Shown in pieces: positions 1-64,000 of a stretch of DNA of 64,000 bases. The notes beneath the pieces are model-generated. The model worked only from the letters and a program-made list of their open reading frames with translations. It was not told the origin of the DNA and did no database searches. Both the position numbers and the translations under genes were made by a program. The stretch lies in contig CAWJDT010000001.1 of NCBI GenBank assembly GCA_963841735.1, forward strand, positions 1,152,001-1,216,000, written 5' to 3'. The first letter of the stretch is position 1, and every line of letters starts with the position of its first letter. The stretch is from an uncultured Actinomycetes bacterium (lineage in GTDB: Bacteria > Actinomycetota > Thermoleophilia > RBG-16-64-13).

Positions 1-141
1 CAGGATGTCGCCTTCCACTCTTATCCAGACCTTGAAGTAGTCGCCGCACTCGGGATCACCGACCACGCCCACGCCATCGGCGTTCTCGATCTCCCCCACA
101 TTGCGCGGGTTGAGGAAGTGTTCGACGACTAGTGATCGCAC
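1..141 (-). CDS. iscU: Fe-S cluster scaffold protein IscU/NifU N-terminal domain (partial, runs off window edge)
   Basis: Manual translation from GTG at 141: MRSLVVEHFLNPRNVGEIENADGVGVVGDPECGDYFKVWIRVEGDIL, with typical HFxNPRNxG and GxPxCGD motifs; not in the ORF track. Confidence 0.85.
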   Translation of the reverse strand, partial: MRSLVVEHFLNPRNVGEIENADGVGVVGDPECGDYFKVWIRVEGDIL

Positions 142-989
142 GCGCCCTCGGCCTCGTTTTCCAGAGCCAATATCGGCGCCAGAGCCTTCGCGAACTCCTG
201 GGCAGCTGGGCTCTTCGAATAATGGTAGACGTACGGTTTGCCCGCATCGCCCGCCTCGACGATGGTCGGATCGAGCGGGATACTGGCCAGCAGCGGGACA
301 CCTGCCTTGGTGGCCATGGCCGCGCCGCCACCCTTGCTGAACACGTTGGTTATCTGCCCGCAATGTGGACAGGCGAAGCCGGCCATGTTCTCTATCACGC
401 CGAGCACCTTGAGGTCGAGGAGATCACAGAACTTGAGAGAGCGGCGCACATTGGTGAGTGCGGTCTCCTGGGGAGTAGTCACGACGATGGCGCCGTCCAT
501 CTTGCCGATCGCCTGGCAGACCGCCAGCGGTTCGTCGCCTGTGCCGGGAGGGGAGTCGATGATCAGGTAGTCGAGTTCACCCCATTCGACATCGCCCAAG
601 AACTGCTCGATAGCCACGGCCTTCATGGGGCCCCGCCACACGACCGCTGCGTCGCGTTCGCCAATCAGGAAGGCAATCGACATAACTTTCAGGTTGTCGC
701 CGACGGTGAGGGGAACGAGCACCTCTCCCTCCATCACGGCCGGAGCACCCGACAGGCCCAGCAATTGCGGGACGGTCGGGCCGTGCAGGTCGACGTCCAG
801 CAGTCCTACCCGCTTACCCTCCAGCGCGAGAGACATGGCCAGATTCACCGCGACCGTGCTCTTGCCCACTCCGCCTTTGCCAGAGAGAACGATGATCTTG
901 TGCCCGATCTGCCCCATTCTCAGCTGAACCGCCGCACCGCGTTCTTGAACCGCTGCACCGTGGTCGTTATCCGACTGCGAACAACCCAT
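129..989 (-). CDS. Mrp/NBP35 (ApbC) Fe-S carrier ATPase
   Basis: SGKGGVGKST, WRGP, DSPPGTGD and ENMAGFACPHC motifs; ATG at 989 lies just after the upstream stop. Confidence 0.93.
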   Translation of the reverse strand: MGCSQSDNDHGAAVQERGAAVQLRMGQIGHKIIVLSGKGGVGKSTVAVNLAMSLALEGKRVGLLDVDLHGPTVPQLLGLSGAPAVMEGEVLVPLTVGDNLKVMSIAFLIGERDAAVVWRGPMKAVAIEQFLGDVEWGELDYLIIDSPPGTGDEPLAVCQAIGKMDGAIVVTTPQETALTNVRRSLKFCDLLDLKVLGVIENMAGFACPHCGQITNVFSKGGGAAMATKAGVPLLASIPLDPTIVEAGDAGKPYVYHYSKSPAAQEFAKALAPILALENEAEGACDH

Positions 990-991
990 CT

Positions 992-1909
992 TTATGCCTC
1001 CGTCCCTTTCAACATGCTGTCCAATGTTTTCCACATCTCTTGTATCTGCTCGACGACCACACTGCCGCCGCGTTCGATTATGCTCTTGCCCTCTACCTGT
1101 GCCTGCACCACCGCGATGTCGTAGCTGAGCTCCCCGACCACGGGGATGCCGCGGTCGGCGCAGACCTTACGGATACGCGTGGCCATGTCGGGGTTGAGGT
1201 CGCTCTTGTTGATACACACCACCAGGGGCAGACTAAAGCTCTTCACCAGATCGGCCGCGCGTTCTAGATCGTGCGCCCCCGAAACGGTCGGCTCTGTCAC
1301 CGCCAGCGCCAGATCGGCGCCGGTCACCGACGCGATCACGGGGCAACCGATGCCGGGAGGCCCATCCACGAGCACCAGACTGGCGTTCATCTCTTTGGCC
1401 AACTCAGAAGCCTGTGATCGCACCAGAGTCACGAGCTTGCCCGAGTTCTCGCCCCCAATATCCAGTCTCGCATGCACCAAGGGGCCATGTCGCGTATCCG
1501 AGACGAACCACTCCCCACGTTCGGCATCTACCATCTCCACGGCGCCGGAGGTGCAGACATGGGCGCAGAGACCGCAGCCCTCGCAGGCGATGGGGTCTAC
1601 GACGCAGGACGATCTTCCCTCCACGGGTTCGACCAGGTGGATGGCGTCGAAACGGCAGTGCTCCATGCAGAGGCCGCACGCGCTGCAACTCTGGGGGATG
1701 ATGCGGGCTTCTTTGCCCGCCATGAAGCGCTCTCGGTGCTTGAGTTGTGGATCGAGTACCAGATGCAGATCAGCTGCATCCACGTCACAATCGGCAAGCA
1801 CCTTGTCGTCGACGAACGTTGCCAAAGCGGCCACCAGACTGGTCTTGCCCGTGCCTCCCTTGCCACTCAAGACAACCAGTTGCTTGGGCGCCGGTGCCGA
1901 GGCGCTCAT
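992..1909 (-). CDS. MinD-superfamily P-loop ATPase with inserted 2x[4Fe-4S] ferredoxin domain
   Basis: SGKGGTGKT, DCDVDAADLHL, CSACGLCMEHC, CEGCGLCAHVC, DGPPGIGCPV; ATGA overlap with upstream gene. Confidence 0.9.
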   Translation of the reverse strand: MSASAPAPKQLVVLSGKGGTGKTSLVAALATFVDDKVLADCDVDAADLHLVLDPQLKHRERFMAGKEARIIPQSCSACGLCMEHCRFDAIHLVEPVEGRSSCVVDPIACEGCGLCAHVCTSGAVEMVDAERGEWFVSDTRHGPLVHARLDIGGENSGKLVTLVRSQASELAKEMNASLVLVDGPPGIGCPVIASVTGADLALAVTEPTVSGAHDLERAADLVKSFSLPLVVCINKSDLNPDMATRIRKVCADRGIPVVGELSYDIAVVQAQVEGKSIIERGGSVVVEQIQEMWKTLDSMLKGTEA

Positions 1910-2769
1910 ACGGTCACCAGCCCCTGCGCCCGCGACCGCAGGTCGCCGGCGAATACGCGGAGCATGGAGGCGAAAGTGCGGTCGCCGGTCGCAAAGATGT
2001 CGCCTCGCGAGCATGTCTCGGCAATGCGTCGGTTGTCTGGGATCTCCAAGAGGACGGGCACTCCCTCGGTTTCGCAGAAGTCGTTCACCCGAGAGTCGCC
2101 GATTCCGGCTCGATTGATCACCACTCCGCAGGGGATCGCCAGGCCCTGGGCTGTCCGTACGGCGAGTTTGAGGTCGTGGAGTCCAAAGGGGGTGGGCTCC
2201 GTAACGAGCACCGCGTAGTCGGCCCCTCGAAGGGTCTCGACCGCCGGGCAGGCGACGCCTGGGGGGGCATCAATGATCACGGTGTCGAGAGTGGGGGCTG
2301 TGCTGAGGTCCTTCACCGCCTTGATCACTGGGGTGGAGCGGGCTTCACCCACATTCAGACGCCCCCAGCGAAAGTAGAGGTCGCCGACCCCACCCGAGCC
2401 CACCAGTCCGATCTCCCTGCCGGTTTCAGAAATGGCCTCCTCGGGACAGACGTAGGCGCAGGTTCCACAGCTGTGGCAGAACTCCGGTAGCAACAACGGT
2501 CTGCCCGGCAAGGCCAAGAGAGCGTTGAACTCACACGCGCGGGCGCACAATCCGCATGCGGTGCAGGCCCTTTCATCTATCACGGGTATGGGAGCGCTCA
2601 CCGACTCGGTGGCGTCGAAGCGAGGCCTGAGATATAGGTGACAGTTGGGCTCCTCGACGTCACAGTCGAGGAGCCCAACTCGTTCGCTGTGGGCCAAGGC
2701 TATCGCCAAGTTGACCGCGAGTGTGGTCTTGCCGGTGCCGCCCTTGCCGCTGGCTATTACGATCCTCAC
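1906..2769 (-). CDS. MinD-superfamily P-loop ATPase with inserted ferredoxin domain (partner paralog)
   Basis: ASGKGGTGKTT, DCDVEEPNCHL, CTACGLCARAC, CHSCGTCAYVCP, TEPTPFGLHDL. Confidence 0.9.
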   Translation of the reverse strand: MRIVIASGKGGTGKTTLAVNLAIALAHSERVGLLDCDVEEPNCHLYLRPRFDATESVSAPIPVIDERACTACGLCARACEFNALLALPGRPLLLPEFCHSCGTCAYVCPEEAISETGREIGLVGSGGVGDLYFRWGRLNVGEARSTPVIKAVKDLSTAPTLDTVIIDAPPGVACPAVETLRGADYAVLVTEPTPFGLHDLKLAVRTAQGLAIPCGVVINRAGIGDSRVNDFCETEGVPVLLEIPDNRRIAETCSRGDIFATGDRTFASMLRVFAGDLRSRAQGLVTV

Positions 2770-3122
2770 TTGTTGTCTAGCTGCCGAAGCCGCTTCTCCA
2801 CGGTCTCCAGCATCGACTTCAACCGCAGCGATTCCTTCTTGAGAAGCGGGATCTCGTCGTCCGGTTGCAGAAAGGGTCCCGGCTCTTGGTCGGCGTACGT
2901 GCTGAAGGGGACACCGGTTGTGAAGAAGCGATTCCGATGACCCCGGCCGCCACCTGGACCCAGGCCACCACCACGCCTGTAGCCCGCTAGCCGAGCGAAG
3001 GCGCCGCGGCCGCGCGCTGGGCGATCTGCGAGGTCAGGGGCGGCGTTTCCGGCGCAACGGCCGGCCGCTCTCCCTGTCATGGGGCCTTCGCCCAGTGGTC
3101 CGGTCTTGTCTCCTCTAGGCAT
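2766..3122 (-). CDS. DUF5320-family protein
   Basis: N-terminal MPRGDKTGPLGEGPMTGR motif, Gly/Arg-rich middle, C-terminal coiled coil. Confidence 0.8.
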   Translation of the reverse strand: MPRGDKTGPLGEGPMTGRAAGRCAGNAAPDLADRPARGRGAFARLAGYRRGGGLGPGGGRGHRNRFFTTGVPFSTYADQEPGPFLQPDDEIPLLKKESLRLKSMLETVEKRLRQLDNK

Positions 3123-3185
3123 CTCCGTCTCCTTGTCTTGAGTGTCTCGCCGACAAAAGTACGGCGCGGAGCGTCTTCGGTTGGT

Positions 3186-3545
3186 CTACCAGTGCCCGTC
3201 CACATCTGCCGCCGACGTGTGCTTCAAATCTCCCGACTGGAAGGCGCCGATCGCCTGGGCGACCGTTCCCTCGGTCGCGAGATACACATGGACGCCGCCG
3301 GCTTTCAGCGCGCGGAAGGCCTTGGGTCCGCAGTGGCCGGTGATGAGGATGCTCGCGTGGTTGTCTATGACTGACTGTGCAGCCTGGATCCCTGCCCCCT
3401 GGGCTGCGTCTATGCCGGTCTGGTTGTCTACCGTTGTTACAAGGTCTTCGGGTGTGTCCACGATCAGGAGGTACCGGGCCCTCCCAAAACGATGGTCAAT
3501 CGAACTCGATAGATCAGGACCGGTTGCGGTGACGGCAACTCTCAT
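3186..3545 (-). CDS. NifB/NifX family metal-cluster-binding protein
   Basis: RFGRARYLLIVD, GAGIQAAQ and ITGHCGPKAF motifs; GGAGG RBS. Confidence 0.88.
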   Translation of the reverse strand: MRVAVTATGPDLSSSIDHRFGRARYLLIVDTPEDLVTTVDNQTGIDAAQGAGIQAAQSVIDNHASILITGHCGPKAFRALKAGGVHVYLATEGTVAQAIGAFQSGDLKHTSAADVDGHW

Positions 3546-3624
3546 TTCGTACCCCTCCGTTCGTTCTGGCTGGTGATGCCATCAGCTCTTCATTTGGCGG
3601 CTATGCCCCGACTGTTTCCTGGGC

Positions 3625-3781
3625 CTACCACCCCTGTCCAGTTCTCTCGCATCGGCTGTGCGAATTCCGGCGGCTCCCGTCGAGTGATGCTGCGAACCCG
3701 TTGATCGAGATGTCTCCTCGGGTGCAGGCGTCCAGGCAAAGGCCACAGCCGATGCGGAGTCTTCTATCGACGTTAAGCACG
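3625..3781 (-). pseudogene. degenerate 4Fe-4S dicluster (ferredoxin) remnant
   Basis: RIGCGLCLDAC retains 3 of 4 Cys of the first cluster; second cluster Cys mostly lost. Confidence 0.45.
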
Positions 3782-3852
3782 TGCGTGCCGTTAGCTAGAT
3801 GGCAACTGCATCTATATACAAGCACCATTTGCTGGTGAGGTCAAGTGGGCTC

Positions 3853-3879
3853 GGCGGCGATGGCGGCGATGGCGGCGAT
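3853..3879 (+). repeat. 9-bp tandem repeat (GGCGGCGAT)x3
   Basis: Read directly; lies at the 5' junction of the MBL fragment. Confidence 0.85.
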
Positions 3880-4158
3880 GGGAAGGTCCTTGTCGCGTGG
3901 TGTGCTCATCCGGGCATAGTGGAGGTTGCGGCTGCCTGGGGCCTTCTGGGTGAGCCGGTCTCCGCGGTGCTGGGGGGTTTCCACCTCAGGTCTTGCTCTG
4001 TCGGCCAGGTGGATCGCATCATCCGGGGGCTTTGGGATCTCAGCGTCGAACGGTGCGCGTCGGCTCACTGTACGGGGGAGGCCGCCATAGCTCAGACCAA
4101 AGCGGGGTTCGCCGGCGGAGCCATCGAGATGGTTGTGGGCGCGACCATCACCTTCTGG
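3880..4158 (+). pseudogene. C-terminal fragment of an MBL-fold metallo-hydrolase
   Basis: CAHPGI, VLGGFHL, AHCTGE and GATITF motifs present; N-terminal HxHxDH half absent. Confidence 0.7.
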
Positions 4159-4198
4159 CCCAAGGGCGTGGCACCAGAAGGAGCCACACCACGGCGAC

Positions 4199-4951
4199 TC
4201 AGAACTGGTAGGTCATGCCCGACGCGCCGACCGACACTCGCTCTCCCAGCGCTTGACAGAGCGAGGCGACGGCGGACTCACCCGTGCAGTGACACGGAAC
4301 CACCATATCCGGCGCGAGTGCCCGCAACGCCATGATGCTTTGGGTCAGGCGCTCGTGGCCGGCGCTCAGCAGATGGAATCCCCCGATCACGGCACGGATC
4401 TTAGCGCCGTCGGTTAACTCGCGGATGTGGTTGAGGGTGTTCACCAGGCCCGCATGGGCGCACCCCATACATACCACCAGCCCTTGGTCCGTCTGGACCC
4501 AGAGCGCCAAGTGGTCCTCGATTAGATCGGGATGCGTCGGTTCCGGACCGAGAAAGAACGGCCCACCCGTGTCGTCATAGCCGGTCAGACGGGGGATGGG
4601 ACCGGTCACGCCAATCGCCTCGGTCAGCATAAGAGGCTCTTGGAGCAGGTGAAGACGGTCCGAAGGCAACTGCGCCAGCGCCTCTGAAGCCTTTCGCGGC
4701 ATCCCGATGGATCTCGCCTTGCCGTCACGCACCGCGTAGCGAGGCCGAACGACTCCGGGATGGCAGTAGACATCGATGTGCGTGGGCCGCCCAAGAACGT
4801 GTGCGATCCCGCCGGTGTGGTCGTAGTGACCATGGCTAAGGACGAGGATATCGGTTGTGGCCACATCGACGCCGAGCGCCTGGGCATTGTTCTCAAGCGC
4901 AGGCCCTTGGCTTGTGTTGTTGTCGACCACGATAGTGATTTTTGCATCCAT
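4199..4951 (-). CDS. MBL-fold metallo-hydrolase (appears to have an N-terminal internal deletion)
   Basis: SHGHYDHTGG, GCAHAG, IGGFHL, PCHCTG motifs. Confidence 0.85.
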   Translation of the reverse strand: MDAKITIVVDNNTSQGPALENNAQALGVDVATTDILVLSHGHYDHTGGIAHVLGRPTHIDVYCHPGVVRPRYAVRDGKARSIGMPRKASEALAQLPSDRLHLLQEPLMLTEAIGVTGPIPRLTGYDDTGGPFFLGPEPTHPDLIEDHLALWVQTDQGLVVCMGCAHAGLVNTLNHIRELTDGAKIRAVIGGFHLLSAGHERLTQSIMALRALAPDMVVPCHCTGESAVASLCQALGERVSVGASGMTYQF

Positions 4952-5083
4952 GGATTTTGCCGGTTCGCCGCCAGTCTACCGCTCCATAGCATCGACAAAG
5001 ACCTGAGGAGGGAGCGAGGGCTTCGGAAGGTGCTAGACTAGATGCAGAATACACTTAAGTGCCGGGCGCAGGAGGGAACTAAC

Positions 5084-5485
5084 ATGTCGGAGTCGGTTGC
5101 TACCTCGAAAAGGATAATCGCGGTGCCTTCGCAGACGCCGGGGGGTCCAGATGCGCAGCGCTCGGGGCACTTTGGCCATTGCGACTGCTTCACGCTACTC
5201 GAAGTGAACGTTGACGGTGTGACCGAAGTCAGCGTGGTTGCCAACGCCCCCCACCAAGAGGGCGGATGTCTTGATCCAGTGAACATGCTTGCCTCTCTGG
5301 GCGTCACCGAGATCGTGGTGGGAGGCATGGGAGCCCGTCCCAGGGCGTTCTTTGGCGAGATGGGCATTACCGTATACGCCGACCAGGAACTGTCCACGGT
5401 GGGAGAAGTGGTGAATGCCCTCCTCCAAGGGAGCGTACCGGTCATGTCGGATCTGCAGACATGTGGTGGGGGCGATTGTCACTAA
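5084..5485 (+). CDS. NifB/NifX family metal-cluster-binding protein
   Basis: HFGHCDCF, HQEGGC, VGGMG motifs; GGAGG RBS before ATG 5084. Confidence 0.88.
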   Translation: MSESVATSKRIIAVPSQTPGGPDAQRSGHFGHCDCFTLLEVNVDGVTEVSVVANAPHQEGGCLDPVNMLASLGVTEIVVGGMGARPRAFFGEMGITVYADQELSTVGEVVNALLQGSVPVMSDLQTCGGGDCH

Positions 5486-5582
5486 GCCAGGCGTGGCCGC
5501 GCCGAGCGCGAGATGCTCCAGATCCCAGGATCTGCAACACTGCGTTTCTTCGCCCTCATGTTTGGATAGGTGAACAGTCGGT

Positions 5583-5604
5583 ATATCTCCTAAGTAAGAG
5601 AAAT
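5583..5604. promoter_or_regulatory. candidate Fur/PerR-type operator
   Basis: AT-rich imperfect inverted repeat ATATCTCCTA-AG-TAAGAGAAAT just upstream of the Fur-family gene. Confidence 0.35.
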
Positions 5605-5621
5605 TCCGGCTGGGAGACAAG

Positions 5622-6062
5622 GTGGGACTCAATCCAGATGTCATAGACGAACGGGAGAAGTCGTTTGTCAAGGCTCTCATGGCAGAGGGAGTGAGGATGA
5701 CGCCTCAGCGTTTGGAGATAATTCGGCAACTGGCGGGATCTGACGGCCACCCGGACGCAGATGCTGTGTTTCGCGCGGTACGTGACCGTATGCCGACTCT
5801 TTCGCACGACACGGTCTATAGGACGCTGGCCGTGCTGGTGAAGTGTGGACTGGCGGAGCGTATCGAGATGCCTCGGGCCAGTAGGTACGACCCGGACGGC
5901 ACACCGCATCACCACTTTATCTGTGAGCGCTGCGCTAGGGTGGTGGATATCAGAGGTGAGTCGGCGCAGGCCTATCTGGCGCCAAATAACCTTCTTGGAA
6001 TAGGTGATGTGCGCTCTGTACGCGTAGAGTTTCGGGGTGTCTGCAGTACGTGCCAGGACTGA
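5622..6062 (+). CDS. Fur-family transcriptional repressor (PerR-like)
   Basis: RMTPQRLEI, HPDAD, TVYRTL, HHHFICERC, GVCSTC; directly upstream of a peroxiredoxin. Confidence 0.9.
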   Translation: MGLNPDVIDEREKSFVKALMAEGVRMTPQRLEIIRQLAGSDGHPDADAVFRAVRDRMPTLSHDTVYRTLAVLVKCGLAERIEMPRASRYDPDGTPHHHFICERCARVVDIRGESAQAYLAPNNLLGIGDVRSVRVEFRGVCSTCQD

Positions 6063-6121
6063 GGCGACTTCCGTCTCAATCTCGATAGCGAGAAGAAGAG
6101 TCACAACAAGGGAGGCAGAGT

Positions 6122-6841
6122 ATGGAAACCACGGGCAATGAGCAGTACAAACCCATGCCGCGGATCGGTGATAAGGCTCCGGCCTTCAAGGCGGTCACCA
6201 CGCAGGGGGAGATCGATTTCCCCAAGGATTACGAAGGTAGCTGGGTCATCCTTTTCAGCCATCCGGCCGACTTCACCCCCGTGTGCACCTCGGAGTTCAT
6301 GACCTTCGCCTCCATGCAGGACAGATTCGCCCAGGCCGGTTGTAAGTTGGTGGGGCTGTCGGTCGACGGTCTCTATAGCCATATCGCTTGGCTGCGGACC
6401 ATCAAGGACAAGATCGAGTATAAGGGCATGAAGAACGTCGAGGTGACATTCCCCCTAATCGAGGACATCACCATGGATGTGGCTCACGCGTACGGCATGA
6501 TCCAGCCGGGCGAGGCCACCACCAAAGCGGTGCGGGCGGTCTTCTTCATCGACCCCAAGGGCGTCATTCGCACCATCCTCTACTACCCGCTCAGCTTGGG
6601 CCGCAATTTCGAAGAGATCTACCGTGTCCTCATCGGGCTCAAGACGGCAGACGAGTTCGGTGTGGCTACGCCCGCCGACTGGCAGCCGGGCGACGATGTG
6701 ATAGTCCCCACCGCCGGCTCGTGCGGCGTGGCCAAAGAGCGCATGGAAGGCACGGCGGGAGAGATGACCTGCTACGACTGGTTCTTCTGTACCAAGAAGC
6801 TGGCGAAAGAAGAAGTGCTCTCCAAGGTCGTCAAGAAGTAG
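6122..6841 (+). CDS. peroxiredoxin (Prx6/AhpC-TSA family)
   Basis: FSHPADFTPVCTSE motif; C-terminal CYDWFFC. Confidence 0.95.
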   Translation: METTGNEQYKPMPRIGDKAPAFKAVTTQGEIDFPKDYEGSWVILFSHPADFTPVCTSEFMTFASMQDRFAQAGCKLVGLSVDGLYSHIAWLRTIKDKIEYKGMKNVEVTFPLIEDITMDVAHAYGMIQPGEATTKAVRAVFFIDPKGVIRTILYYPLSLGRNFEEIYRVLIGLKTADEFGVATPADWQPGDDVIVPTAGSCGVAKERMEGTAGEMTCYDWFFCTKKLAKEEVLSKVVKK

Positions 6842-6931
6842 TACTGGGTTTCCGGGCTGTCTTGCGCGCGTGCGGCGATCCGCAATTCAGGTGGGCCGAA
6901 GGAGGAGGAGCGGTGGATCGCGCCGTGGGCC

Positions 6932-8194
6932 TCAGAGGAGTCCGACCAGCACTGAGATCGCGCCGCCGGCCAGGACCACCCACAGCACGTCTATCTTGAA
7001 GCGCAGCGCTGTGAAGGTGGCCGCGGCAAGGGCGATGGTCCAGGGCTGCCAGGAAACGCTCAGGCCCAGGCGGATGCTCACGGCGACAAGCAGGCCCACG
7101 AACGACAGCAAGATGCCGGTGATGGCTTTCCGAAACCAGCGGTTGCTTTTGAGACGGTCGAAGTAGGGCTCCACCAGGACCAGGATCGTGAGCGAGGGCA
7201 AGAAGATGGCCGCTGTGGCTACCAGTGCTCCGGCGAATCCGGCAAACATATACCCGACAAATGTTGCGGTGATGACTACAGGGCCTGGGGTCACCTGACC
7301 CAAGGCGATGCCGTCTATGAACGTCTGGGTGTCTATCCAATGGTGGACGCTCACCACTTCGTTTTGCATAAGAGGGACGGAGGCGAAGCCGCCACCGAAG
7401 GCAAACAGGTCCACCCGGATCATGGTCAGGGCCAGGTAGAACAGAGGACGGTCGAAAGCGAAAAGCACACCCATCACGACGACCGCACCGGCAAGCATGA
7501 TGGCCACCGGCTTCAGACAAGACCTCTTGGGACCCGCCGGGCAGTGTGCCGCGGGGGACTGCGGCTGCGGCTCGGTATTGGCGGGCAGGGCAAGGCCCAG
7601 AGCCGCCGCGCCCAATATCATGTAGATGGGGTGCACCCCGAAGTAGAGGGCCACTGCTGCCCCGGCGACCACCGGAAGTCCCCACCACTTCTTCACGGTC
7701 GTAAGCCCGAAGTTCAGGGCCGCGTTGGCTATCAGAGCTACGACCATGGCCCGCAGCCCGCTGAACAGCGACAGGATCAGGGTCGCGTGTTGCCCGTACT
7801 TGTACAACACCGAAAGCACCAGCATGAGCACAAACGCCGGCGCGACGAAGGCAAGGTAGGCGACCACCGCCCCCGAGAATCCTCGTGCCCTCAGACCGAC
7901 ATAGGCCGCGGTCTGCATACTCGTCGCGCCGGGCAAGGACTGGCAGAGCGCCACTCCGTCGCCGAACGATTCCTCGCTCAGCCAGCGCTTCTTCTTGACG
8001 GCCAGTTCCCTGATATAGGTGATGATGGCCGGCCCGCCGAAACCAGTCAGCCCCAGGCGCAAGAACGGCAGGAAGAGCGCCCGGAGGCGCGGTACGGACC
8101 GGCTCAGGTCCGGCTCGCCCGGGGTCCGCTCGTCCGGGGTCCGCTCGCCCGGGGTCCGCTCGCCCGAGATGCTATTCCCCCTGGTGATGCTCAC
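6932..8194 (-). CDS. chrA: chromate efflux transporter, long-chain CHR family
   Basis: GLTGFGGP...CQSLPG and AFGGG...GQVTPGP duplicated halves, multiple TM segments. Confidence 0.92.
   Translation of the reverse strand: MSITRGNSISGERTPGERTPDERTPGEPDLSRSVPRLRALFLPFLRLGLTGFGGPAIITYIRELAVKKKRWLSEESFGDGVALCQSLPGATSMQTAAYVGLRARGFSGAVVAYLAFVAPAFVLMLVLSVLYKYGQHATLILSLFSGLRAMVVALIANAALNFGLTTVKKWWGLPVVAGAAVALYFGVHPIYMILGAAALGLALPANTEPQPQSPAAHCPAGPKRSCLKPVAIMLAGAVVVMGVLFAFDRPLFYLALTMIRVDLFAFGGGFASVPLMQNEVVSVHHWIDTQTFIDGIALGQVTPGPVVITATFVGYMFAGFAGALVATAAIFLPSLTILVLVEPYFDRLKSNRWFRKAITGILLSFVGLLVAVSIRLGLSVSWQPWTIALAAATFTALRFKIDVLWVVLAGGAISVLVGLL
8113..8166. repeat. 15-bp tandem repeat, ~3.6 copies (GCTCGCCCGGGGTCC), encoding GERTP units at the ChrA N-terminus
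   Basis: Read directly. Confidence 0.85.
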
Positions 8195-8903
8195 CGTGAT
8201 GATGCCCGCAAGTGCTCTCGGATTGCACTATCTCGCCGCGCAAGAAGGCCTCTATCGCCTCCAGCGCCGCACCGCTCACTCCGCAGTAGAGCTCAAACCC
8301 GACCTGCTTGAGGGCCTGCTGCATGGGGCCGCCCATGCCGCCGGCAAGGATGATCGTCACTCCCTGCTCTTTCAGGAAACCGGCGATACCGGAGTGGTTG
8401 TGCTGCATGCCCTGGACTTCGAAAAGGGAGGTCTGCTCCACCTTGCCGTCGGCCGTGTGGGCCACCAGGAACGCCTGAGTGCTGCCGAAATGGGCATTGA
8501 CATTGCCATCTAAATACGGAACCGCGACGATCATGGTCTCTCCTCGTTCAGTGTTTGCCTTTGTCCCGACGCGGGGGTTCTCTCCCAGCGTGTGTAGACT
8601 CGAATCGACTCGGACCACCGTCACAGGTCCACCTTCGATACATAGTGCCTTTCCGTGCACCAGGGCCTCGGTGATGGTGCGGCGCGCCTGCTGCGCCATC
8701 CGACTTACGGTGGAACCCGACACTCCCAGCTTTGATCCAGCTTCCGCCTGAGTCGCCCCTTCGAGATGCAAGAGGCGGAGCGCTTCCAGCCCGTCGAAGG
8801 GGAGTGAAAGCTTCTCCAACTCGCGCGCCGGTACGCCTGCCGGTCCGAAGACCCGGGTCCCCGGACGACATTCAAGGCAGCGCCACTTTGCTGGTCTCGC
8901 CAC
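8172..8903 (-). CDS. DUF134 HTH regulator fused to NifB/NifX domain
   Basis: ARPAKWR...FGPAG...EALRLLHLEG.TQ.EA...LGVS...A L.IEGG (DUF134) followed by NAHFGST...AGGMG...CGHHH (NifX). Confidence 0.85.
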   Translation of the reverse strand: MARPAKWRCLECRPGTRVFGPAGVPARELEKLSLPFDGLEALRLLHLEGATQAEAGSKLGVSGSTVSRMAQQARRTITEALVHGKALCIEGGPVTVVRVDSSLHTLGENPRVGTKANTERGETMIVAVPYLDGNVNAHFGSTQAFLVAHTADGKVEQTSLFEVQGMQHNHSGIAGFLKEQGVTIILAGGMGGPMQQALKQVGFELYCGVSGAALEAIEAFLRGEIVQSESTCGHHHGEHHQGE

Positions 8904-8925
8904 AGCTTCAGCCAATCACGGGTTT

Positions 8926-8947
8926 TGCACAGATGTGCATTATAGCA
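8926..8947 (-). promoter_or_regulatory. extended -10 promoter with overlapping palindromic operator
   Basis: Minus strand TGCTATAAT (8939-8947) immediately followed by perfect IR TGCACA-GA-TGTGCA (8926-8939). Confidence 0.65.
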
Positions 8948-9075
8948 GGAGCCAACGCATGGGACAGGCAAGCTGCAAGAACGGCATACGTTGGCGTCGG
9001 ATGTTGCCGGCAGGCATTGGCGAACGAGGGGCGCCGCTTCCCGAGGTTAGGCGGCGAACCGCCCGCAGCCCGGCC

Positions 9076-10899
9076 CTACTCTATCCGAACCCCGCAGATT
9101 CTCTCGCCCCGCGTGCCCACCACGATCATGTTGCCGTAGGCAGCGGGGGAAGCCTCGATGTTGGTGCCCAGATCGAGTGTGCTGAGTACCTTACCGGTGG
9201 TGCCTTCGAGCAGAAACATGGTGCCCACCGAGTCACACTGCACGATGTAGCTCTTGCCCGTAGAGGTGTAGATGGCGATGGGTGAGCTCCAGCAGTAGTT
9301 GGTCATGTCGGTCTTCCAGATCTCTTCTCCGGTCGCCTTGTCAAGGGCCACCAGGATCCCGGAGTTGGCGCCCGGTGTGCGGGCGATGGGGTAGATCACC
9401 AGATTGGAGATATCGTTCTTGCCCAAGACTGGGGTGGCCTGCACGCCTCCAGAGACCCCGCTTATGGTGTAGCAGGGGTAGTCGGGCGTCTGCCACACGA
9501 TCTCACCGGTGGCCGCGTCTATCTTCCAGATGGGGATGCCGCCCTTGCGGGGCGCACTCCCGGTGGCGGTGATGTGCAGCGAGGTGGAGATGTAGAGGTA
9601 GCAGGTGCCGTCCGCGGGATCTTCCTCGAACACCGGTGTGGAGTTGGTGTCGTCGAGCACGTCTTGGGCCCAGATCATCTTCATGGTGTTCAGATCGAAG
9701 CACATGAGCTTGCCACCGTTATCGCTGACATAGAGGTAGTTGCGCCAGATGACAGCGGAGTCTTCCATGCCCCACCAGCGGTGGTCGGGGGAGTTATCGC
9801 CTACCTCGCTGTAGTTGGGAGCGGTATAGCGCAGCTTGACCGGTTCGTCCGGGTTCACCGTCAGGGTACCGGCGACGGGATCGTACTTGGTATTGAGTTT
9901 GATGGTGTAGAGGATGCCGTTCTCGCCCGGCTCGATGAGCGTGTCGGCGCCCACGTCGAACAGGGCGCTTGAGTCATAGGCATGAAAGGAGCGGAAAGAC
10001 AGAGGGTCGGGCTTCTTGCCGAAAGAGTAGAGCAGCTTCTGATCGATGAGGCTGTAGAGGCGGGCTCGCACCACCTCTCTGTTAAGCGAGTTCTCTCCGT
10101 GGCCCACAAAGAGCATGGGAGTGCCGTCGGGATAGAGGCTGCCGGTGCCTTTGAACGGGCCGCCGCCGCTTTCAAGGACGGGGCGGGTGGCGCTGCCGTC
10201 GGCCAGATCCAGGAAGTAGATGCGGCCATCCAAGCAGGGGTAGATGACCTCGATGAGGTCGGGGTCGGACTTCTTGGCGTCTTTCAAGTTCATGATCTGC
10301 TTGGTGGCCTCGGGCCATTTGACGATGAGTGGTTGCCCGGTCCAGCCCGAGCCGGTCCAGGAGCCTTCTCCGCTGGCTTTGGGGACACTTCCCGAGGGGA
10401 CACTCCACTCCAGGGTCAGTTTGTCCAAGGTGACGTCAGCGGTGCCGTAGGTGGGGCTGTCGCGGTAGTTGTTGCCGCGGAAGGTGATGATTCCCTGAAG
10501 AGGGGTGTAGTCCTTGCCCGGTCCGAAGTCGATGGGGTCGGCCCGGGTGTAGGAAGCGACCTTCTGGCCGTCCACATAGGTGCCGGTGCTTAGGTTAAGA
10601 GCCGCGGGGGCGGTGTCGGCGGCGGCGGCCACCGTCATGTTCACGGTCGCCAGGGTGGTGGTAGTGGATTCGGTGGAGGTCGAACTGGACGAGGAGCTGG
10701 TGGTCGACTGCACGACCGAAGACTCGGTGGTCTGTCCGGAAGTCGGCGGTGTGGAGTCTCCGCCTGGCCAAAGGTATAGGCGCACCACGGTGATGCCCGC
10801 CACCAGTGCGACCAAACAGATGACCATCAGCGCGCGGCGCCAGGCTTTTGCCCGCCTGAGCCCGGAACTCATGTACTCCGACCGTCGACCTTGGTTCAT
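9076..10899 (-). CDS. membrane-anchored PQQ-like beta-propeller protein
   Basis: N-terminal TM, Ser/Thr stalk, TFRGNNYR, GSGWTGQP, repeated D..TGE..W and SSP blades. Confidence 0.8.
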   Translation of the reverse strand: MNQGRRSEYMSSGLRRAKAWRRALMVICLVALVAGITVVRLYLWPGGDSTPPTSGQTTESSVVQSTTSSSSSSTSTESTTTTLATVNMTVAAAADTAPAALNLSTGTYVDGQKVASYTRADPIDFGPGKDYTPLQGIITFRGNNYRDSPTYGTADVTLDKLTLEWSVPSGSVPKASGEGSWTGSGWTGQPLIVKWPEATKQIMNLKDAKKSDPDLIEVIYPCLDGRIYFLDLADGSATRPVLESGGGPFKGTGSLYPDGTPMLFVGHGENSLNREVVRARLYSLIDQKLLYSFGKKPDPLSFRSFHAYDSSALFDVGADTLIEPGENGILYTIKLNTKYDPVAGTLTVNPDEPVKLRYTAPNYSEVGDNSPDHRWWGMEDSAVIWRNYLYVSDNGGKLMCFDLNTMKMIWAQDVLDDTNSTPVFEEDPADGTCYLYISTSLHITATGSAPRKGGIPIWKIDAATGEIVWQTPDYPCYTISGVSGGVQATPVLGKNDISNLVIYPIARTPGANSGILVALDKATGEEIWKTDMTNYCWSSPIAIYTSTGKSYIVQCDSVGTMFLLEGTTGKVLSTLDLGTNIEASPAAYGNMIVVGTRGERICGVRIE

Positions 10900-11143
10900 C
10901 GATCCTGCCTAGGTTTCGGGGTATAGGGCCCGCATGTGTCGTTCGCCCGCCTTCGAGCGACCCTATGCCGTACCGGCGCAGTGTATCAAGGAACCCGCGA
11001 CTGGCGAGGCAACGTCGGCGTTCTGTCACAAATGTGGCATATCCGGAGATATTTAGAGTAGGACTACCGCCTGCTCAGCGTGAGGGGTCGCTCGACCGCC
11101 CTTGTTGAAGCGGCGGTAGGTGGCCCTGTGAAGGCAATGCGGA

Positions 11144-11242
11144 ATGAAGGGAGGCGGATGGACAACAGAGCAGAGCAAGAAGATCGCCAACGCGATCGAA
11201 GACGACAAGGAGTTCAAGGAAAGGAACGAAGGTAAGGAGTGA
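11144..11242 (+). CDS. putative 32-aa small ORF coupled to the hydrolase gene
   Basis: MKGGGWTTEQSKKIANAIEDDKEFKERNEGKE; host-like codons; TGATG overlap with ATG 11242. Confidence 0.3.
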   Translation: MKGGGWTTEQSKKIANAIEDDKEFKERNEGKE

Positions 11243-13005
11243 TGGCCGGGAGACTATGCAAGGTCTTTGCGCTGAGTCTGGTACTTCTGTTTCTTCTGTC
11301 CGCGGTCGCTCTGGCCGACCCGATTCCTGGCGATACCTCTCTAGACCCGATCGAGAGCACTGATCCCGACGCGTACCTCCAGCTTACGCAGGGGCTGGAT
11401 ACATACGAGCAGTTGACGTTCGATCAGTGGTACGCCGCATTGCCCGACTACAACGGGCCGCTTTCATCAGACAAATTCGATGCATCCGTCCTTAGGGGGA
11501 AGGACTTCGCGAGAAACGGCCAGGCGATTGGACAAGCGGTAGCCGCGATGAAGAAGGCGCAACTGTCCGAAAGCGATGATCCCGCGCTTGCGCTGTGGAA
11601 GAAGGCTCACCTCACAAAGCCCATTCCCATCTACAACTTCGATGGCACCATCTATGGGTATCTCTATGGCGTTGTCCACGGGAAGAAGCTCATTGGTCAC
11701 ATGGTTGTGGGTACCAGCGCCAAGGCTCCTCCCATTCTCGAATACTCCACAGGTGCAGGCGAATACCAGAAGTTTGCCGGTGCGGAGAAAATCTACTTTG
11801 GAAGGGCCAATGGTTTTCTCCTCTTGCGCGGCGGCGTTCTTCAGAACGCTGACGAAAAGGATATCGTATACAGGCAGTCGGACCTTAGCGCCTTGCTGTC
11901 GGCGAACGAACCGGCCGTCGACACACAGGCTGCGCTAGATGCGGCTTGGCTCGACTTCGAGGAGGCGGCGGATGCGGCACTTCAAGCCGCGCTTGCACGT
12001 CCCGTGGGTCACTATGTTCCGCTCGACACGTCCGACTATACGTACATGTGGCAGAACAGCTGCCACGCTGTCGCACGTTCGATGTATGTCGATGCCATTG
12101 CCAGGCGGGTCGAGCCCGGGTTTTTTGGCTACGGGCGACCCCATTCGGTCAAGAATGCTCTCTGGTTCTGGAACCACTGTCCGCAGGGAGCGCCTACCTG
12201 GGAAATAATCAACGACCTGCAGCTCTTCCTGACTACCTATAGATCGACAACAGCAATCGCTTTCAATGTGCAATTCAGGGACTCGGGGGATGGCTCGGGG
12301 ACCACGGCGGCACAGGTGTTCGCGGCACTGCAATCTCGAATCAATGCGGGCTGGCCCGCTCTCGTCGGCTATGGAATACCCGGCGGCGGTCATGTGATGA
12401 TGGGGGTGGGGTATACGGACGACAACTTCTACATCTGCCGCGATACGTACACAGAAGATGGGAGCCCCTTCTCCAGCTACTTCGCCTTCGCAGGTGATCG
12501 TACCTGGTACTGCATATGGGCAACGTGGAATGCATCGACCTGGGGCACGCAGACGCTACGCAAGACTAGTTCGGGCACTGACGTCAGGCGTCTTCAGCGC
12601 TTCCTGAATGAGTTGTTCTACACTTGCGCTGTTGACGGCAACTTCGGCACGGGAACCGAGAACGCGGTGAAAGCCTTCCAAAGCGACAACGGGCTGAGCG
12701 CGGACGGAGTCGTTGGTCCCGCCACATACGCCAAGATGAAGGTTGCCCACATCATGCGCTACGACGACTACACAGCGAGCTGGAGGGACCTGAGTACTGG
12801 CAAGAAGGGAGACGACGTCGCGCAAGTGCAGATGAGGCTCATTCGGCGGCAGTATCTGCCCGGTCTCGCCAACTCCGACTGGTCTGCCGCCGACGGCATA
12901 TTCGGATCTCAAACACGGGCGGCCGTCATTGCCTTCCAGGCTGATCACGGTCTTCCGCAGACGGGGACAGTGTCGACTCTCACGTTCCAAGCGTTGACAA
13001 ACTGA
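11242..13005 (+). CDS. secreted papain-like (C39-like) cysteine hydrolase with prodomain and two peptidoglycan-binding domains (copy A)
   Basis: Signal peptide ending ALA; putative Cys (NSCHAV), His (GHVMMGVGY), Asp (RDT); two PG_binding_1 repeats (DVRRLQ..L...DGNFG..T..AVKAFQ..NGL.ADGVVGPAT). Confidence 0.8.
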   Translation: MAGRLCKVFALSLVLLFLLSAVALADPIPGDTSLDPIESTDPDAYLQLTQGLDTYEQLTFDQWYAALPDYNGPLSSDKFDASVLRGKDFARNGQAIGQAVAAMKKAQLSESDDPALALWKKAHLTKPIPIYNFDGTIYGYLYGVVHGKKLIGHMVVGTSAKAPPILEYSTGAGEYQKFAGAEKIYFGRANGFLLLRGGVLQNADEKDIVYRQSDLSALLSANEPAVDTQAALDAAWLDFEEAADAALQAALARPVGHYVPLDTSDYTYMWQNSCHAVARSMYVDAIARRVEPGFFGYGRPHSVKNALWFWNHCPQGAPTWEIINDLQLFLTTYRSTTAIAFNVQFRDSGDGSGTTAAQVFAALQSRINAGWPALVGYGIPGGGHVMMGVGYTDDNFYICRDTYTEDGSPFSSYFAFAGDRTWYCIWATWNASTWGTQTLRKTSSGTDVRRLQRFLNELFYTCAVDGNFGTGTENAVKAFQSDNGLSADGVVGPATYAKMKVAHIMRYDDYTASWRDLSTGKKGDDVAQVQMRLIRRQYLPGLANSDWSAADGIFGSQTRAAVIAFQADHGLPQTGTVSTLTFQALTN

Positions 13006-13030
13006 TGCTGACCCGAAGTGAGGTGCAGTC

Positions 13031-13675
13031 ATGAGACACGTAATCACCCTGCTCCTCTTGGCCACGGGGCTAGTCGTTGTCTCCATCACCACTGCCGGCT
13101 GCGGCAGGGCGGCAACCAATACGACGGGTAGCGTTGAGAGCTCGTCGACTACGCAGGCGCCAACGACCTCGGCCTCTGTCTCCAGCACCACCGAGCTCCC
13201 ATCCACCAGCGCGGCGCCGACCAGCACGCCCACGACTATTGTCGGAGGGTTGCCATTCCCAATGTTGGTGAGCCGGTATAGCAGCCTGCTCGAAGTAGTG
13301 GATGCGCCGGGCATCCTCCCATACTCTTCGATCCCGCCCGAAGAAGGCGCCGCTCTCTTCAAGACCCAAGTCCCTGCCTACGAGCCGGACGTGCAGGGGT
13401 ACCGACTCGCGAACGGAGACGCAGTAGTCATTTTCGGGGCGCCCCTTGCGCCGCCATCAATGGCACAACTCACCGAGGCATTTGCCAACACATACGGCGG
13501 CGAGGGCCGGGAAGTGTTTGCACACTTCTATACCAGCTCGGGCTATCTTGTCGCCTCGAAGGACTACGCGAACAAGCTCGGCATAATGGCTTTGGTTGCC
13601 AGCGCGACTTCAACCCTTGAGCAGGCTATGGCTGCTGTCAAGGAGCCCGGCTTCGGAGACATTCACTACAAATAG
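13031..13675 (+). CDS. lipoprotein with Ser/Thr stalk, partner of the hydrolase (copy A)
   Basis: Lipobox TAGC, S/T-rich linker, domain homologous to 57784-58380. Confidence 0.75.
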   Translation: MRHVITLLLLATGLVVVSITTAGCGRAATNTTGSVESSSTTQAPTTSASVSSTTELPSTSAAPTSTPTTIVGGLPFPMLVSRYSSLLEVVDAPGILPYSSIPPEEGAALFKTQVPAYEPDVQGYRLANGDAVVIFGAPLAPPSMAQLTEAFANTYGGEGREVFAHFYTSSGYLVASKDYANKLGIMALVASATSTLEQAMAAVKEPGFGDIHYK

Positions 13676-13686
13676 CGGGCCCGTGC

Positions 13687-13725
13687 AGCCCGGTCCGCCC
13701 GAAAGAAGCAGGCGGGCCGGGCTTT
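13687..13725. terminator. GC-rich hairpin between convergent lipoprotein gene and tRNA-Ser
   Basis: AGCCCGGTCCGCC / GGCGGGCCGGGCT stem followed by short T run. Confidence 0.6.
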
Positions 13726-13745
13726 GCGAGTCAATGGCGACACAA

Positions 13746-13834
13746 GGCGGAGGGGATGGGATTCGAACCCATGAGACCTTGCGGCCTGCCGGTTTTCAAG
13801 ACCGGTGCGATCGACCAGACTCCGCCACCCCTCC
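13746..13834 (-). tRNA. tRNA-Ser(TGA)
   Basis: GGAGGGG acceptor stem, CCGGT-CTTGAAA-ACCGG anticodon arm, long variable arm, GGTTCGAATCC. Confidence 0.96.
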
Positions 13835-13937
13835 GCGCCTGGATGCGGCCTACCCGGCCGATTCCGTGGGCGGGCGCGAATAGCGGGAGTATAGCTCCTA
13901 GTAGATGAGCTCGCCTTCGCCGATGCCCGGCCTCGGT

Positions 13938-14414
13938 CTAGTACAGGCCGTGGAAGTCGAGGTCATAGATATCGACGGCGGTGCGCCACACGAAGATCCA
14001 AAGAACGATGGAGAGGACATAGCAGGCCACGCCGATGCCAAACGTGATCCAACACCACATCTTGGCCTTGCGCGAAGACTCTTGGGCGCCGGCCATATCG
14101 CCGATGGCCAACCTGTTGCCTACGCGGCTGGCGTTGACCACGGCGGCGATGCCGGTGGGCCAGAAGCAGAGGATCAGAACGGCGATAGCCCAGCCCATGT
14201 GGCTGGAAATGTTGGGCATGGCTCCGTATCCGGGCGCGCCAGGATACCGCGGAGCTTGATAGGGCTGCTGGTATTGCTGTTGGTAGGACTGTTGGTAGGC
14301 GGGCGCCTGCGTCGCGGGGGTCTGCTGTTGGCTGGGTCCGCCTATACCTGAGCCGCAGGAACTGCAAAATCTAGCCGCGTCATCGTTTGCGACCCCGCAT
14401 CGCGGACAGTACAT
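13938..14414 (-). CDS. zinc-ribbon plus CD225/dispanin-family membrane protein
   Basis: MYCPRCG..N...ARFCSSCG, Q/Y/P-rich linker, AIAVLILCFWPTGIAAVV.ASRV...GD..GA...SRKAK.W. Confidence 0.85.
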   Translation of the reverse strand: MYCPRCGVANDDAARFCSSCGSGIGGPSQQQTPATQAPAYQQSYQQQYQQPYQAPRYPGAPGYGAMPNISSHMGWAIAVLILCFWPTGIAAVVNASRVGNRLAIGDMAGAQESSRKAKMWCWITFGIGVACYVLSIVLWIFVWRTAVDIYDLDFHGLY

Positions 14415-14603
14415 GCCAGCCTCCCTTGACCGTTCTCTCTCAATGCCCTGAAGTTGTGCGTTCCATGGTAGACGCTCGTGCCTCGAAAGCGCAATCGCGC
14501 ATTTGGCGCCGTCGGCCGGAGGAAAGAGCCGGACCGCGGCGAAAGTCCACCCACGGAGATTCTGCAGCGTGATGCGCGTGTCTCGACCAGCGGAGGCCGT
14601 AAC

Positions 14604-14867
14604 ATGAAGGCAGTATATGTCGGATCGGTCCATGGCTATCGGCCTCCCGTCTACAGGCCGGGAAGCGGCTGGACAGCCAGCGGCGCCGACCGGCGGATCG
14701 GGCGTGGGCCATCGGTCTTCGCGCACCGGCGGTTCACCGGATTGGGCTCGTTTGCCCTGTCGGACCGGAGACACTCCGGTTTCAAGACCAAGGTCGCCGT
14801 CGTCGCGGTGCTCGTCACCATCCTCGCCTTGACGATGATTCTATTCTGGGGAGACCTCCACCTATAG
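14604..14867 (+). CDS. hypothetical small membrane protein
   Basis: GGAGG RBS, ATG 14604, C-terminal hydrophobic helix. Confidence 0.5.
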   Translation: MKAVYVGSVHGYRPPVYRPGSGWTASGADRRIGRGPSVFAHRRFTGLGSFALSDRRHSGFKTKVAVVAVLVTILALTMILFWGDLHL

Positions 14868-14907
14868 CCTGCGACTCTCCGACCCTTCCCTCTAGATCGG
14901 ATCCACT

Positions 14908-15318
14908 GTGAACGACCGCATCGCGCATGCCATCGCCAGCGACTCCATGATCCGCCTGTTCGACATGGAGGTCGAGGAAGCTTCCGACCAACTTACTCGG
15001 GTCTCTGCGGTGGTGGGGGAGCAGTGTCTACAGCTGCACGATCTCGCCCACGGCGGCTTTATGTTTGCGCTCATGGACGTCGCTTTCGCTCTGACGGTCA
15101 ATGCCAACCTGGACGCGGTGGCGGTGCAGTGGAGCATCAGCCAATTTCGTTCGGCCAAGCTTGGCGATAAGGTCACCGCGGAATGCCGGCTGCTTCATGG
15201 GGGGCGGCGGCTGATGGTGGTGGATCTTCAAGTCATGGGCGCCCAAGGGAAGATCCTAGCCAAGGGCCAAGCGACCGCGATTCCGTTGGGCGAAGCGCCA
15301 CCCGTAGCAGCGGGCTGA
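14908..15318 (+). CDS. PaaI-family hotdog thioesterase
   Basis: AHGGFMFALMDVAFA motif. Confidence 0.9.
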   Translation: MNDRIAHAIASDSMIRLFDMEVEEASDQLTRVSAVVGEQCLQLHDLAHGGFMFALMDVAFALTVNANLDAVAVQWSISQFRSAKLGDKVTAECRLLHGGRRLMVVDLQVMGAQGKILAKGQATAIPLGEAPPVAAG

Positions 15319-15346
15319 CGCAGGAGCCGAGTTCTTCGCCGGCCTT

Positions 15347-16933
15347 CTAGTCGACGGGCGTGTCGGGTGCGGCGGGAGGCTCGTTCTCGGCGCTCGGTGC
15401 GGGCGCCAGTACACCCGGGGACTGCCGTACCAACCGCACCTTCTCGGCGGCCAGCCGGGGGGAAAGACCAACCTCGTAGATCTCGGGATTGCGCAACCGG
15501 CGGAGCTCTTCGGGCAGTGCCGCCACTTGGGCGCACGCCCGGGTGCGGATCTCTTCCAACGCGGGGGACGGGCCTACCCGCTCACCGGCACGCATCACAG
15601 GCTGCAAAAGGGACTCACAGCAGGTCGCGTCCCACACTGCCCGCAGAAACGACAGGTCTTGGCGCTCGGCGAAAGGCACCGGCTTGGCGGGCTGCCCGGA
15701 ATCGATGACGTCGGCGGGTTCGTCCGCCAACCGGATAAGATCGGCCAGAGGTCTGCCGTCGCCGTCGTAGTAGCGCACTAGGCGTTTGCGCCCCGGGTCG
15801 GTCATCTTGGCCGGGTTGGCCGAGACCTTGATGCGTGGCTCCCACTCGCCGTCGCTCTGGCGGATGGCCACCAGCTTGTACACTCCGCCCAAGGCCGGGT
15901 GGTCGGACGAGGTCACGAGGTGGGTCCCCACGCCCCAGGTGTTGATGGGAGCGCCCTGCCGCTTGAGGTCGGCGATGAGGTCTTCGTCGAGCTCGTTGGA
16001 GGCAACGATGCGGGGGTCGTCGAAGCCGGCCTCCTTGAACATCCGGCGGGCCGCCTTGCTTAGACGGGCGAGGTCGCCCGAATCAAGGCGCACGCCGGGC
16101 CGCACCTGCCGCCCGGCCGCACGTAGCTCCTTGAACACCTGCACGGCGTTTGGCAGCCCCGAACTCAAGGTGTCATAAGTGTCGACCAGCAGTACCGGGT
16201 CCTCGGCACACTGGGCGTAGGCCCGGAATGCCTCCAGCTCCGAATCGAAGCTCATCACCCACGAATGGGCGTGCGTACCCTGCACCGGTATGCCGAAGAT
16301 CTTGCCGGCCAAAACGTTGGATGTAGTGTCGGCGCCCCCGATGTAGGCCGCTCGCGAGCCGCTGAGAGCACCGTCCGGGCCTTGAGCCCGGCGCAACCCG
16401 AACTCCACCAGCTTGTCGTTGCCGCAGGCCAGTCGGATGCGCGCGGCCTTGGTGGCGATGAGAGTGGGGTAGTTGAGGCTGTTGAGAAGGGCGGTCTCCA
16501 GAAGCTGCGCCTCTATCAGAGGCCCTTCAACTTGGAGTATGGGCTCATGGGGGAAGACCACTGTGCCTTCCGGCACAGCGTCAATGGAGCAGCGGGGCCG
16601 GAAATCCCGCAGGTAATCGAGGAAGCCGTCATCGAACGCACCCAGTCCCGCGAGGTAGTCCAGGTCTGAGGTGGTGAAACGCAGACCATCGAGCAGGTCC
16701 AAAAACTGCTCGAGTCCGGCGGTGATGGCGAAGCCGTTGTGCGGAGGAAGCTCGCGGAACGTGTAGTCAAAACAGGCGGTGAGGTCCTTGCGGCCCGTTC
16801 TCCAGTAGCCGCCCATCATCGTTAGCTGGTAGTAGTCGGTGAGTAGAGCGAGGTTCTCGCGCTCCGCCCAGCGCTGAGAGACGTCGGGGGGCGTGCCGGC
16901 GGACCGGTCTCCAGCACCACCGCGGGCGGTCAT
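15347..16933 (-). CDS. pncB: nicotinate phosphoribosyltransferase
   Basis: LLTDYYQLTM, EFGLRRAQG, GTHAHSW, LVDTYD, VRLDSGDL; ATGA overlap with serS. Confidence 0.95.
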   Translation of the reverse strand: MTARGGAGDRSAGTPPDVSQRWAERENLALLTDYYQLTMMGGYWRTGRKDLTACFDYTFRELPPHNGFAITAGLEQFLDLLDGLRFTTSDLDYLAGLGAFDDGFLDYLRDFRPRCSIDAVPEGTVVFPHEPILQVEGPLIEAQLLETALLNSLNYPTLIATKAARIRLACGNDKLVEFGLRRAQGPDGALSGSRAAYIGGADTTSNVLAGKIFGIPVQGTHAHSWVMSFDSELEAFRAYAQCAEDPVLLVDTYDTLSSGLPNAVQVFKELRAAGRQVRPGVRLDSGDLARLSKAARRMFKEAGFDDPRIVASNELDEDLIADLKRQGAPINTWGVGTHLVTSSDHPALGGVYKLVAIRQSDGEWEPRIKVSANPAKMTDPGRKRLVRYYDGDGRPLADLIRLADEPADVIDSGQPAKPVPFAERQDLSFLRAVWDATCCESLLQPVMRAGERVGPSPALEEIRTRACAQVAALPEELRRLRNPEIYEVGLSPRLAAEKVRLVRQSPGVLAPAPSAENEPPAAPDTPVD

Positions 16934-18204
16934 CGGCCCAGCGTCTCCATGCCGGCCGGCATCAGTGGGCGCAGGACGGCTGGGACTTCCACCAGCCCGC
17001 CCTCGGTCTGGTAATTCTCCATGATGGCGATCATTGTCCGGCCAAGGGCGACCACGGTGCCGTTGAGAGTATGCAGGAGATAGGCGCCGCCCTTCTCTCC
17101 CTTGGCCCGCACCTTCAGGCGGCGGGCCTGGTAATCGGTGCAGTTGGAGCAGGAGGTCACCTCCCGGTAACGTGCCTGGGTGGGCAACCACGCCTCCAGG
17201 TCGTACTTCTTGGCGGCTGGGGCGCCCAAATCGCCGGCGGCGATATTGACCGCCTGGTAGGGTAGACCCAGCTCCTGGAGGACCTCCTCCTCGATGGAGC
17301 GCATGAAGTCGTGCTCCGCGGCCGACTTGTCGGGAGCGCAGAAGCTGAACATCTCCACCTTGTCGAACTGGTGCACGCGGAAGATGCCTCGAGTATCTTT
17401 GCCGGCCGCCCCAGCCTCCCGCCGGAAGCAGCTGGAATAGCCCACATAGCGCAGGGGCAGGTCGGCCTCGTCGACTATCTCATCCATGTGCAGCGCGGCC
17501 AGAGGCACCTCGGAGGTGCCCACCAGGTTGAGTCCGTCGGCCTCCACGCGGTACACCTGTTGCATGTCTGTGGGGAAGAATCCCGTGCCGTACATGGCTT
17601 CGTCGCGAACGAGCACGGGCACCACCGCGGGCCTGAAGCCCTTGGAAGCAAGCTTCTCCAGCGCGAACCGCACCAACGCGAACTGCAGGAACACCAAGTC
17701 GCCCATTAGGTAGGCGAAGCGGCTGCCTGAGGTACGGGCGCCCCGGTCCATGTCGATGAGCCCGTGGGGGGTCGCCAGGTCTAAATGGTCAACCGGGGTG
17801 AAGGCGAAAGTGCGCGGCGTGCCCCACTGGTGAAGCACAACGGAGTCCTCTTCGCCGCCACTGGGCGTCGTTGGATCGGGCAGGTTGGGGACTCGGAGAA
17901 GACCCTCCTCCAAAGCCGTCTCCACGTCCTTGAGCGCGGCCTCCAGGTCTTTGATCTCGTCCCCCACCGTGCGCATGGCCTCTATCCTGGGTGTGGCGTC
18001 CTGCTTGTCGCGCTTGAGAAGGGCGATCTCCTCGCTCACGGTGTTCCGAAGGCTGCGCCGCTCCTCCACCTGCACCAGGAGTTCGCGGCGTGAGAGGTCC
18101 AATTCGAGCAACCGCTCCAGCGCGGCCTCGGCACCGGCACCCCGGCGGCGTAAGGCCTCCCTCGCCGATTCGGGATCGCTGCGGATGAGTTTGATATCGA
18201 GCAT
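16930..18204 (-). CDS. serS: serine--tRNA ligase
   Basis: MLDIKLIR, GTSEVPL, FRREAG, RVHQFDKVE, SCSNCTDYQARR, HTLNGT. Confidence 0.98.
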   Translation of the reverse strand: MLDIKLIRSDPESAREALRRRGAGAEAALERLLELDLSRRELLVQVEERRSLRNTVSEEIALLKRDKQDATPRIEAMRTVGDEIKDLEAALKDVETALEEGLLRVPNLPDPTTPSGGEEDSVVLHQWGTPRTFAFTPVDHLDLATPHGLIDMDRGARTSGSRFAYLMGDLVFLQFALVRFALEKLASKGFRPAVVPVLVRDEAMYGTGFFPTDMQQVYRVEADGLNLVGTSEVPLAALHMDEIVDEADLPLRYVGYSSCFRREAGAAGKDTRGIFRVHQFDKVEMFSFCAPDKSAAEHDFMRSIEEEVLQELGLPYQAVNIAAGDLGAPAAKKYDLEAWLPTQARYREVTSCSNCTDYQARRLKVRAKGEKGGAYLLHTLNGTVVALGRTMIAIMENYQTEGGLVEVPAVLRPLMPAGMETLGR

Positions 18205-18238
18205 GCGACCCTCCTCGGGTACGTACCGGTGGTTTCTT

Positions 18239-19229
18239 CTAGCGGGCCGTGGCTTGATCCAGAGGCCGGCCCACAGGATAGCTGCCCAACACAGTCAAGC
18301 GCGGCAACTTGCAGCAGAGGCAGCGCAGGGCGTCGGCGATGGAGAGGTCGTCCACCTTGCCCTCCATATCGACGATGAAGATGTAGTCGCCCAGCCTCCG
18401 CTTGGAGGGGCGCGACTCGATCTTGGTGAGGTTGATATGCCGGAAAGCGAACTCCTGCAGAATCAAGAGAAGGGCCCCTGGCTGGTCCTTGACGATCTCG
18501 CATACCACCGACGTCTTGTATGGTTCGAACCAGTCCTGGCGCTCGCGCTGCCGGGCCAGGAACACGAAGCGCGTCTCGTTGTCCGCGTGGTCTTCGATGT
18601 CGGCCGCGAGCACGGCGCATCCATACGTGGTGCCCGCCAGCCGGTTGCCGATAGCGACCCAGGGCTCGTCGGTCGAAGACAACCTGTTCCACCGCGTTCG
18701 CCGTCGAGTTGGCAGCCACGATCTCCCGGCCGGGAAGGTTCTGCCTTAGCCAGATGCGGCACTGCCCGTTGGCATGGGGATGCGAGATCACCTTGGTGAT
18801 CTGGTCCAGGGTCACTCCGGGGCGCGCCAGAAGGCAGTGGCGGATGGGATGCCGTACCTCTCGCACCATCTGTAGGTTGTCGATCTCGTGCGCCAGAACG
18901 TCGATAGTGGCCGAGACCGAGCCTTCGATGGAGTTCTCGATAGGCACGATGGCGCAGTCGACCTTTCCCGTCGATACCGCTTCTATGGTCTCCTGCATGG
19001 AACCAAAAGGCAGGAACAGCCGGCTGCGACCGCTCGGTGACTTCTCGTCGAGGGTCGCCCTCAGCGCCTCTTCCGTGAACGTCCCGGCGGGACCGAGAAA
19101 GCCCACGGTGGTCGCCGCCACCGGCAACGGCTCGGCGAGTGATGACACCGCCCAGGGGATGACGCCGGGCCTCGCCGCGTCACAGGCCACGCGGATCTCC
19201 CTCGTCGTCGAAGGCTGAGGACCATTCAT
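18239..19229 (-). CDS. pheA: prephenate dehydratase (frameshift near 18677, probably sequencing error)
   Basis: FLGPAGTFTEEA, VPIENSIEGSV, SHPHA in one frame; NETRF, PGAL..IL..FA...INLTKIESRP, LGSYP in the next. Confidence 0.88.
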
Positions 19230-20055
19230 CGTCGTAGCCGGGAGCACGACGGGGCTCGTCCCCAATGTCGTTCTCGGGCTCGTCCGAGTGACTGAGTGTC
19301 TGTTTGCGCTGCTGGACGAAGTGCTCCGCCAGACTTACGCCCAGTGGTGTTGGCGTCTCCGGCGCGTCCCAGCCTTTGGCCGAGGCAGGTACCGCCCCCT
19401 CCACCAAGGGCATGCCCTTCCTCTTACGCCTGCGGTTCTCTCGCTCCAACTCCCGGTCGCTCATGGGGCGCAGGCCGGGCAGTCCGGTCGCCATCGGCGC
19501 GCCATCGTCAACGGGGCCGGCGTCGGCCCGGACGAACTCCTCCTCGTCGGACCCCTCGACCCTTGGGCGGATGGTGAACGGCGCGCTCCCCCGGGCCTGG
19601 TTGACCGCGTCAGCCTCTTCGGGAGCTAGGGCGATGTCTCCTTGCCCGTCCTTGATCAACTTCACGTACATGCGGGCGAAGTCACGACTCACCACGGTAG
19701 TGATGACCACACCGTCACTGGCCGCATTCAAGAACGCGACGGCGGTGCTCTGCCTCCCGCCCAGGTCGTGGTAGGCGTCGAAGCGGACGATGCCCACTCG
19801 AGACAGGGAGCCGTCTATGCGCACGTCATGATCGCGGGCTGCCAGAGTCAGATCCTCCAGGGCAAGGCGCATGTTGGTGAGCTTGTCGTCGACGGCCGAG
19901 ACGTGCTCCACGATGTCTACTGAGCCCCGGGAGCCCATGATGACGTACTGATTTCGGCGATATCGTTGTAGTGACCTAAAGACGAGCACCAACCCTGTCG
20001 TCGTGAACGCCGCCACGACGAGGGCCAGTATCGCGATTATCTCGGCTGGCTGCAC
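19180..20055 (-). CDS. DUF4446-family protein with C-terminal extension
   Basis: N-terminal TM, VGIVR[F]DAY.DLGG.QS..VA.L....DGVVIT...SR...R.Y.K. Confidence 0.75.
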   Translation of the reverse strand: MQPAEIIAILALVVAAFTTTGLVLVFRSLQRYRRNQYVIMGSRGSVDIVEHVSAVDDKLTNMRLALEDLTLAARDHDVRIDGSLSRVGIVRFDAYHDLGGRQSTAVAFLNAASDGVVITTVVSRDFARMYVKLIKDGQGDIALAPEEADAVNQARGSAPFTIRPRVEGSDEEEFVRADAGPVDDGAPMATGLPGLRPMSDRELERENRRRKRKGMPLVEGAVPASAKGWDAPETPTPLGVSLAEHFVQQRKQTLSHSDEPENDIGDEPRRAPGYDDEWSSAFDDEGDPRGL

Positions 20056-20073
20056 TTGCGCTTCCTCCGGCCC

Positions 20074-21150
20074 CTAAAGCTTAAAGATGACATTGGCTTC
20101 TATCCAATTGTTGTTGCTGTTCTTCTCTTGTTGCACCGGCCCCACCTGCACGCGCAGGAGGGCTACTTCGCCGTATTCGGCCGGGGTGAGGCCCTCGATC
20201 GTGACCTCGATCTCGGTGCCGGCCTTGATCGACGGGATCTTCATGCTGGCTTCCACGGGTTCGGCCGATTCCGACGAGCGCAGGGAGATGACTACCGGCA
20301 CGAAGGTTTCGTCCATGTTCCCTTGGTTCTCCACGGTCACCACGAAGGTCAGTTCGTTGCTCATAGTAAGGTTGAACGTGCCGCCGGAGGTGATCTCCTT
20401 GTCGTCGGGCGTGGCTACTACCTTCTTCAGAGCCACACCGTGTACGGCCTGCAGGACGCCGGTGCTCTTCAGCCGGGCCAAGATGGCAAGGGCCTCGGTC
20501 TTCGAGGCGAGATTCGGGTCGGACAAGAACTGGCTGGTTGGCACAAGGACCCCGCTGATCTCCTGCTCGCCCAGGATCGTGGTGGTCTTTCGCACGAAGA
20601 CCTCCGCGTACAGAAAGTCGGAGGAAGTGAGGAAGTAGAGCGCGTTCTGGATCTGCCGGGCTGGGACCTCCGTGTCCTGGACCTCGAGGGCACCCATGAT
20701 GGCCGGTTTTAGCTCGCTCACGCCCCGTTGCCGGAAGTTCATGACCACCAGGAACATCTGCTGGACATTGAGCAGATCTTCGGGGGTCTCGAGCTTCTGA
20801 GCCTCCACCTCCAGCTGTTCGCAAGTGCCTATGAAAGAGTCAAGCCTGCTCTGGACCTGAGCGCGATTGGTGTCGCCTGGGTCGGTCAGCAACTGGTTCA
20901 GGTCGGCGCCCACCTCGTCCGAGCGCTCGAGGATGTCGGCCACCGCCAGCATGTAGCGGTTGTAGTCGGACGCATCGCCGCCGGATGAACAACCCCGGGA
21001 GGCCACCACGATGATCACAATCAGCAGGATGAGGGCAGCCACAAATAACACCAGTCGGATCATTGGCTTGGGCAGTCTCCTGCTCGGCCGCCGCTTCCGC
21101 TCTCCGGTGTCTAACACAAATCGAGTGTTGTCTCTGTCCAGATTCGTCAT
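20074..21150 (-). CDS. hypothetical membrane-anchored protein with C-terminal CARDB/Ig-like domain
   Basis: Single TM, helical region, VTVENQG...V.V...E.N..NN motif. Confidence 0.7.
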   Translation of the reverse strand: MTNLDRDNTRFVLDTGERKRRPSRRLPKPMIRLVLFVAALILLIVIIVVASRGCSSGGDASDYNRYMLAVADILERSDEVGADLNQLLTDPGDTNRAQVQSRLDSFIGTCEQLEVEAQKLETPEDLLNVQQMFLVVMNFRQRGVSELKPAIMGALEVQDTEVPARQIQNALYFLTSSDFLYAEVFVRKTTTILGEQEISGVLVPTSQFLSDPNLASKTEALAILARLKSTGVLQAVHGVALKKVVATPDDKEITSGGTFNLTMSNELTFVVTVENQGNMDETFVPVVISLRSSESAEPVEASMKIPSIKAGTEIEVTIEGLTPAEYGEVALLRVQVGPVQQEKNSNNNWIEANVIFKL

Positions 21151-21180
21151 ACGTAACGGCGCTGCCCGAAAGAAAATTGA

Positions 21181-21267
21181 TGGTGGGCGAGGGGGGACTT
21201 GAACCCCCATGAGCGTAAGCTCACTAGACCCTGAACCTAGCGCGTCTGCCAATTCCGCCACTCGCCC
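21181..21267 (-). tRNA. tRNA-Leu(CAG)
   Basis: GGGCGAG acceptor stem, CTAGG-TTCAGGG-TCTAG anticodon arm, long variable arm, encoded CCA. Confidence 0.96.
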
Positions 21268-21279
21268 GAAGCGACCCGG

Positions 21280-21288
21280 ATTATAACA
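21280..21288 (-). promoter_or_regulatory. extended -10 promoter of tRNA-Leu
   Basis: TGTTATAAT on minus strand 13 nt upstream of the tRNA. Confidence 0.6.
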
Positions 21289-21418
21289 TGGAGCCGCTGA
21301 AGCCAGACGCTGTTTGACGCGAGGCGTGGTGGGAATAAGGAGCCATGCGTTGTCGGCGCGGACGGCTTTTGGTCTAAGTGCGAGCAACGCAACGGAGACG
21401 CAGCCAAAGGAGCGCCGC

Positions 21419-21967
21419 ATGTACTGCCCCGACTGCCGAGTACCGCTGTATGCCACGGAATACATGGGTGTGCGTGTCGATGAATGCCCCCAATGTCTGG
21501 GCCGCTGGTTCGATCGCGACGAGTTGCGTCGGGCCAAGGATCACGCCGACCCCGACCTGCGCTGGCTCGATTTCGACGTGTTCGCGCGTGAACCGAGTGA
21601 TTCGCCCGACGGCGCCAAAGGACGAGATTGCCCGCGCGACCTGGTGAAGATGGGTGTGGTCGTCTATGAGAAATCCGGGGTCTGCATCGACAAGTGCGGG
21701 CAGTGTCTGGGTGTCTGGCTGGATCACGGGGAATTCGAGAAGATCGTGAAGCACCTGGAGCAAGAGGTCGATTCGGAGACCGCCAAGCAGTACCGCGAGG
21801 AGGCCAAGAAGCAGCTCGCACAGGTGTTCAAAGGACCCGAAGGGCCGCTTTCCGAACTGCGCGACTTGTTCGCCGTTCTGCATCTGCTCAAGACGCGCGT
21901 CGGGGTGGAGCAGTCCAGCCTAGCCAATGCTCTCAACACCGTCTGGGTGATCAACCCCTTCAAGTAG
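21419..21967 (+). CDS. tandem zf-TFIIB domain protein
   Basis: CPDC...VDECPQCLGRWFDRDEL and CPRD...IDKCGQCLGVWLDHGE. Confidence 0.85.
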   Translation: MYCPDCRVPLYATEYMGVRVDECPQCLGRWFDRDELRRAKDHADPDLRWLDFDVFAREPSDSPDGAKGRDCPRDLVKMGVVVYEKSGVCIDKCGQCLGVWLDHGEFEKIVKHLEQEVDSETAKQYREEAKKQLAQVFKGPEGPLSELRDLFAVLHLLKTRVGVEQSSLANALNTVWVINPFK

Positions 21968-22086
21968 ACTGTCGCTTGGCCGGACCCCTGGGTGGGGGCG
22001 CGACTGGGGATCTCGCTTCACCGCATACGGGATTGTGCGCATCGGGAGCGAACTAATACCAAGTTCCCCAACGATATACTGGAGCC

Positions 22087-23782
<1,696 letters not shown>

Positions 23783-23794
23783 GAGGAAGCGCTG

Positions 23795-24849
23795 ATGTGG
23801 TCGTGGCGACAGAGTGAGCCCCGCGGGAAGAACGCTTCGAAGCTGTACGTACAGCCGTCCGAAGTGGCGGGAAAGCTCGTCAAAGAAATGGAAGACGACA
23901 AGGTGGCGCGGGGTCCGCACGTGTCGGTGCGCAATCGCTACACCGTGTACCTCTGCCGGGAGGACTATGAGCGTTGGCGCCGGCAAGAGGACCAGCTGGT
24001 GGCCAAGCTGGAGATGCATCTCAGCCGGCACATGCGACAGCAAGCGATATGAAGCTCCTGGTGCCATCTGCGTCAGGTTGGCGCCCGATCCCGATCTCAA
24101 GCTGGGGCACTATGGTATCTACGCTGAACGGGAGATGCCGTCTGGCGTTGTGCGAAAGGGAAGAGTGGCCTCCTCTCAGTCTTCGGCTGGAGTGGTCGGT
24201 CGTGCCGCGGCCGGAGCCGCGGGCGCCGCGGGGATAGGAGCCGGTCTGGCCGGCCGGGTATCCGGTGGTACCGGAGTGGCGAGCGTCGGTCCCGCCGGAA
24301 TGGCAGCGGCTCGTGCCGCGGCTTCGCGGGCGGCAGCGGCTCGTGAGGCTGAAGGCCTCTCGGTCTCCGGCATCGTTCAGGCCAAGGCCGACGTCCACGC
24401 GGAGGTTGATGAGGCTTCCCCCTAGCCGTGTGTCGGTCCGTCCGGAGCGCCCTGCTGCGGCTCAGCTCCGGCCGGAGCCGGTCCGGCCCGCGATTCCTCC
24501 TCGCGCCGAGCGGACCGCGGGAGTGACTCAGGTCATCTCAGCGGGTGACGTCGCGCAACTCGGTCTTGCCAAGCAGACCATCGTGTTGCGGGCTAACAAC
24601 CAGGAGTATGAGTTCAACAAGGGCCGGGTGATCGTGGGTCGCTCGCGGGATGTCGATTTCCGGGTCGACAACGCCGACGTTTCGCGCCGGCATGCGGCTT
24701 TCTTTTGGTCAGAAGGTAGCATCATGGTCAAGGATCTCGGTTCCACGAACGGGACGATGGTCAACGGTTACCCTGTGGAATCCAGCATCGTCCGTCCTGG
24801 TGACGTCGTGTTGGTAGGGGACTGCTTCATCACTGTGGAATACAGGTAG
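23795..24849 (+). CDS. FhaA-like DUF3662 + FHA domain protein (frameshifts near 24036 and 24420)
   Basis: VQPSEVAGKLVKEMED...NRYTVYL (DUF3662); VGRS...VSRRHA...DLGSTNGTMVNG (FHA). Confidence 0.82.
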
Positions 24850-24874
24850 AGCCCGCGAACTGGATGAGTAGCCC

Positions 24875-25387
24875 ATGCTGGAAATAGTCTTACTGGCCGG
24901 GAAATTCATATTCCTCGGTCGTTCTCTATCTTTTCATCTACAAGGTAGTCCGCTCGACTACCCGCGAGCTGCGGGCGGCCGCACCGGTGGCGGCGGCGCC
25001 GCATTGGCATGCTTCTGACGGAGCGCATGTCGGCGGCGGAGTGGCGATGCCGTTGGTCTCGACCGCTTCTGCGCCGAGACCCGGGACATGGACCCTCCGC
25101 GTGCTCAAGAGCCCGACCATACCGGTGGGAGCAGCCTATGCGCTCCAGCCGGGCGCTCACGCCATGGCCGGCCGCTCTCCGAGGACATGGACATCTTTCT
25201 CGATGACACTTTTGTATCGGCCAAGCATGTCTTGTTCGAAGTCACGGCCGCCGGGCTGCAGATGGAAGACCTCCGCAGCACCAATGGGACGCAGGTGAAC
25301 GGTTCGGACACCGAGGGCGCCGTGCTGCTGAGGCCGGGAGATCGGGTGGAAGTAGGCGACACGGTGTTCCAGGTGGAGGCGGAGTGA
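24875..25387 (+). CDS. FhaB-like FHA domain membrane protein (frameshifts near 24916 and 25177)
   Basis: MLEIVLLAGKFIFL TM start; D.FVSAKH...EDLRSTNGTQVNG...LRPGDRVEVG. Confidence 0.8.
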
Positions 25388-26830
25388 TGCGCCTAAGGGC
25401 CGGTGTCGCCAGCGACTGCGGTCTTGTCAGGCCGGCCAACGAGGACTCCTTTCTGCTCAGGACGGGGCTCTACGCGGTCTGTGACGGGATGGGGGGAGCC
25501 CGGGCGGGAGAGGTGGCTTCGCAGATGGCCTGTCTGGGATTGGTCGCGTTAGACCCGGCGTCGGCGGGGGAGCCGGATCTTCGCCGGGCGATCGCCAGTA
25601 CCAACAAGGCCATCACCGGCCGTAGCGCGTCCGAGGAGCATCTGCTGGGCATGGGCACCACGATCACGGTTGCCCTTGTCAAGGCGGAGAGTCTCATCGT
25701 GGCCCACGTGGGCGACTCGCGGGCGTACGTGCTGCACGCAGGCGAGCTGGCCCAGGTCACCGACGACCATTCGTGGGTGGGAGAGATGGTGCGCAGGGGC
25801 GAGATCACCCTGGCTCAGGCAGCTGTCCACCCGCATCGCAGCGTCATCACCCGCGCTCTGGGGACCGACGGAGACGTCATCCCCGGACACGACGGAGGTT
25901 CCGCTGACTCCGGGCGACAGGGTGCTTCTCTGCAGTGACGGTCTCACCGGCATGGTCACCGACCAAGTCATAGCGGAGTTGCTGCAGCAAGGCGAATGAT
26001 CCGCAGGAGACTGCCGATGCGCTTGTCATGGCCGCTCTCGCCGGCGGGGGGGAAGACAACGTGACCGCGATCGTCGTCCATGTCGAGGCCGACCAGGATT
26101 CGGTGGCAGGCGAGGACGGCGGACGCGCGGTCGATGACCGTATCCTTTTCGGGCCGAGCGACAGGAGCGCCTCGGTCGCTGGGCCCTCACACCGCTCTAG
26201 GCGCGCCGCGGCTGCGGTGCGCGAGCGCTTGGGCCGGCGCGTGACCCCGCTGGCCCGGCCGGTGGCGGCGCCGCCCGCTTCGGCCGAGCCGGTCTCAGCC
26301 GCGCCGGTCTCTGCAGAGCCGGTCTCCACGGAGACCTGCCATCGCCGTGACGGCCTCGATCGAGGAGGTAGCCTTGTTTGAAGCCTCGGCCGCTGAGGCT
26401 TCGTGCTCTCGAGGCCCCGGTCGTCGGGGTGCCCGCCGAGCCTTCCACTGAGCAGGTCACGGTGACTTCCTCCCCCGAGGCGGAACCGAAGCCGGCCGGC
26501 GGAAGAGCGCACACTCGGAAGCGGCGCCGCTGGATCTACTGGACCGTCGTCGTGTTCCTTGTGGTGGTGATAGCCGTGGGCGCTCTCGCCTGGTTCAACT
26601 CCACCGTCTACTACGTGGGCGACTACAACGGCAAAGTGGCCCTCTTCAACGGGCTGCCGTTCAGCGTGCTCGGCGTCGATCTGTCGTCGGTGTATCAACT
26701 GAGCACCGTGCAATACGAGTCGCTGACCCCCTATCAACGGGAGCAGGTGGACTCACACGACCTGCTCAGCAAGGAGGAAGGGCAGCAGTTCCTCCGGACG
26801 CTGCCCCTCACAGGCAGCAGTGGGCAGTGA
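25384..26830 (+). CDS. Stp1/PstP PP2C-type phosphatase with C-terminal TM domain (several frameshifts)
   Basis: SDCGLVR.ANEDS, VCDGMGG, HVGDSRAY, LLCSDGL, GGEDNVT, then TM and YYVG...VALFNG.P, spread over consecutive frames. Confidence 0.82.
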
Positions 26831-28098
26831 GCCTGCGCAACCGCGAGCTCGTCTTTCTGATACCAGCCCTAGTCCTCACCACAGTGGGGTTTGCGCTGGT
26901 CTATACCGAGAAGTCCTCCACGCTCAGCTGGTCGTCGCTCTCCTACGGGGCGCTCTTCCTGGCCCTGTTCGTCATCGCTCACCTGGGTGGCCGGATACTT
27001 GCCGCCAAGGCCGATCCGTATCTCCTGCCGGTAACGGCGTTGCTCTCCACGCTGGGAATCGTGCTCATCTACCGCATCAACGTGGACCTGGCGCTCAAAC
27101 AGGCCATGTGGCTGGCCGCGGGCCTAGTGGCGTTCCTGCTTGTGCTGGCCTTCGTGCGCGACCTCAAGCGGCTCTACCGGTACCGTCTTATTGTGGGGAT
27201 CCTCGGTCTCTCGCTCTTGCTCTTCACGGCGGCGTTCGGGCGAGAGATCAACGGAGCCCGACTCTGGGTATCTTTGGGGCCCATCAGCTTCCAGCCCGCG
27301 GAGTTCGGCAAGATCTTGCTCATGATCTTCTTCGCCGCCTACCTGGTTGACATCCGGGAGATGCTGACCGTCAGTACGCACCGGGTCCTGGGCGTGCCGC
27401 TGCCGCCCTTCCGCTACCTGGCTCCTCTGCTCACCATCTGGGTCGTGTCCATGGCTCTCATGGTCTTCATGAAAGACCTGGGTACGAGCCTTCTCTTCTT
27501 CGGTGCTCTGCTGGCTCTTCTGTACGCGGCCACGGGGCGCATCTTCTACGTGTTGGTCGGATTGGTCCTGTTCTTCATAGGGGCCACCGTGCTCTACTTC
27601 ATCTTTCCGCACGTGCAGACCAGGGTGGACATCTGGCTAGATCCCTGGCAGGACCCTCGTGGCAAGGGATATCAGATCGTTCAGTCGCTTTTCGCCCTGG
27701 GCGGGGGTGGGCTTTTCGGAAGCGGACTGGGCCAAGGCTACCTCATCGCCTCCTCCGGGGAGACGATAATCCCCCACCTGGAGACCGATTTCATCTTCTC
27801 TGCCATCGGGGAGGAACTGGGTCTTGTCGGGGCGGCGGGCATTATCCTTCTCTATCTCGTGTTCACATACAGAGGCTTCCGCGTGGCCGTGACGGCCAAG
27901 GACGACTTCAGCCGCCTGCTGGCCACGGGTCTCACCAGCATCTTCGCCCTGCAGGCCTTCCTCATCATCGGGGGAGTGATCAAGCTGATCCCGCTAACGG
28001 GGATCACCCTGCCGTTCGTGAGTTACGGGGGAAGCTCGATCGTGGCCAACTTCGTCCTTCTGGCTCTGCTACTGCGTATGAGTGACAGGGCGGGCTAG
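26827..28098 (+). CDS. rodA: FtsW/RodA/SpoVE-family SEDS protein
   Basis: NGARLW, SFQPAEFGK, KDLGT, TDFIFSAIGEELG, LTGITLPFVSYGGSS. Confidence 0.92.
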   Translation: MSLRNRELVFLIPALVLTTVGFALVYTEKSSTLSWSSLSYGALFLALFVIAHLGGRILAAKADPYLLPVTALLSTLGIVLIYRINVDLALKQAMWLAAGLVAFLLVLAFVRDLKRLYRYRLIVGILGLSLLLFTAAFGREINGARLWVSLGPISFQPAEFGKILLMIFFAAYLVDIREMLTVSTHRVLGVPLPPFRYLAPLLTIWVVSMALMVFMKDLGTSLLFFGALLALLYAATGRIFYVLVGLVLFFIGATVLYFIFPHVQTRVDIWLDPWQDPRGKGYQIVQSLFALGGGGLFGSGLGQGYLIASSGETIIPHLETDFIFSAIGEELGLVGAAGIILLYLVFTYRGFRVAVTAKDDFSRLLATGLTSIFALQAFLIIGGVIKLIPLTGITLPFVSYGGSSIVANFVLLALLLRMSDRAG

Positions 28099-29509
28099 AT
28101 GGACAAGCCTCTTCGTCGTCTCTTCTTGGTCTTCTGCCTGCTCTTCGTGGCCCTGCTGGTGCAGCTCACCTACGTGCAGGTGGTGGCACGCACCCAAGCT
28201 CAAGGTCAATCCTGCAAACACCCGAGCCCTACAAGAGGAGATGATGGTCGACCGGGGAGTCATCCTCTCCGCCGACGACGTCCCGCTGGCCGTGAACAGG
28301 CAGGAGGGCCGGTATTTCTACCGCGAGTACCCGTTGGGCGGTCTCACCTCTCCGTGGTTGGGCTACAACAGTCTGCAGTACGGCCGGGCCGGAGTCGAAC
28401 GGGTCTACAACGAGGAGCTGTCTGGGGCAGTCGGGCATCTCTGGGGGTGGTGACCTACTGGGACAAGATTCTGGACAAGGCTCACCGAGGCGCCGCGCTC
28501 AGATTGACCGTCAATGTGGCGGTGCAACAGGCGGCTGCAGAAGCCTTGGGCAACCGCAAAGGAGCGGTGGTGGCCCTCGACCCGCGGACCGGGGCGGTGC
28601 TGGCCATGGTGTCATACCCGCGTTACGACCCCAACGAGATCGACGATATATGGGCCGAGCTCAACTCCGATGAGGACAAGCCTCTGCTCAACCGGGCCAC
28701 CCAGGGGCTCTATCCGCCCGGGTCGGTCTTTAAGACCATCGTGGCGGCGGCGGCGCTTGAGACCGGCGCTGTCACCCCAGATACTGAGTTCGACGACACA
28801 GGTGTCTTCCTGGCGGGCGGATACGAGGTGCAGAACTACAACGAGAAGGTCTACGGGGCGCATGACTTCACCGACGCGTTCGCCAGCAGCATCAACACCA
28901 CCTTCGCCAAGATAGGGGTGGATCTGGGAGCGGGTACGCTGGCCCGCTATGCGGGCGACTTCGGCTTTGGCCAAGACATCCCGTGGCCGTTGGCCGCCTC
29001 CGCAAGCCGCTTCCCCGACCCGGCACAAATGGATACCGCCCATGTGGCTCAAGCGGCCTTCGGGCAGGGTGAGGTGTTGGCCACTCCGCTGCAGATGGCT
29101 CTGGCGATTGCGGCGGTGGCCAACGGCGGCCGCATCATGAAGCCGTACATCGTCAGCCAGGTGATCGGCTATCCGATCGATCAGCCGAAGGAGACCAAGC
29201 CGGAGGTGTGGCTGACCCCGATGACGGCCGGTGACGGCGGCCACGCTGAGGGATCTCATGGTCGAGGTGGTGAACCGGGGCACAGGAACCGGGGCCGCGT
29301 TGAACAGCGTCCAGGTAGCAGGCAAGACAGGGACGGCCGAAGTGGCAGATGCCGAAGCACACGCTTGGTTCGCGGGCTTCGCGCCTGCCGATGACCCCCA
29401 AGTGGTGGTGGCGGTGCTGGTTGAGAACGCCGGTACCGGGGGCAGCGTGGCCGCTCCCATCGCACGCCAGGTTATCGCGGCGGCCCTGGGCTCTGACTTC
29501 TTCCTGTGA
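28099..29509 (+). CDS. pbpA: class B penicillin-binding protein PbpA (frameshifts near 28189, 28425-28441 and 29230)
   Basis: RGVILSAD, YPPGSVFK (SxxK), SINT (SxN), AGKTGTAE (KTG). Confidence 0.88.
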
Positions 29510-29575
29510 CGCACTATCGCGCCCGGGGGTAAACTTGACGGTCGATACGAGAGAAGGGCAAAGGACGAGAATATC

Positions 29576-31600
29576 GTGATAGGACGAGTATTCGACGAGC
29601 GCTACGAGGTCATCCGCAAGCTTGGCAGCGGCGGTATGGCCGAGGTCTATCTTGCTGAGGACCGTCACTTGGGCCGGCAGGTCGCTCTCAAGATACTGCA
29701 CGGGCGCTTCGCGAACGACACTGAGTTCGTGGAGCGTTTCCGGCGCGAAGCCAGCAGCGCCGCCGGTCTCAATCACCCCAGCATCGTGCAGATCTACGAT
29801 CGCGGCGAGGCCGAAGGCACCTACTACATCGCCATGGAGTATCTCGAGGGCCGCACCCTCAAGGACATCATCATCAAGTACGCTCCGCTCGATCCCGAAC
29901 TGGTGGTGTCGATCTCCAGGCAGGTAGTGGAGGCTCTGCGCTTTGCTCACCGCCGGGACATCATCCACCGGGACATCAAGCCGCAGAACATCATTGTCGA
30001 CAACGAAGGCCGGGTCAAGGTCACCGACTTCGGCATCGCCCGGGCGGGCAGCGGGTCTACCATGACCGAGGTCGGCTCGATCCTGGGTACCGCTCACTAT
30101 CTGTCGCCGGAGCAGGCCCAAGGCCAATCGGTAGAGGCCGCTTCTGACCTCTACTCCCTGGGTGTGGTCATGTACGAGATGGCCACCGGCAAGCTCCCCT
30201 TCAACGGCGACAACCCGGTGGGCATCGCCATGCAGCACGTGCACGAGAAGCCGGTGGCTCCGCGCAGCCTGGTTCCCAGCATACCCGCGAATCTCGAAGC
30301 GGTCACTCTGCGGGCCCTGGGCAAGCGGCCTGTGGAGCGCTATCTCACGGCCCAGGCCATGTTGGACGATTTGTGGAGGGTCCAGGACGGTGAATCGGTG
30401 AGCGCACCGGTGATCTTCCAGGAAGAAGCCACCAGGTTGATCACTCCGGCGGCGGCGGCGGCCGCCGCCGCCGCTCAGTCCACGCAGATCCGCCGCCGGG
30501 TGCCCGACGAGCCGCCGTCCGCTTCTGAGGTCCTATATGGTGAGCCGCCGCGCAGGGCCAGCGTGTGGCCCTGGCTGCTTGTGATCGTCCTCATCCTGGC
30601 CCTTGCCGGGACCGCCTTTGCCATCTTCTCCAGTTGGGGGGGAGCCGCAAAGGAGAATGGTGTGGTGCCCGGGGTGGCCGGAATGAGCCTTGACGATGCT
30701 AGAAACGCCATCGAGGAGGCCGGGTTCAAGTTCAAGAACGAGGGTGAGCAGGCTTCTGCTGATATCGCGGAGGGACTGGTGGCCAACCAGTCCCCCAAGG
30801 GAGACACCCAGTTGGCGAAAGGCGAGACGGTCAGTGTGTGGATATCCTCTGGTGAAGGGAAGGTGAAGGTGCCTCCTCTGTCGGGCAAGTCTCGTCAGGA
30901 TGCCATCGACACTCTCGATAGACTCGGACTGTACTGGCACGTCACCGAGGAGATAAACGACGAGGAAGAAGCCGAGAAGGTGCTGCGGCAAGATCCTCAG
31001 GGTGGGGCAGAGGTAGACGCGGGGACCACTGTGGAGTTGTGGGTGGCGGTGCCAAGTTCCACGGTCAAAGTGCCGTTGGTCAAAGGCTCGAGCCAGGTCG
31101 CCGCTGAAGGTCAGCTTACGGGAATGGGTCTGGTGCCCAAAGTAGAGATGGTCGACTCCACGGAGCCGGGTGGGACAGTGGTCGGTCAGGACCCGCCAGA
31201 GGGTACCGAGGTGGAGCGCGGAACCACGGTCACCATCAAAGTGAGCAACGCCCCGCTGCTTGATACCGTGATCGTACCGGCGGTGGGAGGACTGGGGCTG
31301 ACGGTCTCCCAGGCGAAGACCATTCTCAGCGATCACAAGCTGCGGCCCAGGATCGTGTACGTGGAGACGCCGGATTACCCTGTTGACACTGTGATCCAGC
31401 AGGACCCTGTGGCGGGGAAGGAAGTGCCGATCAACAGCTATGTTGAGCTGACCGTGGCCCAGAAGCCCGCCCCCACGACTACTACCGCTTCGACCACAAC
31501 GACGACGATCCCCGCCACTACCACGTCATCCACGACCACCACGACGTCTACGACTACCACGACGTCTACGACCAACACGACGGTAGCGCCGACCCCCTAG
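29576..31600 (+). CDS. pknB: PASTA-domain Ser/Thr kinase PknB/Stk1
   Basis: [25 protein letters not shown], four PASTA repeats, Thr-rich tail. Confidence 0.95.
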
Positions 31601-31613
31601 ACCCTTCGACAAA

Positions 31614-34600
31614 GTGAGCGCCGTGAAACCTCCGACTTTTCAAGAAGTGTTGCTGGGCCTGCAGGAGTTCTGGGCCAAGCAGGGCTGCATAGTCTGGCAA
31701 CCGCATCACACCGAGGTGGGCGCAGGGACCTTCAACCCGGCGACCTTCCTCAAGGTCCTTGGACCTGATCCCTGGAAAGTCGCCTACGTGGAGCCTTCCA
31801 TCCGTCCCACCGACGGCCGCTACGGGGAGAACCCCTATCGGTTGGGGCACTACTACCAGTACCAGGTGATCATCAAGCCGTGCCCGGACAACATCCAGGA
31901 TCTCTATTTGGCCTCTTTGGAGCACCTGGGCATCAACCTGGCCGAGCACGACGTGCGCTTTGTGGAGGACGACTGGGAGTCGCCCACCCTGGGGGCGTGG
32001 GGCCTGGGTTGGGAAGTCTGGATCGACGGCATGGAATGCACGCAGTTCACCTACTTTCAGCAGGTGGGCGGCATCGATCTCGATCCCCCCAGTGTGGAGC
32101 TGACCTACGGCACCGAGCGCCTGGCCATGTATCTGCAGGGCAAGGACAGCCTCTTTGACCTGGAGTGGGTGCCGGGCGTTACCTACGGGGACGTCTACAA
32201 GGCCAACGAGGCCCAGTGGTCGGTGTACAACTTCGAGTTGGCCGACATCCCGCTGCTGCAGCGGTCGTTCGTAGACTACGAGCGGGAGTGCGAGCGCTGC
32301 CTGGAGCGGGGGTTGTCCCGGCCGGCGTACGACTTCGTGCTTAAGACCTCACATATGTTCAACCTTCTCGACGCCCGGGGCGCCATCAGCGTGACCGAGC
32401 GCACCGGCTATATCGCCCGGGTGCGCAATCTGGCCCGCAAGGTGGCCGAGACCTACGTGGCCGAGCTGGGGAGCGCCGCGGCCGAGCCGGCGGCCGCTAC
32501 AAGCGCGGCTATGGTCTCCGGTGCCGAGAACGTCTGGATGTCGCCTGGCGATACGAGCGCCCAAGACTTTATGCTCGAGATCGGCGTGGAAGAGATACCG
32601 GCGTCGGCGTGTCGCGCTGCCATCGATCTGCTGCCCGAACGGGTGGCGGGGCTGTTCGCCGCCGAGGGGGTAGAGGTCTCACCCGAGGATGTCGACGTGA
32701 TGGTGTCGCCGCGGCGCATCGCCGTCTTGATAAAGAACGTGCCCGGGGAGCAGGCTCCGCGAGAGATAGTCCAGCGTGGGCCCGCGCTGGAGGCGGCCTT
32801 TGACGCCGAGGGCGTTCCCACCAAGGCCTGCGAGGGGTTTGCCCGGGCCAAAGGGGCCTCGGCCAAAGACCTAGTGGTGCGGGAAGAAGCGGGGCGTAGT
32901 TTCGTGTACTACGTGACCCGCAGTGAAAGCCGGCCCACGGCTGGACTGCTGTCCGAGATCTGTCTGAAGATCGTCCGCGACATGTACTTCCCCAAGAACA
33001 TGCGTTGGGGATACCGCGACGTGCGCTTCTCCCGGCCGGTGCGCTGGTTGGTCGCACTATGGGGCGACACTGTCATCCCCTTCGGGTATGCCGGCCTGAC
33101 CTCCGGCAGGACGAGTCAGGGGCATCGTTGGCTGGGCGGCCCCGCGGACATAGCCCGTTCCGCCGACTACGTCGAGGCCATGCGGAGCGTGGGCGTGGTG
33201 GTGGACCATAGTGAGCGGGAGCACCTCATCTGGTCGGAGCTGGAGAGGATGGCGGCCGAGCAGGGGCTGAAGGTCATCGACCCCAAGGGCAAGATGGAAG
33301 AAGTGCTCTTCTTGGTGGAGAAGCCTACGGTGGCTCTAGGCCGGTTCGACGCGCGGCACTTGACGCTTCCGGCAGAGGTGCTGGAGACGGCCATGCAGTC
33401 TCACCAGCGCTATTTCCCGCTTCTTGAAAAGGACGGGGCCCTCTCCAACATGTTCTTGTGCGTGTCCAACGGCGATCCTGCCTGGATGGACCAGATCACA
33501 GCCGGCAACGAGCGGGTGTTGCAGGGACGCATAGAGGACGCGGAGTTTTCCTTTGACAAAGACAAGGCCACCGGCCTGGAAGCGATGGCCGCTCAATTGG
33601 GCAAGATCGTCTTTCACGTCAAGGCCGGCACCATGAAGGACAAGACCGACCGCCTGGTGGCGCTTACCGGTTATTTGGCAGAGGTGACAGGGGTCGTCGG
33701 CGACGCCCGTGAGCACGCTCTCGAGGCCGCTCGGTTGGCCAAGGCCGACCAGGTGTCGGTGATGGTGCGGGAGTTCGCCGACCTGGAAGGCGTCATGGGC
33801 GAGACCTACGCGCTCATGGAGGGACGCGATGCCGAGGTGGCTCAGGCCATCCGCGAGCAATTTCTGCCCGACGCAGCCGGCGGAGCGGTGCCGGAGACCT
33901 TGCCCGGGGCTCTGTTGGCCACAGCTGAGAAGGTGGACAACATCGCGGCCGCCTTTGCCTGCGGGGAACCGCCCTCAGGCTCCAAAGACCCTTACGGCCT
34001 GCGCCGGGCTGCCGCCGGTATGGTGGCTATCGCCACGCACCACGGACTGCGCTATGACGTGGAGAAGCTACTGGGAAGGGCCTATGGGCAGTTGGAGCGC
34101 TTCCCAGGACTGGTGGAGCGCGGCAAAGTGCTCACCGAGGGCACCGCCTTTGTACTTGAGCGTCTGGCCAAGACCCTCACCGATGACGGCGTGGCTCGCG
34201 ATACCGTGGACGCGGTCTTGCCCACGTCACGCGACTTCTTGGATCTGCGGGCCCGGGCCTTCGCACTGCATGAGTTCCGTTCGGGCGACAAGTGGGACGA
34301 TTTGGTAACGCTGTTCAGCCGGCCCTCCAACTTGGCCAAGAAGCTCCCGGTCGACGCGGCCGTTCATGCTTCGGAGGTCACGGGCGGGGTGTCGCCCGCG
34401 CAGTTCCAGGTGGACGCTGAGCCGGCGCTGTTCGCCGCTTGGCAGGAGGCCGCCGCGCAGAGCGCGGCGGCTGTGCAGGCGGGCCTCTACGGTGAGGCTC
34501 TAGCTGCCCTGGCGGGGCTGCGGCCGGCCGTGGACCGCTACTTCACCGACGTGCTGGTGATGGCCCAGGACGAGGCTGTGCGTATCAACCGGTTGCGCCA

Positions 34601-34661
34601 ACTGGCTGCCATCGCGGCCACGGTGCGCAGCGTGGCCTGGCTGGAGCTGGTCCAGGGCTGA
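31614..34661 (+). CDS. glyQS: glycine--tRNA ligase, fused alpha and beta subunits
   Basis: [32 protein letters not shown] (alpha) continuous with [26 protein letters not shown] (beta). Confidence 0.95.
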
Positions 34662-34744
34662 CGCAGGCCGGCGGCCGAGTGCCGCCGGTGCGCCGGTGTT
34701 CTTACATCAACGGTGCCCGGTGAGGGAGCGTGGGGACGCGCGCA

Positions 34745-36775
34745 TCAGGGCGATCCCCATACGCGTATGGTGCCGTCGGACGAGGCAGTCACCAACAGCC
34801 GGCTGTCGGGCGAGAAGGCGAAATCGCTGGCGCTGCAATCGAGCTTGAAGAGGAGCTCGCCGCTCCGCGGGTCTAGGAACAGTAAACCGTCCTCGTACGC
34901 GCTGGCCACCAGCATGCTGCCGTCGGGGCTGAAGGCTAGGTGCTGGAAGTTCTGCCCCATGGGGTAGTCCCAGCGCTGGTCACCTGTGCCGACGTCGTAT
35001 GCGCGCACCGAGTACGTATCCTGATGGAAGAAACTTACAGCCAGAAGCGAACCATCTGGGCTGAGGGCGACTCGCCCGGCTTCGTCATCGGCGAAGTACA
35101 TCAAGTCCTGTTGGGCGACTGCATCCCAGACCACGACCAAGCTGCCATCCTCTGCCGCGACCCGGCTACCGTCCGCGCTGAGCGCAACGGAACTGACGGA
35201 CCAATCCATCATCAAAGAGCTCGTGGCGCTTTCGCCATTCAAGGGCCATAACTCGACGAGACTGCCCTGGACGGCTGCTAGGCGGTTGCCATCTCCGCTG
35301 AGCGCCGCGCCACGGACCGGTTGCCCAAAAGCCATCGTTCCTGCTGGCGCCCCCGTCAACGGATTCCAGAACTTGACTTGGTCTTCGGACTCAGCTCGCG
35401 AGATCAGGGTAGTCTCATCGGGGGATAAGAACAGATCTTGGATCGTTTCTTTGAGATCCGGCGCCCCCACCGTGGTGATCAGTTCCATGGTATCCAGGTC
35501 CCAGAGCATCAACCTGGTGTCGCTCGTCCAGGAAGAGCCCTTAGCCGCCGCCAGGATGTTGTTTTGGGCACCGACCGCCACCTGCAAGGCGCGCTCATCG
35601 TATCCCTCCTGGATGCCCAGGGAGGCACCCGTGCCCAGGTCGAACAGGTCGACCTGGCTGTCGCCAGGCACTGAGAGTCGCGCAAGGTCGGGGCTGATAC
35701 GGGAACCGCTACCCACATTCTGGGTGAAGGGTACGGTCGTTTCCTGTTGCAGGCTGGCCAGACCATAGACCGAGTAGCCCTTGTTGGCGTGGACCAGCAA
35801 CTTCTCGCCCGAGGAGTCCACATCCAGATCAAACACTATGCCGGCCGGGGATATCTCGCCAACCACGGCGCCGGAGCTCATGTTGACGACTTGAACGCGT
35901 GTGGGGTTCATCAGATTGACGATGGCCGCTACAGTGCCATTGGTCTCTGCGATGGAGCTCATCGGTTGAGCAAGGGGGGCCTTGTACAGCAACCGACCCG
36001 TGGTGCCGTCCCATATGCAGAGTTCCTTAAGGCCCGCTCCGACAACGGCTTTGCCCCGGTTGGACAAGCTGATCCTCATCAACTGCTTGTCGTTAGCCTG
36101 GAAGCTCACGCTGCCCTGACGAGCGCCGTCAGCTAGGCCGTAAGTATCCAGGAAGGTGCTATAGGCAGGCACGCCGAAGTCGCCGATGCCGACGCTCTCT
36201 TGGCCAAGAGCCAGCAGGGCATCATTTTCGCCATCGATCCAGAGGTCTTCCAGGGTGCGTTCCTGTTGAATGGTGCGCAGCTTCTGGCGGCCGGCCACGT
36301 CCCAGATCTGGATCTCATCGTTTGACTCCAACGCCAGAAGCGCACTGTCTTTGTCCCATGCCACCAAGCGCGTGTATCCGCTCGGCAGTAGGTCGATTGT
36401 CTCCAGGGTATGGCCGTCCAACAAGTACAGGCCTACTCCGGTGGCCAGGGCGATCATCTCACCGTCCGGCGACCAGGCAGAAGCGACCATCTCACCCTTG
36501 CCGATTTGGGCCAATTGCACCAGGCCGGACACTGTCTGGGCTGAAAGCGCCTGGCCCGCCTGTACCAGCGGCGCAGCGGTTGTGGTGGTAGACAGGGATG
36601 TGGCCGTCGCCGGCAGGGTTGTTTGTGTCGATTCGCCGACCGCCGAGGTGGCGGTGCCCGTCGCTGAGGTGTTGTTCCCTTCGCCGCCGCAGGCGATTAG
36701 GGAGACCCCCATTCCGAAGGCGCACAGCGCAAGGGCACAACAGAGAGGGGGTCGGCGGTGGGGGGTTGGTCTCAT
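34745..36775 (-). CDS. WD40-repeat lipoprotein
   Basis: Lipobox LIAC, Thr stalk, many SPDG...WD blades; AAGGAG RBS. Confidence 0.85.
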   Translation of the reverse strand: MRPTPHRRPPLCCALALCAFGMGVSLIACGGEGNNTSATGTATSAVGESTQTTLPATATSLSTTTTAAPLVQAGQALSAQTVSGLVQLAQIGKGEMVASAWSPDGEMIALATGVGLYLLDGHTLETIDLLPSGYTRLVAWDKDSALLALESNDEIQIWDVAGRQKLRTIQQERTLEDLWIDGENDALLALGQESVGIGDFGVPAYSTFLDTYGLADGARQGSVSFQANDKQLMRISLSNRGKAVVGAGLKELCIWDGTTGRLLYKAPLAQPMSSIAETNGTVAAIVNLMNPTRVQVVNMSSGAVVGEISPAGIVFDLDVDSSGEKLLVHANKGYSVYGLASLQQETTVPFTQNVGSGSRISPDLARLSVPGDSQVDLFDLGTGASLGIQEGYDERALQVAVGAQNNILAAAKGSSWTSDTRLMLWDLDTMELITTVGAPDLKETIQDLFLSPDETTLISRAESEDQVKFWNPLTGAPAGTMAFGQPVRGAALSGDGNRLAAVQGSLVELWPLNGESATSSLMMDWSVSSVALSADGSRVAAEDGSLVVVWDAVAQQDLMYFADDEAGRVALSPDGSLLAVSFFHQDTYSVRAYDVGTGDQRWDYPMGQNFQHLAFSPDGSMLVASAYEDGLLFLDPRSGELLFKLDCSASDFAFSPDSRLLVTASSDGTIRVWGSP

Positions 36776-36896
36776 CGGACGTAACTCCTTTCGGTCCGAC
36801 GCCGGACGGCAGGGGATGGAGCGCCCGGTGTCGTTGGAGGCTTGCCTAGACAATGATATGGCTCGGGGGCAAAAAGGCCAAGCCGCCATCGCTATC

Positions 36897-37619
36897 TTAG
36901 AAGCGGCCGCGGCGTGTGAGCCGCAGCAGGAACTCCAGCAGGAAGTACGCGGCCGCCCCGCCACCTGCGGCGCTGGCGACGAACACCGGCCAATTCACCC
37001 CAAGTCGACGGGAACGGAGCAGGGGCAGCAAGGCCAGGATCAACGTGGGCAGGCAGAGGGCCAGGACGGACTGCCATCCCGATACGGTTCTCATCAAATA
37101 GCCTTCCTGCATTTCCCGCACGTGCGCCACGCTGCGAATCACTTCGGGCAGTGACCAGACGAATGGTGCGGCCAGGAACGCGCTGCCAATCCGGCCGGGC
37201 TGCAGTGACTGCGCGGCGATGAAGCCAATGATGGCGCCGGCGGGGACCGCCGCCATTTCGAAAAGCCGCTCGTCTTTCCACAGCACCATAAAGCCGGCCG
37301 AATCGCATAGCCCGAATACCACGCAGTAGGCAAGCAGCCAGGCGAGTAGGTAGATGGCCGCTGTGGCCCCAGCCCAGATGGTCCCGCTGCCAAGAGAGCG
37401 GGTCCTGGCCGCTCGCTGTGCGAAGAGGAATCCTATGGACACCCATGGGGCCGTTGCCCAACCCAGAAACGAAAATGGGTTGAGCATCTGCCCCAACAGC
37501 TGTGCAACAGAGCCGGCTGCCAAGCCGCCGATCAGTGCGTAGGCGAATATTGGCCAGCCGAGCGGCCGGCTCGGGTCGGCTCTGAGGAATCGGAGTGCGT
37601 TGCGAAGGTCAAGTGACAT
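36897..37619 (-). CDS. hypothetical integral membrane protein
   Basis: Six or seven hydrophobic segments, co-oriented with WD40 gene. Confidence 0.6.
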   Translation of the reverse strand: MSLDLRNALRFLRADPSRPLGWPIFAYALIGGLAAGSVAQLLGQMLNPFSFLGWATAPWVSIGFLFAQRAARTRSLGSGTIWAGATAAIYLLAWLLAYCVVFGLCDSAGFMVLWKDERLFEMAAVPAGAIIGFIAAQSLQPGRIGSAFLAAPFVWSLPEVIRSVAHVREMQEGYLMRTVSGWQSVLALCLPTLILALLPLLRSRRLGVNWPVFVASAAGGGAAAYFLLEFLLRLTRRGRF

Positions 37620-37755
37620 CGGCCCCCCCTGCGGTCGGTGCTTCCCCCGGACACGGGGAAACCTATCACGGGGGGCCGGAGGCGGTCAATCGGTTGGGCG
37701 TTTCGCGGTGAGGGGTGCCTTCAGCGCCCCAACGGGAGCTGCACCAGGATTTGAG

Positions 37756-37787
37756 AAAAGAAAAGGGCCGGGGATATCCCGGCCCTC
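37756..37787 (-). terminator. Rho-independent terminator of the radical SAM gene
   Basis: AGGGCCGGG / CCCGGCCCT stem with minus-strand T tract. Confidence 0.75.
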
Positions 37788-37831
37788 TCGTTGGACGTCT
37801 CGGCGCGTCGGCGCCTTCGGTAGGGTGCCGC

Positions 37832-39310
37832 TCAGGAGCAGGCGCCCACTTCGTCGGCCTCCAGAGCACCAGCTTCGTCGGGCAACTCGTCGGCGTCGCC
37901 GGGGAGGGCTATCCGCCGCTGGTAGTCGGGGTCGCTCTCCAGCCAGGTGTGGATCCAGGTCTCCTTCTCCCACACCGGGTCGAGGATCCTGGAAACCTCA
38001 GCCGCGTACTCGTTGAGTCCGGCATGCAGGTCGGTGAAGAGGCTCTCGGCGCCTTCGTGAGTGGGATAGGCGTTGTTGCGCGCCACAGCCGTCTTCAGCA
38101 CCGAAGGATGGTCGATGATGGGGCAGGGCATCAGCAAGTTCTTGCCGTAGGGGGCCATGCGGCGCAGATCGCGGAAGAAGTCGGACCCGAGGATCTCGAT
38201 GAGCGACTTGTCTTTGATGTTGTCCACAGCGAAGTGCGCGAAGATGCAGGGCTCCACGTCGCCCTTGTTGTTGATGTGGATGTACTTGCGCCCACCGGAC
38301 AGGCAACCGCCGGTGAGTGGACCGTCGCCCCAGAAGTCCGCTGCCATGAGCGGGTGTTTGGAGCGCATCCGTGTGACACCTTCGCGGAGTTCGAGCCGCT
38401 GCTCGGCGCTAGGCATCAGGCTGAGGTCTGGGTCGCGGCCCACGGGCATGTACAGGAAGTACCAGCCGTAGAAGGCGCCCTTTTCGACCAGCATCGATGC
38501 GAACTCATCGGAAGTGATCTCGGCGATGTTCTTGCTGGTGGCCGTGCATGAGTAGGCGAAGATGGCCTTGCGCTGGCGCAGCCTGTCCATGGCCGCCATG
38601 ATGCGGTCGTAGGTGCCTGCGCCGCGGCGGGCGTCGGTGGATTCCTTGGAGCCCTCTATGCTGATGGTCGGGCAGACGTTACCCAGTTCGACGATGCGGT
38701 CGGCTACCCGGTCGTTGATCATGGTTGCGTTGGTGAACACCATGAAGATTGAGTGCGGATGGCGCTCGGCGACGTCGAGCAGGGGCCTCCATACAAAGGG
38801 CTCGCCGCCCAGGATGATGTACACGCGGGTGCCGATGGCTTCGCCTTGGTCGATAATGCTCTCGAACTCCTCTTCGGTGAGGTCCTCTTCATTATCGTAG
38901 TTGGCCGCATAGCAGCCCACGCATCTCAGGTTGCAGCGCATACTGGGACTGATCAGGATCGTTGTGGGTGAATTGATGCCGTGGTCTCTCAGGAGCGAGT
39001 CGTTGAATTCCGGATCCCTCAGGAAGAAGTTGGCCAACAGGCCGGCAACGTAACGTTTACGAACATTAGGATGAAGATGACTGATGTTACGGAAGAGGGT
39101 GTTGCCGGGGCTGCCGGGGGCCGTGTAATTCTTGACGAACTCGGCCGTCATGTTCTGCTGAGGGGTCTTGGCCGCGCGCTTCACGGCCGCGGCCAGGCCA
39201 CGCATGGCCAGGTCGGAACTGCCGACTAGAGCCAAAGCCGCCGAAATCATCGACGAGGTCCGCTCGTAGTCGCGACGCTCCCGAGCTTGCTTCAGCGAAG
39301 GCTCGGGCAT
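37832..39310 (-). CDS. radical SAM protein with SPASM/twitch-type C-terminus
   Basis: CNLRCVGC, LGGEPF, FTNAT, GCLSGGRKYIHINNKGDVEPC, PCPIIDHP. Confidence 0.9.
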   Translation of the reverse strand: MPEPSLKQARERRDYERTSSMISAALALVGSSDLAMRGLAAAVKRAAKTPQQNMTAEFVKNYTAPGSPGNTLFRNISHLHPNVRKRYVAGLLANFFLRDPEFNDSLLRDHGINSPTTILISPSMRCNLRCVGCYAANYDNEEDLTEEEFESIIDQGEAIGTRVYIILGGEPFVWRPLLDVAERHPHSIFMVFTNATMINDRVADRIVELGNVCPTISIEGSKESTDARRGAGTYDRIMAAMDRLRQRKAIFAYSCTATSKNIAEITSDEFASMLVEKGAFYGWYFLYMPVGRDPDLSLMPSAEQRLELREGVTRMRSKHPLMAADFWGDGPLTGGCLSGGRKYIHINNKGDVEPCIFAHFAVDNIKDKSLIEILGSDFFRDLRRMAPYGKNLLMPCPIIDHPSVLKTAVARNNAYPTHEGAESLFTDLHAGLNEYAAEVSRILDPVWEKETWIHTWLESDPDYQRRIALPGDADELPDEAGALEADEVGACS

Positions 39311-39528
39311 TGCCTGTCTCCTTTCCCTATATGGTGCGGTTTCTGGGGGTGCCAATACCATAACACAACAAAAAACGGTCGCAACCCCGCTTACAGAGAG
39401 TCGCGCCGCACCCCGGGTCCGCGGGGCGGGCAGCTTCCCAAGAGGGGCCCGCTTAGTTAGAATACGGGCTTCGAGGGGGTAGCTCGCCGGCGCGGCGTGC
39501 CGCGTGATCTTGAAGGGAGTTTGTTCTG

Positions 39529-42195
39529 ATGAGTCCGAGCAAGTATGTCTACGATTTCTCCGAGGGCAACGCCGCCATGAAACCTCTGTTGGGTGGCAAA
39601 GGGGCCAACCTGGCGGAGATGACTGGGCTGGGCATACCTGTGCCCCCCGGCTTCGTAGTGACTACGGCCGCCTGCGTCTACTATTCAGCCAACGGGAAGT
39701 ACCCCGATGGGCTCGAGAAGGAGATCGAGGAACATCTGAGGGCTCTTGAGAAGCAGACCGGCAAGACCTTGGGCGACCCGGGCAACCCGCTGCTGCTCTC
39801 CGTGCGGTCGGGCGCGGTGTTCTCGATGCCTGGGATGATGGACACCGTTCTCAACCTGGGCCTGAACGACGCGACGGTGGAGGGGTTGGCCAAGGGAACA
39901 GGGAATCCCCGCTTCGCCTATGATTCTTATCGACGCTTTATCAGCATGTTCGGCGATGTGGTCATGGGCGTGGATCCGCAGGCTTTTGAGGACGCGCTTA
40001 CCGCCAAGAAGGACGAGGCGGGCGCGGCTCTGGACACAGATCTCTCGGGCGACGACCTGCGCGACCTCACGGTGCGTTTCAAGACGATCCTGCGTGAGAA
40101 GGCGGGCGAGCAGTTCCCGGATGATGCCCTCAAGCAGCTGCACATGGCCGTGGTGGCCGTGTTCAAGAGCTGGGACAACCATCGGGCCAAGGTTTACCGC
40201 CGCACGCAAGGCATCCCTGACGATCTGGGCACGGCCGTCAATCTGCAGACCATGGTGTTTGGCAACCTGGGCGAGACCTCCGGCACCGGCGTGGCCTTCA
40301 CACGCGATCCCTCGACCGGCGAGAACTTCTTCTACGGCGAGTTCCTCATGAACGCTCAGGGTGAGGACGTGGTGGCTGGAGTGCGCCATCCCCGTCCCTT
40401 GGAAGAGCTGCGCGAGGTCATGCCCGAGGCGCTCGACCAGTTGTACACCATCCGAGCCACACTCGAAGCTCACTACCGCGACATGCAGGACGTGGAGTTC
40501 ACCATCGAGGACACCAAGCTCTACATGCTGCAGACCCGTAACGGGAAGCGCACCGCCCCGGCGGCTCTCAAGAACGCCGTGGACATGGTGGCCGAAGGGC
40601 TCATCACCAAAGAAGAGGCGCTGATGCGGGTGGATGCCGGTCAGCTGGACCAGTTGCTGCATCCCCGACTTGATCCCAAGGCCAAGGTGCGGGTTCTGGC
40701 CACCGGCCTGGGGGCGTCCCCCGGCGCGGCGGTGGGTAAGGCCGTGTTCGACGCCGACGAGGCCGAAAAGCGTGGCTCGGCGGGCGAAGCGGTCATCCTG
40801 GTGCGTTGGGAGACCAACCCTGACGACATCCACGGGCTCATCCAGGCTCAGGGTGTCATCACCAGCCATGGCGGCATGACCTCCCACGCGGCCGTGGTGG
40901 CTCGCGGTATGGGCAAGCCCTGCATCGCCGGCGCTCAAGAACTTAAGATCGATACCGAAGCTAGGCGTTTCTCGGTGGGCGATGTCACCGTCAGCGACGG
41001 CGACTGGATATCAATGGACGGGGCCACCGGCCGGGTGATACTGGGCCAAGCCGCTCTGGTGCCGGCCGCCATCGACGAGAACGTCAACACCGTGCTCTCC
41101 TGGGCCGACGAGGTCCGCCGCCTGCGCGTGCGCACCAACGCCGACACGCCAGAAGATGCCAAGAAGGCCCGTGAGTTCGGAGCTGAAGGCATCGGGCTCT
41201 GCCGCACCGAGCACATGTTCATGCAGGAAGAGCGTCTGCCCCACGTGCGCAACATGATCATGGCCAAGGACACCGCGGAGCGCGAGGAGCATCTGGCCAA
41301 GCTGCTGCCTTTCCAGCGCGAGGACTTCGACGGCATCTTCCGGGCCATGGTCGGACTGCCGGTGACCATCAGGCTGCTCGACCCGCCGCTTCACGAGTTT
41401 CTGCCCAACTACACCGACACTATGGTGGAGTTGGAGCGCCTGCGTCTCACCGGAGCGCCGGCCGGCATGGTTGAGGCTCAGGAGAAGCTGGCGGCGACGG
41501 TCAAGTCTCTGGCCGAGGCCAATCCGATGCTGGGCACCCGTGGTTGCCGTCTGGGCATCCAGTGGCCGGAGATCTACCGCATGCAGGTGCGGGCCATCAT
41601 CGAAGCAGCCGCCGACGTGCTGGCCTCGACGGGTGAGCAGCCTCACGTGGAGATCATGATCCCGCTGGTGGGCTTTGAAGAAGAGTTGAAGCGCATGCGT
41701 GCCCTGACTGTAGAGACCGCCGACGCGGTGCTGAAGGAACGGGGCGTGGCTCTCGACTATACGGTGGGTACCATGATCGAAGTGCCTCGGGCGGCTCTGA
41801 CCGCCGACCAGATAGTCCTGCAGGCCGATTTCTTCAGCTTCGGCACCAACGATCTCACACAGATGACCTTGGGCTTCTCCCGCGACGACGCCGAGGGCAA
41901 GTTTCTCACCCACTACCTGAGCACCGACCTTCTCAAGAGCAACCCGTTCGAGAAGCTCGACCAGGTTGGAGTGGGGCAGCTGATCGCCATGGCCGTGCAG
42001 AAGGCCCGCGCGGTCAAGCCCGATTTCAAGACGGGTATCTGCGGAGAGCATGGCGGCGAGCCGACAAGCGTGAAGTTCTGCCACCGTGCCGGGCTGAACT
42101 ACGTCAGCTGTAGCCCCTACAGGGTGCCGTTGGCCCGGCTGGCGGCCGCCCAGGCGGTCCTGGAAGAGAAGGCGGTAAGCAAGGCAGGCGACTGA
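39529..42195 (+). CDS. ppdK: pyruvate, phosphate dikinase
   Basis: [56 protein letters not shown]. Confidence 0.98.
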
Positions 42196-42314
42196 GGGCG
42201 CTGAGCGACGGCCCGGCGGGCGGCGCCGGGGGGCTCCGCGCCGGGCGGATAGCCCGGAGCTTGGGGAAACGTGAGTGGAGCCGGCCCGCGCGGGCCGGCG
42301 AGGCCGGAGACGCC

Positions 42315-43431
42315 GTGAAACAGGAGCGGGCGGGAAGAGTGCGTTTGTCCGCCGACCTCTACGAGGCGGGCCTGGCCGAATGGGCGCAGCGGTCCGGGGC
42401 GTCCCGCGGCCGCGAGCGTCCCGAAGAGCCGTGTACCTTGCGGACGGAGTTTCAGCGCGACCGCGACCGGGTGGTGCACTGCAAGTCGTTCCGGCGGCTC
42501 AAGCACAAGACCCAGGTCTTTATCGCCCCGGAGGGTGACCACTATCGCACCCGGCTGACGCATACCCTGGAGGTGTCGGGCATTGCGCGTACGGCCGCGC
42601 GGGCCTTGCGGCTCAACGAGGACCTGGCCGAGGCTGTCGCGCTCGGCCACGACCTAGGTCATACCCCTTTCGGCCACGCCGGCGAGAGCGTCATCGATCA
42701 GATGCTGCGCGACCTGGGCGCCGGAGGGTTTGAGCACAACGAGCAGAGCGCCCGGGTGGTGGAGGTACTGGAAGACGACGGCCGCGGCCTGAACCTCACC
42801 TGGGAGGTGCGCGACGGCATCCGCCACCACTCCGGCGAGTATCCGCCGGCGACTCTGGAGGCCAAGATAGTCCATCTGGCCGATCGCATCGCCTACGTCA
42901 ACCATGATATCGATGACGCGTTGCGGGCTGGGCTGATCACGACGGCCGACCTGCCACCGGGACCGATCACCATCTTGGGAGACTCGGGTAGCGGGCGCAT
43001 CGACGCGCTCGTTCACGACCTGGTGGACAGCAGCTGGGGGCGGGCGGCCGTCGCCCAGACACCAGAGGTGGGCAGCGCTCTGGAAGAGCTGCGCGACGTT
43101 TCTGTTTCAGACGGTCTATCCGCGGGCGCTTGAGCAGGCGGGTGGGGAGAAGGTACGGCGGTTGATCACTGAGTTGATGGATCATTTTCTGGAGCATCCC
43201 GAGGACCTGCCGGCGCCGTTCCTAGCGGCGGCCGCGGACGGGGTGGCCGGGCGCGTGGGCGCGGCAGTCGTCGGCGCGAGTGACGGCGCCGCGGGCGGCG
43301 CGGCTGGAGCCGGCGCCCGGAGTCCGGAGCTCGTGCGGGCGGTCACCGACTACGTGGCAGGGATGACCGATCGCTATGCCCAGCGTCTATACCTCGAGCT
43401 CTTCATGCCCCGCTGCTGGGGCAATCTGTGA
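42315..43431 (+). CDS. dgt: deoxyguanosinetriphosphate triphosphohydrolase-like HD protein (frameshift near 43097)
   Basis: [53 protein letters not shown]. Confidence 0.9.
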
Positions 43432-45327
43432 GCCCTGAGTTGAGCCCGATGATCAAAGACGGCAGCTTGCAGGCGGTGCTGTCGGCGGCGAACATCGTTG
43501 ACGTTATTTCGGGCTACACCAGCCTGCGCAAGCGGGGGGCGACTCATAGCGGCCTGTGCCCGTTTCATCAGGAGAAGACCCCGTCATTCACCGTGAGCGC
43601 CGACAAGGGCCTGTACTACTGTTTCGGATGCGGAGAAGGTGGAGACGTCGTCCGCTTTCTGGAGCGTAAGGAGAACCTTTCCTTCAGCGAGGTCATCGAG
43701 CAGTTGGGCGAGCGGTTCGGCGTGCCGGTGGAATACGAAGAGGGGGCTGGTCCCGACAGCGGTCGCAAGGAGCGCGACGCCCGCCTGCTGCAACTGCTCG
43801 ACCGGGCGTCGAAGTTTTATGAGGCGTTGCTGTGGGAATCGGAAAGTGGCCGTGCCGGGCGGGACTATCTGGAGAAGCGTGGGCTGACCACGGAAGTGTG
43901 CCGCGCGTTCCGGGTGGGTTACTCGCCCGAAGGGTGGAGAGGTCTGCACACTCGTGCGACCAAGGAAGGGTTCACCGACCGTGAGCTCGAAGACACGGGG
44001 CTTCTGGTTTGCCAGACGGGAAAGACGTACGATCGCTTCAGAGGTCGTCTTATGTTCCCGCTGGCAGATCACCGCGGAAGGGTCCTGGGCTTTGGGGGGA
44101 GGACGCTGACGGATGAGACTCCTAAGTATCTCAACTCGCCAGAGGGACCCCTATACCAGAAGGGGCGTCTGCTATACGGGCTCTACCAGGCTAGAAAGGC
44201 CGTTGCCGACCTCGATGAGGTCGTGGTGGTAGAGGGCTACACAGACGTGCTGGGGCTGGTGCAGGCCGGCGTGGGCAACGTAGTCGCCTCCATGGGGACT
44301 GCGCTCACCGACGCCCAGGTGGATCTGATGAAGCGCTTCACCGGGAACATCACCTTCATGTTCGATGCCGACCGGGCCGGCACCGAGGCCATGCTGCGTT
44401 CGGGCGAGTTGGCCCGGGGCCATTCGCTGCGGCCCATGGTGGCCGTTTTGCCGGTTGGGAAGGACCCCGCCGACGTGGCCGTGCAAGGCGGTAAGGAGGC
44501 CGTCGCCAAAGTGATGGCCGGCAAGATCTCGCTGCTGGGGTTCGAGCTGCGCCAGGCCCTCGTTCGGGGCGACACTTCCAGCGCCGACGGGCGGGTGCGG
44601 GTGTTCGAGGATGCGCAGAGGATCATGGCCGGGGCCTCCTCCTTCAAGGAACGAGAAGAGGAGATCCCGCTGTTGGCCGACAGGCTCCGGTTGACGCCCG
44701 AGAGTGTGGAACTGCTGTTGCGAGGCGAGGCACCCCCGGCTCGCGCGAGCGAGCGGGGTTCCAACCCGGCGCGGGCTTCCGGCCGAGAGCGAAGGCCTGG
44801 AGGTGTGCAGGGGCCCGCTGGTAAGGCCCAGCCTTCCATGGCCCGGCGTCTTCTCAGTGGGGAGGCGGCCGTGGAGGGGGACTTCTTGGTGGCGGCGGCC
44901 TGCAATCCGGCCCTTGCCGGCGACATGCTCCAGGCCTTGACCCCCGAGCATTTCGCCGATCCGCGTAACCGCGAAGTGTTCTTGGGTCTCCGCGAAGCGC
45001 TCGCGGCGGTGACCGGCCCTCGAGGACCACCAGGCCGCACTGGCCAAGCTCAAAGTGCACGCCCACGGCAGTTCCGATGCCGGTCCGCTTTTCGTGCGTC
45101 TGGTCATGGAGGCAGACCAAGGACAGTACGCTCCGGCAACGCTCGAGCTGATCCATCTTCGTCTTCAGGAACAGTACCTAGGTCGCGAGATCAGCGCGAA
45201 GCAGGGCGCGCTTGATCGCGGCGACGACACAGAGCAGGCGCAGCGGCGTCTTTTCAAGCTTCAGCGTCTGCACCAACAGGTGCGAGAGCGCATCAAGAGC
45301 TACGACCCGGACGAGGGGCGGGGTTGA
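43428..45327 (+). CDS. dnaG: DNA primase (frameshift near 45017)
   Basis: [46 protein letters not shown]. Confidence 0.93.
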
Positions 45328-45328
45328 G

Positions 45329-46414
45329 ATGGCACCGGACGACTCAGCGCTGACGGCCGATGTCCTGCAGGGAGTGCTGGAACAGGCTCAGACCCAGGGC
45401 TCTCTTACCATTGACGACGTGAGTGGGTTGGTGCAAGACGCCGACTTGGCTCCGGACGAGGTCGAGTTCCTCTACTCCCTGTTGGGCGATCTCGGAGTCG
45501 AGGTGGAAGAAGAACAGGCTGAGGAGCAGGAAGACTTCTCGGAGGAAGAGGAGTTTCTCGGCCTGCTCGACGTGACCATCGACCACACTGTCGACGATCC
45601 GGTACGCATGTACCTGCGCGAGATAGGCAAGATCCGATTGTTGTCTTCGGACGAGGAGATCGAGCTGGCCAGGCTGATCGAGAAGAAGGACGTGGAGGCC
45701 AAGCGCCGGCTGACCGAGGCCAATCTGCGCCTGGTTGTCTCCATCGCCAAGCGCTACATGGGCCGGGGGCTGCTGTTCCTTGACCTCATCCAAGAAGGGA
45801 ATTTGGGCCTGATCAGGGCGGTGGAGAAGTTCGACCACCGGCTGGGGTACAAGTTCTCCACCTATGCCACCTGGTGGATCCGCCAGGCCGTTACCCGGGC
45901 TATCGCCGATCAGGCGCGTACCATCCGGGTGCCGGTGCATGCCGTAGAGACGATGAACAAGCTCAATCGCATCCATAGGGAACTGCTGCAGACCAGCGGC
46001 CGCGAGCCCACGGTGAACGAGATGGCCGCCGTTCTGGGGGTCAGCCCTGGCAAAGTCAGGGACATCCAGAAAGCAACCCAAGAGCCCGTGTCGTTGGAGA
46101 CCCGGGTGGGGGACGATGAGGACTCGGAACTGGGAGACTTCATCGCGGATGCCGACGCCGACCAGCCGATCGAGGTGGTTTTCAGGGAGATCCGACGAGA
46201 GGAACTCTTCCGGGTTTTGGACAGCTTGCCCGAGCGTGACCGCAAGGTGCTCGAACTGCGCTTTGGCTTGAAAGGAGAGCGTCCTCGCACTCTGGAAGAG
46301 GTGGGCGAACGGTTTGGCGTGACCAGGGAGCGCATCCGCCAGGTGGAAGCCAAGACCCTGAAGCGTCTGAAGAACTATCGTAATGCTCAGGCCTTGCGCG
46401 ATATCGAGAGCTGA
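45329..46414 (+). CDS. rpoD: RNA polymerase sigma factor RpoD/SigA type (dnaG-linked)
   Basis: [51 protein letters not shown]. Confidence 0.92.
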
Positions 46415-46576
46415 AGAGTGCTCGAGGGGTCCAAAAATCCCTTTTGCCAAGCCTTGACCCAGCCCTCGCCTTCAGCTAGTGTTGGCGCTGCAGGTCTGGA
46501 GAACACCGGGCCGAGTGCGTTAGAGTGGGGTGGGCCCGGCTACCGTGTCGCCCCGGAACACATGGAGGTTGTAGGG

Positions 46577-46777
46577 TTGGCTGAGGGGACTGTCAAGTGG
46601 TTTAGTCCCGAAAAGGGCTACGGATTCATTGAGCAGCCGGAGGGGGAAGATCTCTTCGTACATTTCAGTGAGATCCAAGTCGAGGGGTTTCGGACACTCA
46701 CAGAGGGACAGGCTGTCCGGTTCGACGTAGTTCAGGGTCCAAAGGGCCTTCAGGCGTCGAACGTGGTGGCCGTGTAG
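46577..46777 (+). CDS. cold-shock protein
   Basis: [30 protein letters not shown]; GGAGG RBS and TTG start. Confidence 0.93.
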
Positions 46778-46808
46778 CAGACGAAGAGTCGTCTGTTCCA
46801 GCAAACAG

Positions 46809-46836
46809 AGCCCCGCTTAGGCGGGGCTTTTTCTTT
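46809..46836 (+). terminator. Rho-independent terminator
   Basis: AGCCCCGC-TTAG-GCGGGGCT followed by TTTTCTTT. Confidence 0.85.
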
Positions 46837-46987
46837 ATCTGGGTATGCTGATCCGTCTTGAAACGGGCTAAAGGTCCTCGACCCGGTGCCGATACGGAAT
46901 GTGAGAGTCTCCCATTCAAGACTCTTCTTTCTCCTCTCGGGCGCCTGCCAAGGGCGCCCACTTATTTTGGCTATAATCCAGCGCATC

Positions 46988-47269
46988 ATGATTTCGCGCG
47001 AAGAAGTAGAGAACGTGGCGCGCTTGGCGCGCCTTCACTTTGATGACGACGAACTGGCTCGCCTGCAACAGGAGCTGGGCCAGATCATCGATTATGTGCA
47101 GCAGTTGGCCGGACTGGACCTATCCGGCTTGGAGCCCACCTCGTACGCGGTTCCCCTCAAGAACGTATTGCGGCCGGATGAACCGGTAGCCGGTCTCTCG
47201 CAGGCCGACGCGGTGGGCAACGGTCCGGACGTGGAGCGGGGGCAGTTCGTCGTGCCCCGGATAGGGTGA
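46988..47269 (+). CDS. gatC: Asp/Glu-tRNA amidotransferase subunit C
   Basis: MISREEVENVARLARL...EPT...NVLRPD...FVVPRI; TATAAT at 46972. Confidence 0.93.
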   Translation: MISREEVENVARLARLHFDDDELARLQQELGQIIDYVQQLAGLDLSGLEPTSYAVPLKNVLRPDEPVAGLSQADAVGNGPDVERGQFVVPRIG

Positions 47270-48801
47270 GCGGCATGAGTCCGACTACGAGCGGGGCCGG
47301 CCCCTCCGCCGGCGCCGGCGGAGGGGCCACCTTGGACGTCACCACCCTGACCGCCTGCCGCTGCCGGGACCTTCTGGCCGGCGGGGAGGTATCGGCGGTA
47401 GAGCTGACCAGCGCCTACCTAGACCACATCGCCGCCATCGACGGAGCAGTGCAGGCCTACCTGGCGGTGGACAAGGCTGGTGCTCTGGCCGCCGCGGCTG
47501 CGGTCGATGCCAAGCCGCGGGGCGTAAGGCAACCGTGGGAAGGCGTGCCTATCGGTCTGAAGGACATCCTGTGCGTCAAGGGCATGGAGACCACATGCGC
47601 CTCGCGCATCCTCAAGGGGTATATGCCGCCGTACGACGCCACCGTGATCGCCAAGCTGCGCGATGCCGGCCTCATCTTCTTGGGCAAGCTGAATATGGAC
47701 GAGTTTGCAATGGGCAGTTCCACTGAGAACTCTGCCTTTCAGACCACACGGAACCCCTGGGACCTCGACCGGGTACCGGGCGGCTCCAGTGGCGGCTCCG
47801 CAGCCTGCGTCGCCGCCGCCGAGGCTCCCTGGGCCCTCGGCACCGACACCGGCGGCTCCATCAGGCAGCCCGCCTCGTTGTGCGGCGTTGTGGGTCTGAA
47901 GCCCACCTACGGCGCCGTGAGCCGCTACGGGTTGATAGCGTTCGCCAGCTCGCTCGACCAGATAGGCCCCTTGACGCGCAACGTCCGCGACGCGGGAGCC
48001 CTCCTCGACCTCATCGCTGGGCGTGACCCCAGGGACTGCACCAGCATCGGCCTGGCTGAGCCGGCCGGAGAGCCGGGGCGCACCGACCTCACAGGGCTGC
48101 GCTTTGGGGTGATCAGGGAATTCACCGGCGACGCGTGCGAGCCTGGGGTGCGCGAGGTGTTCGATACCGCGGTCGATGCCGTGTCGGCGTTGGGTGGAGT
48201 GTGCGAAGAGGTGAGCCTGCCCAGCACCGAGCGGGGCATCGCCGCCTATTACCTTATCGCCCCCTCGGAGGCCAGCTCCAACCTGGCCCGGTTCGACGGG
48301 GTCCGTTACGGTCACCGCACCGCTCGGAGCGAAGACCTCTACGAGATGTACGTACGCACCCGCAGCGAGGGGTTCGGGGCGGAGGTCAAGCGCCGCATCA
48401 TGATAGGCACCTATGCGCTATCTTCGGGCTACTACGACGCCTACTACGCCCAGGCCCAGCGGACCCGCACCCTCATCATCCAAGACTTCGCGCAGGCCTT
48501 CGGGCACTTCGACTTTCTCATCTCGCCCACGTCGCCCACCGTGGCCTTCAAGATCGGGGAGCGCACGGCCGACCCTCTGGCCATGTACCTCTCCGACCTA
48601 TGCACCATCCCGGTGAACCTGGCCGGGCTGCCCGCTATCAGCATCCCGGCGGGGTTTGCGGCCGGACTGCCGGTGGGGTTGCAGATCATCGGCCCGCATT
48701 TTTGCGAGCGGGGGCTGCTGGGTGCGGCCTATGCGCTGGAGCAGAAGCTGTCCGTAGGTGTGACGCCGCCACTGGCCGCCATCGCCGGAGGAGTTCGATG
48801 A
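47266..48801 (+). CDS. gatA: Asp/Glu-tRNA amidotransferase subunit A
   Basis: NMDEFAMGSSTE, PGGSSGGSAA, GTDTGGSIRQPA, EVKRRIMIGTY. Confidence 0.97.
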   Translation: MSGMSPTTSGAGPSAGAGGGATLDVTTLTACRCRDLLAGGEVSAVELTSAYLDHIAAIDGAVQAYLAVDKAGALAAAAAVDAKPRGVRQPWEGVPIGLKDILCVKGMETTCASRILKGYMPPYDATVIAKLRDAGLIFLGKLNMDEFAMGSSTENSAFQTTRNPWDLDRVPGGSSGGSAACVAAAEAPWALGTDTGGSIRQPASLCGVVGLKPTYGAVSRYGLIAFASSLDQIGPLTRNVRDAGALLDLIAGRDPRDCTSIGLAEPAGEPGRTDLTGLRFGVIREFTGDACEPGVREVFDTAVDAVSALGGVCEEVSLPSTERGIAAYYLIAPSEASSNLARFDGVRYGHRTARSEDLYEMYVRTRSEGFGAEVKRRIMIGTYALSSGYYDAYYAQAQRTRTLIIQDFAQAFGHFDFLISPTSPTVAFKIGERTADPLAMYLSDLCTIPVNLAGLPAISIPAGFAAGLPVGLQIIGPHFCERGLLGAAYALEQKLSVGVTPPLAAIAGGVR

Positions 48802-50312
48802 GCGCCGAACGGGGCAAGGGCAGCGCCGCCGCCGCGGCCGGCGGCGAGACCTGGGAGCCCGTCATCGGCCTGGAGATCCACGTGCAGCTCAACACCCGCA
48901 CCAAGATGTTCTGCGGATGCCGGGTTACCTTTGGAGAACCGCCCAACACGCATGTCTGCCCCGTCTGTCTGGGGCATCCGGGCGTGCTGCCGGTTACCAA
49001 CGAGAAGGCCGTGGAATACGCCACCCGCATCGCGTTGGCTCTCGACTGTCGCGTCGCGGAGCGCACCATCTTCCACCGCAAGAACTACTTCTATCCCGAT
49101 CTGCCCAAGGCCTATCAGATCTCTCAGTTCGACCTGCCTTTGGGCATCGGCGGCCATCTGGATGTGGAACTGGACGACGGGAGCGGCCTGCGGGTCGGCA
49201 TTACCCGCGTGCATATGGAGGAAGACGCGGGCAAGCTGGTGCACGCAGGCGGCGCCTCGGGTCGCATCGACGGGGCCGACTATTCCTTGGTGGATTTCAA
49301 CCGGGGCGGCACGCCTCTGGTGGAGATAGTGAGCGAGCCCGACATCTCCACCCCCGATCAGGCCAGGGCCTTCATGAACCAGTTGCGCAACTTGGTGCAG
49401 CAACTCGGGGTCTCCGACGTCAACATGGAGGAAGGCTCGCTACGCTGTGACGCCAACGTCTCGCTGCGCCGGCCGGGAGGGCCCCTGGGCACCAAGACCG
49501 AGCTCAAGAACATGAACTCCTTCCGCTTTCTGCAACGGGGGCTCGAAGCGGAGATCGAGCGGCAGACGGCGACCCTCGAGTCGGGCGGTCGCGTCGTGCA
49601 GGCGACGGTGCACTTCGACCCGGCCACCGGCCAGGTCTCTAGTCTGCGCAGCAAAGAGGAGGCGCACGACTACCGCTACTTCCCCGAGCCCGACCTGACC
49701 CCTATCGAGCTTGATGAGGCCTACGTGGACCGGGTGCGCGCCACCCTGCCTGAACTACCGGCGGCCCGCAAGGATAGGCTGGCCACCGAGTATGGCCTGT
49801 CCGGCAAGGACGCGGCGCTGTTGGCCACCAACAAGCCACTGGGCGACTACTTCGAGCGCCTGGCGGCCGCGTGCGGCGATGCGCGCACGGCGGCAGTGTG
49901 GGCGCTGGGCGACCTGTCTGCCTATCTGAATGCTGCTGGTCTGGAAGTGACGGAGTGTCCTGTCGGCGCCGAGGCCCTGGCCGAGCTTGTCGGGCTCGTG
50001 AGCGACGGCACTCTTTCGGGCAAAATGGCCAAGGAGGTCTTCGAGGCCATGACCGTCACCGGCAAGAGCGCCAAGGAGGTTGTCGCCGAGAAGGGTCTGG
50101 GGCAGATCTCCGATTCGGGTGAGCTGGAGGTCATCGTGGCCCGCATCGTGGCGGATAATCCTGGTCCGGCCGAGGAGTTCCGGCAGGGACGCGACCGGGT
50201 GTTGGGCTTCTTCGTCGGCCAAGTGATGAAGGAGACCCGAGGCCAGGCAAACCCGCAGATGGTCAACACATTACTGCATAAGCACCTGGGTCCTCAGGTC
50301 TCCCAAGGTTGA
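48798..50312 (+). CDS. gatB: Asp/Glu-tRNA amidotransferase subunit B
   Basis: IGLEIHVQL, RKNYFYPDLPKAYQISQ, HMEEDAGK, DYRYFPEPDL. Confidence 0.97.
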   Translation: MSAERGKGSAAAAAGGETWEPVIGLEIHVQLNTRTKMFCGCRVTFGEPPNTHVCPVCLGHPGVLPVTNEKAVEYATRIALALDCRVAERTIFHRKNYFYPDLPKAYQISQFDLPLGIGGHLDVELDDGSGLRVGITRVHMEEDAGKLVHAGGASGRIDGADYSLVDFNRGGTPLVEIVSEPDISTPDQARAFMNQLRNLVQQLGVSDVNMEEGSLRCDANVSLRRPGGPLGTKTELKNMNSFRFLQRGLEAEIERQTATLESGGRVVQATVHFDPATGQVSSLRSKEEAHDYRYFPEPDLTPIELDEAYVDRVRATLPELPAARKDRLATEYGLSGKDAALLATNKPLGDYFERLAAACGDARTAAVWALGDLSAYLNAAGLEVTECPVGAEALAELVGLVSDGTLSGKMAKEVFEAMTVTGKSAKEVVAEKGLGQISDSGELEVIVARIVADNPGPAEEFRQGRDRVLGFFVGQVMKETRGQANPQMVNTLLHKHLGPQVSQG

Positions 50313-50416
50313 AAACCCGGACTATCTCTGGTACCTTGCCTTACCTTTGAGGACCGGGTCCCTCCCGGTTTCGACAGAGGATCGGGTAACGGTCAAACCA
50401 CCAGGAAGGTGTCGGC

Positions 50417-50743
50417 GTGGCGCATTCCGCAGATTTACACCCGGAACTCTGCCCCGTCCTAAGGGCTGCAGAAGTCATCTCAGGCAAATGGACTCTTCTT
50501 ATCCTGCGCGACCTTTCCAAAGGCATCAATCGTTTCAGTGGCTTGGAGCGTTCGCTGTCCGGAATCAGCCCCAAGACGCTGTCTGAGCGCCTGAAGCAGC
50601 TGGAGAAGTCCGGCGTAGTGACGCGCAAGAGCTTCGCCGAGGTGCCGCCCAGAGTTGAGTACACGCTCACTGAGATGGGCCTGGACCTGATCCCTCTTAT
50701 CGACCATTTGCGCGAATACGGCGTCAAGTGGCTCAGCGACTGA
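50417..50743 (+). CDS. HxlR-family winged-helix regulator
   Basis: CPV...GKWTLLILRDL...ISPKTLSERLKQLE...VPPRVEYTLT. Confidence 0.92.
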   Translation: MAHSADLHPELCPVLRAAEVISGKWTLLILRDLSKGINRFSGLERSLSGISPKTLSERLKQLEKSGVVTRKSFAEVPPRVEYTLTEMGLDLIPLIDHLREYGVKWLSD

Positions 50744-50804
50744 CGCCAGCGCCTACCGAGTCTCATAAGATGACGCGCGTGGAGCGCAGGTACATGGTCC
50801 ACCT

Positions 50805-51944
50805 TTGGGGGGGCGGGAATTGACAGGAACGCCTGCTTCAGAAGGCTGGGTTATCAACCCCGAAGAGGTTGATGCGCTTGTTGAGTTGGGCCGCGGGCGT
50901 GGGTTTGTCACGGCCGAGGACATCGCTGAGGTCCTGTCTGAGCTGGACCTCACTACCGAACAGATCGAGTCCATGTACACCACTCTGCTCGATCAGGGCA
51001 TCGAAGTGGTGGACGAGACTTCGGCGGACGCGGAAGAAGAGCTTGAGCTGGATGTTCGGGCGGAGCGGCAGGAATGGCGCCGGGGGGCGGACGAGCTCGA
51101 CCTATCCGTGGACGTTCCCACTACCGATCCGGTGCGCATGTACCTCAAGGAGATCGGCCGAGTCAAGCTGCTCACAGCCCAGCAGGAGGTCTCTCTGGCC
51201 AAGCGCATCGAGCGGGGCGATATTCGAGCCAAGCATGAGCTGACCGAAGCTAACCTCCGCCTGGTGGTCTCCATCGCCAAGCGCTACCACACCGACGGAA
51301 TGGCCTTTCTTGATTTGATCCAAGAGGGGAATCTGGGTCTCATTCGCGCGGTGGAGAAGTTTGACTACCGCAAAGGGCACAAGTTCTCCACCTACGCGAC
51401 CTGGTGGATCAGGCAGGCCATCACCCGGGCCATCGCCGACAAGGCCCGCACCATCCGCATCCCCGTGCACATGGTGGAGAAGATCAACAAGCTTATCCGG
51501 GTGCAGCGGCAGCTCTTGCAGAACATGGGGCGGGAGCCCGCTCCCGAGGAGATCGCCTCCGAGATGAGCATGAGTGACGCCGAGATCCGCGAGATCCTGC
51601 GCATCAGTCAGACCACCGTTTCGCTGGAGACTCCGATAGGCGAAGAAGAGGATTCAGAATTAGGCGATTTCATCGAAGACGAGGACGCCGTGCGCTCCTT
51701 CGACGCAGTCGCCCTGCAGCTTGACCGCGACGGGGTAAACGAAGCCCTGGCTATGCTTCCCTACCGGGAGCGCAAGGTCATCGAACTCCGCTTCGGCCTC
51801 AAGGGCGAGCACCCACGCACCCTAGAAGAGGTGGCGAAGCGGTTCGGGGTCACCCGGGAACGCATACGTCAGATCGAGGCGAAGGCCTTGGCCAAGCTGC
51901 AGGCCATCGACAAGACCCGCAACCTGCGGACCAAGGTGCAATAG
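50805..51944 (+). CDS. second RpoD-type sigma-70 factor with region 1.1
   Basis: [12 protein letters not shown] (region 1.1), [39 protein letters not shown]; exact start uncertain. Confidence 0.9.
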
Positions 51945-52115
51945 CGCCGGCGCCTGCGGGGCGTCGCTGCTCCGCCAGCGTTCAAGGTCTCACGAGCGCT
52001 CCGCAACGACACCCCGCCGGCGCCATCGCCGTGACGGCTGGGGTTTGACCATTCTCCCGCTGGGGCACCCTTCTTGAGGAACTGAGCCGCCACCCAGCAT
52101 CTAGGGAGCCCATAC

Positions 52116-54827
52116 TTGGACCCAAGCGACAAGTTGAATCCAGCGCCTGGCGAGGATGCCTGTCCGCTTCGCCCGACCGACGACGCCGTTCTCGCACAGG
52201 GCGCGCCGTCAGCACACTCCGAGGGAGTGGTCACCACCTCCTTCCCCGTTGCGGGCATGCACTGCGCCGCCTGCGTGGCCCGGGTGGAAAAAGCTCTGGC
52301 TGCGGTTCCGGGGGTGGAACAGGCGGCGGCCAATTTCGCCACCGAGAAGGCACAGGTGCGCTTCGATCCGGCCGCGACGTCGGTGGGCGATCTGGTGGAG
52401 GCGGTGCGCTCGGCGGGATACGAAGTGGCCACCGTAACGGCCACCTACCCGCTCTTGGGCCTGCACTGCGCCGCCTGCGTGGCCCGGGTGGAGAAGATCG
52501 TTCAGGGGCTGCCGGGAGTGACGAAGGCGGCCGTGAACCTGGCTTCCGAGAAGCTCACCGTGACCTATCTGTCGCAGGTCATCGCCTTGGCCGAGATAGG
52601 CAAGGCCGTGGACGGCGCGGGCTACCAGTTGGTGGTCGGATCCGGGCCGGGCGCCGCGGGGTCTGCTGGGGCCGAAGCCGCCGATCCAACCGTCATAGCC
52701 GACGCCGCGCGGCGGAAACAGCTCCGGCTCATTCTGGCGAAGTTCATCACCGCCTTGGCGGTCGGGGCTATCCTGATGCTGATGATGCTCATCCCCGAGT
52801 CTTGGTTGAGCATGGAACGGCAGTGGCTGATCATGTTCGTGCTGGCCACACCGGTGCAGCTCTGGGCTGGGTGGCAGTTCTACCGAGGGGCGTGGGCGGC
52901 GCTGCGCCATCGGACCAGCGATATGAACACCCTGATCGCGGTGGGGACGACGGTGGCCTATCTCTATTCCGCCGCTGTGACGTTCTTCCCGAGCGCTTTC
53001 GAAGGGGCGAAGGGCGCCGGCTTCAAGGCCGCTGTCTACTACGACTCGGCCGTGATCATCATCGGGCTCATCTTGCTGGGGCGCTACCTGGAGGCGCGGG
53101 CCAAGGGGCAGACCGGGGCGGCGATGCGGCGGCTCATGGGTCTGCAGGCCAAGACGGCACGGGTGTTGCGCGAGGCGGCGCCCGCAACCGGCCATGCCGC
53201 GGCAGTCGCGGGCGATGCGGCGGCGGGCAAGGCGATCGAGATGGACATCCCCGTTGAGGAAGTGGTGGTGGGCGACGTGGTGGTCGTCCGGCCGGGTGAG
53301 AAGATCCCGGTGGACGGCGAGGTGCTCGAAGGGCGCTCGGCGGTGGACGAGTCGATGCTCACAGGCGAGTCCATCCCGGTGGAGAAGGGCCCGGGCGACG
53401 AGGTCATCGGCGCCACTCTCAACCGCACCGGGTCGTTCCGCTTTCGGGCGACAAAGGTGGGGCGTGACACCGCTCTGGCGCAGATCGTGCGCCTGGTGGA
53501 AGAAGCTCAGGGCTCCAAGGCTCCCATCCAGCGAATGGCCGACTACATCGCCAGCATCTTCGTGCCGGTGGTGTTGGCGGTGGCCGCGGCGACTTTCCTT
53601 ATCTGGTACTTCGTGGGACCGGAGCCGGCGGTCACATTGGCCCTGCTGGCCTTCGTCTCGGTAGTGGTGATCGCCTGTCCATGCGCCATGGGTCTGGCGA
53701 CGCCGACCGCTATCGTAGTGGGAACGGGCAAGGGTGCCGAGAACGGCATTCTCATCCGTTCGGGGGAGGCTCTGGAGCGGGCGCACAAGCTCGATGTCAT
53801 CGTTCTGGACAAGACCGGGACCCTCACTCTGGGCAAACCGGCTGTGACCGACGTGGTGGCGGCGGCAGGCGGCGCGGCGGGGGGTGCGGGACACGGCGCG
53901 GCGGGCGCCGGCGCCGTTGAAGCGGAGCTGCTGCTGATGGCGGCCTCGGCCGAGCGGGGTTCGGAACACCCGCTGGGGGAGGCGATCGTGGAGGCGGCCC
54001 GGGCCCAGGGATTGGAGCTGCTTGAGGTGACGGATTTCGACGCCATTCCTGGCAAGGGAGTGGAGGCAACGCTGCAGCGGCCGGGAGCGGACGCGACGTC
54101 TGGCGAGGCTACGTCGGTGAGAGTGCTTCTTGGCAACCGGCGGCTTCTGGACGAGCGCGGCTATGCCACGGGCGACCTGGAGGCCGCTGCCGAGCGCTTA
54201 GCCGAGGAGGGCAAGACCCCCATGTTCGTGGTGCTGGACGGCAGGGTGGCCGGCATGATCGGGGTGGCGGACGTTCTGAAGCCCGACTCCGTGGGCGCGG
54301 TGCGTGGTCTTCAGGAGCTGGGGCTCGAGGTCTACATGATCACCGGCGATAACCAGCGTACGGCGGATGCCATCGCTCGGCAGGTGGGCATCAAGAACGT
54401 GCTGGCTGAGGTTCTGCCCGAGCAGAAGGCGCAGGCGGTGAAGGACTTACAGGCTGCCGGCAAGGTGGTGGCCATGGTGGGCGACGGCATCAACGACGCT
54501 CCGGCGCTGGCTCAGGCCGACATAGGCATCGCCATAGGTACCGGCACCGACGTGGCCATGGAGACCTCCGACATCACACTCATCCGGGGCGACCTGACGC
54601 CTATCGGCACGGCTATCAAGCTCAGCCGGGCGACCATGCGCATCATCAAGCAGAACCTGGGCTGGGCTTTTGGCTACAACATCGCCCTCATTCCGGTGGC
54701 TGCTGGGGTGCTCTACCCGGCCTTCGGGATCCTACTCGACCCGGTATACGCGGCTGTGGCCATGGCGTTGTCGTCGGTGAGCGTGCTGTCGAATTCGCTG
54801 AGGCTGCGGCGCTTTCGGGCGGAGTAG
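52116..54827 (+). CDS. copA: Cu(+)-type heavy-metal P1B ATPase with two HMA domains
   Basis: Two HCAAC motifs, [36 protein letters not shown] and MALSS. Confidence 0.93.
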
Positions 54828-54935
54828 GCGCGGCCGGGGCGCAGCGCCCCGCGGGTCGCCGGAGCTAACGCAGAGTGGCTTGTCTTACCCTTGGCGCCCC
54901 CCGGGCCCTGCTGGTATCATCTTGACCCCTGATGC

Positions 54936-55007
54936 GGGCGATTAGCTCAGTGGGAGAGCGCTGCATTCACACTGCAGAAGTCACTGGTTCAAATCCAGTA
55001 TCGCCCA
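54936..55007 (+). tRNA. tRNA-Val(CAC)
   Basis: GGGCGAT acceptor stem, CTGCA-TTCACAC-TGCAG anticodon arm, GGTTCAAATCC; TTGGCG-N18-TATCAT promoter upstream. Confidence 0.96.
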
Positions 55008-55039
55008 TCCTCGTCGTCACGAATACAACGTTTACCCTG

Positions 55040-55795
55040 TAAAGAGGCACCTTCTGGTGTTCGCTCTTCTCCATGGGAACACGCTCTCAGATGGTGCCTT
55101 GACAGACGCTGATGGGGGAATTACTATGCGGCAAACTAGTCGCTGCGAAGTCAGATAGGTTGGGACCCATCAGGGGGTGTTTACGTGCGCCCCGTCCCAT
55201 GTTCTGGCTCCAGAGCAGATGCATTGTTCGTCTGCGCAGTCGGGTCGTATCTCTTGGTGTTCTGTCCTACCCTTGGCGCTTGGCGTCCAGTCTCACGGTC
55301 CGCATTGTCGCAAAGGCATGGCGGCCTCCTTGCGCGGGGGTCTCTGCGCAATCCTAGACGAGAGAACCAGAGCGAGTGGAGTCAAAGCTGGTTCGGCGAG
55401 GGAGCGAGAAGGCGCGCACGTGTATTGATGTCGCAAGGGGTTCGCTTGATGAGCGGCCTTCATCTTGGCAGGGTTGGCGAAGATGAAGGACGTTGTCAGG
55501 GGCTCCAGCGAGACCCGCTATCACACGGGGGACGACGGAACCGGGAAGGAAAGACGATCTTCTGGAACCGCAAGGCGGGACCGAGACAGGACCGAAGGCC
55601 GGGAGGGTCTCTGAGGACGCACAGAAACGATGCGGCTCGCGGCACTTGGAAAGCATAGCGGCGCAATAGAGCTGGGTCTACGGGCCCAGCGGCCGCCCCA
55701 GCGTTCGTCGGGTTGACCGCCGGGTTCAATGCGGAGAGGAGCCACCCGCGTGGGAACAGTCTGTGTCAGGTGATCTTCGGTCTTGTCACAGGGTT
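55040..55795. other. long hairpin-rich non-coding region, possible structured RNA
   Basis: No credible ORF; at least six 7-10 bp stems. Confidence 0.3.
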
Positions 55796-55826
55796 CGCGA
55801 ATTGAACTGGGCGAAAGGGGTAAGGC

Positions 55827-57755
55827 ATGTTGAAGGGAGTAGGCGCTGCCGTAGTCTTGAGTCTGCTACTAACGTTCGTCATCGTCGGGCCTGCGCTTGC
55901 GGACCCGATTCCCGGTGATCCGTCCCTGCAGACCATCGATCCCGCTGATCCCAACGCCTACCTTTCACTCACACAGGGCCTTGATGTTTACTACTACGGC
56001 GACGACTTCTCGATGAAGGAGTGGCTGGCAAGCCTACCGGACTACAGCGGGGACTTGCTTTCCGCTTCCTGGGATCCCACGACGATTTCCAAGAAGGATT
56101 TCAAGAAACAGGGCAAGGAGCTGAGCCGCTCGGTCGCTGCTCTTTACAAAGACGTATTGTCGAAGGACGAGGACCCCAGGTTCAAATGCTGGAAACAGGC
56201 CGAACTCACCGTTCCCGTGACGGTCTACAACCTGGACGATACCGTCTTCGGCTACCTGTACGGCTTGGCCTACAAGGGCAAGTTGGTCGGCCAGATTGTG
56301 GCTGGAGCGTGTACCAAGGCTCCGCCCGTGCTCGAGTATTCGCTCGACGCTGGTAGATACCTTGTCTTGGCGTCCGAAGGGAAGGTCTACTTCTCCAAAG
56401 CCGCGGGGTTCGTGGTTCGCCATTCGGGCGAAGTGCAGGACGCCCTGACCGGCGCTTCAATCTGTACTGACGACGACATCGGGTTGGCTGAGGCAAGTGA
56501 GCCGACCGCGGCAGAGCAGGCAGCCGTGGATGGCGAATGGGCGAAGACCGCGACCATGGCCTCATTCGGAGAGCCTGACCTCGACGGAATGGGCACCACC
56601 GTGGTCGGCGCCGTCGCGGGCCCAGGTCCCTTTGACGCTCCGAACGCGGAAACGGCAAGTGGGCTGGGAACCAAGGTCTATCTCAGTATGGACACCAGCG
56701 ACATCGGGACCCGCAACATCTGCTGGTCCACGTCGGCAACCATGTTCATTGACGCCTTGGCTCGGAGAATTGAACCAGGCTTATTCTCCCCCAGCCAATA
56801 TTCCCTCATTCATCCCCACTCCATAGTAATAAACGACTGGTACTTCGGGCACTACAACAACGTGGACTGGGACGGGGACGGGCAGGTCACCAACAAAGAC
56901 ATCAGCTGGTATCTAAGTGACTATCTCAATAGCAGTAGTCACAAGCTCCAGTCCAACATGAGCTTTTCCAGGTTCTACTACGACCCAGCCGATGGCTATT
57001 CCGCTGCAACCGTGTTCGCCCAGCATAGAAGCAAGATAGATTCTGGCTGGCCTGACCAGGTGGCATATGCAATATCATCCGGTTCCCACGCGATGTGCGG
57101 CGTTGGGTACACCACCGGTGGATACTACATCGTGAGAGACACCTTCGTCCTCGAGGGAAGGCCATTCGCGGCTTTTCTGTATACCTGGTCGGGTTACACC
57201 TACTTGATCTACGGCGCTACCTACTCCAGCTCGTCGGCCTCCTCGACCTGGGGGACGGTCACCCTGCAGTTGGGCAGCAACAACATCGAGGTCAAGAGGC
57301 TGGAGTGCTTCCTAAAGGCGCTCTACTACTTTTCGGGAACTCCCGATAAATATTTCGACTCGACGACTAAAGCGGCGGTTCAGGCTTTCCAGAGCGACAA
57401 CGGTCTGACTGTGGACGGCATCGTTGGTTCGAACACCTATGCGAAGATGAAGGTGGCCCACATCATGCGCTTTGACAATCGGACCGCCAACTGGAGAACC
57501 CTACAGTCGGGCAAGAAGGGTGACGACGTGGCCCAGCTGCAGTATCGGCTCGCCTGCATTAACCATCAGCCGCACTTCTACACTGGGAGCATCGACGGAG
57601 TATTTGGCTCTGGAACGCAGAGCGCCGTTCAGGCGTTTCAGCAGTACATGAACACGAACTACGGTGGCTATGGTGGCTCTCTCCTCACCGTTGACGGTAT
57701 CGCCGGTATCAATACGATGAAAGCACTTGTGTACACCCATTTCCAGGATGGATGA
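55827..57755 (+). CDS. secreted papain-like (C39-like) cysteine hydrolase with prodomain and two peptidoglycan-binding domains (copy B)
   Basis: Signal peptide ALA-DPIPGD as in copy A; putative Cys (NICWST), His (SHAMCGVGY), Asp (RDT); two PG_binding_1 repeats. Confidence 0.8.
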   Translation: MLKGVGAAVVLSLLLTFVIVGPALADPIPGDPSLQTIDPADPNAYLSLTQGLDVYYYGDDFSMKEWLASLPDYSGDLLSASWDPTTISKKDFKKQGKELSRSVAALYKDVLSKDEDPRFKCWKQAELTVPVTVYNLDDTVFGYLYGLAYKGKLVGQIVAGACTKAPPVLEYSLDAGRYLVLASEGKVYFSKAAGFVVRHSGEVQDALTGASICTDDDIGLAEASEPTAAEQAAVDGEWAKTATMASFGEPDLDGMGTTVVGAVAGPGPFDAPNAETASGLGTKVYLSMDTSDIGTRNICWSTSATMFIDALARRIEPGLFSPSQYSLIHPHSIVINDWYFGHYNNVDWDGDGQVTNKDISWYLSDYLNSSSHKLQSNMSFSRFYYDPADGYSAATVFAQHRSKIDSGWPDQVAYAISSGSHAMCGVGYTTGGYYIVRDTFVLEGRPFAAFLYTWSGYTYLIYGATYSSSSASSTWGTVTLQLGSNNIEVKRLECFLKALYYFSGTPDKYFDSTTKAAVQAFQSDNGLTVDGIVGSNTYAKMKVAHIMRFDNRTANWRTLQSGKKGDDVAQLQYRLACINHQPHFYTGSIDGVFGSGTQSAVQAFQQYMNTNYGGYGGSLLTVDGIAGINTMKALVYTHFQDG

Positions 57756-57783
57756 ACAAGTGCGTGACTTCAAGGAGGGCGCA

Positions 57784-58380
57784 ATGGCACGGCTAGTTAT
57801 TTGCGCAACGCTGATCCTGTCTCTGGTAGCGATCATCGCGATATCCGGGTGCGCCGGGAGAACCACCACAACCACGGCCCCGGTTTCGACTACCACTACC
57901 TTAACTACCAGCAGCACTTCCGGCCAGTCCTCTTCGACCGGCTCGGGTCCTTCAACCACGATGGTCATGGGGCAGACCTGGCAAGAGGTCATCAGCCGTT
58001 TCACGACAAGCGTAACTGAGGCGAATCTGCCTGGTACTTTGCCGTACTCGATGCTCCCCGAGGACGAGGTCGCGTGGCTCCTCGGCACTGACGCTGCTAT
58101 TCACCCCGCCTCCGTCAGTGGCTTTAGGTTTGCCAACGGGGATCTGGTCATACTCTTCGGTGGGAGCATGCTGGTGGATTGGGACCCGCTCCAGGAGCCA
58201 GATTCTACTAAGGTGCTGTCGGACGCGCAAACGGCACTGCAGGGAATGGCCGAGGCCAGGTATCAGGTTTCCGGGAAGAGCGTAGAGGCGACCGTGTTTG
58301 ACCTGGCGTTCGGATTCATAGTGGTAGCGGGCAAGGACGCGGGACAACTCGGGGGCCTCGCTCTCTCTGCTCATGTGTGA
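57784..58380 (+). CDS. lipoprotein with Thr/Ser stalk, partner of the hydrolase (copy B)
   Basis: AAGGAGG RBS, lipobox ISGC, PGTLPYS and GFRFANGDLVILFG shared with copy A. Confidence 0.75.
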   Translation: MARLVICATLILSLVAIIAISGCAGRTTTTTAPVSTTTTLTTSSTSGQSSSTGSGPSTTMVMGQTWQEVISRFTTSVTEANLPGTLPYSMLPEDEVAWLLGTDAAIHPASVSGFRFANGDLVILFGGSMLVDWDPLQEPDSTKVLSDAQTALQGMAEARYQVSGKSVEATVFDLAFGFIVVAGKDAGQLGGLALSAHV

Positions 58381-58710
58381 ATCCGCAAGGTAGCTTCGCA
58401 CTTGGCCATGACCGGCGGCAAAGAATCGAGGCATGAGAAGGGGGCGGCCCGGCAGCCGCCCGCTTCTTGCTACTTTCGAGCAGGATACGTGCAGCAAGAA
58501 TCCCGACCGCCGACCGGTCGTCTAGCTCGCGCGGGCTGGTACAAAGGCGACCAAGCTAGTCAATTAGCCGACTCACTTCGGGCCGCAGGTTCAGAAGCTG
58601 TCCAGTTGGGTCCACTATCGTTGTCGAATTGACAACAGTCCTCCTTCAAATACGCCGCTTTCGATGTCCGGTTGCCCACCCGGTCGCTCGAGGTCCCAAG
58701 AGTATCAGCA

Positions 58711-58754
58711 TGGACAATTCCCAAGTTGGGTATTACTATTCCCACAATGGGAAT
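58711..58754 (+). promoter_or_regulatory. sigma-70 promoter with two palindromic operators
   Basis: TGGACA-N17-TACTAT; ATTCCCAAGTTGGGTAT (58717-58733) and ATTCCCACAATGGGAAT (58738-58754). Confidence 0.7.
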
Positions 58755-59352
58755 ATTAGGACAGGAACATGTTCGGATTGCTGACGCCCTTTTCACCAAG
58801 GTACAGCAGAGGGTGCTCGGCATTCTGTTCGGCCAGCCGGACAAGAGCTTCCTCTCAAAGGAAATCATCATTCTTGCAGACTCAGGTACTGGGGCGGTTC
58901 ACCGGGAACTCAAGCGTCTGACTGCGAGTGGTCTCCTTACGGTCTGCAGTGTCGGCTGGGAGAAGCACTATCAGGCCAACCGAGAATCACCCGTGTTCGA
59001 TGAGTTGCGCGGTCTCGTCGTGAAGACGGTTGGGTTCGTCGACCCCATGCGAGACGCGCTGGCTCCACTTGCCGGCAGGATCCAAGTGGCCTTCGTATAC
59101 GGCTCGCATGCCAAGGGTATGGATACAGCGTCTAGCGACGTGGATTTGATGATCGTGAGTGAGGACCTTTTGCATGCCGAGGCATACGCGGCGCTTGCCA
59201 AAGCAGAGCAGACGCTGGCGAGGCCCATCAATCCAACCATAGTCTCATTGACTGAATGGCGGCGGCGGGGAGAGGATCATAATCACTTCCTGGAGAATGT
59301 GTCGACGCATCCGAAGCTTCTCGTCCTGGGGTCGGAAGATGACCTTGCCTGA
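58747..59352 (+). CDS. wHTH + minimal nucleotidyltransferase (MNT antitoxin-like)
   Basis: LF.KVQQRVLGILFGQP, G.GAVHRELKRL, YQAN..SPVF.EL, YGSHAKG.D...SDVDLMIV. Confidence 0.85.
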   Translation: MGILGQEHVRIADALFTKVQQRVLGILFGQPDKSFLSKEIIILADSGTGAVHRELKRLTASGLLTVCSVGWEKHYQANRESPVFDELRGLVVKTVGFVDPMRDALAPLAGRIQVAFVYGSHAKGMDTASSDVDLMIVSEDLLHAEAYAALAKAEQTLARPINPTIVSLTEWRRRGEDHNHFLENVSTHPKLLVLGSEDDLA

Positions 59353-59770
59353 TCTCGAAAACCTAGTAGCCGCCGGAAGACTCAAGCGCGAGCCCCCCAA
59401 TCAGAATGAGTTTGACGATCTGACTATGCTCGGAGAGGCCAGGTTTCGAGACGCACAGGTCGCTTCACTCTCCTTGGAGAGTCGGTTTGACCTTGCATAT
59501 GGTGCCTCGCACGCGTTTGCGCTGGCGGCGCTTCGCTGGCATGGCTATCGATCGGACCTTCGGTATGTCGTGTTTCAGTCTCTGGAGCATACGCTGGGCG
59601 TGTCGCGGGATATCTGGCGCGTGCTTGACAAGGCACACGGGGCGCGAAATGCGGCCGACTACGGTGGTAACTTCCAGGTCAACGAGCGCCTGTTGCAGGA
59701 TATGCTCGCTGCCATCACAGTGGTGCGGCAGAGAGTGCTGGGTCTCGGTGCCAGCCCTTGGCAGGACTAA
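59339..59770 (+). CDS. HEPN-like protein partnered with MNT
   Basis: SLESRFDLAY, ALAALRWHGYRS, VFQSLEHTLG, RNAADYGG; overlaps the MNT stop. Confidence 0.7.
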   Translation: MTLPDLENLVAAGRLKREPPNQNEFDDLTMLGEARFRDAQVASLSLESRFDLAYGASHAFALAALRWHGYRSDLRYVVFQSLEHTLGVSRDIWRVLDKAHGARNAADYGGNFQVNERLLQDMLAAITVVRQRVLGLGASPWQD

Positions 59771-59995
59771 CAGAAGACGCTGCGGACATCAACGACGCGA
59801 CGGCGGCGAGTCTGCGGCCTCTCCCGGGGGTCCCGTCATGCGCGAGCCCCCACGAGTTCGACCCAGACGGACTGAGCAGTCGTCCGTTGGGTCGAGTAGC
59901 ATGACCTTCGTGATCCGAACCAGGCAATGACACCTATCGATTGGTCGCCGTCCCGTGTCGGGAAGTTTCTTCCGGGGAGCGGACACTACCTCAAC

Positions 59996-60577
59996 ATGAG
60001 CACCTATTCAGACCGCAGACTGTGGGAACGGGCCGTCGAGGGGCAGGCCTCAGCTTTTGGCGAGCTGTTCGAACGACATGCCACCTCGGTGTACAACTAC
60101 CTCTTCCGCCGCTGCGGCAACTGGGCGACGGCCCAGGACCTCACTTCCATCGTGTTCCTGGAGCTATGGCGCAAGCGCTCTGATATCTCACTGGAACGTG
60201 AGTCGGCGCTTCCCCTGTTGCTTGGAGTGGCCACCAACGTGCTCTGCAATCGCAGGCGCACGGAGCGCAGGCACAGGGCGGCTCTCGAACGCATGCCCCT
60301 TCCCCCAGAGGCGTGGAGCCCGCATGAGGATGTGGTGGAGAAGCTGGACGAGGAGCAGAGGATGCAGGAGCTGCTCGAAGTACTCAGCCAGCTTCCCAAA
60401 CGGGAGCAGGACCTCATAGTCCTGTGTGTCTGGATGGAGCTCAGTTATGAAGAAGCCGCGGACGCGCTGTGCATACCGGTTGGCACAGTGGGGTCCCGCC
60501 TCTCCCGCGGAAAGTGGCGGCTACGCAGGCTTCTCGAAGGATGCCCCCAGCCGGCCCCCGGCATCCTGGAACCGTAA
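59996..60577 (+). CDS. ECF RNA polymerase sigma factor
   Basis: AFGELFERH...AQDLTS.VFLELWR...LP.REQ...LSYEEAADAL.IPVGTV.SRL.R. Confidence 0.92.
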   Translation: MSTYSDRRLWERAVEGQASAFGELFERHATSVYNYLFRRCGNWATAQDLTSIVFLELWRKRSDISLERESALPLLLGVATNVLCNRRRTERRHRAALERMPLPPEAWSPHEDVVEKLDEEQRMQELLEVLSQLPKREQDLIVLCVWMELSYEEAADALCIPVGTVGSRLSRGKWRLRRLLEGCPQPAPGILEP

Positions 60578-60595
60578 ATGAACAGGAGGTCACCC

Positions 60596-61531
60596 ATGAT
60601 CTATTCGCAGCCTCCAGAGCAACGGGAATACCCCGACGCCCTCCTGCACGAGCAGAAGGAGTATCTGATGACCGAGATCACTAGGAGCACAGAAGACAAG
60701 CAGAGGCGCTCACGCCGCTCGCGATCGCTGGTGCTGCGCGTAGGACTCGCAGGCGCCCTGGCCGTTGTCGCCATGATCGCGGTGAGCATCACCCAGATAG
60801 AAGACAAGGGTCCGTTGGCTCCACTGGCCGTTGACGAGGCGCAGGCCGTTGAGATGGCGTTGGAGGCCATAACACCCGCCGAGGGAGAAGTGCTACATAT
60901 CAAGACCTCGGTCGACTTGAAGGCCGAGTACTATCTCCCCGGCGACAGCGGCCCGAGCGGATATGTCACCGACGGCACGCCCCGAGTGGAGGAGATATGG
61001 TCGTGCAGTGACTCACCCTGGGGGTGGCGCTGGGCGATGGGGGGAGCCGGTCTTGATCTCCAGGAGTGGGCGGCCTACTCCACCGGCCTGCGCGTGTTCT
61101 ACGACAGCAAGACCAACAGCATGTTGCAGGTACAGGACGCGGACTTGCTTAGCGGGGAGCCGAGGATACCAGGGGAGGGATATCAAACGATGATCCGCGA
61201 GCTGCTCACCTCTGGACGAGCCGTGGAGGACGGCCATGAGCAGATCGGCGGACGAGATGCGGTGCGCATCGTCGAGAAGGCCGATCCCGAGGTAGGCAGA
61301 CTCGCCGAGAACATCTATCTGGTAGACGCGGCGACAGGTGAACCGATCGAAATCCGGGAAATGACCGAAGGCCTGACGATCCATTTCGAGATCTACGAGA
61401 AGCTGCCCGGAACGCCCGAAAACCTCGCGCTGGTGGACCTGAAGGCTGCCTACCCGGACGCGACCATGTACACCGACTGGGAGGCTTATGACGCCGTGGT
61501 AGGCCCAGGGCCGGGACTGGTCGCAGACTGA
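60596..61531 (+). CDS. putative anti-sigma membrane protein (CU044_5270-like architecture)
   Basis: Directly downstream of ECF; short cytoplasmic N-terminus, Arg patch, single TM, extracellular beta-rich domain. Confidence 0.6.
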   Translation: MIYSQPPEQREYPDALLHEQKEYLMTEITRSTEDKQRRSRRSRSLVLRVGLAGALAVVAMIAVSITQIEDKGPLAPLAVDEAQAVEMALEAITPAEGEVLHIKTSVDLKAEYYLPGDSGPSGYVTDGTPRVEEIWSCSDSPWGWRWAMGGAGLDLQEWAAYSTGLRVFYDSKTNSMLQVQDADLLSGEPRIPGEGYQTMIRELLTSGRAVEDGHEQIGGRDAVRIVEKADPEVGRLAENIYLVDAATGEPIEIREMTEGLTIHFEIYEKLPGTPENLALVDLKAAYPDATMYTDWEAYDAVVGPGPGLVAD

Positions 61532-61571
61532 GTGACGCTATAGCGAGTCGCCGAGCATTGAACTGCTGAGC

Positions 61572-61612
61572 CTGGAGGCCCCCCGGTGGTAACACCGGGG
61601 GGCCTCCAGTTT
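61572..61612. terminator. 17-bp perfect hairpin terminator between convergent genes
   Basis: CTGGAGGCCCCCCGGTG-GTAA-CACCGGGGGGCCTCCAG followed by TTT. Confidence 0.8.
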
Positions 61613-61699
61613 GTGCCTGGCTTCGCCGGAGGTCGATGCATTGCAGTCTCGCCCGGTGCCAAGCGCTCTGGCGGCGAAACGTCGCCTTTCAGCGGCCTG

Positions 61700-62680
61700 C
61701 TAGAAGCCGTCTGCAAGTCGGTTGTCACCGGCCAGCACGTCCTCCCGCAGGATATGCCGCATCCTCTCGGGTTCCTCGAACGCGGGACTATGGGCCGATT
61801 GCTCGAACGTGTAGAACCCCTTCACCGGCGCCCTCAGCTTCTCGCAGTAGGATCTGGCTTCGGTGTAAGACACCGTATAGTCGTGCTTGCCGTGGCAGAA
61901 GTAGGCGGGGATCCTCAGTTCCGACACCTCGGCGGTCAAATCGGTATTCAGAAACGTGTCCCACAGAAGGTCTCGGGATAAGCTCTTGCCCCGCCAGATG
62001 TTCACCTTCTCTCTCATCGTGTAGCCCTTGGTCCGCCAGACCGGCAGGAAGATGCCGGTGACCACGGACCGCATGTCGCGTGTGGTGCCGACGCCAATAC
62101 TGTGCATAGCCTTGTCGCGCAGCGCCCTGTAGGCTTTCGGCATGGGAGCGGTCATGGTGACCGGCGCCGCTTCGAGCTTCCGTACCATCTTCGTATTGCC
62201 GTTCTTCCTGAACTGCGCGAGCTCGTACTCGTAAGACAGCATCTCGGACTTGAGTTGGTATGAGACCTGGCCCATCCCGACGTACGCGTGGTAGCGGTCG
62301 GGGGCCCGCCTAGCCACCTGGATCCCCAGGAAACTCCCCCAGGAATGCCCCATGAGATAGAGCTTGTCCTTGCCGAAGCGTTGGCGGAGGAAGTCCGAAA
62401 CCGCGACTGCGTCGGAGATCAGTTGCTCCACCGCGATGGACTGTGACGGCATGCCGGATCTGAAGGATAATCCTGCACCACGCTGCTCCCACCAGCATAC
62501 GACGAAATCGTCCTCGAGACCGGTGGGGTGGGTCTGGTTGAGGAAGTACTCGGGCATGCCCGGGCCGCCATGTAGGAACAGCAACACCGGCTTGGCAGTG
62601 CTTTTGCCTCTGATGAACATCCCTTGTTCTGCACCATTGATAGGGACGCGGAGCTTCTCCGAGATGCTGTGGGCCTGCAT
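61700..62680 (-). CDS. alpha/beta hydrolase (proline iminopeptidase-like)
   Basis: LFLHGGPG, WEQRGAGLS, GHSWGS, HGKHD, SAHSP. Confidence 0.9.
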   Translation of the reverse strand: MQAHSISEKLRVPINGAEQGMFIRGKSTAKPVLLFLHGGPGMPEYFLNQTHPTGLEDDFVVCWWEQRGAGLSFRSGMPSQSIAVEQLISDAVAVSDFLRQRFGKDKLYLMGHSWGSFLGIQVARRAPDRYHAYVGMGQVSYQLKSEMLSYEYELAQFRKNGNTKMVRKLEAAPVTMTAPMPKAYRALRDKAMHSIGVGTTRDMRSVVTGIFLPVWRTKGYTMREKVNIWRGKSLSRDLLWDTFLNTDLTAEVSELRIPAYFCHGKHDYTVSYTEARSYCEKLRAPVKGFYTFEQSAHSPAFEEPERMRHILREDVLAGDNRLADGF

Positions 62681-62697
62681 GCTCAAAGGGTGAACCG

Positions 62698-63510
62698 CTA
62701 TCTCCAGTTGAGGACAATGGCCTGGCGCTGGAAGAGGCGCACGGCGACGCGGAGCACCAGGTAGTCCGCCAGCGCAAGGACCGCGCCCAGGGCCAGGGTG
62801 CCTACCAGATCGAACCACACCACCCCGGTGACCTGCAGGGCTACCAGCCCGAACACGGGCAGGATGATGAGAACTGCCAGGTTCTGGGCGTTCTTGGCAT
62901 CGCGGGCGCGGGACGAGCCGATGATGCCCAGCAGGAATGCGAGCAGTGCCACCGCTGGGGTCAGCAGGAGTAGGCATGCGATCCAGGTCGGGGTCACCAC
63001 CATGGACACCAATCCACCCCAGCCAAGCAGCGCCACCACGGCCAAGGTCAACCCTGAGGCCATCCAGGTCACCAGAACGGCCGGTATCCAGCCCGCCAGA
63101 GCTTTACCCAGTAGCAGTTCGCCTGTGCGCACCGGTGTGGCCAGGAGCGCCTCCAGGCTTCCCGACAGCTTCTCCTCCACCACGCTGAAGGTGGAGAAGC
63201 TGATGGCCACCGTGATAGGGATGAGCAAAAGGTAGAAGTTGAGTTGCGACAGCAAAAGGACGCGGATCTGATCGGCCATGTCGAGACCGGCGGCCTCGGG
63301 AAGCGCGGTGTGGAGCTTCTCCAGGGTGCCCTGGAAGAAGCCCGATTCCGCCATGGAGTCACCGGCGAAGCGTTGTACCAGCCAAATGACGACGATGGCC
63401 TGGCCCACGACGAGTAGCGGGAGCAGAGTGACAATGAAGACGTTGTTCAGGTCGCGCGAGAGCACCAGCCACTCTTTGGCGATGATGGCGCGCAGACGGC
63501 GGCGGTTCAT
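62698..63510 (-). CDS. ABC-2 type transporter permease
   Basis: IIAKEW, SVVEEKLSGSLEALLATPV...ELLLGK, multiple TM. Confidence 0.88.
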   Translation of the reverse strand: MNRRRLRAIIAKEWLVLSRDLNNVFIVTLLPLLVVGQAIVVIWLVQRFAGDSMAESGFFQGTLEKLHTALPEAAGLDMADQIRVLLLSQLNFYLLLIPITVAISFSTFSVVEEKLSGSLEALLATPVRTGELLLGKALAGWIPAVLVTWMASGLTLAVVALLGWGGLVSMVVTPTWIACLLLLTPAVALLAFLLGIIGSSRARDAKNAQNLAVLIILPVFGLVALQVTGVVWFDLVGTLALGAVLALADYLVLRVAVRLFQRQAIVLNWR

Positions 63511-64000
63511 GACGCGTCTCCCGCGTCTGCTGGTTCTCCCGGGTCTTCGGTGTCTGTTCCCTGTCGTACCAGGCTGAGGTACACGTCCTCCAGAGAGTGC
63601 TTCTGTTCGGTCACGCTCTTGATGCGGCCGCCAGCGTCGACCACCGCCTGGACCAGTTGAGGACTACCGGTCTCGGGATCGGCCAATTCCACCAAAAGGG
63701 AGTCCCCCTCCGCTGTGGCAGAGAGAACCCAGGCATGTGCGGCGAGGGCGGCGGCCACCCCTTCGAGCGGCGCCCCGTCCGCTGCCAACTCAATCGCGCT
63801 CCTGCGGCGAAACAGCTGTGCCCGCAGGTCTTGGGGCGTGCCCACGGCCAACAGCCGTGTCCGGAAGACGGCGATGCGGTGACACAGTTCCTCAGCCTCG
63901 GACAGAAGGTGGGTACAGAGAAGGATGGTGCGACCCTCGCGGGAAAGCCCGGCGATGAGGGCCCTCACCTCGAGCGCCGCCTCGGGGTCAAGACCGGCGG
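63507..64000 (-). CDS. ABC transporter ATP-binding protein (partial, runs off window edge)
   Basis: AGLDPEAA.EVR at the edge, ILLCTHLLSEAEELCHRIAV, SLEDVYL. Confidence 0.9.
   Translation of the reverse strand, partial: AGLDPEAALEVRALIAGLSREGRTILLCTHLLSEAEELCHRIAVFRTRLLAVGTPQDLRAQLFRRRSAIELAADGAPLEGVAAALAAHAWVLSATAEGDSLLVELADPETGSPQLVQAVVDAGGRIKSVTEQKHSLEDVYLSLVRQGTDTEDPGEPADAGDAS

Follow-up and report, generated by a model that had tools for sequence, protein, structure and literature searches.

A conserved gene pair for a predicted papain-fold zymogen with peptidoglycan-binding domains and a downstream lipoprotein: a candidate effector-immunity cassette in an uncultured Actinomycetes bacterium

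Zymogens of the staphopain and SpeB type are known as host-protein proteases of pathogens and commensals. According to the accessible parts of the sources cited here, the C10 proteases of Bacteroides fragilis (Bfp) are co-transcribed with predicted inhibitors, some of which are lipoproteins (PMC2873492), and the bfp genes are spread on mobile elements, one of them at a tRNA 3′ end (PMC2873492). Wall-directed enzymes are also found beside their inhibitors: EatI is described as a lipoprotein inhibitor of the T7SS effector EatA (PMC13444075), and Tsi3, a muramidase immunity protein, is reported to have MOG1P and PsbP as structural neighbours (PMC3792639). The Peptidase_C39_2 domain is counted as a catalytic domain in lysins of Gram-positive phages (PMC8223927), a mycobacteriophage lysin domain is said to match a C39-like peptidase of B. 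anthracis (PMC3314691), and C39_2-type domains are also described as polymorphic toxin tips (PMC3482391).

The window analysed here is a 64,000-nucleotide stretch of the genome (63% GC) of an uncultured Actinomycetes bacterium. The original prediction, made from the sequence alone, placed a two-gene module at 11242..13675, with the same pair recurring about 44 kb away. Both copies, termed A and B, were found, and copy A consisted of ORFs at 11242-13005 and 13031-13675 separated by a gap of 25 bp. The features of the two loci are as follows.

11242..13005, + strand: copy A enzyme, 587 aa from ATG, with signal peptide, prodomain, papain-fold domain and two PG_binding_1 domains
11242..11316, + strand: copy A signal peptide, residues 1-25, ending in A-L-A (read from the sequence)
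11317..11994, + strand: copy A acidic prodomain, residues ~26-251, net charge −13, aligned with prostaphopain and prointerpain pro-regions from residue ~90
11995..12537, + strand: copy A catalytic domain, clan CA, C39_2-like papain fold, with Cys274 (12061), His384 (12391) and Asp401 (12442)
12538..13002, + strand: two PG_binding_1 domains of copy A, with a family-specific AHIMxYD linker between them
13031..13675, + strand: copy A lipoprotein, 214 aa, signal peptide II with Cys24, alpha+beta domain at residues 70-214
13678..13732, no strand assigned: GC-rich hairpin that separates the lipoprotein stop codon from the convergent tRNA-Ser (z = −2.5; equally stable in 1 of 200 shuffles)
13746..13834, − strand: tRNA-Ser(TGA), with copy A on its 3′ side
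54936..55007, + strand: tRNA-Val(CAC), with copy B 820 bp beyond its 3′ end
55827..57755, + strand: copy B enzyme, 642 aa, with Cys299, His421 and Asp438
57784..58380, + strand: copy B lipoprotein, 198 aa, with Cys23

The two copies, 44.6 kb apart, were 40% identical in the enzyme (E = 1e-140) and 31% identical in the lipoprotein (E = 1e-14), and no third copy was detected by tblastn of the organism's own assembly (2.8 Mb, 89.7% complete). The hairpin downstream of copy A is likely to be a terminator, and no match to a sigma-70-type promoter was found between 10800 and 13900. Contigs from three of four public runs (X1 record 6, X2 record 14 and X6 record 24) spanned the enzyme-lipoprotein junction; the X6 contig was 100% identical and perhaps came from the source sample and, hence, provides no independent confirmation of the junction.

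Pfam analysis of the whole copy A enzyme bore out the two predicted peptidoglycan-binding repeats as PG_binding_1 domains (E = 1.5e-36), which were the sole families above cut-off; there was no match to Peptidase_C47, Staphopain_pro or Peptidase_C10. The expected Peptidase_C39_2 match (PF13529) was present in the excised catalytic regions of copy A (17.4 bits, E = 0.007) and copy B (18.9 bits, E = 0.002) but was weak, both scores being under the gathering cut-off of 24 bits. Most members of the enzyme family exhibited a similarly weak match, and three relatives exceeded the cut-off (P0019, 26.2 bits; P0021, 25.3 bits; and P0024, the best, 28.9 bits and 2e-6). A profile of the pro and catalytic regions of copies A and B, searched against 1.84 billion representatives, yielded 31 matches at E ≤ 0.001 and 17 at E ≤ 1e-10, and the strong relatives had in common an architecture of pro region, weak C39_2 domain and two PG_binding_1 domains. 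No PDB sequence matched the family profile at E ≤ 10. Among the weak relatives, a match to Inhibitor_I69 connected this family with the N-terminal region (P0039, E = 4.9e-6). The codons at 12061, 12391 and 12442, read originally as a Cys/His/Asp set, encode Cys274, His384 and Asp401, and in a 24-row alignment these positions were conserved in 19 of 19, 20 of 20 and 19 of 20 aligned residues, respectively. Neighbours in the ESM Atlas were C39_2 clusters (0.94 to 0.95) and staphopain (0.92).

The AlphaFold2 model of the copy A enzyme had a pLDDT of 78 and a pTM of 0.78, with low confidence for residues 18-57. Cys274 opens a helix (274-289), His384 lies in a strand (382-392) and Asp401 is located just past a strand (397-400). 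The best Foldseek matches were prostaphopain B (E = 8.7e-4, 419 columns), pro-SpeB (1.6e-3) and prointerpain A (1.9e-3), all of which covered both the pro and catalytic regions; the staphopain/Spi-type prodomain fold was thus matched as part of the full-length model, in alignments of pro and catalytic regions together. With the Inhibitor_I69 match of P0039, these results agree with the staphopain-pro-like or I69-like N-terminal region that had been expected. VIA-align returned Z scores of 11 to 12.6 for SpeB, interpain, the B. anthracis C39-like protein 3erv, IdeS, PeiR and staphopain, and of 10 to 12.6 when cathepsins are included. Individual alignments included 1x9y (Z 11.0, rmsd 5.1, 268 aligned, model range 90-432), 3bb7 (Z 11.8, rmsd 3.5, 222 aligned, model range 121-431) and PeiR, a wall-lytic pseudomurein endoisopeptidase (Z 11.8, rmsd 2.8, 128 aligned). 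These scores are too near one another to rank. The fold does not discriminate between protein and wall substrates. The S41 proteases CtpB and lmo1851, which carry PG_binding_1, were also among the matches. As modelled, the enzyme is a clan CA papain-fold zymogen with a putative Cys274/His384/Asp401 triad. The model and fold searches therefore upheld the zymogen architecture of the pro-activated, wall-binding enzyme originally proposed, but peptidoglycan as its substrate is an inference.

Enzyme loci elsewhere were collected by pattern scans, three from GTDB genomes (two Christensenellaceae and one Clostridia) and nine from metagenomes. Two were left out before pairs were counted: L034, a truncated gene with 111 bp to the contig end, and L050, in which the contig stops within the gene. 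A lipoprotein-type ORF lay directly 3′ of the enzyme in 10 of 10 informative loci, representing five lineages including Christensenellaceae, always in the same order and on the same strand, with its start no more than ~45 bp past the enzyme stop. The possibility raised at the outset that homologs would mostly occur without the lipoprotein was, hence, not borne out. Six partners were homologous to the window lipoprotein (HMM scores of 29 to 31 bits, reached by 0 of 1,000 shuffles; hhalign probability of 96.9 and E of 1.6e-10 against the window lipoprotein family), two ran off contig ends, and two, in L033 and L049, were of unproven homology (hhalign probabilities of 0.1 and 9.8; the clostridial-HMM score was equalled by 1 and 9 of 1,000 shuffles). 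Loci L032 and L045 had an extra partner copy upstream, lacking the lipobox Cys. In the order of the Christensenellaceae isolate (401 genomes), a strong enzyme match was found in two genomes and the lipoprotein domain in just one, where it was present twice, on either side of the enzyme.

The paired enzymes were 30 to 42% identical to copy A and came from hosts in different bacterial classes. Copy A, copy B, L043 and an enzyme remnant in genome G011 formed one moderately supported group (95/94) in the enzyme tree, L032 and L044 formed a separate group of their own in the enzyme tree and again in the partner tree, and every enzyme clade had its own lipoprotein subfamily. These few pairs are in line with co-divergence of enzyme and lipoprotein.

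The copy A lipoprotein matched its original description, having a hydrophobic leader up to a lipobox-type Cys24 and a stalk (residues 25-69) that was 56% Ser/Thr. Its domain carried the motifs PGxLPYS, GYRLANGD and GYxxxS and was modelled with a pLDDT of 88 as an alpha+beta fold with five helices. The best structural neighbour was the PknH extracellular domain (4esq; Z 7.6, rmsd 3.2, 115 aligned), followed by TM1622 (1vr8; Z 6.9), 4tmd (6.0), 7cu8 (6.0), MucB (5.7) and Tsi3 (4.1); Rv0999 and TiME were also among the top neighbours. Every structural match was below Z 8, and Foldseek detected no match at E ≤ 0.001. The PknH-type neighbours belong to what we take to be a Mog1p/PsbP-like class, and the resemblance of the modelled domain to Mog1p/PsbP-type extracellular folds is best treated as a lead. 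No resemblance to Spi or staphostatin, the inhibitors named as parallels at the outset, was seen: no Pfam family was above cut-off in any of 21 members, the nearest fold was the PknH sensor and neither the Inhibitor_I69 nor the staphostatin fold was present among the 50 structural neighbours listed. A complex prediction with the mature enzyme (252-587) and the lipoprotein domain scored 0.01 relative to a mark of 0.32, a result that counts neither for nor against binding.

The distribution of the two genes was examined in 300 other genomes of the host class, a sample covering only 12 families. This narrow span and the 63% GC show that the host is no clostridium; 16S, with best matches of 83.0 to 82.7% to actinomycetes but 82.9% to Bacillus, and SerS point weakly towards Actinomycetota, a placement that is only a lead. 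The lipoprotein domain was detected in 11 of 55 genomes of the host family and in none of the 245 others, and the enzyme in 0 of 60 genomes of the host family. Weak enzyme matches were excluded from the family (G004, with a stop in frame; G299, G443 and G544, partial matches with E of at least 6e-6). At 12 of the 14 places where the domain occurred in this sample (the 14 including the window copies), it stood without the enzyme. In G011 (locus L013), an intact lipoprotein immediately followed what is left of the enzyme, 86 aa from its last PG-binding domain. Neither enzyme nor remnant was present in the fetched flanks at 11 of the 14 places, or in those genomes. Of these 11, two were lipoproteins on their own, seven were fused to further extracellular domains, with an anti-sigma-like membrane protein adjoining ECF sigma genes among the fusions, and the last two were frameshifted or incomplete. 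In L033 and L046/L047 the enzyme was interrupted and the lipoprotein intact, breaks that may be metagenome assembly errors. The lipoprotein had been termed dedicated to the enzyme; a lipoprotein does follow the enzyme wherever an informative enzyme locus was found, but the enzyme-free and often fused domains make this term too strong. The orphan copies fit orphan immunity and, equally, a reusable surface domain.

Both copies adjoin tRNA 3′ ends. Synteny at these sites was compared by blastn. The distance from tRNA-Ser to a PQQ-propeller gene was 2.75 kb in the window versus 0.62 kb in G004 and was also short in G013, copy A being missing at the syntenic site in two close relatives. Neither gene was found at 10 tRNA-Ser and 12 tRNA-Val loci from genomes of the same genus, and homology ended at the tRNA-Val end in 12 of 12 same-genus loci. 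The GC3 of the cassette genes was 0.69 to 0.72 versus 0.82 to 0.84 in six housekeeping genes; dnaG had a value of 0.74. The added length at tRNA-Ser and the lower GC3 argue for a mobile cassette. The surroundings of the window copies contained neither an integrase nor long direct repeats, and neither tRNA 3′ end was repeated there in att-like fashion; L034 adjoins an integrase and tRNA-Val. By eye, L044, L046, L048 and L049 lie beside long ORFs resembling IS genes. A prophage or plasmid origin was considered and rejected, the full architecture being unmatched in phages, plasmids and viral contigs. PHROGs gave no match under E of 0.04, and BFVD fold matches were to phage lysin-type proteins over short stretches, which fits the PG-binding domains. 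On these comparisons of sequence, the cassette is rare, mobile and patchy and is inserted at variable sites.

We tentatively propose that the pair is a mobile effector-immunity cassette consisting of a Sec-exported, pro-activated wall hydrolase and a cognate lipoprotein immunity protein, an explanation that is quite possible but far from assured. The enzyme would be exported via Sec as an inactive zymogen and its prodomain removed outside the cell; the PG_binding_1 pair would dock the mature enzyme on peptidoglycan, where it would cleave peptide bonds in the stem or cross-bridge of the walls of monoderm neighbours. On its Ser/Thr stalk, the lipoprotein would reach out from the membrane of the producer and bind and block its cognate enzyme at the wall of that cell, and relatives would retain or reuse the protective gene once the enzyme was lost. 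The proximity of the catalytic fold to wall-lytic PeiR supports a wall substrate, as do the C39_2-type catalytic domains of phage lysins (PMC8223927, PMC3314691), and immunity is supported by the partner at all 10 informative loci, six of them homologous, by the asymmetric decay in G011, L033 and L046/L047, and by the reported Mog1p/PsbP neighbours of Tsi3 (PMC3792639). Against immunity, the enzyme-free places and seven fusions fit a general-purpose surface module, the fold matches are middling for PknH and for Tsi3, the homology of the L033 and L049 partners is unproven and the interruptions of the metagenomic enzyme genes may have arisen in assembly. Neither a delivery system nor a toxin-like variable C-terminus was seen, which also counts against the proposal.

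Cognate inhibition by the lipoprotein is probable when the wall-hydrolase and protein-protease readings are taken together. In the latter, which comes close to the former in likelihood, a wall-tethered endoprotease held on the producer's own wall would cut proteins of the surface layer or the environment, with the lipoprotein guarding the membrane against misdirected activity. The zymogens nearest to the modelled whole enzyme (staphopain, SpeB and interpain) are protein endoproteases, a point that also counts against a wall substrate; PG_binding_1 occurs on protein-cutting S41 proteases too, so that the domain pair may only localise the enzyme; and the conserved pairing, like the mobile, co-transcribed Bfp proteases and inhibitors (PMC2873492), is in keeping with an inhibitor. 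However, wall-lytic papain folds score equally, and partners kept after enzyme loss, together with the duplicates in L032/L045, suggest use against the enzymes of other cells. It is unlikely that the lipoprotein is instead a positive partner, anchoring or activating the zymogen as a substrate, a surface receptor or a factor for folding or maturation: its fold is like ligand-binding and sensor domains (PknH, TM1622 and MucB) and the domain recurs fused in other surface proteins and the anti-sigma-like protein, but an obligate activator would be needless after enzyme deletion and yet the lipoprotein is intact in G011. Passive adjacency of two surface-protein genes sharing an islet without interaction would account for the frequency with which the lipoprotein domain stands alone, and unrelated genes do gather at tRNA 3′ sites; order, strand and short gaps have, however, been kept across divergent enzymes and the trees co-diverge, making this very unlikely.

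If the enzyme is a bacteriolysin, the pair would represent contact-independent wall warfare among monoderms built on a zymogen design that has until now been known from virulence proteases aimed at the host. A bolder version, which we regard as possible but less likely than not, is that a prodomain-gated, Sec-exported papain-fold bacteriolysin and a new lipoprotein immunity family have passed between Clostridia and a high-GC lineage of deep-branching bacteria where habitats are anoxic, the many orphan and fused immunity domains in the host family being acquired defences against the enzyme. Zymogens of this type that have gained peptidoglycan-binding domains and a surface lipoprotein partner of another fold, in uncultured monoderms of the environment and the gut, would amount either to a new switchable, prodomain-gated lysin class or to a novel class of inhibitors of cysteine proteases. 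As a single genome carries two paralogous pairs, cognate and cross specificity can be compared.

No description of this enzyme-lipoprotein architecture was found in the literature searched, chiefly titles and abstract openings of freely accessible papers; the pair is real, conserved and unnamed. Like staphopain and staphostatin (MEROPS C47 and I57-I58), it combines a secreted pro+papain zymogen with a small partner gene directly downstream, but the window enzyme has no C47 or Staphopain_pro match, has two PG_binding_1 domains and has as its third predicted catalytic residue an Asp in RDT, and its partner is a lipoprotein with an alpha+beta domain, in contrast to staphostatin, for which a lipocalin-like fold is described (PMC2873492). 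The prodomain and catalytic fold align with those of SpeB and interpain (C10), and distant prodomain homologs match Inhibitor_I69 as in SpeB/Spi; however, there is no C10 match and the downstream gene does not appear to be a propeptide analogue, no Pfam match being seen in 21 members. With Bfp and its inhibitors (Bfi) the pair shares a mobile papain-fold zymogen, a neighbouring predicted inhibitor and insertion at a tRNA 3′ end, and differs in having hosts of the monoderm type, PG-binding domains and a partner of apparently unrelated fold, and in that the window copies have no integrase or att repeat around them. A wall-directed enzyme beside a surface immunity protein, both predicted here, recalls T6SS Tae/Tai and Tse3/Tsi3 and T7SS EatA/EatI, and the adjacent pair conserved at 10 of 10 loci, with a partner targeted to the surface by a lipobox-type signal, is as expected of effector-immunity systems. 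Unlike those effectors, the window enzyme has a Sec signal peptide and a prodomain and is not NlpC/P60 or CHAP by Pfam, and no WXG100 protein was found in its own genome (89.7% complete), which speaks against T7SS delivery. The remaining likeness is to Peptidase_C39_2 proteins, including phage lysin catalytic domains and Tox-PL-C39, to which the enzyme is linked by a weak Pfam match and by ESM Atlas neighbours that carry C39_2.

In the 24-row enzyme alignment, a threonine in copy B (Thr295, codon at window position 56709) replaces the family tryptophan four residues N-terminal of the catalytic cysteine, and one other family member, P0012, also has threonine at this position. This change might reshape the oxyanion pocket of the two enzymes or shift their specificity.

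The following features were also noted in the window.

31614-34661, single ORF (1015 aa) encoding a fusion of the alpha and beta subunits of glycyl-tRNA synthetase
45212-46414, RpoD-type sigma-70 gene, full-length
50805-51944, RpoD-type sigma-70 gene, full-length
55008-55826, lower-GC stretch (820 bp) separating tRNA-Val from copy B, with no identifiable gene
58672-59770, nucleotidyltransferase (Polbeta) gene and 157-aa partner gene, directly after copy B

The 820-bp stretch had no counterpart in the loci of 12 relatives. The Polbeta pair, which resembles MNT-HEPN toxin-antitoxin systems, has a low GC3 (0.63); similar pairs were also observed close to L047, where the enzyme is interrupted, and L039, a lipoprotein-domain locus. 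The sigma-70 genes lie <6 kb apart, one following dnaG and the other gatAB.

Cell-wall proteins and fusions of the lipoprotein domain were detected elsewhere.

L032 163-1308, Amidase_6 (CHAP-like) protein (E 4e-45), immediately upstream of the Christensenellaceae cassette
G000 C1:722511-724172, C4:108392-110035 and C5:280516-281463, the host's other PG_binding_1 proteins
L014 6812-8311, anti-sigma-like membrane-anchored protein containing a lipoprotein-family domain
L037 5839-7056, L039 5202-6461, L040 4698-6125 and L041 4749-6104, lipoprotein domain fused C-terminal to a ~150-aa unnamed domain

The three host proteins look like proteins with cell-wall-binding-2 repeats and, at the C-terminus, an HGC motif of the L,D-transpeptidase type, which suggests a CWB2-type surface layer. 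The L014 fusion gene sits within a cluster of ECF sigma/anti-sigma-like pairs. In the other four fusions, the ~150-aa domain contains the motif C.....LIVxGTV...VFYV.P.E.LKG and has no Pfam match; it appears TIMP/NTR-like.
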